Positions 1 through 64,000 of a DNA stretch of 64,000 nt are shown here, piece by piece. The DNA lies in assembly GCA_963707025.1 (NCBI GenBank), contig CAVPOM010000005.1, forward strand, positions 160,001-224,000, written 5' to 3'. Every line of letters starts with the position of its first letter. Within the stretch, counting starts at the first letter, position 1. The notes below the pieces were generated by a model that was not told where the DNA came from, ran no database searches, and was given only the letters and a program-made list of their open reading frames with translations. The position numbers were made by a program, and so were the translations under genes. Source of the stretch: an uncultured Verrucomicrobiae bacterium (GTDB lineage: Bacteria > Verrucomicrobiota > Verrucomicrobiia > Limisphaerales > Palsa-1400).

Positions 1-2
1 CT

Positions 3-150
3 CAGGCATTTACTTTCAGCGAATTGGCAACCATAGTGTCAGTTGTGGTTACGCTGATTTTGTTGGCGATTCCGTCTGCCAACTGGATTCGTTGCAAGTC
101 CAAAGAATCGGTGTGCTTGTCAAATTTGCGACAATTGGGGACGGCATGTC
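3..150 (+). pseudogene. Prepilin-type N-terminal cleavage/methylation domain remnant (partial at window edge)
   Basis: Frame 3 reads AFTFSELATIVSVVVTLILLAIPS...CLSNLRQLG, the FTxxE + hydrophobic helix + CxxNLRQ pattern of PVC pseudopilin-like proteins; similarity is lost after about 50 codons. Confidence 0.6.
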
Positions 151-204
151 CTCAAACGAAACAAGGATTTGCGATTCTGAATCAACCTGTTATCATCCCA
201 GCTT

Positions 205-3200
205 ATGACGAGGCTCCTGAATCAGTTTTTCGCGGTGCGGGTGCGTCATGGTGGGTTTGCACGTCTTTTGGTTTTTGTCGCTTGCATCATCCCGGTTTTC
301 GACCGTTTAGGAGCTCAGACGTTGTTCCGCGAAGGCGAGGCGGCACCTGCAAACGTTCGGAGCGCGTCCGATCCATCGGTCAAACGCAGCCGGTTGGCTC
401 CGATCTCCGGCACGAATTGGCTGCAATCAGTCGAAACGCCGTCAGTTCCGCAATCCCTCAGCATCAATCTTTTCACCAACCTCGCAGTTACCGGAATCAT
501 GCAGTCTGTGACGGCACCCGGTCCGGGTCGGGAAATAATCCAGGGCGCTATCGTCGGCGTGAAGGGGGGATGCTTTATATTGGCGGTGGAAAGCAATGTT
601 GTCGCCGGGACGGTCGTCCTCCCCGGCCAGGGATTTTTTGAAATTCAATACGCCGGCAATGGCTATCACCGCATCATCGAACGTGACGTCGGGAAGATGC
701 CTCTATGCGGCGTGAACGCGGCCACGAGTGCCATTACCGGCCATGCGGAAGAAAGTCCCGAAGTGGCCCTGGCAGCCGCGGGATCGGCCTCCGCCGAGAC
801 AATTCCCGTGGTGGATGTAGTCGTGGGTTACACACCGGAAGCGCGAGACGGCGCGGGTGGAGATGAAGGCATCCACACCTTGATTGATTTGGCGGTCGCT
901 CAGGCCAACCAGATTTACCTCTCCAGCAACGCGAAATTGCTTTTGCGGTTGGCCGCCACCACAAAGGTGACATACGACGATTCAGGGGTTCTGAGCGTTG
1001 ACCTGCAGCGGTTGATGAATCCAGCCGATGGCTATCTTGACGATTTTTTGGCGCTCAAACAGCAATACCACGCCGATCTCATTTGTCTTTTGGTGGAGAA
1101 GTCCGACGGCCCGGTGGGAATTGCCCGGCAGACGGCCAGCGCCGCCAACGCCTGCAGTGTTGTGCAGCGCGGATTCGCGGTCGCCCACTACACGTTTGCA
1201 CACGAACTGGCACACAATTTCGGCTGCCAACACGATCGTCCTAATGCCGCCACTCCCGGAGTTTATTCCTTCTCCTATGGCTGGACCTTTGTTGATTCCA
1301 ATGATTATCAACAATACGGGACCGTCATGAGCTACGAAGGAATCCGCATCCCCTACTTTTCCGATCCTTCAGTCAAGTATGACACCTTCCCGACTGGGGT
1401 GGCCTCCGGCCCGCACGCGGCCAACAATGCCCTTACATTGACGTTGCGCGCGCCGACGGTTTCCGCTTTTAGCGGCGTTCCCACGATGGTCGCTCCTCCC
1501 GCAATCGAAATTGTATCACCGCGCAATGGTGCGACCGTGTTCTTGGACAGCAATGTGCTGATCACCGCCTCAGTCCAACGCGGTACGGCCGCCATCGCCC
1601 AGGTCAATTTTTTCGAGAATGGCGCGCCGTTGGCTTCATCCCCGCGGCCCCCCTATCAGTGTGTATTGAGCAATCCTCCCGTTGGCCCGGTCATACTGAC
1701 CGCACAAGTGATCAACGCTTCGGGATTGCTCGCCGCCTCGTCTCCGGTCACCATTACGTCGCGTTATCATGCTCCAGCCAACGACAATTTCGCCCATCGT
1801 CAAGTATTGAACGGTACGAATATTGAAATGACCGTAAACAACACCGGAGCCACGTTCGAAACCGGCGAGACTGAACATGGAACGGTTGATTCCCTCCATT
1901 CCATCTGGTTCACCTGGACGGCGCCGGCCTCTGGTGAGGCGGTATTCGGGACCTCGGATACCGATGCCACGCCGATCGTCGCAGTTTACCGCGGCGCCAG
2001 TCTAAAAACTCTGAAGGGGGTGGGAGGTTCCGTTGGCTCTTCCCTGGGGTCCTTCCAGGCCGTTCGCGGAACGAACTATCAAATCGCCTATGACACCGCT
2101 TATGGTTACGGAGCGACCACGCTTTTCCTCCAACTCCATTCCGGGGCGCTGAATGACGATTTCGGCCAGGCGATTATTATTGGCTCAGTTCCGTTCCAGA
2201 CGCTGGCGGACAACGGTGCTGCCACCAAGGAGCCGGGGGAACCAAACCATGCGGGCGATCCTGGCGGCAAATCCTTGTGGTGGAGGTGGACCGCGCCCGC
2301 CACCGGCTCGGTGACCGTCGCCGTTACCACCTATTATGACGCCCTTCTTGGTATTTATACTGGCGACGCGGTTTCAAATCTCACGGGAGTCGCATCTGCG
2401 AGCGTTGGCGCTTGGCCGGGACCGGCCAGCGTTTCTTTCGATGTCATCGCTGGTCAGGCGTATTCTATTGCCGTAGATGGCAAGGGCGGGCAACCCGGCT
2501 TGTTTCAATTAACCGTGGACATGACGGCGGTTGTGGCGCGCAATGACAACTTTGCCAACCGAATCGCGTTGTCGGGAACGAACGTTCTGTTCGCGGGCAC
2601 AAATTTCGCCGCGTCGGTTGAGCCGGGCGAACCGGCGGGTTCTCATACCATCTGGTGGACATGGACCGCGCCCGATAACGGCGAGTTGACCGTGAGTGCC
2701 AATCAGGCCAATGCGTGGTTTCGACTTTTTCGCGGTTCGGAGTTAACGAATCTGGCCGATCTCCGTGAAGGAAATCCGGCCATGTGCTACGTGCAAGCAG
2801 GCGAAGTCTGCCAGATTCAGATGGATGGATACGAAGGAGCCGAACTCGCAGCGCAATGCTCTCTGCAGTTCTCGCCAATGACATGGAATGATAACTTTGA
2901 CGATCGGTTCGTGCTCGCTGGAGACTCGAACATCGTCCAAGGCACGAACCGCTACGCGAGCATGGAACCCGGAGAACCCAACCCCGCCGGGAGGGGTGCC
3001 GGACGGACTTTATGGTGGAGCTGGACGGCTCCGAGCAACGGAGTGCTTCACATCCAAACCGATGCACAGTGGGACTGCGGCTCCATCGGCGTTTATACTG
3101 GAACGAACGTCACCGAGCTTGATCTGGTTGGCCAGGCGGGAGCGGCCAGCGATTATCAGTACATCACGTCTCCCGCACAGTTGGATGTGACCGTGACAGC

Positions 3201-6200
3201 GGGTACAGCTTACCAAATTCAGGTCGATGCGCTTGCGGGTGGCTGGGGATGGTTGATCAATGACGTTTTCAATTTGACGCTTCAATTCTCGGCCGTCCCG
3301 TCCAATGCTTTTTTCCACGACCGCGCGTCGCTGGCCGGGACTGATGTCACCTTTGCGGCCACAAACACAGGTGTCACGGGTGAAACCAACGACCCGGCTG
3401 TTGGAGGTTCCGGCAAACCTGTGTGGTGGACTTGGACTGCGCTCCAGGACGGCACCGTGACGATCACCTCCACAAATAGCAGCATCAATCCTCTATTCGC
3501 CGTGTTTACGGGCAGCGCCCTTGACGCGTTGACCCCAATTGTCACCGGGGCAAACTCCGTCCAGTTCTTCGTTCATCAAGGCTTCGTTTACCAGATCATG
3601 GCGGACGGACAAGGAGGGGCCAGTGGGACAATTGAAGCACAGCTTGAATGGCAGCCGGTGGCGGCGAACGACGACTTTGCCAACCGCTTCGCGCTTCCCG
3701 GCAGTTCGGGCACAGCCGAGGGTTTGAGTTATGGCGCCACGGTGGAGCCGGGAGAGCCTGCTATGGGCCAGGGGATACCGGCTCAACACACGATTTGGTG
3801 GACGTGGACTGCACCGGCGATTGGTGAAGTGACCTTTGCGTTTTCCGGATCTTATTCCCAGAATCAGATGGCTGTGTTCACGGGCAGCAGCCTAGCCACC
3901 GCCGTGAGGGTGGGTACCGCCACGTCCGGAACGTACTTTAACAATCCGGTGACCTTGCGCACAATTGCTGGGATGCCGTACCAAATTGCAATTGGTGGTG
4001 CCGAAGGGAACCTCCAATTTAGCTACACCTTTGTCGCGGCTCCCAGCAACGACAATTTCACCAATCGAATTGTGCTCTCTGGGTTGCCCGTGTCCGGCAG
4101 CGCCGATAATACGTATGCGACGTCCGAACCGGGCGAACCATTGCAAGGCGACGGCCGGTCGGTGTGGTGGTCCTGGACAGCGCCGCAATCAATGTTGGTG
4201 GCTGTGGCATCCGATTGGTCCGCACGTATCGGTGTTTACACTGGAGACTCTCTGACAAACCTGATTCTGACTCCTCTCTTCACCTCAGCAGGCCAAACGG
4301 TTTTTAACGCAACAGGAGGCGTCACGTATCAGATTTCCATCGACAGCGGGTGGGGCAATTTCGTGGTCAGCAACGTGTTACTATGGGCCGCACCGCTCGA
4401 TCCTCCGAATGACTATTTCACTAATCGCGCCATGATTGTTGGGACCAACGCCGTTATTTCCGCCTACAATGGCCTGGCCACAAGCGAACCATCAGAACCG
4501 ATCGCGCCGAATGCCGCTGGCCAAACGCTTTGGTGGACTTGGACTGCACCTGAGACCGGCAGGGTCAGCATTGCCTGCCCTTCCTACTACGGGATTTTCC
4601 AGGTTTTCACAGGAACGGCGTTGACGAACCTGGTTCCAATTGCTTCAGGCGTGGGCGGCTACTGGCCATTCTCATTCACGGCCTGCGCAGGAACAAATTA
4701 CCAAATATGCTTTGACACTTCTTCCACCGGCGGAGTCGGAAGCAATTCCTTCACCCTCCAGCAATCACCCGCTCCTCCCAACGACAATTCTTCCAACGCC
4801 ATCATTATCTCTGACTCACCGGCGCAGACTAACGGCTCCAATGTCGGCGCCACCCGCGAGGCAGGCGAGCCCATGTTCGCGGGAACCAACAGCCAAGCTT
4901 CGGTGTGGTGGACTTGGATCGCCCCCAATACGAGGGAGATGACGATCAGCGTGGGCGGTGCCACCGGCGGCACTTTTTCCAGTGGTTTCTCGGTCAGCTA
5001 CGGGATCTACGTCGGTAACTCCGTCTCGAATTTAACCGCGATTGCGACAGGTCATGATGCGGGAGAATTCGCCGCCGTTGCTGGAACGCGGTACTATATC
5101 GCCTTGGATGGCGCCAATGGAGAAATCGGCGACCTCAGCCTCCTTCTCATGCCGGACCCAATCAACGATAACTTCACCAACCGGATCGTTCTATCCGGTT
5201 ACACAACTCATGCCGCCGGGTCGAATGTAGGCGCGACGACCGAGCCTGGAGAAAGCCAGCATGTTTTCAATCCCGATGGCGCTTCAGTCTGGTTCACTTG
5301 GACGGCTCCAGCGGCGGGGACCGTGACCATCAATTACAGCGGAGAGGGATTCTATCCCGGCGTCGCAGTTTACACCGGCTCCAGCGTGTCGAATTTGAGC
5401 TTGGTCGCCTACAACACATTTTTCGGCACACTGAGTTTTACAACCGATGCCAGCGCAACGTATCAAATCGTTTTAGCAGGGGCGTGGGGAGGCAGCGGCA
5501 ATTACACGATGGATTTAATTTTGAACGCGGGCGCGCACAACGATAATTTTGGCAACAGAATTGTTCTGACGGGCACGAACCTTACGATTCTGGCCAACAA
5601 CTCCACCGCCGCCAATCATTCATTGTGGTGGGAATATATCGCGCCAGCCAACGGCAGCGTGCGTGTTGACTATTCCGCAGTGACTGAATTTACGCCTCTG
5701 TTCAACCTCTATACCGGGGCGAACCAAAGCTCGCTCAAGTTGACCCCGGTGGAAGTAATCTCCGACATGCCTCAAATCTACTTTAATACCGTTAAAGGGG
5801 GCGTTTACCAAATTGCGGTGGCTGGCAATAAGGGAGGCCAAGGCGACATCGATCTGCAATTGGAATTCGAACCGAGTCCTGTCAACGACGATTTCGAAAA
5901 TCGAACGCCCCTCAGCGGCGATTCCGTGGGCGTGACCGGTAATAACAGGGGGGCCTCTGAGCAAACGGGCGAACCAAGGGACGACAGTCTAACCGGCTAT
6001 CATTCTGTGTGGTGGACCTGGACCGCCGATACCAACGAAACCGTCGTTTTAGATGTCACTGGGAATGGCTTTTCGCCACGGGTTGCGGTTTATAGGGGGA
6101 TTTCCAGGAATAGGCTTTCGCTTGTCAAAAACAATGCATTTAGCGGCCATCTGCTGCCCAGCTTGGCCTTTTCGGCCAGCGCCGGCGTCGCCTACCAAAT

Positions 6201-6879
6201 TGCCGTCGATTCCGCCTTTGGGGAATTTGGCGACATCACTCTGACACTAAACGCATTGGCGACGCCGCCAAACGACAGTTTTACCAATGCCAACACCTTG
6301 GTCGGCACCTCTGTGAGCATCGCTGCCACCAATCTTGCTGCCACCAGCGAACCCGGCGAACCCGCTCATGCCGGCTCCCCGGCGAGCCACTCCCTTTGGT
6401 GGGCTTGGACGCCGGCTGCCTCAGGAACCGCCACGATTGACACGCTTGGAAGCTCGTTTGATACTGTGCTCGCCGTTTACACTGGCACCAAGCTCAACCG
6501 TTTGGCGGTCATCGCCGCGAATGACGATATTCCCTCCGGAGGCGGAGCCAGTCGGGTTGCATTTTCCGCGGTGGCCGGCACGACCTATCGGATCGCGGTC
6601 GATGGGTTTGAAGGGGCCTCCGGAGACGTGCAACTGAACCTGAACCAGGCCGCATCGCCACAGTTGTCCATGACGATTGATTCAGCGACAGGTCCCCACG
6701 CTTTTGCGATGCGCCTTCACGGCGCAGCCGGGAGCAGGTTTCTGATTCAAACCTCCACCGATCTTCTCGATTGGACCACTATTTCCACCAATCAACTTGA
6801 GGGCGACGTGCTGAACATCACTCAGCCATTGGACGCTACATCGCCCGGGCGGTTCTATCGCGTCATCCCCTTGCAATAA
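205..6879 (+). CDS. Large secreted reprolysin-like (M12 metzincin) zinc metallopeptidase with Ig-like domain, 13 tandem ~120-aa modules and a C-terminal Verrucomicrobia-type domain
   Basis: Signal peptide; PLCGV cysteine switch; HELAHNFGCQHD zinc motif; GTVMSY Met-turn; 13 repeats of ND(N/D)F...N..AT.EPGEP...WW.WTAP; C-terminal IQTSTDLLDW...RFYRV. Confidence 0.9.
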   Translation: MTRLLNQFFAVRVRHGGFARLLVFVACIIPVFDRLGAQTLFREGEAAPANVRSASDPSVKRSRLAPISGTNWLQSVETPSVPQSLSINLFTNLAVTGIMQSVTAPGPGREIIQGAIVGVKGGCFILAVESNVVAGTVVLPGQGFFEIQYAGNGYHRIIERDVGKMPLCGVNAATSAITGHAEESPEVALAAAGSASAETIPVVDVVVGYTPEARDGAGGDEGIHTLIDLAVAQANQIYLSSNAKLLLRLAATTKVTYDDSGVLSVDLQRLMNPADGYLDDFLALKQQYHADLICLLVEKSDGPVGIARQTASAANACSVVQRGFAVAHYTFAHELAHNFGCQHDRPNAATPGVYSFSYGWTFVDSNDYQQYGTVMSYEGIRIPYFSDPSVKYDTFPTGVASGPHAANNALTLTLRAPTVSAFSGVPTMVAPPAIEIVSPRNGATVFLDSNVLITASVQRGTAAIAQVNFFENGAPLASSPRPPYQCVLSNPPVGPVILTAQVINASGLLAASSPVTITSRYHAPANDNFAHRQVLNGTNIEMTVNNTGATFETGETEHGTVDSLHSIWFTWTAPASGEAVFGTSDTDATPIVAVYRGASLKTLKGVGGSVGSSLGSFQAVRGTNYQIAYDTAYGYGATTLFLQLHSGALNDDFGQAIIIGSVPFQTLADNGAATKEPGEPNHAGDPGGKSLWWRWTAPATGSVTVAVTTYYDALLGIYTGDAVSNLTGVASASVGAWPGPASVSFDVIAGQAYSIAVDGKGGQPGLFQLTVDMTAVVARNDNFANRIALSGTNVLFAGTNFAASVEPGEPAGSHTIWWTWTAPDNGELTVSANQANAWFRLFRGSELTNLADLREGNPAMCYVQAGEVCQIQMDGYEGAELAAQCSLQFSPMTWNDNFDDRFVLAGDSNIVQGTNRYASMEPGEPNPAGRGAGRTLWWSWTAPSNGVLHIQTDAQWDCGSIGVYTGTNVTELDLVGQAGAASDYQYITSPAQLDVTVTAGTAYQIQVDALAGGWGWLINDVFNLTLQFSAVPSNAFFHDRASLAGTDVTFAATNTGVTGETNDPAVGGSGKPVWWTWTALQDGTVTITSTNSSINPLFAVFTGSALDALTPIVTGANSVQFFVHQGFVYQIMADGQGGASGTIEAQLEWQPVAANDDFANRFALPGSSGTAEGLSYGATVEPGEPAMGQGIPAQHTIWWTWTAPAIGEVTFAFSGSYSQNQMAVFTGSSLATAVRVGTATSGTYFNNPVTLRTIAGMPYQIAIGGAEGNLQFSYTFVAAPSNDNFTNRIVLSGLPVSGSADNTYATSEPGEPLQGDGRSVWWSWTAPQSMLVAVASDWSARIGVYTGDSLTNLILTPLFTSAGQTVFNATGGVTYQISIDSGWGNFVVSNVLLWAAPLDPPNDYFTNRAMIVGTNAVISAYNGLATSEPSEPIAPNAAGQTLWWTWTAPETGRVSIACPSYYGIFQVFTGTALTNLVPIASGVGGYWPFSFTACAGTNYQICFDTSSTGGVGSNSFTLQQSPAPPNDNSSNAIIISDSPAQTNGSNVGATREAGEPMFAGTNSQASVWWTWIAPNTREMTISVGGATGGTFSSGFSVSYGIYVGNSVSNLTAIATGHDAGEFAAVAGTRYYIALDGANGEIGDLSLLLMPDPINDNFTNRIVLSGYTTHAAGSNVGATTEPGESQHVFNPDGASVWFTWTAPAAGTVTINYSGEGFYPGVAVYTGSSVSNLSLVAYNTFFGTLSFTTDASATYQIVLAGAWGGSGNYTMDLILNAGAHNDNFGNRIVLTGTNLTILANNSTAANHSLWWEYIAPANGSVRVDYSAVTEFTPLFNLYTGANQSSLKLTPVEVISDMPQIYFNTVKGGVYQIAVAGNKGGQGDIDLQLEFEPSPVNDDFENRTPLSGDSVGVTGNNRGASEQTGEPRDDSLTGYHSVWWTWTADTNETVVLDVTGNGFSPRVAVYRGISRNRLSLVKNNAFSGHLLPSLAFSASAGVAYQIAVDSAFGEFGDITLTLNALATPPNDSFTNANTLVGTSVSIAATNLAATSEPGEPAHAGSPASHSLWWAWTPAASGTATIDTLGSSFDTVLAVYTGTKLNRLAVIAANDDIPSGGGASRVAFSAVAGTTYRIAVDGFEGASGDVQLNLNQAASPQLSMTIDSATGPHAFAMRLHGAAGSRFLIQTSTDLLDWTTISTNQLEGDVLNITQPLDATSPGRFYRVIPLQ

Positions 6880-7093
6880 TCAGCGAAACCACGCACATTT
6901 CGCGCCATGCCACCACGGGTTATTGTTAAACATTGGATTTTCCGAAGCCTGATGCTTTGGCAGTAATCGCAATTGGGATTCGTTTGGAAGGCGATTGGCA
7001 AGATACTCAGGCAGGGCGTGTTCTGTTTTCCCCTCATTTGACAGAAAGCCCATGTTCACCTGCTTGCGGGAATACTGCTTCACCTTGATACCG

Positions 7094-7694
7094 TCAGCCA
7101 TGGAGTTCGCTGGAACCGCGCAGGGCCTGTCCGGGGCGGCTGGACTGGGAGTCTTTGCGGGCGTGATGAACCAGCATGACGGCCAGTTGGAACTGGCGTT
7201 GGAGTTCCCGCAGATAAGAGAGCAGCCCGGCGATTTGGGTGGCGTCGTTTTCATCGACCCGGTGCAGGCGGATGAGCGGGTCCAGGATCAGCAGGACGGG
7301 CCGGAGTTGTTGGACGGTCTGGGAGAGGCGCGACGCGGTCGGTGGCGGTGTCCAACCGAAGGGACGGGGCGGTAATGACTTGCACCGGCAGCGAGTCAAA
7401 GGGCACTTGGGCGGCCGCCGCGATGCCTTCCAAGCGCTGGCGCACGACGGCCAGCGAGTCCTCGGCCGGGAAGAGCAACACCGGGCCGCTGCGCCGCACC
7501 GGGAACTGGCGCAGACAGGCGGCGCCGGAAGCGACGCTGACCGCGACATCCAAAGCCAGGAAGCTTTTGCAGCATTTGGGTTCGCCGCCCAGGATGCCGA
7601 CGGCCTGCTCGGTCCAGAGACCTTCGACCAGCCACTGGGTTTGCGGGCCGGTGCTGGCCAGTTGGCTGGCGCGTTGAACCGGGAACGGGTTCAT
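7094..7694 (-). pseudogene. RecA/AAA_25-like ATPase of a transposon; frameshifted and 3'-truncated
   Basis: GGEPKCCKS Walker A-like motif in ORF 7251-7694; continues after a frameshift near 7330 as LLILDPL...VHHARK...LRGSSELHG, then stops abruptly. Confidence 0.75.
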
Positions 7695-7990
7695 GGCTTT
7701 TTGGCGGGCTTGGGGTCCAGGGCGAAGACTTCGAAGTAGAGTTTTTCATCGATGACCTCGCGTTCCTGCTGGCAGGCGGCCGCCAGGAGATCATTGGCCA
7801 TATTCATGAGCAGGCGCAGGTTGCCGGCGGCATGTTCGCAGAGCGTTTGGATCAGCGAAGGGGCCAGCAGCTTGGGATTGCCGGCGGCTTTGAGCAGGTG
7901 ATTGAGGCATTCCTGCAGGGCCTTGGGCGGCAGGGCTTCCAGGCGCAAGCGGCTGCGAATGCGGCTGGCGATGGGCAGCAAGTCAGCAGT
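7691..7990 (-). pseudogene. C-terminal part of an ExeA/TnsC-like AAA ATPase (transposon helper)
   Basis: ASRIRSRLRLEAL...LCEHAAGNLRLLMNMANDLL lid region; no Walker motifs left. Confidence 0.7.
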
Positions 7991-8293
7991 TCGATGAGCT
8001 GGGGAGTCAGCGAGGGATGTTGCCCGTGGTCGGAGCGGATTTTGCGTTTGAGCGCCTCGACCGGCCCGGCCTTGGAGCGGAGGGCCTTGTAATACCAGCG
8101 CTCGATCGTGGAAAGCCCGAATACCACCCATTCTCCGGAAATGGGGTGGCGCCACTTTTTGGCGGCCAGTTCCTGGAGTTGCGCTTGGAGTTCGCCTGCG
8201 GGCGGGAGGCGCGGCCAAAAGCGGTCCGATGACGCTGAAGCGAAAATGCGCCCAGCGCTCATGGGACCGCGAGGTTGACGATGTTTCTTTCAT
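7990..8293 (-). pseudogene. N-terminal HTH part of a Mu/rve-type DDE transposase
   Basis: WAHFRFSVIGPLL..., then frameshifted ELAAKKWRHP...STIERWYY...LKRKIRSDHG; catalytic DDE region absent. Confidence 0.7.
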
Positions 8294-8308
8294 AGGATGC
8301 CGTTATTT

Positions 8309-8975
8309 TTATTTTTTCCACCCGTTCGGTGGTGCGGCCAGGGTTCTACACCGGCTCCCTGCCGGTGTCGCCCGGCATCCTCTGCGGAGATTGGAAGCGA
8401 GCCTCACATAACGAACTCTTTCCAGGCGGTCGGCGTCGTGATCGGGGCCAGGAACTTGAGCAACTCCAGCAGCCGGTCGCGCCGTTCGACCGCAAAGCTC
8501 ACGCACAAGGACAAGGGCATCGTCTTTGGGCACAACGGCGGCATGAACCGGGCGCGAGCTTCTCTCCAAAACGAACTTTCCACGAAAGAGGCCCAGCCAC
8601 CACTGACGCCACCGCTCCAGCGTGCGGCGGTCGATCCCCAGGGCCTCGCGCAGCAACTGCACTCGTTCGGGCTTCAGGCCGTGGATCATGGCCGACACCA
8701 GCACCACGACCAAACCGGCATAAACGCGCCGCCCCATGAAGCGCACCGAGGGCGGAGTATGCCGCCGCCGGCAGCCCTCCCTGGCGCAACACAAGCTGAA
8801 GCGCAGTGTCCCATTGCGGGCCGCCCCGGGGCTTGCGGTCATAATCGCTGCGGTGCAAGCGTGCCACCGCAAAGCAGGCAGCCCTTCAGGCGCGCCTCCT
8901 GGCCGTCAAATCGGCATCGACTTTTTCCAGCAGTTGAAATAGCTGTTGATCCGCCAGATGGTTCTGGCACCAGTT
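8309..8975 (-). pseudogene. Zn-ribbon + HTH transposon accessory protein (DUF6431-like), frameshifted
   Basis: Pieces across frames: CLLCGGTLHRSDYDRKPRG, RFSLCCAREGCRRRHTPPSVRF.GRRVY, GIDRRTLERWRQWW. Confidence 0.6.
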
Positions 8976-9200
8976 TTCTCCGGTTCTATTTTTCAACACC
9001 TTAGATCGGAGAGAAAAAACCCTCGCAGAGCAAGCTCTCTGCGAGGGTTCCCGCGTCCGCGGCGGACTATCTTTTGACATGGAATTGCCGTCCTCTGGCC
9101 ACCGCTCAAATATTGACGCGCCTGGAACAAGAGGCCCGGCACTTGGGCTGGCAATTACCGAAGGTTTGCACTCCAGCGGAACTGATGGGAGATTCATCTG

Positions 9201-9428
9201 ATGAAACCTGATTCGATTTTGGGAGAGCTATGGGCAGTCAAAGACAAATTCGCCCGTGACGCCGGATATGACGTTGATCGCTTTGTTCAAAACTTGCGGC
9301 AATGGGAAAAGGAGCATCCGCAGAGCGGCCGCTCCGTTCGCAATGCCGAGGAGTTGCGCCAGTTCGTGGCGGAGGAAGAAGATAGGCGGGCCGCGAGTAA
9401 ACGGATTAGAAAAATTGAGGGAACTTAA
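9201..9428 (+). CDS. Small hypothetical protein, possibly antitoxin-like
   Basis: 75-aa ORF preceded by GGGAG RBS; DxIxxEL..K...A...GYD pattern. Confidence 0.55.
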   Translation: MKPDSILGELWAVKDKFARDAGYDVDRFVQNLRQWEKEHPQSGRSVRNAEELRQFVAEEEDRRAASKRIRKIEGT

Positions 9429-9499
9429 ACCTCATCCGTCATCATCCGTGAAAAAAATGAAGCTTCTGACGCTCATTTTTCCCGACTAGGCTCAATTCC

Positions 9500-10140
9500 G
9501 CCCGCAACCGCAAGGCGCTCGACATCATCCCTGAAGGCAAACCCCTGCCCAAACCAGGGAAGGTGAATACGACCGTCTTCGATGGACAGTTTTTAAGTCC
9601 GGCCAACGGGAAGGACTTCCCTGACGGCAAAGGAAAGGCGAACACACTCTGGGGCTGGATCGCCTGGTCGCTTCGCGGCGCCGAAGGCTACAAAATCCTC
9701 CGCAAGGACGACGAGGCCCGCGTTGCGCCGGGCGGCGACGACATCCTGAAATTGCTCGGCGACGCCCCCAATCTGATCCTGCTGGATGAGGTTCTCGAAT
9801 ACCTCATCAGCGCGGGAGGCATCAAAGTCCTCGACACGACCTTGCGTGACGAAACCCTGAGCTTCTTAAAACGTCTTACAGTAGCGGTCGGAAACACGCC
9901 CCACAGCGTGTTGGTCTTCTCGTTGCAGTCGAGCAAACGCGAATCACTCGACTACATCAATCTGCTCCAGACAATTGACCATTTGGCCGCCCGAAAGGAC
10001 CAGCGACGCGAGCCGGTCAAGGGAGATGAAGTGCTTCGCGTCATCCAGCGCCGCCTGCTGGGCGCGATGCCTACCGAAGCGGATTCCACGCCCGCAGCGG
10101 CCGCTTACCAGGAGGTTGTCACGCAAATGCGCCGGGCCTA
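9500..10140 (+). pseudogene. Internal fragment of a DUF499-family AAA+ ATPase
   Basis: NTLWGWIAWSL...VAPG...LILLDEVLEY (Walker B)...VIQRRLL; Walker A and C-terminus missing. Confidence 0.75.
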
Positions 10141-10430
10141 CCCGAGCCCTGCTCGGCGGCCAAGCGGTCGAGAAACTGCATCAAATCCCCGACATGAAAA
10201 AGAGTGACTCCCTTGGCTGCTCCAGGCTCTTTGAGTTGTACAACTCGGACGTGTGCTCGCGCAACACCACCCTCCGATAACAACTTGTACAGCCGAGCAT
10301 GCTTCAATCCGGAGAACGGGCAAATCTCTCCGTTCCGCGGAATAGCCCTGTAGAAGTTCGCGTAATTGCCTCCCTGCTTGCAGATGTCTGCGCCAGGGAC
10401 CTCAATGAGAATGTCGGTCGCTTTGTTCAT
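10119..10430 (-). CDS. Excisionase/AlpA-like DNA-binding protein
   Basis: IPRNGEICPFSGLKHARLYKLL...LKEPGAAKGVTLFHVGDLMQFL; downstream of the recombinase pair. Confidence 0.6.
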   Translation of the reverse strand: MNKATDILIEVPGADICKQGGNYANFYRAIPRNGEICPFSGLKHARLYKLLSEGGVARAHVRVVQLKEPGAAKGVTLFHVGDLMQFLDRLAAEQGSGRPGAFA

Positions 10431-10891
10431 GCATTTTTGTTTGGCCGGAAACTGGCCTGCGCTTCTCAAAAGCCCACAGCCTCTCAGGATCATGTTGATC
10501 ATCCTCGTTCCGACTCGCATCCAGGCAACCCGACAATAGTACTTTCCAAAATCTTGTCAGCAGCACCATGGGTTTCAAAGTGCCGTGAGTATTGGGGCTA
10601 GCGTGGGGTAGCGTAATAGTTGCGAAGGGGCCTGAATTCGGACGGGCCATCTTCCCGAACACGGCCGAGCGCATTTGCAAGAATACTATTCCTGCACTGG
10701 ACCAACTGGGAACGCTTTCGGACAGAAGCTAAAGCCGGGATGTCTCTGAAACGAACTGCCGTCAAACCCCACGAAAGGGCCCTCACCTCCGACATCGGCG
10801 CGGAAGTCCCAAGGGAAGCAGTTCCGACAATCTGGAGCAGCGCCTCGTGCTTTTGTTATGTCGTCGCCACCAGAGTTTGGTTTACGCGTCT

Positions 10892-11746
10892 TTAGGAATT
10901 CACAATTGCAGATTCTATCTTTTGGGAAGCTTTTGCTGACGCGCCATCAGTCGCACCATCTTCAGGTGGGTCCGAATCCGTTAACAAACGACTGCGCTCC
11001 TGCATTTCCTTCTCATTGAGGGGAAAAGAGCCGAAATTCTTGGTGTCGAGTCCCTCTTTCTCGAGGAGCGGTGGTGCGTGCTGGTCCAAGAAGACCTTAA
11101 CCCACGCATCTCCGAGCCAGCAACGCGTTAGTTTGATCGCCGCCCTGATGTTCGCAACAATTTCCTGACGGCGCACGTAAGTTCTTCGATACGGGCCACA
11201 CATTGAGCTGAGGGATATCCGCGGCAATCTCAGTTTCTCAACGACGAGCGCCCACCTGTCGCATAGGCTGGTTCGATCCCGAAGAATCGGGCATAAATAT
11301 CGCGCTTTGGGCGTTTTCTTCCGCAGGTCTGCCAAATAGCTTAGAACCTCAGGCGGCAGAGGCACCTCATACGGGGTCCAGTGTCCCCCCCGCCTCTCGA
11401 TGTACTTCACCGTGCCCCTGTCAAAGGAGACAGCGACCCATTCAAGGTTTACCACAGTGCTTGCAAACACTCCCGCATGATGACCAAGGAGACATACCGT
11501 CGCCCACTCTGGGACGATTCGCTCCTCCCGACAAGCCTCAAGCACCACGGCGAGTGTTTCGTGACACAAGGAGGTATACAGGTACTTCGCGCGGCCTTTA
11601 CGTTCGTTGCTGCGATCCTTCAATTCCACGAGGACGGCAGGATTTGTATTGAAATCCGCCTCTTCAATGACCTCGGCACCGGCCTGCTGTTCTGCGTCGT
11701 TCCGTTTCATCGTTAGCCCATGTTCATTTTTCCATCTTTGTTCCAA
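10892..11746 (-). CDS. Degenerate tyrosine-recombinase catalytic-domain protein
   Basis: EWATVCLLGHHAGVFASTVVNLEWVAVSFDRGTV...VPLPPEVLSYL follows the integrase fold, but the catalytic Arg and His are substituted. Confidence 0.6.
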   Translation of the reverse strand: MEQRWKNEHGLTMKRNDAEQQAGAEVIEEADFNTNPAVLVELKDRSNERKGRAKYLYTSLCHETLAVVLEACREERIVPEWATVCLLGHHAGVFASTVVNLEWVAVSFDRGTVKYIERRGGHWTPYEVPLPPEVLSYLADLRKKTPKARYLCPILRDRTSLCDRWALVVEKLRLPRISLSSMCGPYRRTYVRRQEIVANIRAAIKLTRCWLGDAWVKVFLDQHAPPLLEKEGLDTKNFGSFPLNEKEMQERSRLLTDSDPPEDGATDGASAKASQKIESAIVNS

Positions 11747-13088
11747 CCCGCTTGGCTAGCTCGCCCATCAGAGCTTCTGTCGGAATAGAGGAAAGGGCGA
11801 TCTCGGGCGCGGCCAGCGGCTCAGTGTCGCCAGTCTCATCCGGATCAGCATCAAGGCTTGGAAGCGCGCTCAACACATGTTTCCGCAGGACCCCCGCGTC
11901 GTTTTTGGCGTGATCGTAATCGTCATGAGATGCGCTTTCTTCGGAATGTCCGGCAAATTCCTTCCGAAGCTCCTTGGCGATGCCGGCTTTCTTCATCCAG
12001 GTAATCACCGCGTGACGGAAGGAGTGGAATCCCCTCCGGAGAGGCTTGCGATCAAAGCCCTTTTGAGGCGCCTGCTCCGTCCACAGTCCCGCTTGGTTTA
12101 ACAGCTTAATGAAGGCACCACCAATTTGATCTTCACCACGCCCCTGCAAATAAGGGACGATATACCCCTTCAATGGCTTCCCTGCTCGGAGCACCAGATC
12201 CCGATGGTATCGGAGCCGCCGGAGCAACTCCCCGTGTATTGGAATGCACATCTGTGGAATCTCCACACCTTTTCGTCGGAGGTAATCGAGTTTGTTCTGG
12301 TCGAATCGGATTTCTTCCGCATCGAGATCCACTTCCTCCCACGTTAGATTTAGCGCATCTGCCAACCGCATGGCAGTGAATCCCGCGATGAGAACCAACG
12401 TCTTCCATTCAACGCCGGTTTCGCCGATGGTTTCAAGCCAGCGCAAAAGGCAGCGAACCTCATTGACTTCGAAGGCCACGCGTCCGCGCCCACGCTTCGC
12501 CTCTGACGGCATCCCTAATCCCCGCGCCGGGTTTATGCCGATTACATGAACCACCTCCTTTGCGTAGTGGTAGATTTGTTTGATGACCTTGATGTGAGTC
12601 CTTATCGTGGCTTTCCGATACTGGCCGGAGGTAGCCCGTTGCTTGGAGAACGTTTCGAGATCAGCGTGTATGACGCGTGAGGGATCCTGCCGGGCTTTCT
12701 TGTCCACGAACGTCAATAGGCAGTGGATCATGGCCTGAATCGATGAGAATCTGGAGTAGGCAAGTCCTAAATTTTTCCAAAGCCACTCAATCATCAAGTG
12801 CGCTGTGGTTTCTCCGCTATTGGCTCGCGCAGCTCGGGCGACGATTTCTTGCACCCCCCGCTCGACCTCCTCAACGGTGAGAGCTCCGTTTCCAAGAAGC
12901 TGAAATCGGCGCAATACGTCTTCGGCGATCTCGCGGTTGCGCTTCGTGTTTCCAGCTCGCTCCGCATCATTGTCGCCGGCTCCCTCAATCGGGATACCCA
13001 AATTAATTGCCGGGAGGTAGTTCCCGCGCTCGTCCCGCCGACCAATTCTATACGTGCGATACTTGTCCGGGTCATCAATGAGCCACAT
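11724..13088 (-). CDS. Tyrosine recombinase/integrase
   Basis: TAMRLADALNLTW, GFHSFRH, AGHS, DDYDH: complete R-HxxR-H-Y set. Confidence 0.92.
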   Translation of the reverse strand: MWLIDDPDKYRTYRIGRRDERGNYLPAINLGIPIEGAGDNDAERAGNTKRNREIAEDVLRRFQLLGNGALTVEEVERGVQEIVARAARANSGETTAHLMIEWLWKNLGLAYSRFSSIQAMIHCLLTFVDKKARQDPSRVIHADLETFSKQRATSGQYRKATIRTHIKVIKQIYHYAKEVVHVIGINPARGLGMPSEAKRGRGRVAFEVNEVRCLLRWLETIGETGVEWKTLVLIAGFTAMRLADALNLTWEEVDLDAEEIRFDQNKLDYLRRKGVEIPQMCIPIHGELLRRLRYHRDLVLRAGKPLKGYIVPYLQGRGEDQIGGAFIKLLNQAGLWTEQAPQKGFDRKPLRRGFHSFRHAVITWMKKAGIAKELRKEFAGHSEESASHDDYDHAKNDAGVLRKHVLSALPSLDADPDETGDTEPLAAPEIALSSIPTEALMGELAKRVGTKMEK

Positions 13089-13213
13089 AATGCTTGTTCG
13101 CTTTCAGTGTGAAATCCTGGCGTTTTGCTCGCAGGCACGTAATTCCGCGCTGCCCATAAATTTGCTTGTGGAAGAATGTTTGACGGCGTTTTGGTCTTCC
13201 AAGAAACCTCCGA

Positions 13214-13671
13214 CAAAATGCACAGCAAACTCACGTAGTCCTACAGGTTTTGCCGCCGTTTCCAGGTTTTGGCGTGTTTTGCGCCCTTGACACGCTCGAT
13301 CTAAGTCATTGAATATCAACAGATTCGCCGTGACGCGCTCGCACCCAAGGCAAGTAATGCTCCCCCGTGGGCGTGCGGTATTTCCCCCGCCGGGCCTTTC
13401 GGTTGCTTGGTCGAGGCGGCTTCCGTCAAAAGCCACCTCCAGCAAAATGCACAGCAAAGGTGCGATCGTTACCAGAGTCGCTTGATCGGCAACATAGTTA
13501 TTGGGGTTACGATCACCGCCGGGCGGGAGACGTCGGTTTTCCTCCACGGCCCGCAAAAGCATTGCCTGGATCCAATCGCATGCAGGAGCGAATGGCCTCA
13601 GGGGGCCTCCCCTGAAGCCGAGGCTGATGCCGCAGTACCATGCCCGACTCCCCAGCAAAGTGCGCAGCAGA
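13214..13671. repeat. Direct repeats upstream of the integrase, possible arm-type sites
   Basis: CAAAATGCACAGCAAA at 13214-13229 and 13443-13458; variant CAGCAAAGTGCGCAGCAGA at 13653-13671. Confidence 0.6.
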
Positions 13672-15148
13672 AAAAATGCAGTTCGCATGGTTCCTGTTTG
13701 AGGTTTTGGGTCCTGTGGGAAGATACAGGGGTTGTTCCACGCGAGGCAGGCGACATGAATTATGGCCGAACTTTGAATTGCGCCCACGGTCTGAACCGAC
13801 GCTGGCGTTTCCGCTTCTGCCATTCTCGGCGCCGACAGGATGGTTCCCTTGCCGGCGAAGGTCGCCAGGGCTTGATTCGGATGCTCCCCAATTGCGACTG
13901 CAAGCGGTTGACCAGGGTCAGCGGCGGAGTTTCCAAACCGGCATCCAGCCGCTAGAGTCCCGTGACAATCCTGCTTTTCAAATAGTGTTTCCATTTGCTT
14001 TCAGCCTACGGCCCGCCAGTGTCCTTGGAACCGAAGGGTTTGTTGGATTGGTGACCAATCCGGCAAAGAGAGGGCCGACATTGGCATGCGACCGGTGCCC
14101 GAACAGGCTGCTTGGCGGCGCTTCTGCCGGTTGCGCGGGCATTGACCTGGGGTGCGCATGCTTAATGAGTTTCGTCAGCAATCGGGGTCACCTCCCTTTG
14201 CTGGCCGGCGTTTGGAACCGGGCGCCGGTTGCTTCCCGCCGCGGCGTCAGTGTAGGCGTCGCCACCGGCGCCGTTGCCGGCCCCCTCCAACTTTCGCAGT
14301 GCAGCCTGGTTTTTGGCGGCCATGTTTTCGCGGAGCAGGACGATGGCCTTTCTGAGCCCCTTTTTCGCCGTCCGCGAGCGAATGCAGGTATTTTGTGGCG
14401 AAGTACCGCTGCCCGCCCGGCGGCAGGTTCGCCAAAGCAGGCCTGTGGCCGCGGCGGCACAGCAGGAGCACGTCCTTCCGCGACCACCGCTCACAGTCGC
14501 CTTCGATGAAATGGGGAGGGGACTTTGCGCACAACCCGCGTCTTGCCCTGCCGGTGGCAGTGCCGGGGCGCACTGCAGGACGACAGGCACACCTTCAGCC
14601 AGTGCGGTTGCAAAGGATGGATGCCCTTTTGACTTGGTGCGGCAATTCACGAGTCCCTCCTGTGTCGGCGGCGGAGCGTCGGCGGCATCACTACCGCCCG
14701 TTGTGGCGTATGGGCGGCCAGCAGCGCGCCAATATCCGGCCTGCCGGCCGGCGCGATAATGGAGTCTCGAAGATCGGACCAGTTGCAGCCCAGACAACAT
14801 GGGACATATAGCTATTCCGGAGCGTCGGGTCGTAGGACAACCCTTTGTACTTACTACTCGTCATGCCCCATTGTAAGGCCCTCTATGTGTGTTGTTCCGA
14901 AAAAATTGCTTTATTCGCTCTGCGCAACGTGACTATTCCGACTTGCGGGCAATAATTCCACGCTGCAACTCATCCACCCCTGTCCAATTGAATGTATTTC
15001 CATTCCAGTCCCATGCGAAGGAGGGTGCAACGCCAGAAATGGCACATTCGGGCGCCGGCTGTTGGAGATCGGGCATCCGGCTTCGCTAGAGCAGGTGTTA
15101 GTAGCACTTCACGGGTTGTAATTGAGACTTCACTACCTATAATAAGTT

Positions 15149-15320
15149 GTGAATACTCACACTTTACTTCCAGGCGACAACCTGGGTTCGCTACGGAAGC
15201 TCAAGAACAACTCCATTCACTCAGTCGCAACCGGCGCTCCGTGTGGCCTTGGCAGCCCCCAGATCCTCTGGAGATGGTTCTGGCGCGGATGGAACACCGG
15301 TCCCCTGGCAGCAGGGCGCA
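15149..15320 (+). pseudogene. Relic of a phage-type N6A/N4C DNA methyltransferase N-terminus
   Basis: LLPGDNLGSLRKLKNNSIHSVATGAPCGLG (DPPY decayed to GAPC), then frameshifted PDPLEMVLARME. Confidence 0.6.
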
Positions 15321-15341
15321 GCAACAGTGTGACAGAATAAT

Positions 15342-15551
15342 ATGTTGGAATATACAAAATGGGCAAGCCTATCGGGTGCGGCAGCGTATATTGACGTCTC
15401 CACTGACACGATTGGCCGCCGAGCTGTCCCTTTTGTTGAGGGAAAGCCCCGCGTTCCAGGGAAGATCCGTTGGAAGCTGTTGAAGTTAGGCGAAGGTACC
15501 CGCATGGAGCGGCGTTATTTCGTTGACGATTTGGATTTCTGGCTGGAGTGA
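15342..15551 (+). CDS. Excisionase-like winged-HTH protein
   Basis: WASLSGAAAYIDVSTDTIGRR...RRYFVDDLDFWL. Confidence 0.65.
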   Translation: MLEYTKWASLSGAAAYIDVSTDTIGRRAVPFVEGKPRVPGKIRWKLLKLGEGTRMERRYFVDDLDFWLE

Positions 15552-15654
15552 GCCATTTTGATCTTCAACACCATTTTTAGAGGTACCGAGCTTGAAATAG
15601 GTCCCCTCGCGCCTGGAACCGCCACGCCGGTACCACTCAAGCCCGCTTCCGGCC

Positions 15655-15879
15655 TTGCACGAGCTTCAGCGTCTCCCGATCCGGCTTGTGGCCATGCCAG
15701 TTTTCCTCCTATACAAAATAAGATGCGACGAACTCAAACCCAGCAAAGGCGGCAGAATTATCAAGCGGTACCACTTGCCGGACCTGGACGCGTTGCTGGT
15801 CGCTCGGTCGCCTCAGCGGCCTGCGAATTTGACGCCGGCATTCCACCCGGAGAAAAGCGGAAGCGGAAAGCACGCATGA
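15655..15879 (+). pseudogene. Degenerate paralog of the preceding excisionase-like gene
   Basis: KIRCDELKPSKGGRIIKRYHLPDLDALL aligns by eye with KIRWKLLKLGEGTRMERRYFVDDLDFWL. Confidence 0.45.
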
Positions 15880-16231
15880 AATCCGGTTGCCACCTCACGG
15901 ACCAAAATGCAGTTGGCGTTTCCCTTGTCGCCGGAGTTGGAGAACATGACCCGGGGCGGGTATTGCTGGTGCCCAACGTACCTGCGTGCGACCCCTTTGG
16001 CCAATTGTGTTCCGGCCAATGATCTTTCCCTCAAGCTGGTTGATTCGACCTTGAGTGGCTGGTTTAAGCGACCTCTGACACTTGTTACAAACCCCAATCT
16101 CAAATTAATCCTAGCAATAGTCATAACCAGTGGATGTTGTGGGACTAATAGCGGATGCTTGCGATGCTCATTCTACTCAAAAAAAAGCAGCGATTCCCCT
16201 GTTGATTATTCAAACTGCATATAATGTAGCT

Positions 16232-16408
16232 GTGAGTGATAGCGATAGATTGCTAACGATAGAAGAACTGGCCGAGCGTATCCAGTTATCAGTTGAGTGG
16301 ATACGTGAAAAGGTCCAGGCTGGCATTATTCCTGCCATTAGGTTCAACTCCAGGACTTGGCGGTTTCACTGGCCTACGGTTTTGGCTGCGCTTCAGCGGA
16401 TGCAGTAA
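16232..16408 (+). CDS. Excisionase-family HTH DNA-binding protein
   Basis: LLTIEELAERIQLSVEWIREKVQAGIIPAIRF...WRF; convergent with the integrase; GTG start inferred. Confidence 0.8.
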   Translation: MSDSDRLLTIEELAERIQLSVEWIREKVQAGIIPAIRFNSRTWRFHWPTVLAALQRMQ

Positions 16409-17657
16409 CTTCGACCTTCTTTTCGGCTTCGGCCTTTTCGAACGCCGCTTTAGCCGCCGTTTCCACTACCTTCTTCCACTCTTTGGTCCTGAGATACGCA
16501 TTCACTTTTTCGGGGGTGATTTTCCAGTGTTCCAAGGATACATCATCTGGTACGTGCAAAGCGGCGTAGTGCTTGAGCAAAACTCGAATCGAGTTCCCGC
16601 AGTCCTTGACGACATCATAATCATTGCGATAAACGGCCCGCAGATGTGTAGCGCAGTTCTTCCTCATCCCGTCACGGATCCAGTTTTGCAGGCCTATCAG
16701 TTCGCAGCACTGATCGACCAGGCGGCGTTCGTTAACCGGGGGCAGTGGGTTACCCAATTCCTTGGCCCGATGCAGCCACTGGACCGCGACGGGTTGCAGG
16801 CGAATGGTGCGTTCGTCGCCAGTTTTGGCCACTTCTGCCGTGACCTTGACAAGCCCATTTTTGAGGTTGATGAATTGCCAACCAAACTTCTCGTGCCTGC
16901 GCTTCTTCCGGCCGCATGCATCCGAAAAACCCCAAGGCCATCGGGGCGATGATTTGCTTGGTGGCGTTGTTCGACATAACGGCGGCCATCAAGTTCAACG
17001 TGGTTTCGTTCGGGTAAATCTCGACCGTGACGCCAATTTTGCCGACGGGTTCCAGGCGATCTACGATATTGAGCGAGCACCATCCTTTGGCAATTGCGAC
17101 CTCCCACAAGCTGGAAAATCGCCCCTGGTTGGTCCTTTTTGTGCTCAGTCCCCAGGGCTTATGCGCCTTATCCTCCTGGGTCTTAATCCACGCCTCCAGA
17201 TCGGCTGCCAGGATTTCGTGGATGGGCTGCTTCTCCCGGCCCATGCCAAACTTCTTGAACAGGTCCGCCACTTCATTAACGTATTCTTCTGTTTTTCCTA
17301 CTGCCAGCTTCCGTTTTCTGAACTCAGCCACAACATCCTCGTAGGGCATGGGGGTGGTAGTCGTTTGCTGGTTGTCCTTTTTCCAGCGCTTGTGATCTTC
17401 CCAAACCTGTCTGGGAGTCATGTTTGCTGCCTTGATTTCTTCCAGGACAGAAACGGCTTCCTTACGCGCCGGGGTTGACATTCGGTCCCAGAACTCCCCG
17501 CCTTTTTTGAGGTCCTTCTTGTAATTGTCGATGGCCGCATCGGCGTCAGCCTCTGTGGCGAAATAGGGCCGGCGCTGACGCCATTTTCATCAATACCGAA
17601 GTCCACCTCCCACTTTTTCTTTCCGCTTTTTTGGATCTCTCGCTTTGTTGGTTCCAT
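16374..17657 (-). CDS. tRNA-proximal phage-type integrase with two frameshifts (pseudogene or assembly error)
   Basis: Joined frames give MEPTKRE..WEVDFG / RPYFATEADA...GFFGCMRPEE / AKTGDERTI...WIRDGMRKNCATH...CGNS...KHY; shifts near 17578 and 16890. Confidence 0.8.
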
Positions 17658-17687
17658 AATTGTTCGAGACTTTCTTGTTGGAGGCTT

Positions 17688-17729
17688 TTTGCTCCAGTTT
17701 GCTCCGTTATATGCTCCAATTTGCTCCAC
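17688..17729. repeat. Four TGCTCC repeats arranged as two pairs, probable integrase arm-binding sites
   Basis: TTTGCTCCAGTTTGCTCCGTTATATGCTCCAATTTGCTCCA between the integrase start and the tRNA. Confidence 0.6.
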
Positions 17730-17847
17730 GTCAAGTCCCGAACAAGCCCCCAGCAACTCCCGCGCAACTTTTGCCGTTGGTTTGGCTAATAATCTCGTAA
17801 GTGATTGATTATCAACTCACAACGCCTTGATTTCCCTAAGGTTAGGA

Positions 17848-17923
17848 TGGTGGAGCCGACAGGAATCGAACCTGCGACCTTCTCATTGCGAACGAGACGC
17901 TCTGCCAACTGAGCTACGACCCC
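17848..17923 (-). tRNA. tRNA-Ala (anticodon CGC)
   Basis: Reverse complement GGGGTCGTAGCTCAGTTGGCAGAGCGTCTCGTTCGCAATGAGAAGGTCGCAGGTTCGATTCCTGTCGGCTCCACCA; 76 nt, G3:U70 pair, encoded CCA. Confidence 0.97.
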
Positions 17924-17987
17924 ATCCCACTGTCGTGAAAATCATTCCGTTGCCGCGAAATTGCAAGAAATGTTTTCGACAGAAACA

Positions 17988-18015
17988 AAAAGGCCGGACT
18001 TTCGTCCGGCCTTTT
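17988..18015. terminator. Intrinsic terminator, probably bidirectional
   Basis: AAAAGGCCGGAC-TTTC-GTCCGGCCTTTT. Confidence 0.85.
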
Positions 18016-18164
18016 CGCACACATCAACAAAACTTAAATCTTCGCTCTTGCCCGGCGGTTGTCGAATCCCGCCGTCAACTATGTGAACACCATACTGCAC
18101 TGGCCGGAAACCGCCAGTCACCAGGTACCTGGTGACACGGGGGACAACCCGAAAAAGGCGCGTT

Positions 18165-18590
18165 TTACCAGAGTTCCGGGGCGTGGCGCAGCTTGTCCAG
18201 GAGGCGGCTGTCGGCGGCGGGAAAGGCGTATTCGGAGAGCTGGCCGGCTGTAATCCAAGCCAGACTCTGGCATAAAACCGGCGGGGGTTCGTGGCGGAGC
18301 CAGCGGCAATGGAAGAATTTCAGCCGGACCGGGCGCGCGGGATAGTGATGGAGGATGTCCTCGATCAGGGAGAGGATTTGCACTTCGATGCCCAGTTCTT
18401 CACGAAGCTCGCGGTGGAGGCATTGCTCAAAAGTTTCGCCGGCTTCGCGTTTGCCGCCGGGAAATTCCCACAGGCCGGCCAGGTGCCCGCCGGCGGCCCG
18501 CCGGGTGATCAACAGTTTTCCATCGCGAAAAATCAATCCGGCGGCAACTTCAACCGGGTCCTGGGCTGGCGGCGCAGAACGCTGGATCAT
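18165..18590 (-). CDS. mutT: 8-oxo-dGTP diphosphatase (NUDIX)
   Basis: HLAGLWEFPGGKREAGETFEQCLHRELREELGI Nudix box; FPAAD. Confidence 0.88.
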   Translation of the reverse strand: MIQRSAPPAQDPVEVAAGLIFRDGKLLITRRAAGGHLAGLWEFPGGKREAGETFEQCLHRELREELGIEVQILSLIEDILHHYPARPVRLKFFHCRWLRHEPPPVLCQSLAWITAGQLSEYAFPAADSRLLDKLRHAPELW

Positions 18591-19435
18591 GGCTTGCCGG
18601 CGGGCGTGGCATTGGTGGCCGGCGGGGCGGTTTTTGGAGCTTGATTGGTGGCCGGCGCGGCGGGCGGCGGCGGCACTGCGCCCGGTTTTCCCGGCGGGGC
18701 GGAAAGTTGCATTTCAGCCTCGGATGGAGTCAGCAGGCTTGACGGGGCGGCAGCGCGGGCCTGGGGCGGGCTGGGGTTCAGTTCAGGATGCTTGGCCACG
18801 AGAAGCCGCAATCGCTCATAGGCTTCACTCACCCACGGATCGTCCGGGGCATTGATGTTCAACAACTCCTTGTAGTAATTGACCGCCTGCGCCGGTTTAT
18901 TGTCGGCCTCACTCAAGCGGCCCAAGGTCAATTTGACTGGCAGGACGATGCCGGGGCTGGTGGAGTAGATGGTGTTGATCTTTTTGTACTGTTGCACGGC
19001 GTCGCCAATTTTGCCTTGGGCCTCCAGGCAGGCGGCGATGCCGACATTGGCCTGGGGCAGCAGGGCATTGCCGGAATAGTCGGCCACAAACTTGGAGAAT
19101 TCTTGCTGTGCCTCGGCATATTGGCCCCCCAGAAACAACTCCTTGGCGGCCAGCAATTGGGCGGCGGCCCCGGCGCTGGTGCCGGGGTATCGCTGGCTGA
19201 TCTTGAGCAACTCCTTCGCGTCGGCAGAATCCCCCGGAGGCGCCTCGGCCAACAGCGACGGGACGGCGAGCAAGGCCTGGTTGGCGTTGGATTCGTTCCG
19301 GCTCTTGTTCCACATCACAGCCCCGGCCACGAGGGCGATCACCCCCGCCACGATCGCTCCGGCCAAAACCCGCTTCCGGTTGGTGTGCAGCCAACCGTAA
19401 AAATGATAAAGAGTTGCCGTTGTATCAGCTTCCAT
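18587..19435 (-). CDS. Membrane-anchored TPR protein (YfgM-like)
   Basis: N-terminal TM, YPGTSAG motif, TPR helices, Pro/Ala-rich tail. Confidence 0.8.
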   Translation of the reverse strand: MEADTTATLYHFYGWLHTNRKRVLAGAIVAGVIALVAGAVMWNKSRNESNANQALLAVPSLLAEAPPGDSADAKELLKISQRYPGTSAGAAAQLLAAKELFLGGQYAEAQQEFSKFVADYSGNALLPQANVGIAACLEAQGKIGDAVQQYKKINTIYSTSPGIVLPVKLTLGRLSEADNKPAQAVNYYKELLNINAPDDPWVSEAYERLRLLVAKHPELNPSPPQARAAAPSSLLTPSEAEMQLSAPPGKPGAVPPPPAAPATNQAPKTAPPATNATPAGKP

Positions 19436-19562
19436 AAGAGGCGGAGAATAGTCCGGCCTGCCCGAAAAAAGGCAAGCTTAATTGTTGGCGTCGCATCGGA
19501 GCAATATAAGGGGATGGCCGGCGCCTGGCAATGTTTCTTGGCAAAAGGGAAGAGGGCGCCGC

Positions 19563-19922
19563 TCAGGCAGCGCCCCGGCCAGGGTCAGGACGGGTCACCC
19601 GCACGGAAACGTGGCGGGCCTCGGGGATGATAAATTTTTTGACCTCGACCGTGACGCGGGCCGGCTTGAACTCACCCAGGATCATTTCCGCCAACTCCAC
19701 GGCAAGGGTCTCGATCAGTTTCCAGCTTCGCCCCCGGCCAAAGTCCAGCAACCGCCGGCTGACGGCCTGGTAGTCAATGGTCCGGTCCAGGGCGTCGGCG
19801 ATGAGGGAAAAGTCGCGGTCCATTTCCACCGTCAGGGCCAGGCGCTGCGGATTGGCCCGTTCCCCGTCCGAAACGCCGACGCGGCAAAAGACGGTCAAAT
19901 CCTGGATGGCAATGCGGTCCAT
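19563..19922 (-). CDS. folB: Dihydroneopterin aldolase
   Basis: VGVSDGERANPQRL, TIDY, WKLIETLA, VEVKK. Confidence 0.92.
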   Translation of the reverse strand: MDRIAIQDLTVFCRVGVSDGERANPQRLALTVEMDRDFSLIADALDRTIDYQAVSRRLLDFGRGRSWKLIETLAVELAEMILGEFKPARVTVEVKKFIIPEARHVSVRVTRPDPGRGAA

Positions 19923-19931
19923 GGCGCAAGC

Positions 19932-21332
19932 TCAGGCGTTGGCCTGGACGGCGGCCAATTCCCGGCGGTTGAAAAGAAGGATGCCGGCCAGGGCGAAAAC
20001 TCCGCCCATCAACAGCACGATCTGCTCCACCGCCCGGGCCAGTTGCCCCCAGGTAATGCTGTGGCCGGTGCTCAAGTCGTCCACCGGCGAAAAGCTCTCC
20101 ACCAGGTTGACCACCTTCAAGACGGCGCCGAATACCGGCACGGAAACACTGTCAATGAACTTGGCGAGTTGGCCGGGCTTCCCCTGGCTGTCGTAGGGAA
20201 AAATGCTTTTGTTCTCCTGCACCGCGCTCAAGGTGCCGGTGGAAAGGCCCACCAGCAAGACCGCCAGCGAACAAAACGCCGCCACCGGGAAGGAAAGAAA
20301 ACTGGCCGAGGCCAGGCCGATGGCCGAAAGCAAGGCCAGCCAGCACAGGATGACTGCCAGGCCGCGGCCGAAGTTGACGCCAAAGCTGCTCTCCCGGTAG
20401 AGAACCTCAAAACCATCCTCCATCGGGAAGAACAACGAGGTGTTGTTGTCATTGCGGCAGGCCACCGTGAGGATGCCGCCCGCATCCAGCAAAGGGGACA
20501 CGTCCATTTCCTGAAACGAATCCGGCGGCAGTGTCTCAACAAAGGTTTGCGGCGTGGGGGATTCGACGGGGCCGACCCGCCACGACAGGTCATAGGTCGC
20601 CGCCGGATTGGGAGCAGCCACATGAAACTTGACGCGCACTTGCATGGGTTGACTGCGCACACGCGGCGACAGGCTGCTCAAATTGATCTTCCACATCCTG
20701 TAGCTCCCGGCGGGCACTTCTTCCACCTCGGAACGAACTCGCGCCAGAATTTGGTTGCCGACCTGTTTCAGGTCGTCGGCGTTGGTGAAAGATTCACCCG
20801 GATGACCGGCCTGCCAGTTGCGGAGCCAGTCGGCCGCCATTTTCTTTGCCTGGGCCGTGATATCCGGCGGCCTCTCCCGGGCGGCGGCGCGCGCCACAAA
20901 TATCTCGCTGCGCAGTTTGGCCTGCTGCCCGGCCGGAAGCCGCTGGGCCCGCCATTGCAGCAGCATAAAAACCGCGGCCCCGGAGATGGCGAGCAACATG
21001 GCGTTGAGGGCGAGTATTCCCAGCCACTTGCCCAGCCAGATTTGCCAGCGCGCAATCGGTTTGGTGCAGACCACCTGAATCTGGCAGTCCTCGACATCCC
21101 GGGCCAGCGTGCCACAGGACAGCCAGAGCGTGGCGATGCCCAGCAGGACGGTGATGGCGCTCAAGGTGTAGGTGAGCACAATCTGGGTCAACCCTTCCGC
21201 CGTGTCGTCGGCGCGCACGACCAGCGGCAGTCCCACCACCGCCGCCACCAGCAGCGCGGCCATCACCCAGAAAAGCCGGTAACGAAAGGCCGACTTCCAG
21301 GTCAGGCGGGCAATGGCGAGGAGGCGCTGCAT
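19932..21332 (-). CDS. ABC-2-type transporter permease
   Basis: LLAIARLTWK, VCTKPIARWQIWLGKWLG, C-terminal FNRRELA. Confidence 0.85.
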   Translation of the reverse strand: MQRLLAIARLTWKSAFRYRLFWVMAALLVAAVVGLPLVVRADDTAEGLTQIVLTYTLSAITVLLGIATLWLSCGTLARDVEDCQIQVVCTKPIARWQIWLGKWLGILALNAMLLAISGAAVFMLLQWRAQRLPAGQQAKLRSEIFVARAAARERPPDITAQAKKMAADWLRNWQAGHPGESFTNADDLKQVGNQILARVRSEVEEVPAGSYRMWKINLSSLSPRVRSQPMQVRVKFHVAAPNPAATYDLSWRVGPVESPTPQTFVETLPPDSFQEMDVSPLLDAGGILTVACRNDNNTSLFFPMEDGFEVLYRESSFGVNFGRGLAVILCWLALLSAIGLASASFLSFPVAAFCSLAVLLVGLSTGTLSAVQENKSIFPYDSQGKPGQLAKFIDSVSVPVFGAVLKVVNLVESFSPVDDLSTGHSITWGQLARAVEQIVLLMGGVFALAGILLFNRRELAAVQANA

Positions 21333-21344
21333 GTCTATAAAATG

Positions 21345-21488
21345 GCGGACTGCGGATTGCGGATTGCGGATTTGGGGGAGCGCTGGGGGCGATTAAGCAA
21401 TGGGGCGGGGCAAGCCGGTTTTTCGCGCGCTTGCTCCGTTATCGGGAAGGTCTGAACCATCCGCAATCCGCAAACCGCAATCCGCAAT
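21345..21488. repeat. Inverted heptamer arrays (GCGGATT)n ... (AATCCGC)n
   Basis: About 4 units at 21345-21372 and about 4 complementary units at 21459-21488. Confidence 0.85.
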
Positions 21489-21494
21489 CGGGCT

Positions 21495-22729
<1,235 letters not shown>

Positions 22730-22738
22730 GGAAGGCGG

Positions 22739-24789
22739 CTATGCCGGCGTCGGGGCCAATTGCGGACGGGCGGCGGGAGGGGGTGCGGCGGGCGGTTCGG
22801 CGGCCGCCGCCAGATGGAAATGTTCCAGTTCCTCGCCCTTGCGCACCAGGCGGGCGCTGTTGAAAACCACCATCAGCGAGCCGGCGATGTGCAGAACGGC
22901 GGCCACGATCGGGCTGATGTAGCTCGAGCGCCGCCAGCGTCAGGCCGCCGATGATGAACAGGACGCCGAACAGGAAATTCTGGTTGATGACCGCGCGGGT
23001 GCTGCGGGAGAGCTTCACCAGGAACGGCAGCCGGCGCAGGTCGTTGTTCATCAGCGCAATGGTCGCGCTGTGAATGGCCACTTCGCTGCCCGCCGCGCCC
23101 ATGGCGATGCCGATGTCGCCGGCCGCCAGCGCCGGGCGCGTCGTTCACGCCGTCGCCCGACCACCGCCACCCGGTAGCCCTTGGCTTTGACTGGCGCGCA
23201 CAAACTCGACCTTGTTCTGCGGCAGGCATTCGCCCTCGGCCTCTTCGCAGCCGATCTCGCGCGGCCACCCGCGTGGCCACCGGCTGGCGGTCGCCGGAAA
23301 CCATCGCCACGCGGCGCACGCCGCTGGTCTTCAATTCGGCCAGCGCTTCGCGCGCCTCGGCGCGGGTCTGGTCCTGCAAACCCACCCAGCCGATGCACTG
23401 GCCATTGCGCGCGACAAAAATCAGGCTCCAGCCTTCGGTTTCATTCAGGTCCACCGATTTCAGAAAATCCTGCGTCACGCCGTTGTCCTTGAGCCATTGC
23501 GCGCGGCCCACCAGGACTTTCGCCCCGTCAATTTGCGCCTTGACGCCGCGCCCGGCGGTTTCGGAAAAATCCTTCGGCTCGAGCCAGCGGCACGCCGGCT
23601 TCGCCGGCCAGTTGCGCCAGCGCCTTGGCGGTCGGATGGTTGCTGTATTTCTCCGCCGAGGCCGCCAGGCGCAGCAATTCGGCGGGCTTGGTGCCGGCCA
23701 GCGGGGCCAGGCGGCTGACGGCCAGCTGGCCGGTGGTGAGCGTGCCGGTTTTGTCAAAGACAAACGCGTTGATCTTGGCCGCCAGTTCGATGTCGGCCAC
23801 GTTCTTGATCAGAATGCCCAGGCGCGCGGCGGCGGAGAGCGCGGCGACCATCGCGCGTCGGCGTGGCCAGGATGAAGGCGCACGGGCAGGAGACGATGAA
23901 GACGGCGATGACGCGGTTCAAGTCGTGGGTGAACGCCCAGACCAGCGCGCCGATGACCAGCACCAGCGGCGTGTAAAAGCCCATGTATTGGTCCACGATT
24001 TTCATGATGGGCAGCTTGGTCTTTTCCGCCGCCAGAATCAGTTCGCGCACGCGGCCCAGCGTCGTGTCCTGCGCCGGCGCGGCTGACCTTGATCTCCAGC
24101 ACGCCGGTCAGGTTCTGCGTGCCGGCAAAAACTTCGTCGCCCGGCTTTCTTGTCCGCCGGCAACGATTCGCCGGTGATGGTCGCCTGGTTGAACGAACCC
24201 TGGCCGCTGACGATGACGCCGTCCGCCGCCACGTTGTCGCCGGGCCGGATGCGGATCACGTCGCCGACGCCGAGGAGTTTTGTGGCGCACTTCCTCCTCG
24301 CCTTGTGGGGTGATGCGGCGGGCTTTGGTGGGCGTGAGCTTGATGAGCGATTCGATGGAAGCGCGCGCGCCTTCGGCGGTGCGCGTTTCGATGATCTCGC
24401 CCAGCGAGCATGAAGAAGGCGACCACGCCGGCTTCTTGATAATGGCCCGAACCAAAGGAGATGGGGACCGCCAGCGCGACCAGTTCATTGATGGTGAGAA
24501 GGCCGCCGCGCAAATCCACAAAGGCGGTCAGCAAAATGGGATAGCCCAGGATGATGGCTCCGATCATGGCGCTGGCCGCCGACACCGGGTCCGCGGCGCC
24601 CTGGAAAAACCCCGACATCCAGTGTACCGCAAAAGAGTTGATCACGAAAAGCAGGCCAACGAGCGTCTGCGCCAGGGGCAGCATGGCATGGCTGTGCTCC
24701 TGCTCGTGATCGTGGCCGCAATCAGCGCAGGAAGGGTCATGGTCATGGTGCTCATGTTCATGCCGGCTCAACAATGATGTAACTTGCAT
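22739..24789 (-). CDS. P1B-type heavy-metal translocating ATPase (multiple frameshifts)
   Basis: His-rich N-terminus, [27 protein letters not shown]. Confidence 0.9.
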
Positions 24790-24865
24790 AAGTTAATGGT
24801 AGCTCAAAATCGGAGGATTCCCAGCAAGAGAAAGGATGGCGGCGTCCGCCCGGTTGGTTTTTCGC

Positions 24866-25972
24866 TCATGGGCTGGGTGGTTGATTGGTCGAGCCGGTCA
24901 AGGCCGGCGGCTGCTCGCCCAAGTGATAGCGCATGGAACTGTTGGTCAGATCGGGCAGAACGTCAGTGGATTGGGCATTAGCCCAAACTCGCTTGAAGGT
25001 TTCCGCCTGGAGCAGGCTGGTCACCAGCGCCGGATTGCGCTGGTAATCACCCAGAAACCGCGAGAAATTGGTCTGTTCGACCTTAACCAGCCCCACCATG
25101 CGGGCCGTGTCGGCGGCGGCGGTGTTGGTGCGCGAGATCTTTTGGCCGTTGGCGTTGCCCAGGGTCTGGCTTCGGTAACTTTCCGCCGCGCTCAGCGTGG
25201 TGTCGCGCTCCGTGCGGGCCTGGTCAACTTTGTAGAAATCAGTCCACAACGCCACCGGAGGGGAGGCCTGGGGATACACGCTTTCCACGGTAATGCCTAA
25301 ATCCTGCCCGGCCACCAGTTCGCGCATGCGCGCCTCCACCGCCTCTCTGAATTCAGTGGGTCGCACCGAGAGAATGTCGTCCACCGTGAAACGGCTGGCG
25401 GCGAACAGGAGCGCATTGTTCAGGTCGTTGGTGACAAAACTGGCTGCGTCGGCAAAGTCAAAATAGAAGGTGACCGGTTGGGTAATCCGGTAGGTGACCG
25501 AGGCGATGAGGTGGATGATGTTGGTATCGGCCGTCAGCACGTAGCTGACGCTGGAGGCGGGGTCCAGCTTTTGCATGGGCTGAGGCGGCGGCGCATTCTT
25601 GACATACTCCTCGATGGATTGGTACCAGCCCACGCTGGAATAGGCGCGCTGCAGCGAGCTGAAGGGAATGTTGGTCACCTCGTCTATCGGCCTGGGAAAG
25701 GCCAAATGGGCTCCCGGTCCAAGCAAGACCCCCTCCCCCTGGCCCACCGGCCTGCCCATGCGCAGGATGATCGCCTTGTTCTGCTCCTTCACGGTAAAGA
25801 AGCCGGAGCCAAAGAACATCACCACCAGCAGGACCATGATGATCTGGATAATGAAAAAGCTGCTGCGCAAGGCCTCCGACAGCGCCTGCGTCCCCGGATC
25901 ATCGGCGCCCGGCGGCTCCGGCGCGGGCGGGCCGGGCGGCGGCGGCAAGGGCTTGGATTCCTGGTCACTCAT
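24866..25972 (-). CDS. SPFH domain protein, HflK-like
   Basis: TM followed by GFFTVK...PGAHLAFPRPIDEV, LTADTNIIH, coiled-coil tail. Confidence 0.85.
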   Translation of the reverse strand: MSDQESKPLPPPPGPPAPEPPGADDPGTQALSEALRSSFFIIQIIMVLLVVMFFGSGFFTVKEQNKAIILRMGRPVGQGEGVLLGPGAHLAFPRPIDEVTNIPFSSLQRAYSSVGWYQSIEEYVKNAPPPQPMQKLDPASSVSYVLTADTNIIHLIASVTYRITQPVTFYFDFADAASFVTNDLNNALLFAASRFTVDDILSVRPTEFREAVEARMRELVAGQDLGITVESVYPQASPPVALWTDFYKVDQARTERDTTLSAAESYRSQTLGNANGQKISRTNTAAADTARMVGLVKVEQTNFSRFLGDYQRNPALVTSLLQAETFKRVWANAQSTDVLPDLTNSSMRYHLGEQPPALTGSTNQPPSP

Positions 25973-25985
25973 CTGTCAATACTAT

Positions 25986-26945
25986 TTAATGAGGTGGTGG
26001 CGGTTCCAGCTCCGGCGCGGCGGCATTGGTGACGGCGGCGGCCGGCTTGGCTTGCAGCAATTCCAGGCCGGTGGTGTTGTGGTCCAGAATCCAGGTGGTC
26101 TTGTCCTTGCTCAACTCCTCCAGCATGTCCAGGTCCATGAGGAACTTGGCGAACTGGGGGTTTTGGGCCATCACCTGCAGAGATTCGACCATGGCCTGCT
26201 GGCCCTCGCCGCGCAGGTCTTTGGCCCGGGCATCCGCCTCCGACAGGAGTTTGGCGGCCGCGCTGTCCGCGACGCCCCGAATCCCGATGGACTGCCCGTC
26301 GGCGTCGGCCTTGATGGCGTCGGCCAGCTTGTTGCGCTCAGCCTTCATGCGGTCGAACACGGTCTGGGAGACGCTGGCGGGCAGTTCGATGCTTTTAATT
26401 TGCACGAATTTAATTTCGATGCCGTATTTGCCGGCGGCGGCCCTTTGGCGGACATCATCGAGGATTTCCTTTTCGATCTGGGTGAATTTCATCTGGCTGG
26501 GATCGGCGGAAAGGAAATCGGAAAAAACGTGCCGGCTTGCCACCTCCAATTTGGCCGAGCGCACAATCCCCTGCAAATTGGTCTCGGCCTGGATCAGGGA
26601 GCCATTCTCAAAATTTTGGAAAAACCTGGCGGGGTCGGAGATGCGCCAGCCGACGTAGGTGAGCAACAAAATGATGTTTTGATCGGGCAGTGTGACCGGC
26701 TCCAACTTGTCTTCCGCCTCCATGTCCAGGCTATGCACGCGCTGATCCAGCTTATAGACCCGCTCGATGGGCCAGGGCCATTGCAGATGGGGACCCGGGT
26801 TGGTCCGCGTGTTGTCCGATTCCATCTTGTCGAAGAGGGTGACGACGGCGACCTCGGATTGGCGCACCTGGAAGACAAAGAGCATGAGGCCGAAAATGGC
26901 GATGAGCAGGAGGGCGACGAGGATGGTCAGGGGGCTTCGTTTCAT
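25986..26945 (-). CDS. SPFH domain protein, HflC-like
   Basis: FQVRQSEVAVVT, WPWPIE, VFDRMKAER. Confidence 0.88.
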   Translation of the reverse strand: MKRSPLTILVALLLIAIFGLMLFVFQVRQSEVAVVTLFDKMESDNTRTNPGPHLQWPWPIERVYKLDQRVHSLDMEAEDKLEPVTLPDQNIILLLTYVGWRISDPARFFQNFENGSLIQAETNLQGIVRSAKLEVASRHVFSDFLSADPSQMKFTQIEKEILDDVRQRAAAGKYGIEIKFVQIKSIELPASVSQTVFDRMKAERNKLADAIKADADGQSIGIRGVADSAAAKLLSEADARAKDLRGEGQQAMVESLQVMAQNPQFAKFLMDLDMLEELSKDKTTWILDHNTTGLELLQAKPAAAVTNAAAPELEPPPPH

Positions 26946-26946
26946 G

Positions 26947-28846
26947 TTACTTGTTTTCTTTGGGAATGATCAGGGCGCTTCCCAAATCGCGTATTTTGGG
27001 TTCTTCATTGAACTCGAAGATCTGCCGGGTGTTGCCGGTGGCGTTGATGATTTTCCTTTGGGCGTCATGGGTGGATTTGGCCAGCACGTCCAAATAGGCC
27101 CGGTGCTCATAGACCCCATCCAGGCCGGGGGCGGCGGCGTAGGCCAGGGACTGTTTGGCAAACAGACTGGCGCGCGCCACCGCATTGGTGGTGGCGCTGA
27201 ACTTATCGGCTTCCGCCATGAACACCCGGTTGCTGGCGGCGCCGCGCGCCAGGGCGTTGGTCATGATGGCGTGGGCCTGCGCGTCCAGAATTTTGGCTTC
27301 CCGGTTTTCCCGTTCCCCGACCACCTTTTCATATTCCCCGGCCACCTTGACCGGGGGATGAATATCCTCCAAACCGACAAAGATAATATTCACGCCCAAC
27401 TCCAGCTCGTTGCTCTGCTCCTGGACGAGTTGCCGCAACGTATCGGCCGCCTCGCCCCGTCCGGCTGACATCAGGCTGGCCATTTCCGCCCCCGCCAGAT
27501 AACGGGCCACCACCCGGCGGGAGAGCCTCTCCAGCAGGGCGGTGGGATCCTCATTCTGATAGGCCCAATTGGTCAGGTTGGTGATTTGAAATTGCACCGG
27601 AATGCTCACCGAGAGCAAGCTGACCGGCGGGGTGGGATGCCCGCCCGGTTGATTGGTGGTTGCCCCCGGATTATTCGTGTCGCCCGCCAATTCACGACCC
27701 CGGTTGGCCACCAGGAAATTATCTTCCTTGGCGTGGGGAACCGTCCATTGAATGGTTTTGAGGCTTTCCGGCTCCGCCCCCACCACAAAGCTCTGAATCT
27801 GTTCGGTGCGAGTGCGATAGACCCGATCAATGGGCCAGGGCAGCTTGAAGTGCAATCCCGGCCCGATCACTCCGCGTCCCGCCACCGGCCGGCCCCCGCG
27901 CTCCAGCAGCGCCTGCCAGCCGGGCGGAATCACTGCAATGCAGGAGGAAAGCACCAAAAGGCCGAGCTGCGCCAGCACCAGCCAGGCGAACGCCTTTTCC
28001 AGAAAACGATAGAACCAGGTCTCGGAAACCTTGAAGCCGAATTGGTAATCCAAGGCGTGCGCCGCGGTGGTGATGAGGGCTTCGGGCTGGCCCAACAAAC
28101 CGACCAGCCGGCTGTCGTAGAGCAGGCGCACATCCTTGCCTTTCAGGCGCACCCGGTAGATCTCCAGCACCAATCCCACCAGGGTTTCCAAAGTGATCAA
28201 GCCGACCACGACGCACAAAGCGCGGCCCACAAAAAAATCCGCCTTCGAGAAATTGAAATAGACGGCCGCCATGGTGGCCGCCGCCGTCCAACACGCATAG
28301 GCGCTCAAGAGCAAATAGGCCGCGCCCGGCCGCAGCAATCGCTGCTTTTGCAGGCGGGCCAGCCCGCTGGAATACTTGCCCAAAATAAAGAGAATCAGCC
28401 CGAGCAAGCCGAACAAGGCCAGGGCCAGCGGCGCGCGCCCCGGATCAACCCCGGAAACCGGGCTGGCGTAGCGCCAGGGAAAATAGGCCGACGCCAACTG
28501 TCCGAAAAACAACAAGCCCGTCAGCGCCGGAATGAAATACTTCTCGAATTGCTCGCGGGAACGCCGCGCCGGAAAAGTGTCCTCCCCAGCCGTGGCAAAA
28601 AGGGAGGCGCCGCCCCGGCTCTTGCTCAACTCGTCCAACTCCAGTCTCTCCAACTGTTCCCGCCCCTCCAGGCTCATCTGGCAATAGCTCAAAAGCGCCA
28701 CCCCCAGGCCCAGGCCGCCCAGGATCCCCTCCCATCAGCCCGGCCAACGAGTTGACCGAGCGGGCAATGAGCAACATCCCCGCCGTGCCGGCCAGCAGTG
28801 CCATCCAATTGATCAATCCTGTTCTTTTAACGTTTCGCTCCATCAA
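26947..28846 (-). CDS. Multi-TM SPFH/HflK-like protein (frameshift near 28725)
   Basis: Several N-terminal TMs, then PGLHFKLPWPID and IHPPVKVAGEYEKVV; 5' part in ORF 28445-28846. Confidence 0.85.
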
Positions 28847-28851
28847 TTACC

Positions 28852-29813
28852 TCAACTCAATTCCCGGTCCTCAAACAGCACCAGGGCCAGCGCCAGCACC
28901 GCCCCAACATATCCCACCGTGTAACCCAGCGCCTTGCCCAGGTAATCCGCCGGGATCGGCCCCTGGCCTTCCAGCAGGTCCGACACCCAGAACAATTGCC
29001 AATTGGGTGTCACGGTGTAAAGCACCGAGGCCCAAAGGTTCCCTCCTTCAGCGCGCGTTCCCCAGAAATAATCCGACACCAAACCCAATAAAAAGAAAGC
29101 CGAACAAACGCTCAACGTCGGAATCACCTCCAGCCGCGTCGAGCAGGCCAGGGCCAGCGCCGCCAAGATCAGCAGGGCCATCAAGATCAGCGCCGAGGCC
29201 GGCACCACCCGCCAATCCAGGCCCAGAAACTCATTCGGCGCCCGTTGCGCCGCCCGCGGAATGAATTGCAGCACGATAAACGCCACCGTCACCATCAACG
29301 CCACCGCCAGCACCGCGTCCGACACAAAGGGCCGGCGCATGAAATAATTGGTCAACCCCCCAATGGCGTAGGCCGCCGCCACCGCTCCGCAAAAAATCAG
29401 CAGCCCGGGAATGTCGGCGTCCCCGTACGCGTCAAACGTCATCCGCGTCGCCAGCAGCGCCGCCACGCAATTGACATAAGTCAGCACCACCAGCGACAGG
29501 GCCAGCCCGGCATATTTGGCCAGCAGGAATTGCGAGCGGCTGACCGGCTTGGCCAACACGGCCAGGGCCGTCCCGCTGCGAATCTCCCGCGCCACCGAAG
29601 CCGACGCGCTCATCACCGCGCTGAACAGCCCGGCCACCAGCATCACCGCCAGCACGCTGATCTTGACCATTTTGGCTCGTCCCCAAAACCGAAGTAACTC
29701 ACACACGACAGGCCCACCTCGAACAACGCCGACGTTGTCATGAGCAGCAGGAAAATCGGCTGCCGGATCAATTCCATGAAGGCATTGGCGGCTATGGCGA
29801 TAAATTGTCGCAT
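28852..29813 (-). CDS. ABC-2-type transporter permease (frameshift at an A-run near 29672)
   Basis: MRQFIAIAANAFMELIRQP... joins EIRSGTALAVLAKPVSRSQFLLAKY...FEDRELS. Confidence 0.85.
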
Positions 29814-30119
29814 CTCGGCAATAGTTCAATGCGTTTATTCTCGTGTCATCCCGCCACAAATTACAAACCCAGCCTTTAATTGCAACGGCTTATTTTGGCC
29901 AGGCCGGCCCTGGCAGGGCGGCCACTCCCCCGCCCGCCGCGGCGCGCGCCCAACGCGCGACCGGCCGTCCCGCACTGAACGGTCACGGTAGTCAACCCGC
30001 GTCCATCCGCGGTTCCCCATGGTGCCCTGAGCTTGATGGCGCCGCGCGAGAGAGATTGCCGGGAAACCGCAATTTGTCCTTGACATACATCTAACCATGA
30101 TGTATTACATGAATCCATT

Positions 30120-30882
30120 ATGAAATCGTCCATCTCTTGTTTCCGGCATTGGATCAAGCCCGGGCTTTCTGCCGGGCGCTCTTCTCGTTCTGCTCAGCGG
30201 CTGCGCCTCCGGCCCGCCGCAGCCTGAAATCACCCACCAGCGCGGCTGGATCGGCGGCGAATATCAACTGGCCCGGCCCGAGCGCTTCTGGCATTCGTCG
30301 GAGACGGTCAACGCCTTTCCCAAATCGCTCCAACCCGCGCACCAGGCCGGCCTCCTCGTCACCGCCCTGGCCACCAACACCCCGGCCCGGCTGGCCGGGC
30401 TGCGCGAAGGTGATTTGATTTTGGAAGTCAATCATCAGCCGGCGACCGATTTGAGCCATTTCCGCCGCACCATTGATCAAACCGCACCGGGGACGTTGCT
30501 GCCGGTGCAGGCCTGGCGTGACGGACAAACCGTGGAGTTCAATGTGCCGGTGGGCCGGGAAACCTTCCGACACCTGGGCACCCTTGGCCTCTGGGTGGGC
30601 TGGGAAGGCCTTGATTTGAGCTTCAACCCCGGCTTTTCCCTCATCGTGCTCGGGTACGATTCGTCCAGCGAGGACCGCACGGAACTTGGCTCCGTCAAAT
30701 CCACTTATCTGCGCAATTGCCACTCCGGCAAATACGAGCCAACCGACGACGACTGGGCCGCTTGGCTGGCCATTCTGCGGCTCTCCAAAGCAAAAACGAT
30801 TCTGACCCAGGAGACCGTGCTGCCGCCCGCCCCGGCGCCGCCCCCCGCCGCGCCGCCCTCAGCCGTCGCGCTCGGTCCTTAA
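30120..30882 (+). CDS. PDZ-domain lipoprotein (5' frameshift)
   Basis: LLVLLSGC lipobox; TPARLAGLREGDLILEVN PDZ motif in frame with ORF 30415-30882. Confidence 0.75.
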
Positions 30883-30887
30883 AGGTC

Positions 30888-32021
30888 TCAGCCTGACGCA
30901 CCGCCCTGGCGCGCCTGGACGAGCGCGCGAAAGCGGTGGCCGAGGTGCTCGGGATGGGTCAGGGTTTGAAATTGCCGAACCCGCGCGGGGGTCCATTCCT
31001 CAAAACCCGCCCCGTCCGCCAGGCTGCGCTGAAAGATTTCCGTCAGGAATTTGGCTTGCCGGACCACGCCCTCCGTGCGCAATCCGGCCGCCTCCCCCGC
31101 TTGCCGAAGGACAGAGAAATTGACGTGCGCGGTGATGTCCTGCTCGCCGGGGTTGGCCAGGATGTTCCCGGAAATTTGTTGCCCGGCGAAGGCGCGCAGG
31201 GTTCCGCGGGCGCGCCCGGGGTCGAGCCATTCCTCCCCGTCCAGCCCGTAGTCCAGCGTCAGGAGCTTGCCGCAATCCAGGCTGGCCGCGGCGCGCCTCC
31301 ACCATTGCGTGGCCGCCGGGGAAAGCTCGATGACAAATCCGTCGGGCAACACCGATTCCACTGCGGCGGGAAGGTCCGGCAGACAGGCCGCCGCTTCCCT
31401 TGACATCGGCCCCTTTTGCCAGACGAAGCCGTTCCCGCCGCAATTCACCCGCCATTCCAGCCACTTTTTCCCGGCGGTGTCCCGGCACAAACGATGCACC
31501 GGCATGGCGTCGAGCAATTCGTTGGAAAAAATGACGCCGCGCACCCGGCGCGCACCCGGTTGGCCAAAGTCGCCCGCCCATTGCACGTTGGCGAATTCGT
31601 TCCCCAGTTTTTCCTCCTGCCAGGCGCGGCGGACGGGCGACGGCTCGATCAGCCGGTATTCCAGGCGCGCGAAAATATCCGGGCGGCGCCGGCGCAACCA
31701 GCGCAAAACATCCAGCGCCAGCCGGCCGTCGTGAGCGCCCGCTTCCACAATTTGCCATTGGGCGGGCGGGGGTGGCGGCGGGATTTTCTCCAGCCATCGG
31801 GCGAATTGCCACGCCAGCAATTGGCCAAAGACCGGGCCGACGCTGACGCTGGTGAAAAAATCGCCGCGCCGGCCAATTTCCCGCGGCCGTTCGTAATAAC
31901 CGCAACCCGGCGCATAGAGCGCCCATTCCATGAAGCGGGCGAACGAGACCGGCCCGCTCCGGGCGATCTCCTCCCGAAGGTCACAGCCGGGTGGCGGCAT
32001 TTCACTTTTCCGGGAGTCCAT
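30888..32021 (-). CDS. SAM-dependent methyltransferase, MidA/NDUFAF7 family
   Basis: FMEWALY...GDFFTS, EAGAHDG, SNELLDA, PGEQDITAHV. Confidence 0.92.
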   Translation of the reverse strand: MDSRKSEMPPPGCDLREEIARSGPVSFARFMEWALYAPGCGYYERPREIGRRGDFFTSVSVGPVFGQLLAWQFARWLEKIPPPPPPAQWQIVEAGAHDGRLALDVLRWLRRRRPDIFARLEYRLIEPSPVRRAWQEEKLGNEFANVQWAGDFGQPGARRVRGVIFSNELLDAMPVHRLCRDTAGKKWLEWRVNCGGNGFVWQKGPMSREAAACLPDLPAAVESVLPDGFVIELSPAATQWWRRAAASLDCGKLLTLDYGLDGEEWLDPGRARGTLRAFAGQQISGNILANPGEQDITAHVNFSVLRQAGEAAGLRTEGVVRQAKFLTEIFQRSLADGAGFEEWTPARVRQFQTLTHPEHLGHRFRALVQARQGGASG

Positions 32022-32206
32022 TCCTGCTCTGCATCGTAATCGCCATCCCAGTCTTAATCCATCTTTCTCAGCATCGCCGCGGTCGGGCCGGCGGAGGGCA
32101 AGCCGCCAGCCATTTTCCCGGCGGGCGAATTCGTCGGCTTTGGCTTGCAGTTTCCAGGCGATTTGGTAAAAGGTCTCCAGCCGGTTGGAAACCTGAAGAA
32201 ACCTAT

Positions 32207-33301
32207 ATGGCCCAAATTGACGCGTTATTCAATTTAATGTTCAGCGAGAAAGCCTCGGACTTGCACCTGTCGTCCGGCAACCCGCCCATCCTGCGCATCA
32301 ACGGCGAACTGACGCGGGTGGATTCCCCCCCGCTGCAGGACGAGCAGCTCAAGGTCATGCTCTACGAAATCGCCCCGGAGTACAAAATCAAAACCTTCGA
32401 GGAAACCGGCGACGTTGATTTTGGCTACGAAATCAGCGGCGTCTCCCGTTTTCGCGCCAACTTTTTCACCCAGAAAAACGGCATCGCCGCCGTCTTCCGC
32501 CAGATCCCCACCACGGTGCTCTCGTTCGAGGACTTTGAAAAAGTGGGGGCGCCCTTCCCGCCTGTCTTGAAAAAGTTCGCCATGCTGCACAAGGGGCTGG
32601 TGGTCGTCACCGGTCCGACCGGCTCGGGCAAATCCACCACCCTGGCCGCCATCGTGGATTACGCCAACAAAAACCGCCGCGATCATATCATCACCGTCGA
32701 GGACCCCATCGAATTTGTCCACAGCAGCATTAGCTGCCTGATCAACCACCGCGAAGTCGGCGTCCACACCAAGTCCTTCGCCACCGCCCTGCGCGGGGCC
32801 TTGCGCGAGGACCCGGACATCATCCTGGTGGGGGAATTGCGCGACCTGGAAACCATTGAACTGGCCCTGACCGCCGCCAGCACCGGCCACCTGGTCTTCA
32901 GCACCTTGCACACCCAAAGCGCGGCCAAGACGGTGGACCGGATCATTGACGTCTTTCCCGCTGAACAGCAGAACAAAATCCGCGCCACCCTTTCCGAATC
33001 GCTCAAAGGGGTCATCGCCCAGAACCTGTTCAAGCGCGTGGACAAAAAGGGCCGGGTCGCCGCCCTGGAGATCCTGGTCTTCAACACCGCCGTGGCCAAC
33101 ATGGTGCGCGAAGGCAAGACCCACCAGATCCCAGGCATGATCCAGGTCGGCAAGAAATACGGCAACACGCCCCTGGACGATTCCATCATGGACCATCTGA
33201 AAATGAAGCGCATTTCCCCGGAGGAAGCTTACGAAAAATGCCTCGACCGGAAAAAATTCCGCGCCTTTCTGACCAATCCGCCGGACGAGGACGAGATGTA
33301 A
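32207..33301 (+). CDS. pilT: Type IV pilus retraction ATPase PilT
   Basis: ASDLHLS, GPTGSGKST, EDPIE, LREDPDIILVGELRD, TGHLVFSTLHT. Confidence 0.92.
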   Translation: MAQIDALFNLMFSEKASDLHLSSGNPPILRINGELTRVDSPPLQDEQLKVMLYEIAPEYKIKTFEETGDVDFGYEISGVSRFRANFFTQKNGIAAVFRQIPTTVLSFEDFEKVGAPFPPVLKKFAMLHKGLVVVTGPTGSGKSTTLAAIVDYANKNRRDHIITVEDPIEFVHSSISCLINHREVGVHTKSFATALRGALREDPDIILVGELRDLETIELALTAASTGHLVFSTLHTQSAAKTVDRIIDVFPAEQQNKIRATLSESLKGVIAQNLFKRVDKKGRVAALEILVFNTAVANMVREGKTHQIPGMIQVGKKYGNTPLDDSIMDHLKMKRISPEEAYEKCLDRKKFRAFLTNPPDEDEM

Positions 33302-33363
33302 CCGGGCGCAAGGCCCGCAGAGAGTTTGCCTTTTCAACCTTTTTGGCTTTAATTGACCTGAAT

Positions 33364-34593
33364 ATGCGCCGCAGCGAACTGGATTACATATTGGCGATGA
33401 TGCTCGGGCTGGACCGGCAGACCGAAACGGTCATCCGCCGCCGCCGGGATGTGTCGGACCTGAACTTCACGGTGGACAAGCCCTTGCAAATCGAGCAGTC
33501 CGGCGAATTGATCCCGGTCAGCTTTTATCCCCCCATCGAGAAATTGACGCCCTATCAAACGGAAATGATCGCCTTGAATTTGATCAACGGCAACCCGCGC
33601 CTGACCGAGGATTTGATCCGCAGCGGCTCCTGTGACTCCGCCTACAGCCTGGGCAACGAGGCGCGTTTCCGCGTCAACATCTTCTCCCAGCGCGGCAAGT
33701 TCTCCATCGCCCTGCGCAAGCTCAACACCACCATCCCCACCCTGGAGCAGCTCAAAATGCCGGCCCTGTTTACCGACGTGGCCAAGGAAAAAACCGGCCT
33801 GATCCTGGTGACCGGCGCGACCGGCTCGGGCAAATCCACCACCCTGGCGGCGCTGCTCAACGAAATCAACGAAACCAAATCCATCCACGTCATCACCCTG
33901 GAAGACCCGGTGGAATTTGTTCATCCCCAGAAAAAATCCACCTTCAACCAGCGCGAAATGGGCAGCGATTTCAGCACCTTTGCCACCGGCCTGCGCGCCG
34001 CCCTGCGCCAGGCTCCCAAGGTCGTCCTGGTCGGCGAAATGCGCGACCGCGAAACGGTGGAAATCGGCCTCAGCGCGGCCGAAACCGGCCACCTGGTCAT
34101 GAGCACCCTCCACACCATTGACGCCGGCCAGACCATCAACCGCGTGCTCGGCATGTTCGAGACCGAGGAGCAGGAGCAGGTCCGCGTCCGCCTCTCCGAC
34201 ATTTTGCGCTGGATCATCAGCCAGCGTCTGGCTCCCAAAATCGGCGGCGGCCGCTTCGCCCTGGTCGAAATCATGGGGGCCAACCTGCGCACCAAGGACA
34301 CCATCATTCACGGCGAAAGCGAGGGCAAGAGCTTCTACGAAATCATCGAAGCCAGCCACACCTTCGGCTGGCGCAATTTTGACCAGGCCTGCCTGGAAGC
34401 CTACGAACAAAACATCATCTCCGAGGAAAGCGCCCTTCTTTACTGCACCAAACGCGGCGTCGTCTCCCGCAACATTGACAAGATCAAGAAAGCCCGCGGC
34501 GAATCCGGCAGCCTGTCCGACCTGCAAATGCGGCGCGAGTCGTCCACCGCGCACAAAGCCGCCGGCCCGCCCCCCCCACCACGTTCAAATTAA
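33364..34593 (+). CDS. Second PilT/PilU-family ATPase
   Basis: GATGSGKST, LRQAPKVVLVGEMRD, TGHLVMSTLHT. Confidence 0.9.
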   Translation: MRRSELDYILAMMLGLDRQTETVIRRRRDVSDLNFTVDKPLQIEQSGELIPVSFYPPIEKLTPYQTEMIALNLINGNPRLTEDLIRSGSCDSAYSLGNEARFRVNIFSQRGKFSIALRKLNTTIPTLEQLKMPALFTDVAKEKTGLILVTGATGSGKSTTLAALLNEINETKSIHVITLEDPVEFVHPQKKSTFNQREMGSDFSTFATGLRAALRQAPKVVLVGEMRDRETVEIGLSAAETGHLVMSTLHTIDAGQTINRVLGMFETEEQEQVRVRLSDILRWIISQRLAPKIGGGRFALVEIMGANLRTKDTIIHGESEGKSFYEIIEASHTFGWRNFDQACLEAYEQNIISEESALLYCTKRGVVSRNIDKIKKARGESGSLSDLQMRRESSTAHKAAGPPPPPRSN

Positions 34594-34602
34594 AGACCTG
34601 AC

Positions 34603-35070
34603 ATGAGTGAGGAATTTGATTTCATCGGCCCGAACGATCTGCCCGCCCTGGTGGCCATCACCAACCCGGAGGCCCTGGTCGCGGTCAAAAGCACCTTGCT
34701 CGAAATGGGCTACAAGGTCCATGTCGTCGAAACCCATCTGCAATTCGAGACCCGTTACAACCAGATCAACTACCAGGCCGTCGTGATCGAGGACATTTTC
34801 GCCGGAAACCCGCTGGAGGAAAACCCCAGCCTCCATTTCCTGCAAAACCTGCCCATGGCCCAGCGCCGTTACGCCAGTTTCTTTCTCCTGGGCGGCGCCT
34901 TTGAAACCCTCAACACCCTCCAGGCCTTCTCCCAAAGCGTCCATTGCGTTGTCAACTATACGGAAATCCCCATGATCGGCCAGCTCATCCAAAAAACCAT
35001 TGCCGAAAACAATCTGTTCCTCAACACCTTCCGCGAAGTCCAGCACCGCGTTTACCAAAAAGCCCCCTGA
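34603..35070 (+). CDS. Hypothetical protein, receiver-like fold possible
   Basis: Clean ORF with host-like codon usage, operonic with the pilT pair. Confidence 0.75.
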   Translation: MSEEFDFIGPNDLPALVAITNPEALVAVKSTLLEMGYKVHVVETHLQFETRYNQINYQAVVIEDIFAGNPLEENPSLHFLQNLPMAQRRYASFFLLGGAFETLNTLQAFSQSVHCVVNYTEIPMIGQLIQKTIAENNLFLNTFREVQHRVYQKAP

Positions 35071-35258
35071 CCCCCGCGCCCGGCGCCAGTCGTGTCCTGA
35101 TCCTGATGTTACCTTTGATTCCTTTGATGTTGATCGGGCGGGGGTTAGAGCCGTCGGGGAAACCCGGCCTTTCCAGAACCCGGTTTTGGAAAATCCCAGC
35201 GATTTGGATCGGTTTACGAAGTTGACAAAGTCCGGCCAAGAGGGCAGACTATTAAAGC

Positions 35259-35849
35259 ATGGCAACTACAGCTACAGTGGAGCGTCCGGTTGCGAAACTC
35301 CAGGACGCCGAAGTGCGGTTCGTGAGGAATATCCGTTCCGCTTTGCGGCAGGGCGCCGAGGAGGCGGATCCCGTGACCGCGGCTCCCCAGAATCTCATCC
35401 GATTGACCGAAATTGCATTTTGTCAGGAATTCCCCGCCGCCAAGGCTGATAATCGCCTGATCAGTGCCATGGCCCGAGGAATCACCGTGCGCCGAAAGCT
35501 CAGGGAAGCAGAAGGGGGGAGCCTGTCAGCGGAAGAGGCGGCTCGAGAATTGGGCATTTCCAAGGCCGCCATTTTAAAGCGGTATCACAAGGGCCGGATC
35601 ATTGCCTGGCGCGAAGAACGGCAGAACGCAGCGCGATTTCCGGTTTGGCAATTCCAAGACGGCAAAGTTTTGAAAGGCCTGGAGGAGGTTCTCCAAATTC
35701 TCAATGCGGGCAGCCGGTTGGATGATTTCGGCCGGATGCTCTTTTTCCTTTCGAACATGGGCTTCCTTGGGAAGAAACGACCCGTGGACTGCTTGCGGGC
35801 GGGAGAGGTGAACAAGGTTTTGCAAGCGGCCCAGGGGCATGGCGGGTAA
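35259..35849 (+). CDS. Antitoxin (HTH + Xre/MbcA/ParS-like C-terminus)
   Basis: LSAEEAARELGISKAAI, FPVWQF, LGKKRPVDCL; overlaps the RES gene. Confidence 0.75.
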   Translation: MATTATVERPVAKLQDAEVRFVRNIRSALRQGAEEADPVTAAPQNLIRLTEIAFCQEFPAAKADNRLISAMARGITVRRKLREAEGGSLSAEEAARELGISKAAILKRYHKGRIIAWREERQNAARFPVWQFQDGKVLKGLEEVLQILNAGSRLDDFGRMLFFLSNMGFLGKKRPVDCLRAGEVNKVLQAAQGHGG

Positions 35850-36447
35850 TCCATCTCCCCGCCGCGTCAGACTGCCACCGGCGGACCTGGGAACGCAAAA
35901 GCTTCCCGGCACCCGGCAGATCGCTCGAGCTTGGTTCAGGGTGCATCCCCGTTCGTACCGCGCGATTTTCTTCAACCTCAAACCGACGCATCGTTACTCG
36001 CATCCCCATTGCCCATTTCCGATTCTATACGTTGCCATTGATCCGGAAACCTGTCTCTGGGAAGCCTTTGGCGACGCCGTTTTCGATGACGGACACGCCT
36101 TGCCGAAAACCCAGTGGGATGATTTGGTGGCATCAACGATTCATGTGCCGGATCTCCATCTTTGCGATCTGTCCAAAACAACCACGCGCGGCGCCCTGGC
36201 CGTTGACCTGACAGCACTGATGAACGAGGACCTTGGTGTCCCCCAACAATGGGGCCTGGCGATTCAGATGCACCCCTCACAAGTGCCGGCCATCAAATTC
36301 AAGAGCCGATTTACTGGCCGCGCCTGTCTGGCGATTTTCGACCGCGGAGGAATCCGCCGGCATCTCCGGGAAACCTCCCTGGGCTCATTAAGCCAGTTTG
36401 ACCCAGCCTTGGCCTGGCTCACCAAACACCAAGTGACGTTGGCATAA
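35839..36447 (+). CDS. RES-domain toxin
   Basis: WFRVH, RY...ILYVA...CLWE, IKFKSR. Confidence 0.8.
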   Translation: MAGNPSPRRVRLPPADLGTQKLPGTRQIARAWFRVHPRSYRAIFFNLKPTHRYSHPHCPFPILYVAIDPETCLWEAFGDAVFDDGHALPKTQWDDLVASTIHVPDLHLCDLSKTTTRGALAVDLTALMNEDLGVPQQWGLAIQMHPSQVPAIKFKSRFTGRACLAIFDRGGIRRHLRETSLGSLSQFDPALAWLTKHQVTLA

Positions 36448-36503
36448 CCGACATGAGCGCTGCCCCGCCCCCGGCGCGCCCAGGGTTGACAACCCGTCTC
36501 ATC

Positions 36504-36527
36504 TATACTATCCATATGGATAGTATA
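36504..36527. promoter_or_regulatory. Perfect 24-bp palindrome, candidate LexA operator
   Basis: TATACTATCCAT|ATGGATAGTATA; ends on the A of the lexA ATG; TTGACA at 36486-36491. Confidence 0.75.
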
Positions 36528-37150
36528 TGAAAGAACTGACCCCAGCCCAGCAACGGGTGCTGGATTTCATCCAAACTGAAGTCCAGGCCTGCCGACCCGC
36601 CCCCACCCTCCGCGAGATGGCCCGCCATTTTCGCTTCCGCAGCCATCGCGCGGCGGCCTGCCACTTGCAGGCGCTGCGGCGCAAGGGCTTCCTCCAGTCC
36701 GAACCCGGCAAAGCCCGCTCCCTGCGCCTGACTTCCCCGCTGGCCAAACTCCGCCGCCGCATCCTGGACATCCCCCTCTTCGGCTCCATCCCCGCCTGCT
36801 GGGCGCAAAGCCGCGAGCAGGAGGCCGAAGGCTGCGTTTCCGTGGACATCCAGAGTATCGGCTTCCTCCCCGCCCGCAACGCTTTCGCCCTGCGTGTCGC
36901 CGGCGATTCCATGATCGGCCGGCACATCTGCGACGGCGACATCGTCCTGCTCGAACACGGCCCGGAACCGCGTCCGGGGCAAATCGTGGCGGCGCTGATT
37001 GACCGCAAAAGCACGCTCAAGACCTTCCTGGTCAAAAACGGCAAACCCTTTCTCAAGGCGGAAAACCCAAAATATCCCGACCTCATTCCGTCCGACGAAC
37101 TGATGATCCAGGGCGTCTTCCGCGCCCTCCTGCGCAAGGCGCGCGAATGA
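36527..37150 (+). CDS. lexA: LexA repressor
   Basis: LTPAQQRVLDFI...PTLREMA winged HTH; GDSM (Ser) and STLK (Lys) peptidase residues. Confidence 0.93.
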   Translation: MKELTPAQQRVLDFIQTEVQACRPAPTLREMARHFRFRSHRAAACHLQALRRKGFLQSEPGKARSLRLTSPLAKLRRRILDIPLFGSIPACWAQSREQEAEGCVSVDIQSIGFLPARNAFALRVAGDSMIGRHICDGDIVLLEHGPEPRPGQIVAALIDRKSTLKTFLVKNGKPFLKAENPKYPDLIPSDELMIQGVFRALLRKARE

Positions 37151-37153
37151 ATT

Positions 37154-40100
37154 ATGCGGACCATTGTTCATCTGGATGCGGATGCGTTTTTCGCCGCGGT
37201 CGAACAGGCGTCCGACCCGAAGTTGCGCGGCCAGCCAGTCGCCGTGGGCGGCGAGAAACGCGGCATCATTGCCTCCGCCTCGTATGAGGCGCGAAAATTC
37301 GGCGTCTCTACGCCGATGCCGACGGCGCGGGCGCGCAAACTCTGCCCAAAGCTGATCGTTCTCCCCGGCGATTTTGAGCGTTACGAGCAGTTCAGCCACT
37401 GGATGTTCGGCTACTGCTACGATTTCACGCCGGAGGTGGAACAAACTTCCATTGATGAAGGCTACTTCGATTTGTCCTGCGTTCGGAAATCGCCGGTGGA
37501 AATCGCGCTGGCCATCCGCCAGGCCATCGGCCAAAAGCTTAAAATTACGGTGAGTGAAGGGATCGGCGCCAACAAACTCGTCAGCGCCATCGCCTCCAAG
37601 CTGACCAAGCCCGCCGCCTTCCACGAAGTTCCCCCCGGCGGCGAGGCGGCGTTTCTTCATCCCTTGCCCAACCAATGGTTGCCGGGCATCGGTCCGCAAA
37701 CCAGCGCGCGCCTCAACGCCGCCGGCCTGGCCCAAATCCGCCATATCGCCGCCACCCCGCTGGAAATGCTCGGACTTCTTCTCGGCAATCAGTCCGCGGC
37801 CATCCGGCAATTCGCGCGCGGGATTGACGAGCGCCCGCTGGTTCCCCTGCGCGAACCGCAAAAATCCTTCAGCCAGCAGGAAACTTTCCCGGCGGACGTG
37901 ACGGACGAGGAATACATCCAGGCCGCCTTGCGGCGCATGGCCGACCACTTGTTTGCCAGGGTGCGCCAGGAAGGCCGCAGCATCCGCACGCTGACGGTCA
38001 AAGTCCGCTACAACGACATGGCGGAAGATCAGGTCAACGAAAGTCTGCGCGAGCCGACCGACTTGGAAACGGACGTTTATGGGCGCCTGGGCGCCATGCT
38101 CGGCTGCGCCTGGAAACGGCGCGTGAGTCTGCGCCTGGTGTCGCTCAAGCTGGCCAACGTCTATGACGGCCGCTTTCACGGCGAGCTGGCGCTGGAGGCA
38201 TCCGCCCAACGGCAAAACGCACAATCCCGCCTGGCGGCGGTGATTGACGAGTTGCGCCGGGCGCGGGGGCACACCGTCATCATGCGCGGGCATGACCTCC
38301 GGTTGAGAACCCCGCCCGCCGACACCGCCGCCAGCCTCACCCGGCAGGATTGGATCCCGCCCCGGCGGACGCTGGCGCCGGTGAAACGGGATGTCTGCGA
38401 TTACGTTCCACTCCGCGTTCACAGCCACTATTCATTTCTCGATGCCACACTCTCCCCTGTTGCCATCGTCCAACTGGCCAGGCGTCATGGCCTGCCTGCC
38501 GTCGCCCTGACCGACACGGGCAACCTGCACGGCGCGGTTGAGTTTGTGCAGGCAGCCAAGGAGGCCGGGGTGAAGCCAATTCTGGGCGCGGAACTGCGCC
38601 TGGGGGACCAGCCGCTGCTGCTTTACGTCGCGTCGGCGCGGGGCTGGCACAATCTCTGCCGGTTGCTCTCCAACCATGCCGGGCGGCACGGACCCGGGCG
38701 CCGACGAAGCCTCGGTCGCCAACCAGCAGCGTGGTCCCTTCTGGCGCGAAGAATTCAGCGGACTGACGGAAGGATTGATTGCCGTCAGCCAGGACGCGCG
38801 GTTGGCAGAAATGTTTCCGCGCCATTTCTACGGTCTGGCGGCATCCCGCGACACCCCCGGCCATTTTCCCATGGCGGCCTGCCCCTCCATCCACTGCGCC
38901 ACCCGCGATGACCGGCAGAAATACGACATCGTGCAAAGCATCCGCACGCGGACGCTCCTGCGCCACCCCCACCCGGACAAACGCAGCGGCGGCCGGCTTC
39001 ATTTCCGCGCTCCCGCTGAGATGATGATGGCGTGCCGGGATCATCCTGACTGGTTGCGTCACACCCAGGAGATCGCGGCGCGTTGCGACTTCGACCTCCC
39101 CTTCGGCCAGCCGCAATTTCCGGCGTTCGCAACGCCGGACGGCTCGCGGCCGGGGGAGTTTCTGCGGCGGCTCGTGCGGCAGGGGCTGCGCCGGCGTTAT
39201 GGCAGGCAGGCGGACAAATTCCAGCCGCAAGTGGCGGAGGAGCTCGGCATCATCAACGAGGTGGGTTACGAGGACTACTTCCTCATCACCTGGGATTTTC
39301 TGCAAGAGTGCCGCCGGCGCGGCCTGGAGTGGATCACGCGCGGCAGCGCGGCCGACAGCCTGGTTTGCTACTGCCTGGGCATTTCCGGCGTTTGCCCCAT
39401 CCGCTTCGATCTCTACTTCCGCCGTTTCCTCAACAAGGAGCGCATGGCCCTGCACAAACTGCCGGACATTGACATTGATTTTGCCCACGACCGCAAGGAC
39501 GACGCGGTGAAACTCCTCTTCGACAAATACGGCCGCGAACATTGCGCCGCCGTCGGCGGATTCTCCACCTTCCAGGCGCGCAGCGCCTTTGCCGAGGTGG
39601 CCAAGGTGCTGGGGGTGGCGGAACGCGAAGTCAGAAAGTTCACCGACCATTTCCCGTGGAGCTTTGGCGGCGGTTGGATCCCCGATGAACCCACCCCCGG
39701 CGGCGGGGCGGGTTTGGTGGAAATGCTGCGCGCCAGTCCTGAAAACCGCGATCTGCCCTTCGACGAGGAACCCTACCGGACGGCCTTGCACATGGCCGAG
39801 TTTCTCGACGGCGTGCCGCGCTATCCGAAGATGCACCCGTGCGGCCTGGTGCTCTCGCGCCAGCCGATGCACGAGCTGACGCCGACCTTCGTCGCCCACA
39901 AGGGTTATGCCACAACCCACTTCGACATGGACGCGGTGGAGGCGGTGGGTTTGGTCAAGATGGATATTCTGGCGCAAGGGGGCCTGGCGGCGATGCGCGA
40001 CGTCAAGGCCATGCTGGAGCGCCGCGGCATCGCCGTGGATCTGGAGCGGTGTGTGGCGCGGCATAAATCCGACGGCCGTTTGCTGCGGGGCAACCCGCCA

Positions 40101-41509
40101 GCGCCGAGCCGTGGCAGGATGAAAATGTTTGGGAGATGATCGCCGGCGGCCAGGCCCGCGCCGTCCATCACATCGAATCCCCCGCCATGACCAGCCTCTG
40201 CCGCCAATGCAACGTGCGTGAGATTGACGGCCTCATTGCCATCGTCAGCGTCATCCGTCCCGGCGCGGCCAACCAAGGCAAGAAGCTGGCCTTCACGCGG
40301 CGTTATCAAGGACTGGAGCCGGTGGCGTATCCGCATCCGTCGCTGGAGCCGTGCTTGCGCAGCACTTATGGGCTGGTGGTTTACGAGGAACATATTCTCC
40401 AGTTGTGCGAGGCGTTCGCGGGTTTGCCGCCCGGCCGCGCCGACATTCTGCGCCGGGCCTTGAACAAACAGAAACGCGCCGTGATTGAGGAGATGCGCGG
40501 CGAGTTCTTCCAGGCGGCGCTGGCGCGCGGCCACACGCTGGAGAAGACCGCCGAAGTGTGGGCGCTGGCCACCGGCTTTGCCGGTTACGCTTTCTGCAAA
40601 GCCCACAGCACCGCCTATGGCGTGGAGGCGTATCAGTCCGCCTGGCTCAAGCGTTATTTTCCCGCCGAGTTCATGGCCGCCGTGCTGACCCAGGGCAAAG
40701 GCTTTTACCATCCGCTGGTCTATGTTCTGGAATGCCACCGGCTCGGTTTGAAGCTGCTGCCGCCGTCGGTCAATGAACCCGGACCAACCTTCGTGCCGCA
40801 CGGCAACTCCATCCGCGTGCCACTGACGCGAGTCAAGGGACTCACCGCGCGCACGGCCGATGCCATGCTGCAAGCTCGTGACCGCGGGCCGTTCGCCTCC
40901 CTGGCCGATTTCTTCCGCCGCGTCCTTCCGGCGGGCGAAGAACTGGAAGCGATGATTCGCGCCGGCGGCCTGGATGAATTCGGCGAAACCCGCACCCGCC
41001 AATTCTGGCAGGCGCGGCATCTGCTCAAAACCTTCGGGGCGGGCGTGACGCCGGAGCAGGGCTGGCTGGTTCCCCCGCCGGGACTGGAACAGCAGCCCGC
41101 CATCCCCCTCCAGGAGCCAACCCGCCTGCAACGTCTCCAATGGGAAACCGATCTCTTCGGTTTCGCCGTGAGCGGACATCCCCTGGAATTGTTTCCAGAC
41201 ATCGCCTGGGACACCTACTGTCCCGTCCGCCGCCTGGGCGAATTTATGGGTGACACCGTGACCGTCTGCGGGCTGGTGGTGGAGCAGCGCATCCATCACC
41301 AGATCACCGGCGAGCCGATGAAATTCCTGAGCCTGGCCGACTGGACCGGCATCGTCGAAACCGAACTTTTTGCCCAGACCTACCAAAGTCATGGCCTGGC
41401 GACCATCCGCCATCCCGTCCTGGAAATAGAAGCCCGGGTGGAACCCTTTGAAAACCAGCGCGGCTTCTCCCTGCGCGCCCTCCGCGCCGGCAAACCCCGC
41501 ACCCGGTAA
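37154..41509 (+). CDS. Fused DinB (Y-family) - PHP - DnaE (C-family) DNA polymerase, about 1450 aa; frameshifts near 38680 and 40100
   Basis: One frame runs from HLDADAFFAAVEQ / SYEAR / SIDEGY into YVPLRVHSHYSFL...ALTD; next frames give RGSAA, PDIDIDF, HPCG, KMDIL, GYAFCKAH and an OB fold. Confidence 0.88.
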
Positions 41510-41543
41510 ATTCCGACGGAGAAGTGGCGGGGGTAATGTCCCA

Positions 41544-41632
41544 GTCTTAATCCTAATCTTAATCCTAATCTCTTCTTGAGGCCATTTCTCATTGGTAATT
41601 GGGGATTAAGATTAGGATTAAGATTAAGATTA
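41544..41632. repeat. Inverted hexamer arrays (YTAATC)n ... (GATTAR)n
   Basis: TCTTAATCCTAATCTTAATCCTAATC and GATTAAGATTAGGATTAAGATTAAGATTA; related copies at 46691-46766/47771-47803 and 61640-61657. Confidence 0.85.
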
Positions 41633-41787
41633 CGAGCCGGATGAGAGACTGCCAGGGGAAGCGACAGCCTCAAGGCAGGAGCGACAACGAGATGGGTTTC
41701 TCCCGCGCTGATACCCGGGCGGCCAGCAAGTGTGGGGGGCGACTTGTTGGACGCCCACTCTTGCAGGCAGGGTGAGATGCGCCACAC

Positions 41788-41865
41788 CCGTTACACCGTT
41801 ACAGTCGTTGATTATCAAGGGTTTACGAAAAGTGCCCCCGTTACACCCCGTTACATTCTGTTACA
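41788..41865. repeat. Five C(C/T)GTTACA direct repeats around a TTGATTATCAA core
   Basis: Repeats start at 41788, 41796, 41838, 41848 and 41858. Confidence 0.75.
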
Positions 41866-42011
41866 TCCAGCTTACCGCGCTTCATCATCTCGGTCAGGTC
41901 TTCGATGAGTTGCTCCCTGTCATTGGCCCCTTCGATGCTGGCCATGATCTCCTCGACGGCCCCTGCCTCGTTTTGCCAATCAACCGCCTCCTGAGCTATA
42001 TTACAATACCA

Positions 42012-42236
42012 TTAACCCCCTTTATGATCCCGGCAAAATACCAGAAACCGCTTGATCCATTGCAAATACGCCTGCTCCGTCCGCAGCGCCAGCCGGTGAA
42101 ACCGCATCACCTCCCGGCACTGCTCCATGAATTTGAGCTTGGGATTTGGCCTCAGCCTTTCCAGTGGCGCACTTGTCGCGCCGTAGCGCCGCGAAGGCGG
42201 CTGCAGCCTTTCGCCGGCGGGCGGTGGGATGTTCAT
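42012..42236 (-). pseudogene. intI: Integron integrase, N-terminal SAM-like domain only
   Basis: PKLKFMEQCREVMRFHRLALRTEQAYLQWIKRFLVF; divergent from the cassette array; stops after about 74 aa. Confidence 0.85.
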
Positions 42237-42252
42237 CCGGCAATAATTGCCC

Positions 42253-42281
42253 TTGACAGAGGCTGTTTTCAAGCATTTAAT
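42253..42281 (+). promoter_or_regulatory. Candidate cassette promoter Pc
   Basis: TTGACA-N17-TTTAAT pointing into the array. Confidence 0.7.
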
Positions 42282-42289
42282 GCAAAAAA

Positions 42290-42334
42290 TGAATCGAACT
42301 AGGCCGTGAAAATTCAATCGAAATACTGTTACGC
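42290..42334 (+). other. Putative attI site
   Basis: GTTACGC core at 42328-42334 directly before the first cassette ATG; AT-rich upstream. Confidence 0.6.
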
Positions 42335-42337
42335 AGC

Positions 42338-42631
42338 ATGAGCGCCCCGAACATATTCCTAAAGATTGGTGCGTGCCTTTGTGTTTTGATTGGCACGCTC
42401 TACGCTATATTGACCGCGCAGCTTGTCATTGACCGACCTTTCTTCAAAGGCGATGCACTCGTCATGATCATCATGACCATCTACGGATTGTTTGCGTTCG
42501 TCCCGTTCGTTGTGTTTGTCTATCCCAGATTCAAAGCACCACGAAAGCCGATTTTATTGAGTGCTGGTATTTTAGAGATTTTAGTCCCTGTCTTGTTTGT
42601 TTGGTTTTTCTTAGATGCTCTTACAGATTGA
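42338..42631 (+). CDS. Cassette 1: small membrane protein
   Basis: 97 aa, three hydrophobic segments, followed by attC. Confidence 0.75.
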   Translation: MSAPNIFLKIGACLCVLIGTLYAILTAQLVIDRPFFKGDALVMIIMTIYGLFAFVPFVVFVYPRFKAPRKPILLSAGILEILVPVLFVWFFLDALTD

Positions 42632-42643
42632 TTTTATGCTGCT

Positions 42644-42800
42644 GCCTAACACCGCGCTGGAGCCAACGCCGACTGCCCCTTCCACCTTCGCCAAGGCTAC
42701 GGTGGACAGGTGAGTTTATGAATGGTTTGAGTTATACAACGATTATCGAGTTTGCGGAGCCGCTCGCCGGTCGGCGTGGCTCAGCTTTGGATCGTTAGGC
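42644..42800 (+). other. attC (long type, 157 bp)
   Basis: GCCTAAC...GAGCCAACGCCGAC...GTCGGCGTGGCTCAG...GTTAGGC. Confidence 0.9.
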
Positions 42801-42821
42801 CACTTACACATCACACAAATT

Positions 42822-43094
42822 ATGAGCACCAAATACACCAAATGGTTCGAGCAGACAGCAGCCGACCCGACACGTCGCCGTGCTGCCATTTCTGATTATT
42901 CCAAGCGGCGCACCGTTCTCATTTGTTGCGCTTTGGTTATTACTGGCTGCGCGGCTGCCACATATTTCCCGACACCGCACAGTCTCAAAGGCACAGCAGC
43001 ACTTACTTTTGCGGCAGCTATGTCGTGGATTTCATGCGCCAGAGTTGGTTCCGATCTTCGGACGCTCAAGCTACTCGACAGATTTTTACCATGA
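42822..43094 (+). CDS. Cassette 2: hypothetical membrane protein
   Basis: 90-aa ORF filling the space between attC sites. Confidence 0.7.
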   Translation: MSTKYTKWFEQTAADPTRRRAAISDYSKRRTVLICCALVITGCAAATYFPTPHSLKGTAALTFAAAMSWISCARVGSDLRTLKLLDRFLP

Positions 43095-43116
43095 TTGATT
43101 TGACAGATAGCCAGTG

Positions 43117-43218
43117 GCCTAACAAGTCGCCGGAGCCAACCGCCGTTGGCGCTTTTGTTTCCCGACCAGTCGGGATTCACGTCACGAGTCGGCGGTGGCT
43201 CAGCTTTTTTCGTTAGGC
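43117..43218 (+). other. attC (102 bp)
   Basis: GCCTAAC...GAGCCAACCGCCG...CGGCGGTGGCTCAG...GTTAGGC. Confidence 0.92.
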
Positions 43219-43270
43219 GGCAAGGCACACCATAAACAAACAACACAAAACGAAGAATGCTACAAAGCCT

Positions 43271-43750
43271 ATGAAGAAGAACTTTAAGACAATTCAACTT
43301 GGACTTTGCTCCGTTTTAGCGGCGGCACTCACGGGTTGCGCCAGTTCTAGAGACTACAGTCACGTTTCCAGTCAATTTCCTCAAATCCCCGCCGGGGAAC
43401 GCCGAATTGTCTTCTACCGTGGAAACGAACTTTCTGGCGGCGGTCAATGGCATACGATTTGGTTGAATGATGCCATGATTGGCTACCTTTCATCGGGTTC
43501 GTTTTTTTATGAAGATCGTCCGGCGGGCGACTACGGCATCTCTGGCCGAGCAAAAGGTTTTTTGCATATTACACTTGAAGAAAAACCACTGGTTATATCA
43601 CTAAAAGCCAATGAGACCAAATATATCCGTTTCACACAAACAAGTGGCTTGGGAAGCATCAGGATCATTCCGACGCCTGAGGATAGTGATTCTGCGATGA
43701 AGCTTTTGCCAAAATGCTTATACAACGAAGGCAGATATCGTCTTTTTTAG
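43271..43750 (+). CDS. Cassette 3: DUF2846-like lipoprotein
   Basis: LTGC lipobox, RIVFYR, IGYLSSGSFFY.D.PAG.Y. Confidence 0.8.
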   Translation: MKKNFKTIQLGLCSVLAAALTGCASSRDYSHVSSQFPQIPAGERRIVFYRGNELSGGGQWHTIWLNDAMIGYLSSGSFFYEDRPAGDYGISGRAKGFLHITLEEKPLVISLKANETKYIRFTQTSGLGSIRIIPTPEDSDSAMKLLPKCLYNEGRYRLF

Positions 43751-43765
43751 TTATGGAATGTTGCC

Positions 43766-43867
43766 GCCTAACAAGTCGCAGGAGCCAACCGCCGTTGGCG
43801 CTTTTGTTTCCCGACCAGTCGGGATTCACGCCGCGAGTCGGTGGTGGCTCAGCTTTCTACGTTAGAC
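43766..43867 (+). other. attC (102 bp)
   Basis: GCCTAAC...GTTAGAC, same family as 43117. Confidence 0.92.
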
Positions 43868-43889
43868 ATCACTGCGCACCTCAGAATTT

Positions 43890-44309
43890 ATGTCACTCGA
43901 ACTACACATCTTCATTCAGGACTCGCAGGTTCCGAGCCGTGATGCTTGGCAGCAAGCGATTGGGGAGGCAGGCTTTCCTACGGTCCTTGAGCCGACGCTT
44001 GACCTTCGGCGAGACACCGGATTCAGACCAACGAGCTACTAAGACCAAGCCACGGGATATGAGTTTTACCTGGAGCCGGCAGCGGGAATCCTTGAGGCTT
44101 ACCCGCACATCACCGAGCAGGTTGGCAGCCGTGATATGTGCGCGACATTTCGCTGGGGCGGCGACCTTGTTGAGTGTGCCGCAGCTATTTCGTCAGCCGC
44201 AGCACTTACGAAGCTTGCAGATGGTATTTATTTTTATCCAGACGATGACATCATTCGCACCGCCGATGATGTTGTTGAGGCGACGCGCGAGGAGTTGGCC
44301 TCGATATGA
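43890..44309 (+). pseudogene. Cassette 4: hypothetical protein with in-frame TAA at 44040
   Basis: MSLELHIF...RPTSY*DQATGYEFY...ELASI; cassette bounded by complementary GTTAGAC/GTCTAAC. Confidence 0.75.
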
Positions 44310-44316
44310 CCGTGAT

Positions 44317-44415
44317 GTCTAACAAATCGCTGCAGGAAACGCGGGATGGCCGGTCCAGTTCCGCTTCGCGGTTCACGGTTTTTGGTCCGGCGTGGCTCAG
44401 CTTTTTTCGTTAGGC
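44317..44415 (+). other. attC (99 bp)
   Basis: GTCTAAC...GTTAGGC. Confidence 0.85.
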
Positions 44416-44426
44416 ATCATCACGCT

Positions 44427-44726
44427 ATGATTGCATTTGAGGTTTACATAAACGGACAGAAGCGATTCACAGCAGGCGGTGATTATCCGACTCTTACCAC
44501 CGCTCTGACGCTTATCCATAGACAGTTACCCAAGCCTAACGACGCCACCATCCTGTTTTCTACGACCGGCATAAAGCCAGACGAGATGGTGACAGTTGGT
44601 TCGTGGCCTAGCGAAGATTTGACCGTTGGCAACCGAGTTGAGATTCGTATTGTTGAGGTTTCTGAAGTTGACGCACCAGAATCTGTTGATAAGCATAAGC
44701 GAGCAGATGACAATGTTGATGCCTAA
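44427..44726 (+). CDS. Cassette 5: hypothetical protein
   Basis: MIAFEVYING...; stop codon lies inside the attC inverse core. Confidence 0.75.
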   Translation: MIAFEVYINGQKRFTAGGDYPTLTTALTLIHRQLPKPNDATILFSTTGIKPDEMVTVGSWPSEDLTVGNRVEIRIVEVSEVDAPESVDKHKRADDNVDA

Positions 44727-44819
44727 CAAGTCGCCGGAGCCAACCGCCGTTGGCGCTGTCAGTTCCGCTGTCGCGGTTCACGTCGCGAGTCGGCGGTGGC
44801 TCAGCTTTTTTCGTTAGGC
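44721..44819 (+). other. attC (99 bp)
   Basis: GCCTAAC...GTTAGGC. Confidence 0.92.
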
Positions 44820-44848
44820 AGCAAGGCACCACACCATAAAATGAGCCT

Positions 44849-45124
44849 ATGAAAACCAGTGACATCCAGAAGCCAGACGCGACGAAGCAGATTATTCTTT
44901 CAGCCTTCGCGGTGATTTTCTTTTGCTTCATCTTACCATTTTGCAGCTTGCCGATGCGTTCAGCCGGCGGAGCCATTTTGTTCACGGTTTATTTTTGGCT
45001 TTTCTCAGGCAGCTTACGCAGCCGCAGCGGTTCACTGACGCCAGCGTATTTTTTGGCGGCGTTCATCTGGCTTTGCGCGATAGTAGTCGGCGTTCTGTGT
45101 TTTCTAGGCGCTGTCGAGTTATGA
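44849..45124 (+). CDS. Cassette 6: small membrane protein
   Basis: 91 aa, three hydrophobic segments. Confidence 0.7.
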   Translation: MKTSDIQKPDATKQIILSAFAVIFFCFILPFCSLPMRSAGGAILFTVYFWLFSGSLRSRSGSLTPAYFLAAFIWLCAIVVGVLCFLGAVEL

Positions 45125-45133
45125 CGACTTGCT

Positions 45134-45290
45134 GCCTAACACCGCGCTGGAGCCAACGCCGACTGCCCCTTCCACCTTCGCCAAGGCTACGGTGGACAGG
45201 TGAGTTTATGGATGGTTTGAGTTATACAACGATTATCGAGCTTGCGGAGCCACTCCCCGGTCGGCGTGGCTCAGCTTTGGATCGTTAGGC
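45134..45290 (+). other. attC (long type, 157 bp)
   Basis: Near-identical to 42644-42800. Confidence 0.9.
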
Positions 45291-45334
45291 ATCATTTCAC
45301 CACAAACATAAACGTCAACAAATGGAGATTGAAT

Positions 45335-45628
45335 ATGAAACTGAACATTAGGGCATTCGCGCTGACATGCGGCACACTCTGGGCGCTGGGGCTGTTTTCT
45401 CTGACTTGGTGGCTCATCGCATTCGGTGGTTCCACCGGAGAACTCACATTCATCGGCAAGGTGTATCTTGGTTACACAGTTTCGCCGTTTGGCAGCGTGA
45501 TTGGATTGGTATATGCGTTCTTCGATGCTTTGATTGGCGGTGCGATTTTTGCGTGGCTCTACAACAAGATGGCATCTTGTAACAAGATGACGGGTTGCGG
45601 TGAGGATAAGAAGCCGACCCAGCCATGA
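45335..45628 (+). CDS. Cassette 7: small membrane protein of a putative-holin-like family
   Basis: MKLNIRAFALTCG.LW...YLGYTVSPFGSVIGL...D...GAIFAWLYN. Confidence 0.7.
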   Translation: MKLNIRAFALTCGTLWALGLFSLTWWLIAFGGSTGELTFIGKVYLGYTVSPFGSVIGLVYAFFDALIGGAIFAWLYNKMASCNKMTGCGEDKKPTQP

Positions 45629-45629
45629 T

Positions 45630-45786
45630 GCCTAACACCGCGCTGGAGCCAACGCCGACTGCCCCTTCCACCTTCGCCAAGGCTACGGCGGACAGGTGAG
45701 TTTATGGACGGTTTGAGTTATACAACGATTATCGAGTTTGCGGAGCCACTGGCCCGTCGGCGTGGCTCAGCTTTGGATCGTTAGGT
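45630..45786 (+). other. attC (long type, 157 bp)
   Basis: Third copy; ends GTTAGGT. Confidence 0.9.
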
Positions 45787-45879
45787 GCTTTGACATTATG
45801 AACATTATTCGCACCAGGATTATTGCCTTCTGGCTGTCGTTTTTGCTTTTCTGTTTTTTGCTCTGGATTTCCTGTGGCA

Positions 45880-45951
45880 GGGGTCACCCATACTTTTGCC
45901 CAATTGTGCAAGGACCCGTCTCATTTGTTGGGCAAAAGTATGGGTGACCCC
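45880..45951. repeat. Perfect 24-bp inverted repeat element interrupting cassette 8
   Basis: GGGGTCACCCATACTTTTGCCCAA-N24-TTGGGCAAAAGTATGGGTGACCCC. Confidence 0.85.
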
Positions 45952-46081
45952 CTTGACCCCTTGACTGTGCCATGCTTAGGGGCTCACTGCCGTACGTACG
46001 GCACGTATTTATCCCTTGTCCTGCTTTCCCCTTTGCCTCCTCTGACTTCTCGATGCCTTGCGAGATTAAAGCGCTTGGCTC

Positions 46082-46204
46082 GTAATGCGTCAGTGACGGC
46101 GGGACTGGGGAGGTGGGGTCGCCTCGCCGAGGCGACCGCTCCGGCGAGAATCTCCAGCGGACGGCTCGGCGAGCCGTCCCTACCCTCCGTGACTGAGGCA
46201 TTAC
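46082..46204. mobile_element. 123-bp MITE, copy 1
   Basis: Ends GTAATGCGTCAGTGACGG / CCGTGACTGAGGCATTAC; 8-bp flanking duplication CTTGGCTC. Confidence 0.85.
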
Positions 46205-46256
46205 CTTGGCTCTGACGTCTCCTGTACTTCTCCCGCGCTCTCAGAACAGCGAGCCT

Positions 46257-46372
46257 TAGAGCAATTTCATGAAGACTGTAGCCGCACGGAAGCCGACCAA
46301 ACGGCCTCCTCTCCCCGGCCCTCTCCTCCCGAGGAGGAGAGGGAGGAGTTTCGTTTTGGCTACATCATTTCT
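46257..46372. mobile_element. IS630-end-like MITE remnant carrying a CCTCTCCC-type hairpin
   Basis: TAGAGCAATTTCATGAAGACTGTAGCC...GGCTACA; internal CCCTCTCCTCC-CGA-GGAGGAGAGGG. Confidence 0.55.
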
Positions 46373-46406
46373 TAATCCGCTCCAGCCTTATCCTACCTCA
46401 GTTAAT

Positions 46407-46529
46407 GTGATGCGTCAGTGACGGCGGGACTGGGGAGGTGGGGTCGCCTCGCCGAGGCGACCGCTCCGGCGAGAATCTCCAGCGGACGGCTCGGCGAGCC
46501 GTCCCTACCCTCCGTGACTGAGGCATTAC
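46407..46529. mobile_element. 123-bp MITE, copy 2
   Basis: Near-identical to copy 1; flanks CAGTTAAT/CAGTTAAG. Confidence 0.85.
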
Positions 46530-46766
46530 CAGTTAAGGTTCTTCTTGCTTTGGGGTACGGGGAGAAGAACATTAACTGAGGCAGGGGTCCCGGCAGGCCG
46601 GACTGCCCTCCCTACCAACCGTGACCGGACGCATCGGCGTCAAGCGCACACCCGGTAAATCCAGGAGAAGCGCCAGGGGTCATGTCCCAGTCTTAATCCC
46701 AATCTTAATCCTAATCCTAATCTCTTCTTGACGCCATTTCTCATTTTACGAAAGAGATTAAGATTA

Positions 46767-47770
46767 GAGCGTTTCCATAAATGATATAGCTTGACTGGGG
46801 CGAGAGGGCTGGCAGGCTTGAGCCATGCGAGCGATACCCGTGTCTGCGCGCGAGCGCATCCTGCAACTCTATGAACAAGGCAAAAGCACCCGCGAGATCG
46901 CGGACTTTTTCGGCTTTTGCGTGGCGGCGGTGCGCCGGGTCCGGCAGCAGTTCCAAGAGCGCGGCACGCTCCAGCCGCAAACCCATTTGTGCGGGCGCAA
47001 AACGCTGCTGAACGCCGGACGCCAGGCTCGCCTGCAAAAGCTGGTGGCGGCCCAGCCCGACGCGACGTTGGCCGAGTTGGGGGCGCGTCTGGACCGCCCT
47101 TTCGGGACCTCCACTGTGGATTTGTGGCTGCGCAAACTGGGGTTGAGCTATAAAAAAAACGCTCTGCGCCGCCGAGCAGAACCGTCCGGACGTGGCCGAA
47201 AAGCGGGCCCATTGGCATGAGCGTCTGGCAAGTGACCCACCTGCCCGACTGGTCTTCGTGGATGAAAGCGGGGCCAACACCAAGATGACCCGTTTTTGCG
47301 GGCGGTCACCCGTGGGCCGAAGACTGGCGGCCCACGTCCCGCAGGGACATTATCAGACCACCACCCTGGTCTGCGCCATTCGTCTGGCCGGGCCTGCGGC
47401 CCCCTGCCTCTTTGAGGGGGCCATGGACGGGGAAATGTTTTTGGCCTGGATCCAGCAGGGGCTGGTGGTGGAGTTGCGCAAGGGTGACTTGGTCATCATG
47501 GACAACTTGGCCACGCATAAGGTGACCGGAGTCCGCCAAGCCATCGAAGAGGCCGGGGCAACGCTGCTGTATCTGCCGCCCTATTCGCCAGACTTTAATC
47601 CCATCGAAAATATGTGGAGCAAGGTCAAACAAATTATGCGAGGTCTCGCGCCGCGAACCGCCAAGGAACTGCTCCAAGCGGCGAAGATTGCCTTTGAAGC
47701 CATCTCCACCGCCGATTGCCGGGGCTTCTTTTTAAACGCCCGCTACGCTACATGATTTATGGAAATGCTC
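46767..47770 (+). mobile_element. IS630-family insertion sequence
   Basis: TIRs GAGCGTTTCCATAAATGATATAG / CTACATGATTTATGGAAATGCTC; TA duplication at both ends. Confidence 0.95.
46825..47755 (+). CDS. IS630 transposase, two ORFs joined by a frameshift at the A8 run near 47152
   Basis: HTH ORF plus FVDESG / MDNL / PDFNPIE DDE ORF. Confidence 0.92.
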
Positions 47771-47830
47771 TAAGATTAGGATTAAGATTAAGAATTAGAT
47801 TAGGTCACTGGCGGGCGGGTGGAGATGGTC

Positions 47831-49220
47831 TCAAGGCGGGAGCGACAGCGAGATGGGCTTTTCCCGCGGCGGAGTCGCGCCGGCGCGCGCGGCGCGGATA
47901 TTTGCCTCCAAATCCATCAGGCTGAGGCGGCGCTGCGCGGAGAAGGCATGGGTGCTTTGCGGATAGCGGCGGACCAGCCGTTCCATGGTTTCGCGGCCTT
48001 TCTGCAGGTCGCCCTGATACTTGATCTGCCAGGCCGCCATCAAGGCCAGCCACTCGGCGGCCTGAGCGGCGGAGGCCTCCGGCATGTTCAAAAGCAGTTC
48101 CATCTGCTCGAGGGCCGCGCCCACCTGGTCCAGGCGTTCGGCCAAAATCCGGGCCAGTTCTTCCCGCACCGCCATGTTGTCGGGGTTGGTTTGGAGCTGT
48201 TGCACGCAGTCGTTGGCCCGGGCGGCCGCTTCTTTCCGCTCGGCGGGCGAGGCGGGCAGGCGGGCGGCATGATCCAGGTGCCGGCCCAGCACGGGGAGCC
48301 GGAATGATTTGGGGGTTCGCCGGGCGATGACTTCTTCCCGGCTGGCGGGCAGTTGCTGGATGCGCCGCCGGGCCATCCGGCCCATGTGGGTGTCGGGGAA
48401 ACGCCGGCAAATCTCTTCCAGGGCATCCCGCGCCGCCACCGGGTCGTTGGCCAGTTGCAAGTGCCAGTCGGCCAATTGATTGAAGGCCACGCAAACCTCG
48501 GAGGGGTTGGCCGTCTCCTGCGCGCAGGTGTCGCGGATGATCCGGTCCGCCCCGGCCAGATCGCCGAAGTGATTGGCGTAAAGCCCGGCCAGCATCAGCC
48601 AGCCGGTGAAATCATCCTCCGATTTATCCAATTCCTCGAGCACGGCCGCTTCGGCTTCCTTGTACTTGTCACCGTGCATTTTGACCACGGCGCGGTGATA
48701 GGCCGGCCCGGTTTTCTCACGAAAAGCCAGCGGAATAACCCGTTGCACCATGGGCCACAGCCAGACCACCCCGGCCACGCCCGCGGCGGTCGCGCCATAA
48801 CCCCAGAGGATCAGGGCGGCCAGCGGCACCAGGAAAAAGGACATGCCCAGCACGATGTGTTTGAATTGCCCGGGGTCCGCCGCCTGCCGCCCCAGCGCCG
48901 CCAACAACCATCCCAAAGTGGCGGCCGCCCAATAAGAACTGATGATGAAGAAGCCGGTCCCCGCCACCGCGACGTAGGCCTGCAGCGTGGCCAGACCGGG
49001 CGGTGCCGCCTGAATTTGCAGGAGCAGCGGTGGAAAGTTCTCCGACAGCCCGGCATTGCAGATCAGCCAGATCATGACCGGCGCGGCCAATCCCTTGATG
49101 GCCCAGAGGCGGAGCCAGCGGCGCAGCTCCGCCGCCTGCGCATTGGGCAGCCGCCCCCACAAATTGGAAGCCGGCATCCAAACACCGGCGGCGAGCACGA
49201 TGACGCCAAGCAAAACCATC
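47831..49220 (-). CDS. Membrane protein with C-terminal TPR-like region
   Basis: About 5 TMs followed by helical repeats; start uncertain. Confidence 0.75.
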
Positions 49221-49317
49221 TTGAAATTTATGATACACGATTTTCCCCGGAAGAGCACCTCCTGTTTTTGTCGAATGCGCTTTTGGTTTTTGCGGAGGCG
49301 GCCATAATGGGCGGGGA

Positions 49318-50688
49318 ATGAAACTGCATCGCCTGGCATGGGTGGCGGGGATGGCCGGTTTGCCGCTGTCGCACTACTGGCTGGTCGCGCAAACCGAGCC
49401 TTTCTATTCGTCCATTTATTGTTTCCTGTGGTGGTCCTGCATCGGGGCGCTGGATTTTGCCGTTTATTGTCTGCGCGGCCATTCCCTGCTGCGCGATCAG
49501 CCGCGGGAGTTTTTGTTTCTGGCCATTTGGTCGGTGCCGGTGTGGCTGATATTTGAGCTGGCCAACCTGCGCCTGCACAATTGGTATTATGTGATGGCCC
49601 CGGCCAGTTTGACGTGGGGGACCCTGTTTCTGGTTCTGGCCTTCGCCACCGTGCTGCCCGGCCTTTTTGAAATGACGTCGCTGCTCCTGGCGCTGATGGA
49701 GAAATTCCTGCCGGGCGGAAGCATCCGCGGACGGCCCTTTTCCGTCAACGGCCCGGGCATCGGCCTGCAACTGGCCTTGGGAGCGGCCATGCTGGCGCTG
49801 CTGCTGATCTTTCCCGGCCATTGTTTTTGTCTGGTGTGGGGCTTTGCCTACTTTCTGACCAACCCTGTCTGTTACTGGCTTGGGCGCCGGGAGAAAAATC
49901 AGGCGGGCCGCAGCCTGCTCGGCCAGTTGGCGGCGGGCGACAACACCCGGCTGGTGGCGCTGCTCCTGGCCGGATTCATTTGCGGCGGGCTTTGGGAGGC
50001 CTGGAACTTCGGCGCGCGCACCAAGTGGATTTATTCGGTCCCTTACTTTGACGAGCTGAAACTGGGCGAAATGCCGGTCCTGGGGTTTTTGGGATTCCCA
50101 CCCTTCGCGCTGGAATGTTACGCGCTGGTCAATTTTCTGGGCCTGCTGCGGGACGGGCGCAATTGGGAATTGAGCGCGGCGGAAAACGGCGCGCGCCGCG
50201 GCATGCCCGGCTGGGGCGTGGCCCTGGCCGCGATGTTGCTGCCACTGGGCCTTGGCGCCGGGGCCGCTTTGATCGTCGAGCGGACGGTGGCTTCTTACGC
50301 CGCGCCGCTGGACTGGTATTTTTCCGGGGAGCTTGGCCCGGAAGGCGTCGAGGCCCTGCGGGAAAGGCACGCCTTGCAAGGAAATCAGTTCCTAAAATTG
50401 AAGGAGCGCCCGCCCGGCATGGATGCGGCCTTGTTTGCCCGGCTGCGGCGCGTCGCGGCGCTGGGGGAATTGAAGGGAATGGGGCTGGCCAACGCGCTGG
50501 CGCTGGAACGGTTGGGCATCCACGAGGTGGCGGATCTGGCGCGGCGCGATCCGGCGGAATTATTCTCCCGGCTCGTTGCGTTGCACCAGAATGTGCGGGC
50601 CGAAGAGGTCCGGCTTTGGGTAGGCCAGGCCCGGCGCAACCTGTTGCCATCGCCGCCGGCCCTCAAGGCAGATTGGTCGAACCCATGA
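49318..50688 (+). CDS. Conserved polytopic membrane protein with C-terminal HhH/DUF4332-like domain
   Basis: [50 protein letters not shown]. Confidence 0.75.
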
Positions 50689-52144
50689 GAAAACGGTCGC
50701 ACTCGCGCGCGGCGCCGCGGCCTTCGTTGAAGGCCCAGACGACCAGGCTCTGGCCGCGCCGGGCGTCGCCGGCGGCAAAGACGCCCTTGATGTTGGTGGC
50801 GTATTTTTCAAAGGCCGCCTTGACGTTGGAGCGGGCGTCGCGCTCGACGGCCAGTTGTTCCAGCAGGGGTTGTTCCGGCCCCAAAAAGCCCATGGCCAAA
50901 AGCACCAGTTGCGCCGGCAGGACTCGATCGGTTCCGGGAACTTCCTTGGGCACAAACTGCCCTTTCTCATTGCGCTGCCAGTCAATTTGCACGGTCTGGA
51001 CCGCTTTGACCCGCCCGTGTTCGTCGCCATCGAATTTTTTGGCGGTGGTCAGATAAACCCTGGGGTCGGCGCCGAATTTGGCCGCCGCTTCCTCCTGGCC
51101 GTAGTCCAGCTTATAGACCTTGGGCCATTCCGGCCACGGATTATCGCGGGCCCGCTCCAGGGGCGGGCGGGGCAGGATTTCCAGTTGCGCCAGGCTGCGG
51201 CAACCGTGCCGCAGGGCGGTGCCGACGCAATCGGTGCCGGTGTCGCCCCCGCCGATGACGATGACGTCCTTGCCGGCGGCGGAAATGGGGGGAGGTTTGT
51301 GGTGGCCATTGAGCAGGGTTTGGGTGTTGGCGTGGAGAAATTCCATGGCGAAATGGACGCCGGGCAGAAGCCGTCCCTCGACGGGCAGGTCGCGGGGTTG
51401 GGTCGCGCCGGTGCAGAGGATGACGGCGTCGAATTCCCGCAAGAGCCTGTCCGCCGGATAATTTGCGCCCACCTCGGTGTCGGTGAGGAAGGTGACGCCC
51501 TCCTCCTCCATTTGTTTGACACGGCGCAGCAGCAGCTTTTTGTCCAGTTTCATGTTGGGAATGCCGTACATGAGAAGCCCGCCAATGCGGTCCGAGCGCT
51601 CGAAGACGGTGACCAGATGGCCCGCGCGATTGCTCTGGGCGGCGGCGCAGAGGCCGGCTGGGCCGGAACCGACCACCGCCACTTTTTTGCCCGTGCGCCG
51701 GGAGGGGGCCTCGGGCTGGATCCAACCCTCCTCCCAGCCTTTGTCGGCAATGGCGCATTCGATGTTTTTGATGGTGACGGGCGGAGAGGTGATGCCCAGG
51801 ACGCAGGAACCTTCGCAGGGAGCTGGGCAGACGCGGCCGGTGAAGTCGGGGAAATTATTGGTTTTGTGCAGGCGGTCCAGGGCCTCGCGCCACAGCCCGC
51901 GGTAAAGCAGGTCGTTCCATTCTGGAATGAGGTTGTGGATGGGGCAGCCGGAAGCCATGCCGTTGAGGAGGCTGCCGGTGTGACAAAACGGAACACCGCA
52001 ATCCATGCAACGGGCGCCCTGCTCGCGCAGTTTGGATTCGTCGAGGCGGTGGTGGAACTCGTGCCAGTCGTGGATTCGTTCCAGGGCCGGGCGGTCCAGC
52101 GGCAATTCGCGCAAGTATTCCAAGAATCCGGTCGGTTTACCCAT
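50663..52144 (-). CDS. gltD: Glutamate synthase small subunit
   Basis: [41 protein letters not shown]. Confidence 0.97.
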
Positions 52145-52190
52145 GTTTGGTTGGCGGCTTCATGGCGGGGGTTGAGCGTCCGGTTTTGGC

Positions 52191-55100
52191 TTATCCGCCG
52201 CCGATGCGGGCCAAGTCGCGGGCATTGGCGGAAAAGGCGGCCATGACCGCTTCTTCGCCGCTCAAGCCGGCTTGCTCGGCGCTGGCGATGGCCTGGAGCA
52301 TGCGCTTGTAATCCTTGGGCATGACCTTGACGAATTTGGGGGTCATGTCCTCCCACAAGGCCAAAACTTTGAAGGCCCGCTGGCTGCGGGTGTGCTCTGC
52401 ATGACGATGAATCATCTGGCGGATTTGCTCGATCTCGGCCGGGTCTTCCAGCCGCTCCAGGGCCACGCCCTGCGGGTTGCAGTGCCGGGCAAAATCGCCG
52501 GCCTCGTCCAGCACGTAAGCCACGCCCCCGGACATGCCGGCGGCGAAGTTGCGTCCGGTGGAACCGAGCACGACCACCCGGCCGCCGGTCATGTATTCGC
52601 AGCCGTGATCGCCCACCGCTTCCACCACCGCGCTCAGGCCGCTGTTGCGCACGCAGAAGCGCTCGCCGGCCATGCCGCGGATGTAGGCCTCGCCCCGGGT
52701 CGCCCCGTAGAGCGCCACGTTGCCGATGATGATGTTTTCCTCCGGGACAAAGGTGGATCCTTCCGGCGGGTAAACAATAATTTTTCCCCCGGAGAGGCCC
52801 TTGCCCAGGTAATCGTTGGCGTCGCCTTCCAGGATGAAAGTCATGCCGGCCGGCAGGAAGGCGCCGAAGCTTTGCCCGGCCGAACCCTGGAATTGAATCC
52901 GGATGGTGTCCTCGGGCAAACCCGCCTGGCCATAGCGCCGCGTCAGTTCGCTGCCGACGATAGTGCCGACCACGCGGTTGACATTTTTAATGGGCAGGGT
53001 GACGCGGACCTTTTCGCCCCGAGCCAGCGCCGGCTGGCAAATTTTGAGGAGCAAGGTGTTGTCCAGCGCCTTGTCCAGGCCATGATCCTGCGCCTGCTGG
53101 CAGTAGCGGCCGACCGCCTCGGGCATTTTGGGCTGATACAGAATGTTGGTAAAATCCAGGCCGCGGGCCTTCCAATGCTCGATGGCTTCCCTGGGTTCGA
53201 GCAGGTCGGTGCGGCCGACCATCTCGGTCAATTTGCGGAAACCCAACTGGGCCATGATCTCCCGGACCTCCGCGGCCACGAAGCGCATGAAATTGACGGC
53301 ATGGGCCGGCTGGCCCGTGAAGCGTTTGCGCAGTTCCGGCTCCTGCGTGGCCACGCCCACCGGGCAGGTGTTGAGATGGCAGACGCGCATCATGATGCAG
53401 CCCAGGGCGACCAGGGGAGCGGTGGCAAAACCAAATTCCTCCGCCCCCAGCAGCGCCGCCACCACCACGTCGCGGCCGGTCTTGAGCTGGCCGTCGGTCT
53501 CCACCGCAATGCGGCTGCGCAAATTATTGAGTACCAGGGTCTGATGGGTTTCCGCCAGCCCCAGTTCCCACGGAATGCCGGCGTGCTTGATGCTGGTCTG
53601 GGGCGAGGCGCCGGTGCCGCCGTCGTAGCCGCTGATCAGCACCACGTCGGCATGGGCTTTGGCCACGCCGGCCGCCACTGTGCCCACGCCCACTTCGGCC
53701 ACCAGTTTGACGCTGATGCGCGCCCGCTGGTTGGCGTTCTTCAAATCGTGGATCAACTCGGCCAGATCCTCGATGGAATAAATGTCGTGGTGCGGCGGCG
53801 GGGAAATCAGCCCGACGCCCGGGGTGGCGTAACGCACCTTGGCAATCCAGGGAAAGACTTTCTGGCCGGGCAACTGTCCGCCCTCCCCCGGCTTGGCCCC
53901 TTGGGCCATCTTGATTTGCAGTTCCTGGGCGTTGACCAGATACCAACTGGTCACGCCAAAGCGGGCGGAGGCCACTTGCTTGATGGCGCTGTTCTTGGAA
54001 TCGCCGTTGGCTTCCAGCACGTAACGGGCCGGGTCTTCGCCGCCCTCGCCGGTGTTGCTTTTGCCCTGGATGCGGTTCATGGCGATGGCCAGGGTTTCGT
54101 GGGCCTCCTGGCTGATGGAGCCGTAGGACATGGCCCCGGTTTTGAAGCGCCGGACAATCGCCTCCACCGGCTCGACTTCCTCCAGAGGGACCGGCTGGGC
54201 CACGGGCTTCAATTCCAGCAAGCCGCGCAGGGTGCAGTGCTTTTTGGACTGGTCGTTGACCTGGCTGGAATAATTCTTGAAGGCCTGGTAATCGCCGTTG
54301 CGGCAGGCTTGTTGCAGGGCATGGACCGTTTGCGGATTGAAGAGGTGGAACTCCCCATCCGCCCGCCATTGATATTGGCCCCCGGCTTCCAGCACCGAGC
54401 CGTTGACCTGGCGGCCGGGAAAGGCCTGTTGATGGCGCGCCTGCACCTCGCGCGCGATCACCTCCAAACCAATCCCGCCCACCCGCGAAGCCGTCCCGGT
54501 GAAATACTTTTCAATGACCGACGGATGCAACCCGATGGCTTCAAAGATTTGCGCGCCGCGATAGCTTTGAATGGTGGAGATGCCCATCTTGGAGGTGACC
54601 TTGACCACGCCTTTGACGGCGGCCTTGACAAAATTCTTGCAGGCGTCCTTGTGCTTGATTTTGGTGAGCAAACCCTGGCGGATCATGTCGTCGAGCGTTT
54701 CAAAGGCGACGTACGGATTGATCGCTCCCGCCCCGTAGCCAATGAGCAGCGAAAAGTGATGCACCTCGCGCGGCTCGCCCGATTCCAGGACCAGCCCGAC
54801 CCGGGTGCGCGTGCCTTCCCGAATCAAATGATGATGCAGTCCCGCCACCGCCAGCAGCGCCGGAATGGGCGCCAATTCCGGGTCCACGCCGCGGTCGGAC
54901 AGAATGAGGATGTTGGCGCCCGACTCGACCGCGCCGCTGGCGCAGAGGCACAAATCGTCCAGGGCCTTGACCAGCGCCGCCTCGCCGTCGCCGGCCTTGA
55001 AGAGAATGGGCAGGGTGAAGGATTTAAAGCCGGCCTGGTTGATGTACTTGAGCTTGGCAAATTCCTCGTTGGTCAGAATGGGCGTTTTCAGCTCGAGCAA

Positions 55101-56813
55101 ATTGCAGCTCATCGGCTTGGGCTTGAGCAAATTGCGCTCCGAGCCGATGGTGGTTTCGGCCGAGGTGACCAGTTCTTCGCGGATGCAATCAATCGGCGGA
55201 TTGGTCACCTGGGCAAAGAGTTGCTTGAAATAATTGTAGAGCAGTTGCGGCTTGTTGGACAACACGGCCAGGGGCGTGTCGGTGCCCATGGAGCCGACCG
55301 CTTCAACCCCGTCGCGCGCCATCGGGGCCATGATGATGCGCAGGTCTTCAAAGGTGTAACCGAAGGCCTGCTGCCGTTGCAGCACGGTCTGATGCGACGG
55401 TTCGGGGGCATGCACCGCCTCGGGCACGGCCGCCAGTTCGAGCATGTGTTTGTTGAGCCATTCCCGGTAAGGCTGTTCGCCGGCAATCGTCCGCTTGATT
55501 TCCTCGTCGGCCACAATCCGCCCCTCCTCCGTGTCCACCAGGAACATCCGCCCCGGCTGCAGCCGCCCCTTGCGCAGCACCCGCTCCGGCGGCACCTCCA
55601 GCACGCCCACCTCGGAGGCCATGATGACCAGGTCGTCCTTGGTCACATAATAGCGCGAGGGCCGCAGCCCGTTGCGGTCCAGCACGGCGCCGATTTTTTT
55701 GCCGTCGGTAAAGGCAATGGAGGCGGGGCCGTCCCACGGCTCCATCAGGCAACTGTGGTATTCGTAAAAGGCCTTTTTCTCCTCGCTCATCGTGGCGTGG
55801 TTGGTCCAAGGCTCCGGAATCATCATCATGACGGCGTGGGGCAGGGAGCGTCCGGCCAGCACCAGCAGCTCCAGGCAGTTGTCAAACATCGCCGAATCGC
55901 TCCCGTCCGGGTTGATCACCGGCAGGAGCTTGGGCAGGTCGCTGCCGAAAAGGTCGCTCTGGAACATGGCCTGGCGGGCGTGCATCCAGTTGATGTTGCC
56001 GCGCAGGGTGTTGATCTCGCCGTTGTGCGCGATGTAGCGGTAGGGATGGGCCCGGTCCCAGCTCGGAAAGGTGTTGGTGCTGAAACGGGAGTGGACGAGC
56101 GCCAGCGCGCTCTCCATGGCCGGGCTGGCCAGGTCGGGATAATACTGGTCCATCTGCTCGGTCAGGAGCATGCCCTTGTAAACCAGGGTGCGCGCCGAAA
56201 GACTGGAAATGTAAAAGGAATGCCCGCCGCGCACCGTGCCGTAGCGGATGGCCCGCTCGGCCCGCTTGCGGATGACGTAGAGCTTGCGCTCGAAGGCCAG
56301 GTCATCGGTCAGCTTGGGGTTGCGCCGCAGGAAGGCCTGCTGCACGAACGGCTCCCCCGCCCTGGCTGTCTCCCCCAGGCTCGCGTTGTTGGTCGGCACC
56401 ACCCGCCAGCCCAAAAACTTTTGCCCTTCTTCCACGACGATGTTCTCAAACATCTTTTCGCAGGTGCGCCGTTCATTGCCGTCGCGCGGCAGGAAGACCA
56501 TCCCCACCCCGTAATCGCCCAGCGGCGGCAGCTTGATCTTCTCCTTGCGGCAGACCTCCTTGAAGAACCCGTGCGGGATCTGCATCAGAATCCCCGCCCC
56601 GTCCCCGGTGTTGGCCTCGCAGCCGCAGGCCCCGCGATGATTCAAATTGATCAGAATGGTCAGGGCGTCGCGCAGGATCTGGTGCGATTTCTTTCCCTTG
56701 AGGTTGACGACAAAGCCCACCCCGCAGGCCTCATGCTCATATTGCGGGTCATAAAGACCTTGTTTCGGAGGCCATCCGGCCGGCGCTCCCGGCATTGTTG
56801 GTTGCTGACTCAT
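52191..56813 (-). CDS. gltB: Glutamate synthase large subunit
   Basis: [43 protein letters not shown]. Confidence 0.98.
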
Positions 56814-56975
56814 CGGCTCACGCGGACTCTCTCACAACTAATTTTGCTATTCTTTACTCGATTTTGTCAAAGGTGCAACAACGGAGTTGATCTTTTTTAC
56901 CCAGCCGCCCAAAAATGACATGCAAATCCGTTTGACTTGCCGCCGCCAAAGGCCATAATCCACCCACACCGACGT

Positions 56976-57494
56976 ATGCCAAGACTTGTCATTCTGAGCG
57001 AAGGACTGACCGGAAAAGCTCACGAGCTGAGCGCGGAAAAAACCACCATCGGCCGGGTGGAGGACAACGCTTTCCAAATCCCGGAAGCCTCCGTCTCCAG
57101 CCATCACTGCGAAATCCTGCTGCGCGGCCCGGACATCGTGCTGCGGGACCTCAACTCCACCAACGGCACCTTCATCAACGGACAGCAGCTCGCCGGCGAA
57201 GCGATCCTGAAAGCGGGCCAGATCATCCGGCTGGGACAGGTGGAAATGCGCCTGGAAAATGTCGAGGCCAAATCCGCCGCCGCCTCCAAAAAGCTCCCCG
57301 ATCAAACCATGGTCATCCCCCAGGGCGTCAAGCTGGGCCTGGACACCTCCACCAAGGTCGTCGCCTTCGACAAGGCCAAAAGCGGCTTTGCGAAAAAGAA
57401 CAACACCGGCACCAAGATTTTCATCGCGGTGGCCGTGGCGGTTTTCCTCGTCCTGATCGGGGTGATTATTTATCTGGTCAAAAAAGCCGGCTGA
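56976..57494 (+). CDS. FHA-domain protein with C-terminal TM
   Basis: TIGR...SVSSHH...DLNSTNGTFING. Confidence 0.9.
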   Translation: MPRLVILSEGLTGKAHELSAEKTTIGRVEDNAFQIPEASVSSHHCEILLRGPDIVLRDLNSTNGTFINGQQLAGEAILKAGQIIRLGQVEMRLENVEAKSAAASKKLPDQTMVIPQGVKLGLDTSTKVVAFDKAKSGFAKKNNTGTKIFIAVAVAVFLVLIGVIIYLVKKAG

Positions 57495-57581
57495 CCCCGG
57501 CTGTGGCCTTGCCGGGCCGGCCCTCCGGCACGTTTTGGATTTCCTGATCCTGATTTCAGCCCGTCCGTCCCGGGCTTTTCC

Positions 57582-58589
57582 TTACCGCCCCTCCTGCAGC
57601 CACCGCGCCGCCTGCGCCGCCGCATAGGTGAAGATGAAATCCGCCCCGGCCCGGCGCATCGCCAGCAAGGTTTCCAGTGTCACCGCCCGCTCGTCAATCC
57701 AACCCCGGGCCCCCGCCGCCTTTATCATCGCATACTCCCCGCTGACCGCGTAGGCCCCGGTCGGATAGCCGAATTCGGTCTTGACCCTGTACAACACATC
57801 CAGATAGGCCAGCGCCGGCTTGACCATCACCATGTCCGCCCCCTCCGCGATATCCAAAGCCGTCTCCCGCAATGCCTCCCGCGCGTTGGCCCCGTCCATT
57901 TGGTAACTCCGCCGGTCCCCGAACTTGGGCGCCGATTCCGCCGCCTCCCGAAACGGCCCGTAATAAGCCGAGGCAAATTTTGCGGCATAAGAAAGGATGG
58001 CGGTGCCGCTGAACCCGCGCCGGTCCAACTCCTGGCGGATGGCCCCCACCCGTCCGTCCATCATGTCGCTGGGCGCCACCACATCCGCCCCGGCCTCCGC
58101 GTGACTCAACGCCGTGCGCGCCAGCAGGGGCAAGGTCAGATCGTTGGCCACTTCGCCGCCCTGTTCCCGGCGCACGATGCCGCAATGGCCGTGGCTCATG
58201 TATTCACACAGGCACACATCGGTCATCACGATCAAATCCGGCAACTCTTTCTTGAGCAACCGCACCGTCTGCTGCACAATGCCGTCGCGGGCATAGGCGC
58301 CCGAGGCCTTTTCATCCTTCGCCTCCGGAATCCCGAACAATAAAACCGCCGGCACCCCCAGGGCGTGGGCCTGCTCCGCGGCGCGCGCCACCTCATCGGG
58401 CGAAAGTTGGAACACCCCCGGCATCGAGGCCACCGGCCGCCGCGCCTTGCGCCCGCACCGCGCAAAAAGCGGCAGGACCAACTGCCCGGCCTCCAGCGTC
58501 GTCTCCCGCACCATCCGCCGCAACGCCGCCGTCCGGCGCAACCGCCGCGGCCGGTAACTGGGAAATTGCCCGATCCATCCGGAATTCAT
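57582..58589 (-). CDS. hemB: Porphobilinogen synthase
   Basis: [37 protein letters not shown]. Confidence 0.97.
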
Positions 58590-58785
58590 GCCCCCGACCT
58601 TAACCGATCCCCTCCGCCGCGGCAATCCCCGACTCTCCGTCCCCATTCGCCCCAGGCCGCGCCTGCGTCCCATCAGCCCATCACTCCGCCGCTCCGTCCT
58701 GGCGCGGCCGCCGCCGTCCGTCCCAGCCAGCCTGCGGAGAAGTTTTGCCCTTTCGCCGCCCGGCCAAAACAGTTATCCTCCCGGC

Positions 58786-59370
58786 ATGCTCAAAAAATCC
58801 ATCACGGTGTTTGTGCCGGTCGCCATGATCCTTGCGCTGTGCCTGTTCTTTGGGGCCTATTCCAACACCGGGGGTCTTTTCCGCAATGCCCGCATGGTCG
58901 GCACCGCCACCATTTTGCGCCAGGTCCAAACCCTTTCCCAATTGGTCACCGTCAAGTGCGTGCTGGAAAAGTTCGTGGATGTTCGCGACACCAAATGGTA
59001 TCCGGGCGGTGAAAACAAGGTGCTCCTCCTGGCCGACGGCGTGGTCAAAGCCGGCATCAACCTGACCAATCTCCAGCCGTCGGACATCCAGATCACCGGC
59101 AAAAAGCTCACCCTCACCCTGCCCCACCCCGTCATCACCGATGTCTATTTGGACGATCACCACACCCAAGTCCTGGAACGCTCCACCGGCATCTTGCGCG
59201 CTTTCGACAAGGATCTGGAACAAAACGCCCGCCAACAGGCCGTGGATGAACTCCGCGTTCTGGCCCTGGACCGGGAGATTTTGAAGGACGCCCAGGACCG
59301 CGCCAAGGCGCTGCTCACCGCCCTTTTCCTCCAAAACGGCTTTGCTGAAGTCGAGATTAAATCGCACTGA
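58786..59370 (+). CDS. DUF4230-like protein
   Basis: TM, then QLVTV, GVVKAGINL, LTLPHP. Confidence 0.8.
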   Translation: MLKKSITVFVPVAMILALCLFFGAYSNTGGLFRNARMVGTATILRQVQTLSQLVTVKCVLEKFVDVRDTKWYPGGENKVLLLADGVVKAGINLTNLQPSDIQITGKKLTLTLPHPVITDVYLDDHHTQVLERSTGILRAFDKDLEQNARQQAVDELRVLALDREILKDAQDRAKALLTALFLQNGFAEVEIKSH

Positions 59371-59425
59371 TCCGCAAATCCCGCTTGGCAGCCCCCGGCG
59401 CTTTTGTTTAGCTGTGGCGCGTTTC

Positions 59426-61642
59426 ATGAAGTTATACCCGCCGAACGTGGTGGTCGCGCTGGCCCTGGCAGCCCTGGCTTGTCAAGCACAACAAGAGCCT
59501 TCCCACCTTTTCGGCGCCAGCTCCAACTCCGTCGCCCTCAGCCAGGGCGACACCAACACCTTCCGCAACGGCGTCATCCTCAGCAACCAGAACTTCTTCG
59601 GCTCGGCCGGCTCGGCCGTCTTCAACCGCCGCACCGGCGCCGTCCTGGCCGAGGGCGATGTCGTCATCCTGGATCATGGCCGCATCTGGCGGGGCAGCAA
59701 CGTCCTCTACAATTTCAACACCGGCGAAGTTCGCGCCGGGGCCTTCAAGACCGTCGAGCTGCCCTTCAACCTCTCCGGCCAGTTCCTGGCCGGCGACACC
59801 AAAAACCAGGTCTATTCCACCGCCGACGCCATCGTCACCACCGACGACTACGCCAAACCGGTCTATCACATCCACGCCCGCTTCATCACCATTGTCCCCG
59901 GCCAATACTTCGAGGCGCACGACGCCACCCTCTATTTGGGGTCCGTCCCCGTTTTTTACTGGCCCTACTACCACCGCAACCTGGAAAAGCATCCCGATAA
60001 TTTCGAGTTCACCCCCGGTTACCGCAGCACCTACGGCGCCTTTTTGTTGGGCGCCTTCAACTGGTACGGCGATACCAACCTGGACGGCACCCTCCACCTG
60101 GACGAACGCAGCCGGCGCGGCCTGGCGGGCGGACCCGATCTGGTCTTCCACCTCCGCGACTACGGCCAGGCCATCTTCCGCTATTACTATGCCCGGGACC
60201 AGGACCCCACCGCTGAAGGGTTTATCGTGCCCCACCTGAAAGCGGACCGCGACCGCATGAGTTTTGATTACACCAGCCGGCCGTCCACCAATTTCTCCGC
60301 CAAAATCATCGCCAATTACCAAAGCGATCCCCTGGTCCTGCGCGACTTCTTTGAACACGAATACCGCGCCGACATCGAGCCGGCTTCCTACGGCGAGGTC
60401 AATCAACTCTGGCCCAACTTCACCCTCGACGCCATGGCCCAGCCCCGGCTGGTCAACTTCTTTGAAACCGTCGAACGCCTGCCCGACATCAAGTTCACCG
60501 GCTTGCGCCAGCAACTGGGCGCCACTCCCATTTTCTACCAAAGCGAATCTTCCGTCGGCTACTTCCGCCACGATTTTTCCGACACCAACTATCCCGGCGA
60601 CACCAACTACTCCGCCACCCGCGCCAACACCGTCCATCAATTCACCCTGCCCGAAACTTACTTCGGCTGGCTCAACGTCACCCCGCGCGTGGGCGGGCGC
60701 CTGACCTATTACAGCGCGGTGGACGGCGTCACCACCCCCACCAACGCCCAAACCCGCGCCGTCTTCAATACCGGGGTGGATTTCTCCCTCAAAGCCTTCA
60801 AGGTTTACCCGCAGGCGGAGAGTTCCTTTTGGGACGTGCATGAATTGCGCCACCTCATCGAGCCGGACATCAACTACGCTTACGTGCCCGCCCCCTCGCG
60901 CGCTCCCGCCCAACTGCCCCAATTCGACAGCGAATTGCCCAGCCTGCGCCTGTTGCCCATGGAATACCCGGATTACAACTCGATTGATTCCATTGACAAG
61001 CAGAATTTCCTCCGCCTGACCCTGCGCAACGTCCTCCAGACCAAACGCGACAACCGCATCGAAGAATTCATCAATTGGGCCATCTACACCGATTGGAACC
61101 TCACGCCCGGCACCAACCACGTCCTGTCCGATTTCTACTCCGACCTGGCCTTCCGGCCCCGCAATTGGATCCGCCTGGACTCCTCCTTGCGTTACGATTT
61201 GCCCGATCATCGCTGGCGCGACAGCGTTGACACCCTTACCATGACCCCCAACAGCACCTGGAGCCTGGCTCTGAGCTACCGTTATCTCATGAACAACGAT
61301 CCGGAATTCCTGACCGCTCCCGGCCAAACCTTGCCCGGCCACAATCTGTTCGGCGTCAGCACCCACTACCGGCTGAACGAAAACTGGGGCGTTCACATCG
61401 CCGAGCGTTTCGAAGCGGAGAACGGCAGCCTGGAGGAGCAGGATTACACCCTCTACCGCGACCTGCGCAGTTGGACTGGAGCCTTGACCTTTCGCGTCAC
61501 CGAAGGCCCCGGCCAGCCCACCGATTTCACCGTGGCTTTGACTCTTTCCCTCAAAGCCTTCCCCCGTTTCCCCCTCGGCTACGACACCGACCGCCCCCAC
61601 AACCTCGTCCGCCCTTACTCCCCCTCGGACTCCCTCTACTAA
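59426..61642 (+). CDS. lptD: LPS-assembly outer-membrane protein LptD
   Basis: Signal peptide, OstA-like N-terminus, VPVFYWPY, ERLP, aromatic beta-barrel, YRDL..W near C-terminus. Confidence 0.8.
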   Translation: MKLYPPNVVVALALAALACQAQQEPSHLFGASSNSVALSQGDTNTFRNGVILSNQNFFGSAGSAVFNRRTGAVLAEGDVVILDHGRIWRGSNVLYNFNTGEVRAGAFKTVELPFNLSGQFLAGDTKNQVYSTADAIVTTDDYAKPVYHIHARFITIVPGQYFEAHDATLYLGSVPVFYWPYYHRNLEKHPDNFEFTPGYRSTYGAFLLGAFNWYGDTNLDGTLHLDERSRRGLAGGPDLVFHLRDYGQAIFRYYYARDQDPTAEGFIVPHLKADRDRMSFDYTSRPSTNFSAKIIANYQSDPLVLRDFFEHEYRADIEPASYGEVNQLWPNFTLDAMAQPRLVNFFETVERLPDIKFTGLRQQLGATPIFYQSESSVGYFRHDFSDTNYPGDTNYSATRANTVHQFTLPETYFGWLNVTPRVGGRLTYYSAVDGVTTPTNAQTRAVFNTGVDFSLKAFKVYPQAESSFWDVHELRHLIEPDINYAYVPAPSRAPAQLPQFDSELPSLRLLPMEYPDYNSIDSIDKQNFLRLTLRNVLQTKRDNRIEEFINWAIYTDWNLTPGTNHVLSDFYSDLAFRPRNWIRLDSSLRYDLPDHRWRDSVDTLTMTPNSTWSLALSYRYLMNNDPEFLTAPGQTLPGHNLFGVSTHYRLNENWGVHIAERFEAENGSLEEQDYTLYRDLRSWTGALTFRVTEGPGQPTDFTVALTLSLKAFPRFPLGYDTDRPHNLVRPYSPSDSLY

Positions 61643-61676
61643 TCTTAATCCTAATCTCCCAAAACCCCTTCCGCCA

Positions 61677-62673
61677 ATGCGACGCCTCCTCCTTCTCTCC
61701 CTCCTGCTTCCCGCCCAACTCAGCCCTGCCCATGCCCAATCTCCAACGCCCCCGCCGCCACCAGGAAAACTCGCGCCGCGCCCTCTTTTCCGCGACCCCA
61801 TTTTCGACGCCCCCACCGATCCGGTCCTCTGCTTCGTCGCCGAGCAGAATAAATGGTTCATGTACCTACACCCAGCGCCGCGCCACTGCCACCAACACCC
61901 CGGGCGTCACCTGGGTCCACGGCACCCGCATCGGCATGGCCCAATCCTCCGATGGCGGCGCCACCTGGACCTACCGCGGCCAAGCCCAAATCGCTTACGG
62001 CCTAGACACCCACCCCGACGACTGCACCTATTGGGTTCCCGAAGTCATCTGGTTTCAGGACACCTACCACATGTACCTCACCTTCGTCCCCGGCATTTTC
62101 ACCGACTGGAACCACCCCCGCCAAATCGTCCACCTCACCAGCAAGGACGGCGTCAAATGGGACACCGTCGCCCCGCTGGATTTGCAGTCCGATCGCGTCA
62201 TTGATCCCTGCGTCATGCAAATTCCCGGCGGCGTCTGGCGCATGTGGTATAAAGACGAACGCAAAACCCCCACCCTCTCCTACGCGGACAGCCCGGACCT
62301 TTACCAATGGCAGGCCAAAGGCAATGCCGTCACCAACTTCAGCGGCGAAGGCCCCAAAGTCTTTCATTGGAAAGAAAAATTCTGGCTCATCGCCGACTGT
62401 TGGGCCAACGGCATGCGCGTCTGGGTTTCCGACGACTGCCTCCACTGGCAGCTTCAGTCCGAGCCGCTCTTCGGCTCCCATGGCGATGTTGTCGTCAGCG
62501 GCGGCCGCGCCTGGTGGTTTTATTTCGGGGGCGACCGTCCGCCGGTGCGGGGCCGCCGCACCACCGCCATCAACGTCGTCGAACTCACCGTCGCGGGCGG
62601 CAAACTCCTCCCCGGCGACCGCGACCAGCCGACCTACCTGGACCTAAAACCCATCCGCGAAGAAGAACGCTGA
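61677..62673 (+). CDS. Secreted beta-propeller glycoside hydrolase-like protein (frameshift near 61870)
   Basis: RDPIFDAPTDP...WFMY joins YTQRRA...HGTRIG...YWVPEV...VIDP...EGP. Confidence 0.8.
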
Positions 62674-62918
62674 CCCCGCAACGAAAAGCTTCCTTTTGGA
62701 GGCCGGGGCGTTACAGTTTCCAAATGAAATGGAAGCACTTTGCGGGCGCCGCCCTGTCGCCTTAGCCCGGCTCAGTGACTGCGCTCGATCGTGCGTGCAA
62801 AGTGTTTGCGTCGAATAACTTCCGCAAGCCGGCAAGCTGCTTCGTCCGTATTCATTTGGCCCTTTTAAGACACGAACAACTTGGTGTATATGGATTGTGA
62901 GGCGGCCAGCGAGCGTGT

Positions 62919-63299
62919 ATGGAATTTTTAAACTATTCATCAGTTCCGTTTGAGCTTTACATCGGATTATTTGCCGCAGCGTTCGTCGTCATCGTGGCTG
63001 GCGGTGCGTTACTGCGGTGGTCATTTCATCGCCGCGAGATTGGCGGCTATTTGCTCGCAGGTGGTTTCGGTTCGCTCATCGGTTTCATCGTTGCCACTGC
63101 GCCGTTCATCTATGAAACCGGCCAGCGCTATCTCACACGGATTTTCTTTGGCTATGATTACGAGGAGTGGCCACCGTTTTGGTGGCCGAGCTGGTTGCCC
63201 TGGGTTGGACCATTTTCCGGTTTTGTCATTGGCTCGGTGATCGGTTTCGCAGCAGGTTGTTATGTGTATTATTGGAGACATCGAAAATTTGCCGCCTAA
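62919..63299 (+). CDS. Cassette-like membrane protein
   Basis: Lower GC, three TMs, stop codon inside GCCTAAC. Confidence 0.75.
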   Translation: MEFLNYSSVPFELYIGLFAAAFVVIVAGGALLRWSFHRREIGGYLLAGGFGSLIGFIVATAPFIYETGQRYLTRIFFGYDYEEWPPFWWPSWLPWVGPFSGFVIGSVIGFAAGCYVYYWRHRKFAA

Positions 63300-63395
63300 C
63301 AAGTCGCCGGAGCCAACCGCCGTTGGCGCTTTTGTTTCCCGACAAGTCGGGATTCACATCCCACATCGGCGGTGGCTCAGCTTTCTACGTTAGGC
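63294..63395 (+). other. attC (102 bp)
   Basis: Near-identical to attC sites at 43117 and 43766. Confidence 0.92.
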
Positions 63396-63399
63396 CGCC

Positions 63400-64000
63400 A
63401 TGACCTCCTTCATCATTCCAGCCCATAATGAAGAACTGTGGATTGGCAAGTGCCTGGCCAGTATCCGCACGGCTATGGCTGCACTGGCCGAGCCATACGA
63501 GGTGATTGTGGTGGACGACGCTTCGACCGATGCAACTCCTCGGATTGCAGAGCAAATGGGCGCTCGCACGATGCGAGTCGAGCATCGCAAAATCTCCGCC
63601 GTGCGCAATTCAGGCGCCCGCGCCGCGTCGGGCGAGGTGTTCATCTTCGTGGATGCGGATACGCAGGTGAATCAGGAAGCCGTCAGGGCGGCTCTTTCGG
63701 TTCTGCGTTCCGGCGCTGCCGGTGGCGCGTGTGTGTTTGAATTCGATGGCGAAATACCCCGGTGGGGGCGAATCCTTCATCGGTTTGGAGTCACGATGGG
63801 CCGGCTCTTTCGGCTGGCCGGAGGCTGTTTCCTTTTTTGCACGCGGCAGTCCTACGTGGCGACCGGCGGGTTTTCCGAGGACTTGCGCGCGGGTGAGGAT
63901 CTCGCGTTCGTTCTGGCGCTGAAGAAAGTCGGGCGCTTTGTCGTGCCCAAGCCGACCGTGGTCACTTCAGGGCGAAAGCTCAGCGTGGTAGGTCCTTGGG
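63400..64000 (+). CDS. Glycosyltransferase family 2 (runs off the window), probable cassette gene
   Basis: SFIIPAHNEE, IVVDDASTD, RNSGA, FVDAD; ATG 4 nt after the attC core. Confidence 0.9.
   Translation, partial: MTSFIIPAHNEELWIGKCLASIRTAMAALAEPYEVIVVDDASTDATPRIAEQMGARTMRVEHRKISAVRNSGARAASGEVFIFVDADTQVNQEAVRAALSVLRSGAAGGACVFEFDGEIPRWGRILHRFGVTMGRLFRLAGGCFLFCTRQSYVATGGFSEDLRAGEDLAFVLALKKVGRFVVPKPTVVTSGRKLSVVGPW

Follow-up and report, generated by a model that had tools for sequence, protein, structure and literature searches.

A Y-family polymerase fused to a DnaE2-type polymerase and encoded behind lexA in Verrucomicrobiota

Introduction

ImuA-less pairs of an active PolY and a DnaE2 have already been described as separate genes (PMC6511836; PMC12926913). 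The DnaE2B-PolY-RecA module of Bacteroidetes is itself a computational prediction drawn from gene neighbourhood and modelling (PMC6511836; PMC12926913), and in the ImuA-ImuB-DnaE2 system an adaptor role has been assigned to ImuB (PMC6511836).

Here we analyse a locus within a 64,000-nucleotide stretch of DNA from an uncultured Verrucomicrobiae bacterium (hereinafter designated the window), in which a PolY and a DnaE2 are encoded as one polypeptide. The single-chain fusion is what appears to be new here, ImuA-less PolY and DnaE2B pairs being known as separate genes; a literature search, not exhaustive, found no published description of a PolY-DnaE fusion. The original prediction, made from the letters of the window, had set the locus against imuA-imuB-dnaE2 cassettes, which proves to be the wrong comparator because the DnaE half clusters with DnaE2B of the Bacteroidetes type rather than with DnaE2A and because ImuA-less active pairs had already been described. 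Coordinates are those of the window; all features lie on its plus strand, except the operator, which is given without strand.

Results

One gene joins a Y-family and a C-family polymerase

The PolY-DnaE2 fusion gene (37154..41509, about 1451 codons) starts 3 nt past the lexA stop codon and is broken in this copy by two 1-bp indels. The open frame from 37154 extends for 585 codons and contains IMS (aa 7-149), IMS_C (aa 237-336) and PHP (aa 420-509) domains together with the motifs DADAFF, SIDE, HSHYS and LTD, bearing out the predicted uninterrupted frame from a Y-family domain through a linker into a DnaE PHP domain. The first break, at ~38685-38687, is downstream of the fusion junction, as had been claimed, and the expected PDIDID and KMDIL motifs are both found in the second frame that follows it; finger and HhH occupy a third. 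In a close relative (L001, 91% identical) the gene is a single frame of 1450 aa, in agreement with the predicted single chain of ~1450 aa behind lexA with two intact active-site sets. The fusion joins two unrelated DNA-copying enzymes, one Y-family and one C-family, in one protein. Chimeric assembly of two genes was ruled out because the junction is conserved across hundreds of independent records.

The two frameshifts are likely assembly errors

Alignment with L001 finds exactly two internal indels, +1 at ~38685-38687 and -1 at ~40103, which are those originally placed near 38680 and 40100. The extra base of frameshift 1 (38685..38687) is absent in 4/4 aligned relatives and from contigs of three public sequencing runs of relatives, and the base missing at frameshift 2 (40103..40106) is present in 4/4 aligned relatives. 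Among public sequencing runs searched with the window's words, no run contained half of them, and no RNA run was among the matches listed; near-identical short contigs of one run (X1) leave 38686 uncovered, and the alignment of one of them, beginning at 40104 after three letters that are clipped, is too weak to be counted.

Were the frameshifts real, the locus would be a young pseudogene in the source genome only, and the family-level fusion would stand. Such decay is favoured by the measured average rate, at which only ~0.55 indels are expected per 4.36 kb and two or more occur with P ~0.11, and by the 12 of 80 related loci that end before full length within the available DNA, one of them merely without a start. 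It is opposed by the proneness of the source assembly to indels throughout the genome, a polarised count giving 20 frameshifts in 116 of its genes versus 0 in 117 genes of a congener; six of the 20 fall in a single gene, indicating that assembly errors cluster. Read in the relative's frame, the fusion gene moreover has zero stops over 1446 codons, and the ratio of amino-acid-changing to silent changes on the source lineage (48:112) is not above that in the intact relative (37:67). We consider a pseudogene unlikely; the two indels are likely assembly errors and the gene is probably intact in the cell.

The fused state is conserved, although split forms persist

Besides these 12, 58 of the 80 related loci carry a single frame of at least 1380 aa and 10 run off the contig, and none terminates in the linker. 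Within the order, 107 of 250 genomes match the junction, 92 of these 107 in a frame of at least 1340 aa, and IMS_C, PHP and DNA_pol3_alpha occur together in at least 120 proteins, every one of the matches listed. The fused state spans many families of one order, reaches other orders down to ~55% identity and is present in named, cultured and harmless Prosthecobacter species, with intact fusions in P. vanneervenii and P. fusiformis. Homologues are thus not always separate genes, and conservation of the fusion is virtually certain. A phylum-wide count of 5/300 at E 1e-150, for which no more than two candidates were scored in each genome, is not a prevalence, and none of the best 60 + 30 plasmid matches is a fused form.

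Among the relatives surveyed, polY and dnaE2 are separate only in G035 and G034, where they adjoin with an ATGA stop-start overlap. The persistence of split forms means that the covalent link is not indispensable. One split form is nested among fused ones and a single fused clade is disfavoured (AU p 0.0096), so that fission or repeated fusion has occurred. The fusion likely arose, as these gene arrangements suggest, from a translationally coupled polY-dnaE2 pair.

The two polymerases are joined by a variable linker (38327..38395), the least conserved stretch of the protein, with pLDDT <50 in the predicted structure; the spacing between motifs has a median of 40 aa and a range of 32-165 (152 sequences). 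The predicted full chain (pTM 0.65, linker disordered, first 100 PolY residues poorly modelled) gives no sign that the Y and DnaE halves pack together. A single-sequence AlphaFold model (pLDDT 35) was set aside.

The fusion could in principle be a packaging event, in which a coupled polY-dnaE2 pair lost its stop codon, fixing 1:1 amounts and co-regulation while the halves act at separate lesions or gaps with no hand-off. Split relatives with the ATGA overlap, the lack of a single fused clade and the variable, predicted disordered linker all fit this account. Retention of the fused state across so many families and into other orders fits it less well, as do the matching trees of the PolY and DnaE halves and a linker length that in the main group clusters closely around 40 aa, and we judge mere packaging to be rather unlikely.

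The Y-family half retains its catalytic residues

The Y-family half (37154..38161; palm, fingers, thumb and little finger) comprises IMS and IMS_C and matches NF002677 at 264 bits (cut-off 256). As predicted from DADAFF and SIDE, its acidic motifs are intact: D8 (37175) and D101-E102 (37454-37459), accompanied by an aromatic steric gate, F13, are those of an active-type DinB/PolY. Among 165 fused sequences D8 is found in 161 (the other 4 being gaps) and D101 and E102 in 164 each; in a second group of 103 the counts are 100, 102 and 102. Compared with three Bacteroidetes PolYs the half shows 32% identity, and it branches as a clade of its own that may or may not fall within the Bacteroidetes PolY2 group. 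An ELxL motif behind the little finger (38177..38191; E 154/165, L 165/165, L 148/165) is, by resemblance, a possible beta-clamp-binding motif.

Might this half serve mainly as an ImuB-like adaptor that binds clamp and RecA, leaving all mutagenic synthesis to the DnaE half, as in ImuA-ImuB-DnaE2 and iPolY-DnaE2B-RecA? ImuB's published role (PMC6511836) offers a precedent, and in the nearest cassette among the plasmid matches listed, Desulfosarcina lexA-DUF72-polY-dnaE, the PolY has no acidic motifs. Adaptors lose such residues, however, whereas in 268 fused sequences D8, D101, E102 and the steric-gate residue hardly vary, and the palm ranks among the best-conserved stretches of the fusion protein. 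A role chiefly as an adaptor is in our view improbable.

The DnaE half is DnaE2B-type and likely lacks proofreading

The DnaE half has the domain order PHP-Pol3-finger-HhH of a C-family DnaE. Its PHP domain (38399..39110), in an alignment to E. coli DnaE, retains metal ligands 1-5 (H, H, D, H, E), with ligand 6 replaced by P and ligand 8 by S/A. The predicted HSHYS and LTD motifs are present but cover the first ligands only, the later ones being replaced. A proofreading PHP carries the ligand set HHDHEH[C/H]DH (PMC12926913), which this domain does not match; because the later ligands are lost, proofreading is not expected and the half likely lacks it. The polymerase core (39159..39974; PF07733) has three catalytic aspartates, D771 (39465), D773 (39471) and D937 (39963), each found in 165/165 sequences and in 103/103 of the second group. 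Judged from residue conservation, both the Y and the C active sites are likely catalytic.

The finger, HhH and OB-like C-terminal part (40136..41509) has neither an SRDF tail nor a C-terminal tau-binding extension, and includes a QGWL motif (41057-41071) that is a possible clamp motif. In a quick LG+G4 tree, with composition warnings and DnaE2X not represented, the DnaE half groups with Bacteroidetes/Desulfosarcina DnaE2 (SH-aLRT 98), apart from DnaE2A (100) and replicative DnaE. By this tree criterion it classes as DnaE2B-type, the DnaE2B references being plasmid-borne Bacteroidetes dinB-dnaE pairs labelled per published description. The source genome also encodes a separate replicative DnaE.

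RecA is the likely substitute for ImuA

The predicted lack of imuA holds within the 88% complete source genome, where NF033429 and four ImuA queries match recA only, and across 80 related loci, where ImuA and ImuB-C queries give zero matches; DUF6504 (ImuB-C) was not found. The claim of a self-contained "one-gene mutasome" fails, because a RecA-NT-like motif, conserved and predicted to be a RecA-binding site, lies in the linker region. This helix-strand motif (residues 353-386; 38210..38311) has L, A, D, L, R, G, R, G, H and D each at 158-165 of 165 sequences. The predicted complex of the fusion with its own genome's RecA scores 0.80, with residues 353-386 as the interface, versus 0.06 for the best of three controls; the mark for this score is reached by 51/78 solved and 2/108 mismatched pairs. 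The runs have at least 88% of contacts in common, with partner pLDDT at least 86. By hhalign the motif aligns to RecA residues 26-52 in the right register, not significantly (probability 0.3, E 0.2). The modelled interface suggests that the fusion probably binds RecA through this motif and that RecA likely takes ImuA's place.

The RecA-complex score may reflect likeness to RecA-RecA filament structures.

The operon has its own LexA and a probable operator

The upstream lexA (36527..37150, 207 aa; Pfam LexA_DNA_bind and Peptidase_S24, TIGR00498 above cut-off) stands alone, no second lexA having been found in the source genome (88% complete). A lexA is found in 73/80 related fusion loci; G204 has a fused copy without lexA nearby. 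Abutting the lexA start codon is a probable LexA operator, ACTATCC-N4-GGATAGT (36507..36524), within a perfect 24-bp palindrome (36504-36527); it occurs once in the source genome. Palindromes of 6/7 or 7/7 are present in 60 of 69 lexA upstream regions versus ~3 in shuffles, and TTGAC precedes the palindrome in 60/60 loci having it. Here TTGACA (36486..36491) is the probable -35 element, and a 17-bp spacer places the -10 element inside the operator's left arm. A consensus promoter scan of the region did not call this promoter; TATACT at 36504 was dropped as a -10 box, being 12 bp from TTGACA and absent from the scan's calls. With lexA at its head and a palindromic box across its promoter, as in LexA-controlled SOS operons, the lexA-fusion operon is with high confidence predicted to be under LexA control.

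The operator varies by lineage (27 half-sites among 59 loci). Across relatives its half-site tracks the LexA recognition helix with strong raw concordance, not significant after phylogeny; only 1-2 independent pairs, chosen after inspection of a mutual-information table, fall on well-supported branches, and the sign test is not significant.

Discussion

We lean towards the reading that tethering of a likely active Y half to a DnaE2B-type half that is likely active and likely non-proofreading yields a damage-induced, RecA-gated lesion-bypass enzyme, a fused form of the DnaE2B-PolY-RecA module. The LexA dedicated to the lexA-fusion operon would occupy the palindrome over the promoter; upon DNA damage, RecA-stimulated LexA self-cleavage would derepress lexA and the fusion gene jointly. 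The RecA-NT-like motif of the fusion protein would then engage a RecA protomer, one or both clamp-like motifs would engage the sliding clamp, and tethering would keep both active sites at the same stalled primer end. There insertion across from the lesion would most likely fall to the Y half and extension to the DnaE half, an order that we propose tentatively. A bolder reading, which we hold to be possible yet doubtful, is a RecA-switched two-engine polymerase in which insertion passes to extension in cis on one primer end, governed by a private LexA, with operator and recognition helix co-rewritten many times in a residue-to-base code (R41/A4, E44/G5, F/Y45/T2).

Being natural and widespread, the fusion supplies independent genetic evidence for the two polymerases acting as a unit. 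It reduces a three-part assembly problem to a single protein whose sites can each be silenced, either in cis or in trans, making the two-polymerase account of lesion bypass, with insertion followed by extension, directly testable in bacteria. The operator series lends itself readily to tests of LexA specificity. The fusion would also mean that a sizeable part of an abundant Verrucomicrobiota order carries an inducible mutagenic polymerase, labelled DnaE or Pol IV in databases.

The fusion shares with the ImuA-ImuB-DnaE2A mutasome a lexA-led cassette, a Y-family fold followed by DnaE2, a degenerate PHP and a RecA-NT-like motif. The mutasome, by contrast, needs ImuA, has a catalytically dead ImuB with ImuB-C, and employs DnaE2A, which belongs to a different clade and frequently bears an SRDF tail; the fusion has no dead ImuB with ImuB-C and no imuA, and lies outside the DnaE2A clade. 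The iPolY-DnaE2B-RecA cassettes (gbDinB2 or scDinB2 type) are exemplified by that of the Desulfosarcina ovata plasmid, whose group label is inferred and which, among the plasmid matches listed, comes closest to the DnaE half (32.5%). Both have lexA and DUF72 neighbours (DUF72 in 19/80 fusion loci); unlike the fusion, the Desulfosarcina cassette has separate genes and a PolY without catalytic motifs.

The operon-dedicated second LexA (LexA2) of Pseudomonas and Xanthomonas is not known to have its box anywhere but before its own mutagenesis operon, and the box of the fusion's LexA was likewise found only before the lexA-fusion operon. Unlike LexA2, the latter is the sole lexA found (genome 88% complete), and its box changes between lineages.

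The Bacteroidetes DnaE2B-PolY-RecA module likewise places an apparently active PolY with a RecA-NT motif beside DnaE2B (PMC6511836; PMC12926913), with no ImuA, no ImuB-C and an adjoining SOS-type regulator. In the fusion, a RecA-NT motif lies behind the little finger, as conservation and the predicted interface indicate (hhalign alone not being significant), no ImuA, ImuB or ImuB-C was found in the locus or in the genome, which is 88% complete, and in the tree its DnaE half sits on the DnaE2B side. Unlike that module, the fusion has a canonical LexA with its own operator and a PolY that forms its own clade at 32% identity to three PolYs from Bacteroidetes, and what in Bacteroidetes are separate subunits is, in Verrucomicrobiota, one polypeptide.

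Frame integrity of the fusion gene

The lexA gene of the window (36527-37150) stops 3 nt ahead of a stop-free frame encoding IMS, IMS_C and the N-terminal half of PHP, with which the fusion gene (37154-41509, plus strand) begins; the remainder of DnaE is spread over two other frames. When aligned with each of four relatives, the window carries one extra base at ~38686 and lacks one at ~40103 every time, and these two indels are the only internal gaps relative to the closest relative locus, L001 (91% identical), whose product is a single 1450-aa chain with IMS, IMS_C, PHP, DNA_pol3_alpha, finger and HHH_6 domains. Following the frame of the relative, the window copy runs through 1446 codons without a stop, and its lineage-specific replacement-to-silent ratio is 48:112, compared with 37:67 in the intact relative. 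The extra base at ~38686 is absent from relatives' contigs in three public sequencing runs.

Across 209 kb aligned to the congener G003, with events polarised by third-position substitution bias, 20 frameshifts in 116 genes (158 kb) were assigned to the window's genome, six of them to one gene, and none in 117 genes (151 kb) to the congener. The probability of at least two indels in the fusion gene is ~0.11 at the mean rate and rises if errors cluster. The two indels of the window copy are very probably assembly errors.

Distribution of the fusion

A species-genome scan yielded 114 relatives, of which 80 loci were kept. The originally noted single DinB-to-PHP frame holds: the junction is stop-free in the window, and 58/80 loci carry one frame of at least 1380 aa from the match. 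In 10/80 the frame reaches the end of the retrieved sequence, the other 12 frames measure 65, 149, 356, 513, 533, 544, 668, 692, 914, 1060, 1306 and 1365 aa, and none of the 80 ends inside the linker. Of a further 250 genomes of this order, each at least 90% complete, 107 match the junction region, and at least 92 of these have a frame of at least 1340 aa.

A protein search restricted to 798-2540 aa gave 2560 matches among 8000 candidates, and IMS_C, PHP and DNA_pol3_alpha occur together in one protein in 120/120 of the matches listed. Searching with a distant member gave 267 matches, and the 120 listed include Prosthecobacter fluviatilis, P. vanneervenii, P. fusiformis, Chthoniobacteraceae, Methylacidiphilales and Puniceicoccaceae. 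Named fused records among those listed are all Verrucomicrobiota or a bin of doubtful label that falls among them, with other phyla searched non-exhaustively. The fusion of two polymerase families is genuine and conserved.

Some genomes (G012, G428, G450 and G461) carry two or three full-length copies. A single database sequence, P0102 (1524 aa), has LexA domains fused to IMS_C, PHP and DnaE but no IMS; a deletion or an artefact may explain it.

Anatomy of the fused protein

In 165 partly redundant full-length sequences (58 loci and 107 database proteins), the Y-half catalytic acids D8, D101 and E102 are present in 161 (four gaps), 164 and 164, and the DnaE aspartates D771, D773 and D937 in all 165; the corresponding counts in a second group of 103 fused sequences are 100, 102 and 102, and 103 for each aspartate. 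PHP retains five N-terminal ligands, with proline at the E. coli H83 position and serine or alanine at that of D201, and more ligands are lost in the second group than in the main set. Judged by its residues, the PHP domain is inactive by the PMC12926913 criterion.

Three elements follow the little finger in turn: an ELxL motif, a helix-strand motif that has ten nearly invariant residues and closes on RGHD, and a variable linker with a median length of 40 aa. AlphaFold2, run from an alignment on L001 residues 1-1190 (pLDDT 83, pTM 0.65), recovers both polymerase folds and predicts the linker to be disordered; the N-terminus of PolY is poorly modelled, and the model is uninformative on packing between the halves.

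Predicted RecA contact

Co-folding L001 residues 236-392 with this genome's RecA scored 0.80 versus 0.06 for the best control, passing a mark reached by 51/78 solved complexes and 2/108 mismatched pairs. Runs with RecA have at least 88% of contacts in common (partner pLDDT at least 86) and place the interface on residues 353-386, which are predicted to bind RecA. Because the RecA-NT motif imitates the RecA-RecA filament contact (PMC6511836), this pass may stem from resemblance to solved RecA filaments. In profile comparison, the linker motif aligned to RecA 26-52 without significance.

Probable LexA operator

A palindrome with 6/7 or 7/7 paired positions adjoins the lexA start in 60/69 upstream regions, against ~3 in shuffles, and is preceded by TTGAC in 60/60. 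Since it ends 0-2 nt ahead of the aligned lexA start codon in 53/60, the lexA-fusion transcript may well be near-leaderless. As this box occurs once in the window's genome (36507-36524), where one lexA was found, and not in the 120 nt examined at recA, this LexA probably serves the lexA-fusion operon alone.

Across the 69 related loci the half-site is lineage-variable (27 variants among 59 loci) and tracks the recognition helix (helix 3) of LexA: A4 with R41 (58/59), G5 with E44 (58/58) and T2 with F/Y45 (58/59). The best tree implies 4-12 changes per operator or helix trait, and the covariation has no significance once phylogeny is considered; with just 1-2 independent pairs on well-supported branches, this apparent residue-to-base tracking is a lead, not a result. 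At three loci the palindrome reads TGTTC-N4-GAACA, probably the published Verrucomicrobia box.

Genomic neighbourhood

Upstream, tandem PilT/PilU-like ATPase genes of the T2SSE family (31991-34593) are ordinary. An overlapping gene pair (35259-36447), the last gene with a RES domain and the first with several paralogues in the genome, is likely a bacterial toxin-antitoxin pair; it is common only to the window and L001, which has ~1 kb extra between pair and lexA. An AT-rich inverted-repeat element of TTAATC/CTAATC units (41518-41740, 46664-46790 and 47747-47868; ~10 copies genome-wide) lies directly behind the fusion gene, and an IS630-like transposase pair (46825-47755) interrupts one copy. 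At 42012-45790, a minus-strand integrase N-terminal fragment (Phage_int_SAM_4) is followed by short ORFs spaced by 115-161-nt repeats, some with a GTTAGRC end, likely an integron-type cassette array with truncated integrase. A DUF72 gene adjoins the cassette in 19/80 loci (e.g. L002:3232-4200), mostly just upstream of lexA, and also occurs in the Desulfosarcina cassette and on a different contig of the window's genome; a GIY-YIG nuclease gene adjoins the fusion gene in 7/80 (including L020:10215-11081).

Relationships and origin

Besides the fusion, the window's genome (88% complete) encodes a DnaE of the replicative type in a frame of 1242 codons, along with stand-alone DinB genes and a single recA; neither ImuA nor ImuB-C was found in it, in agreement with the absence of imuA noted originally. 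In a quick LG+G4 tree of 34 rows, with composition warnings and DnaE2X not included, the DnaE half groups with three Bacteroidetes dinB-linked DnaEs and the Desulfosarcina cassette (SH-aLRT 98), separate from five ImuA-linked DnaE2A (SH-aLRT 100) and two replicative enzymes.

Elsewhere in the phylum, the genomes G034 and G035 encode the same PolY, with its motifs intact, and the same DnaE as neighbouring but separate genes with an ATGA stop-start overlap; in G034 the stop is followed by a scaffold gap. A single clade of fused forms, a group named after tree inspection, is rejected (AU p 0.0096). Because G034 branches outside and G035 within the fused set in DnaE and PolY trees alike, the fusion likely arose from a coupled gene pair, with at least one later fission or a second fusion.

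Proposed mechanism and comparison with known systems

Fusion architecture, conservation and operon layout are established. By analogy with established SOS biology, LexA cleavage would induce the operon, and the fusion protein, predicted to bind RecA, would also bind the clamp and perform error-prone synthesis; conjecturally, the Y half inserts and the DnaE half then extends.

A full-text literature search found no description of the fusion, the accessible text of PMC6511836 and PMC12926913 makes no mention of one, and earlier mention is possible in Erill 2016, Erill 2006 or the DnaE2 rows of the PMC12926913 supplement; the fusion is apparently previously undescribed. The 2026 genome list contains nine Verrucomicrobia, with neither Limisphaera nor Pedosphaera by term search (PMC12926913). 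Bacteroidetes possess an ImuA-less PolY-DnaE2B-RecA module with two apparently active polymerases (PMC6511836; PMC12926913). Whereas those polymerases come from separate genes, the Verrucomicrobiota form is one chain, and the fusion is a variant of the DnaE2B-PolY-RecA module rather than a separate type of system.
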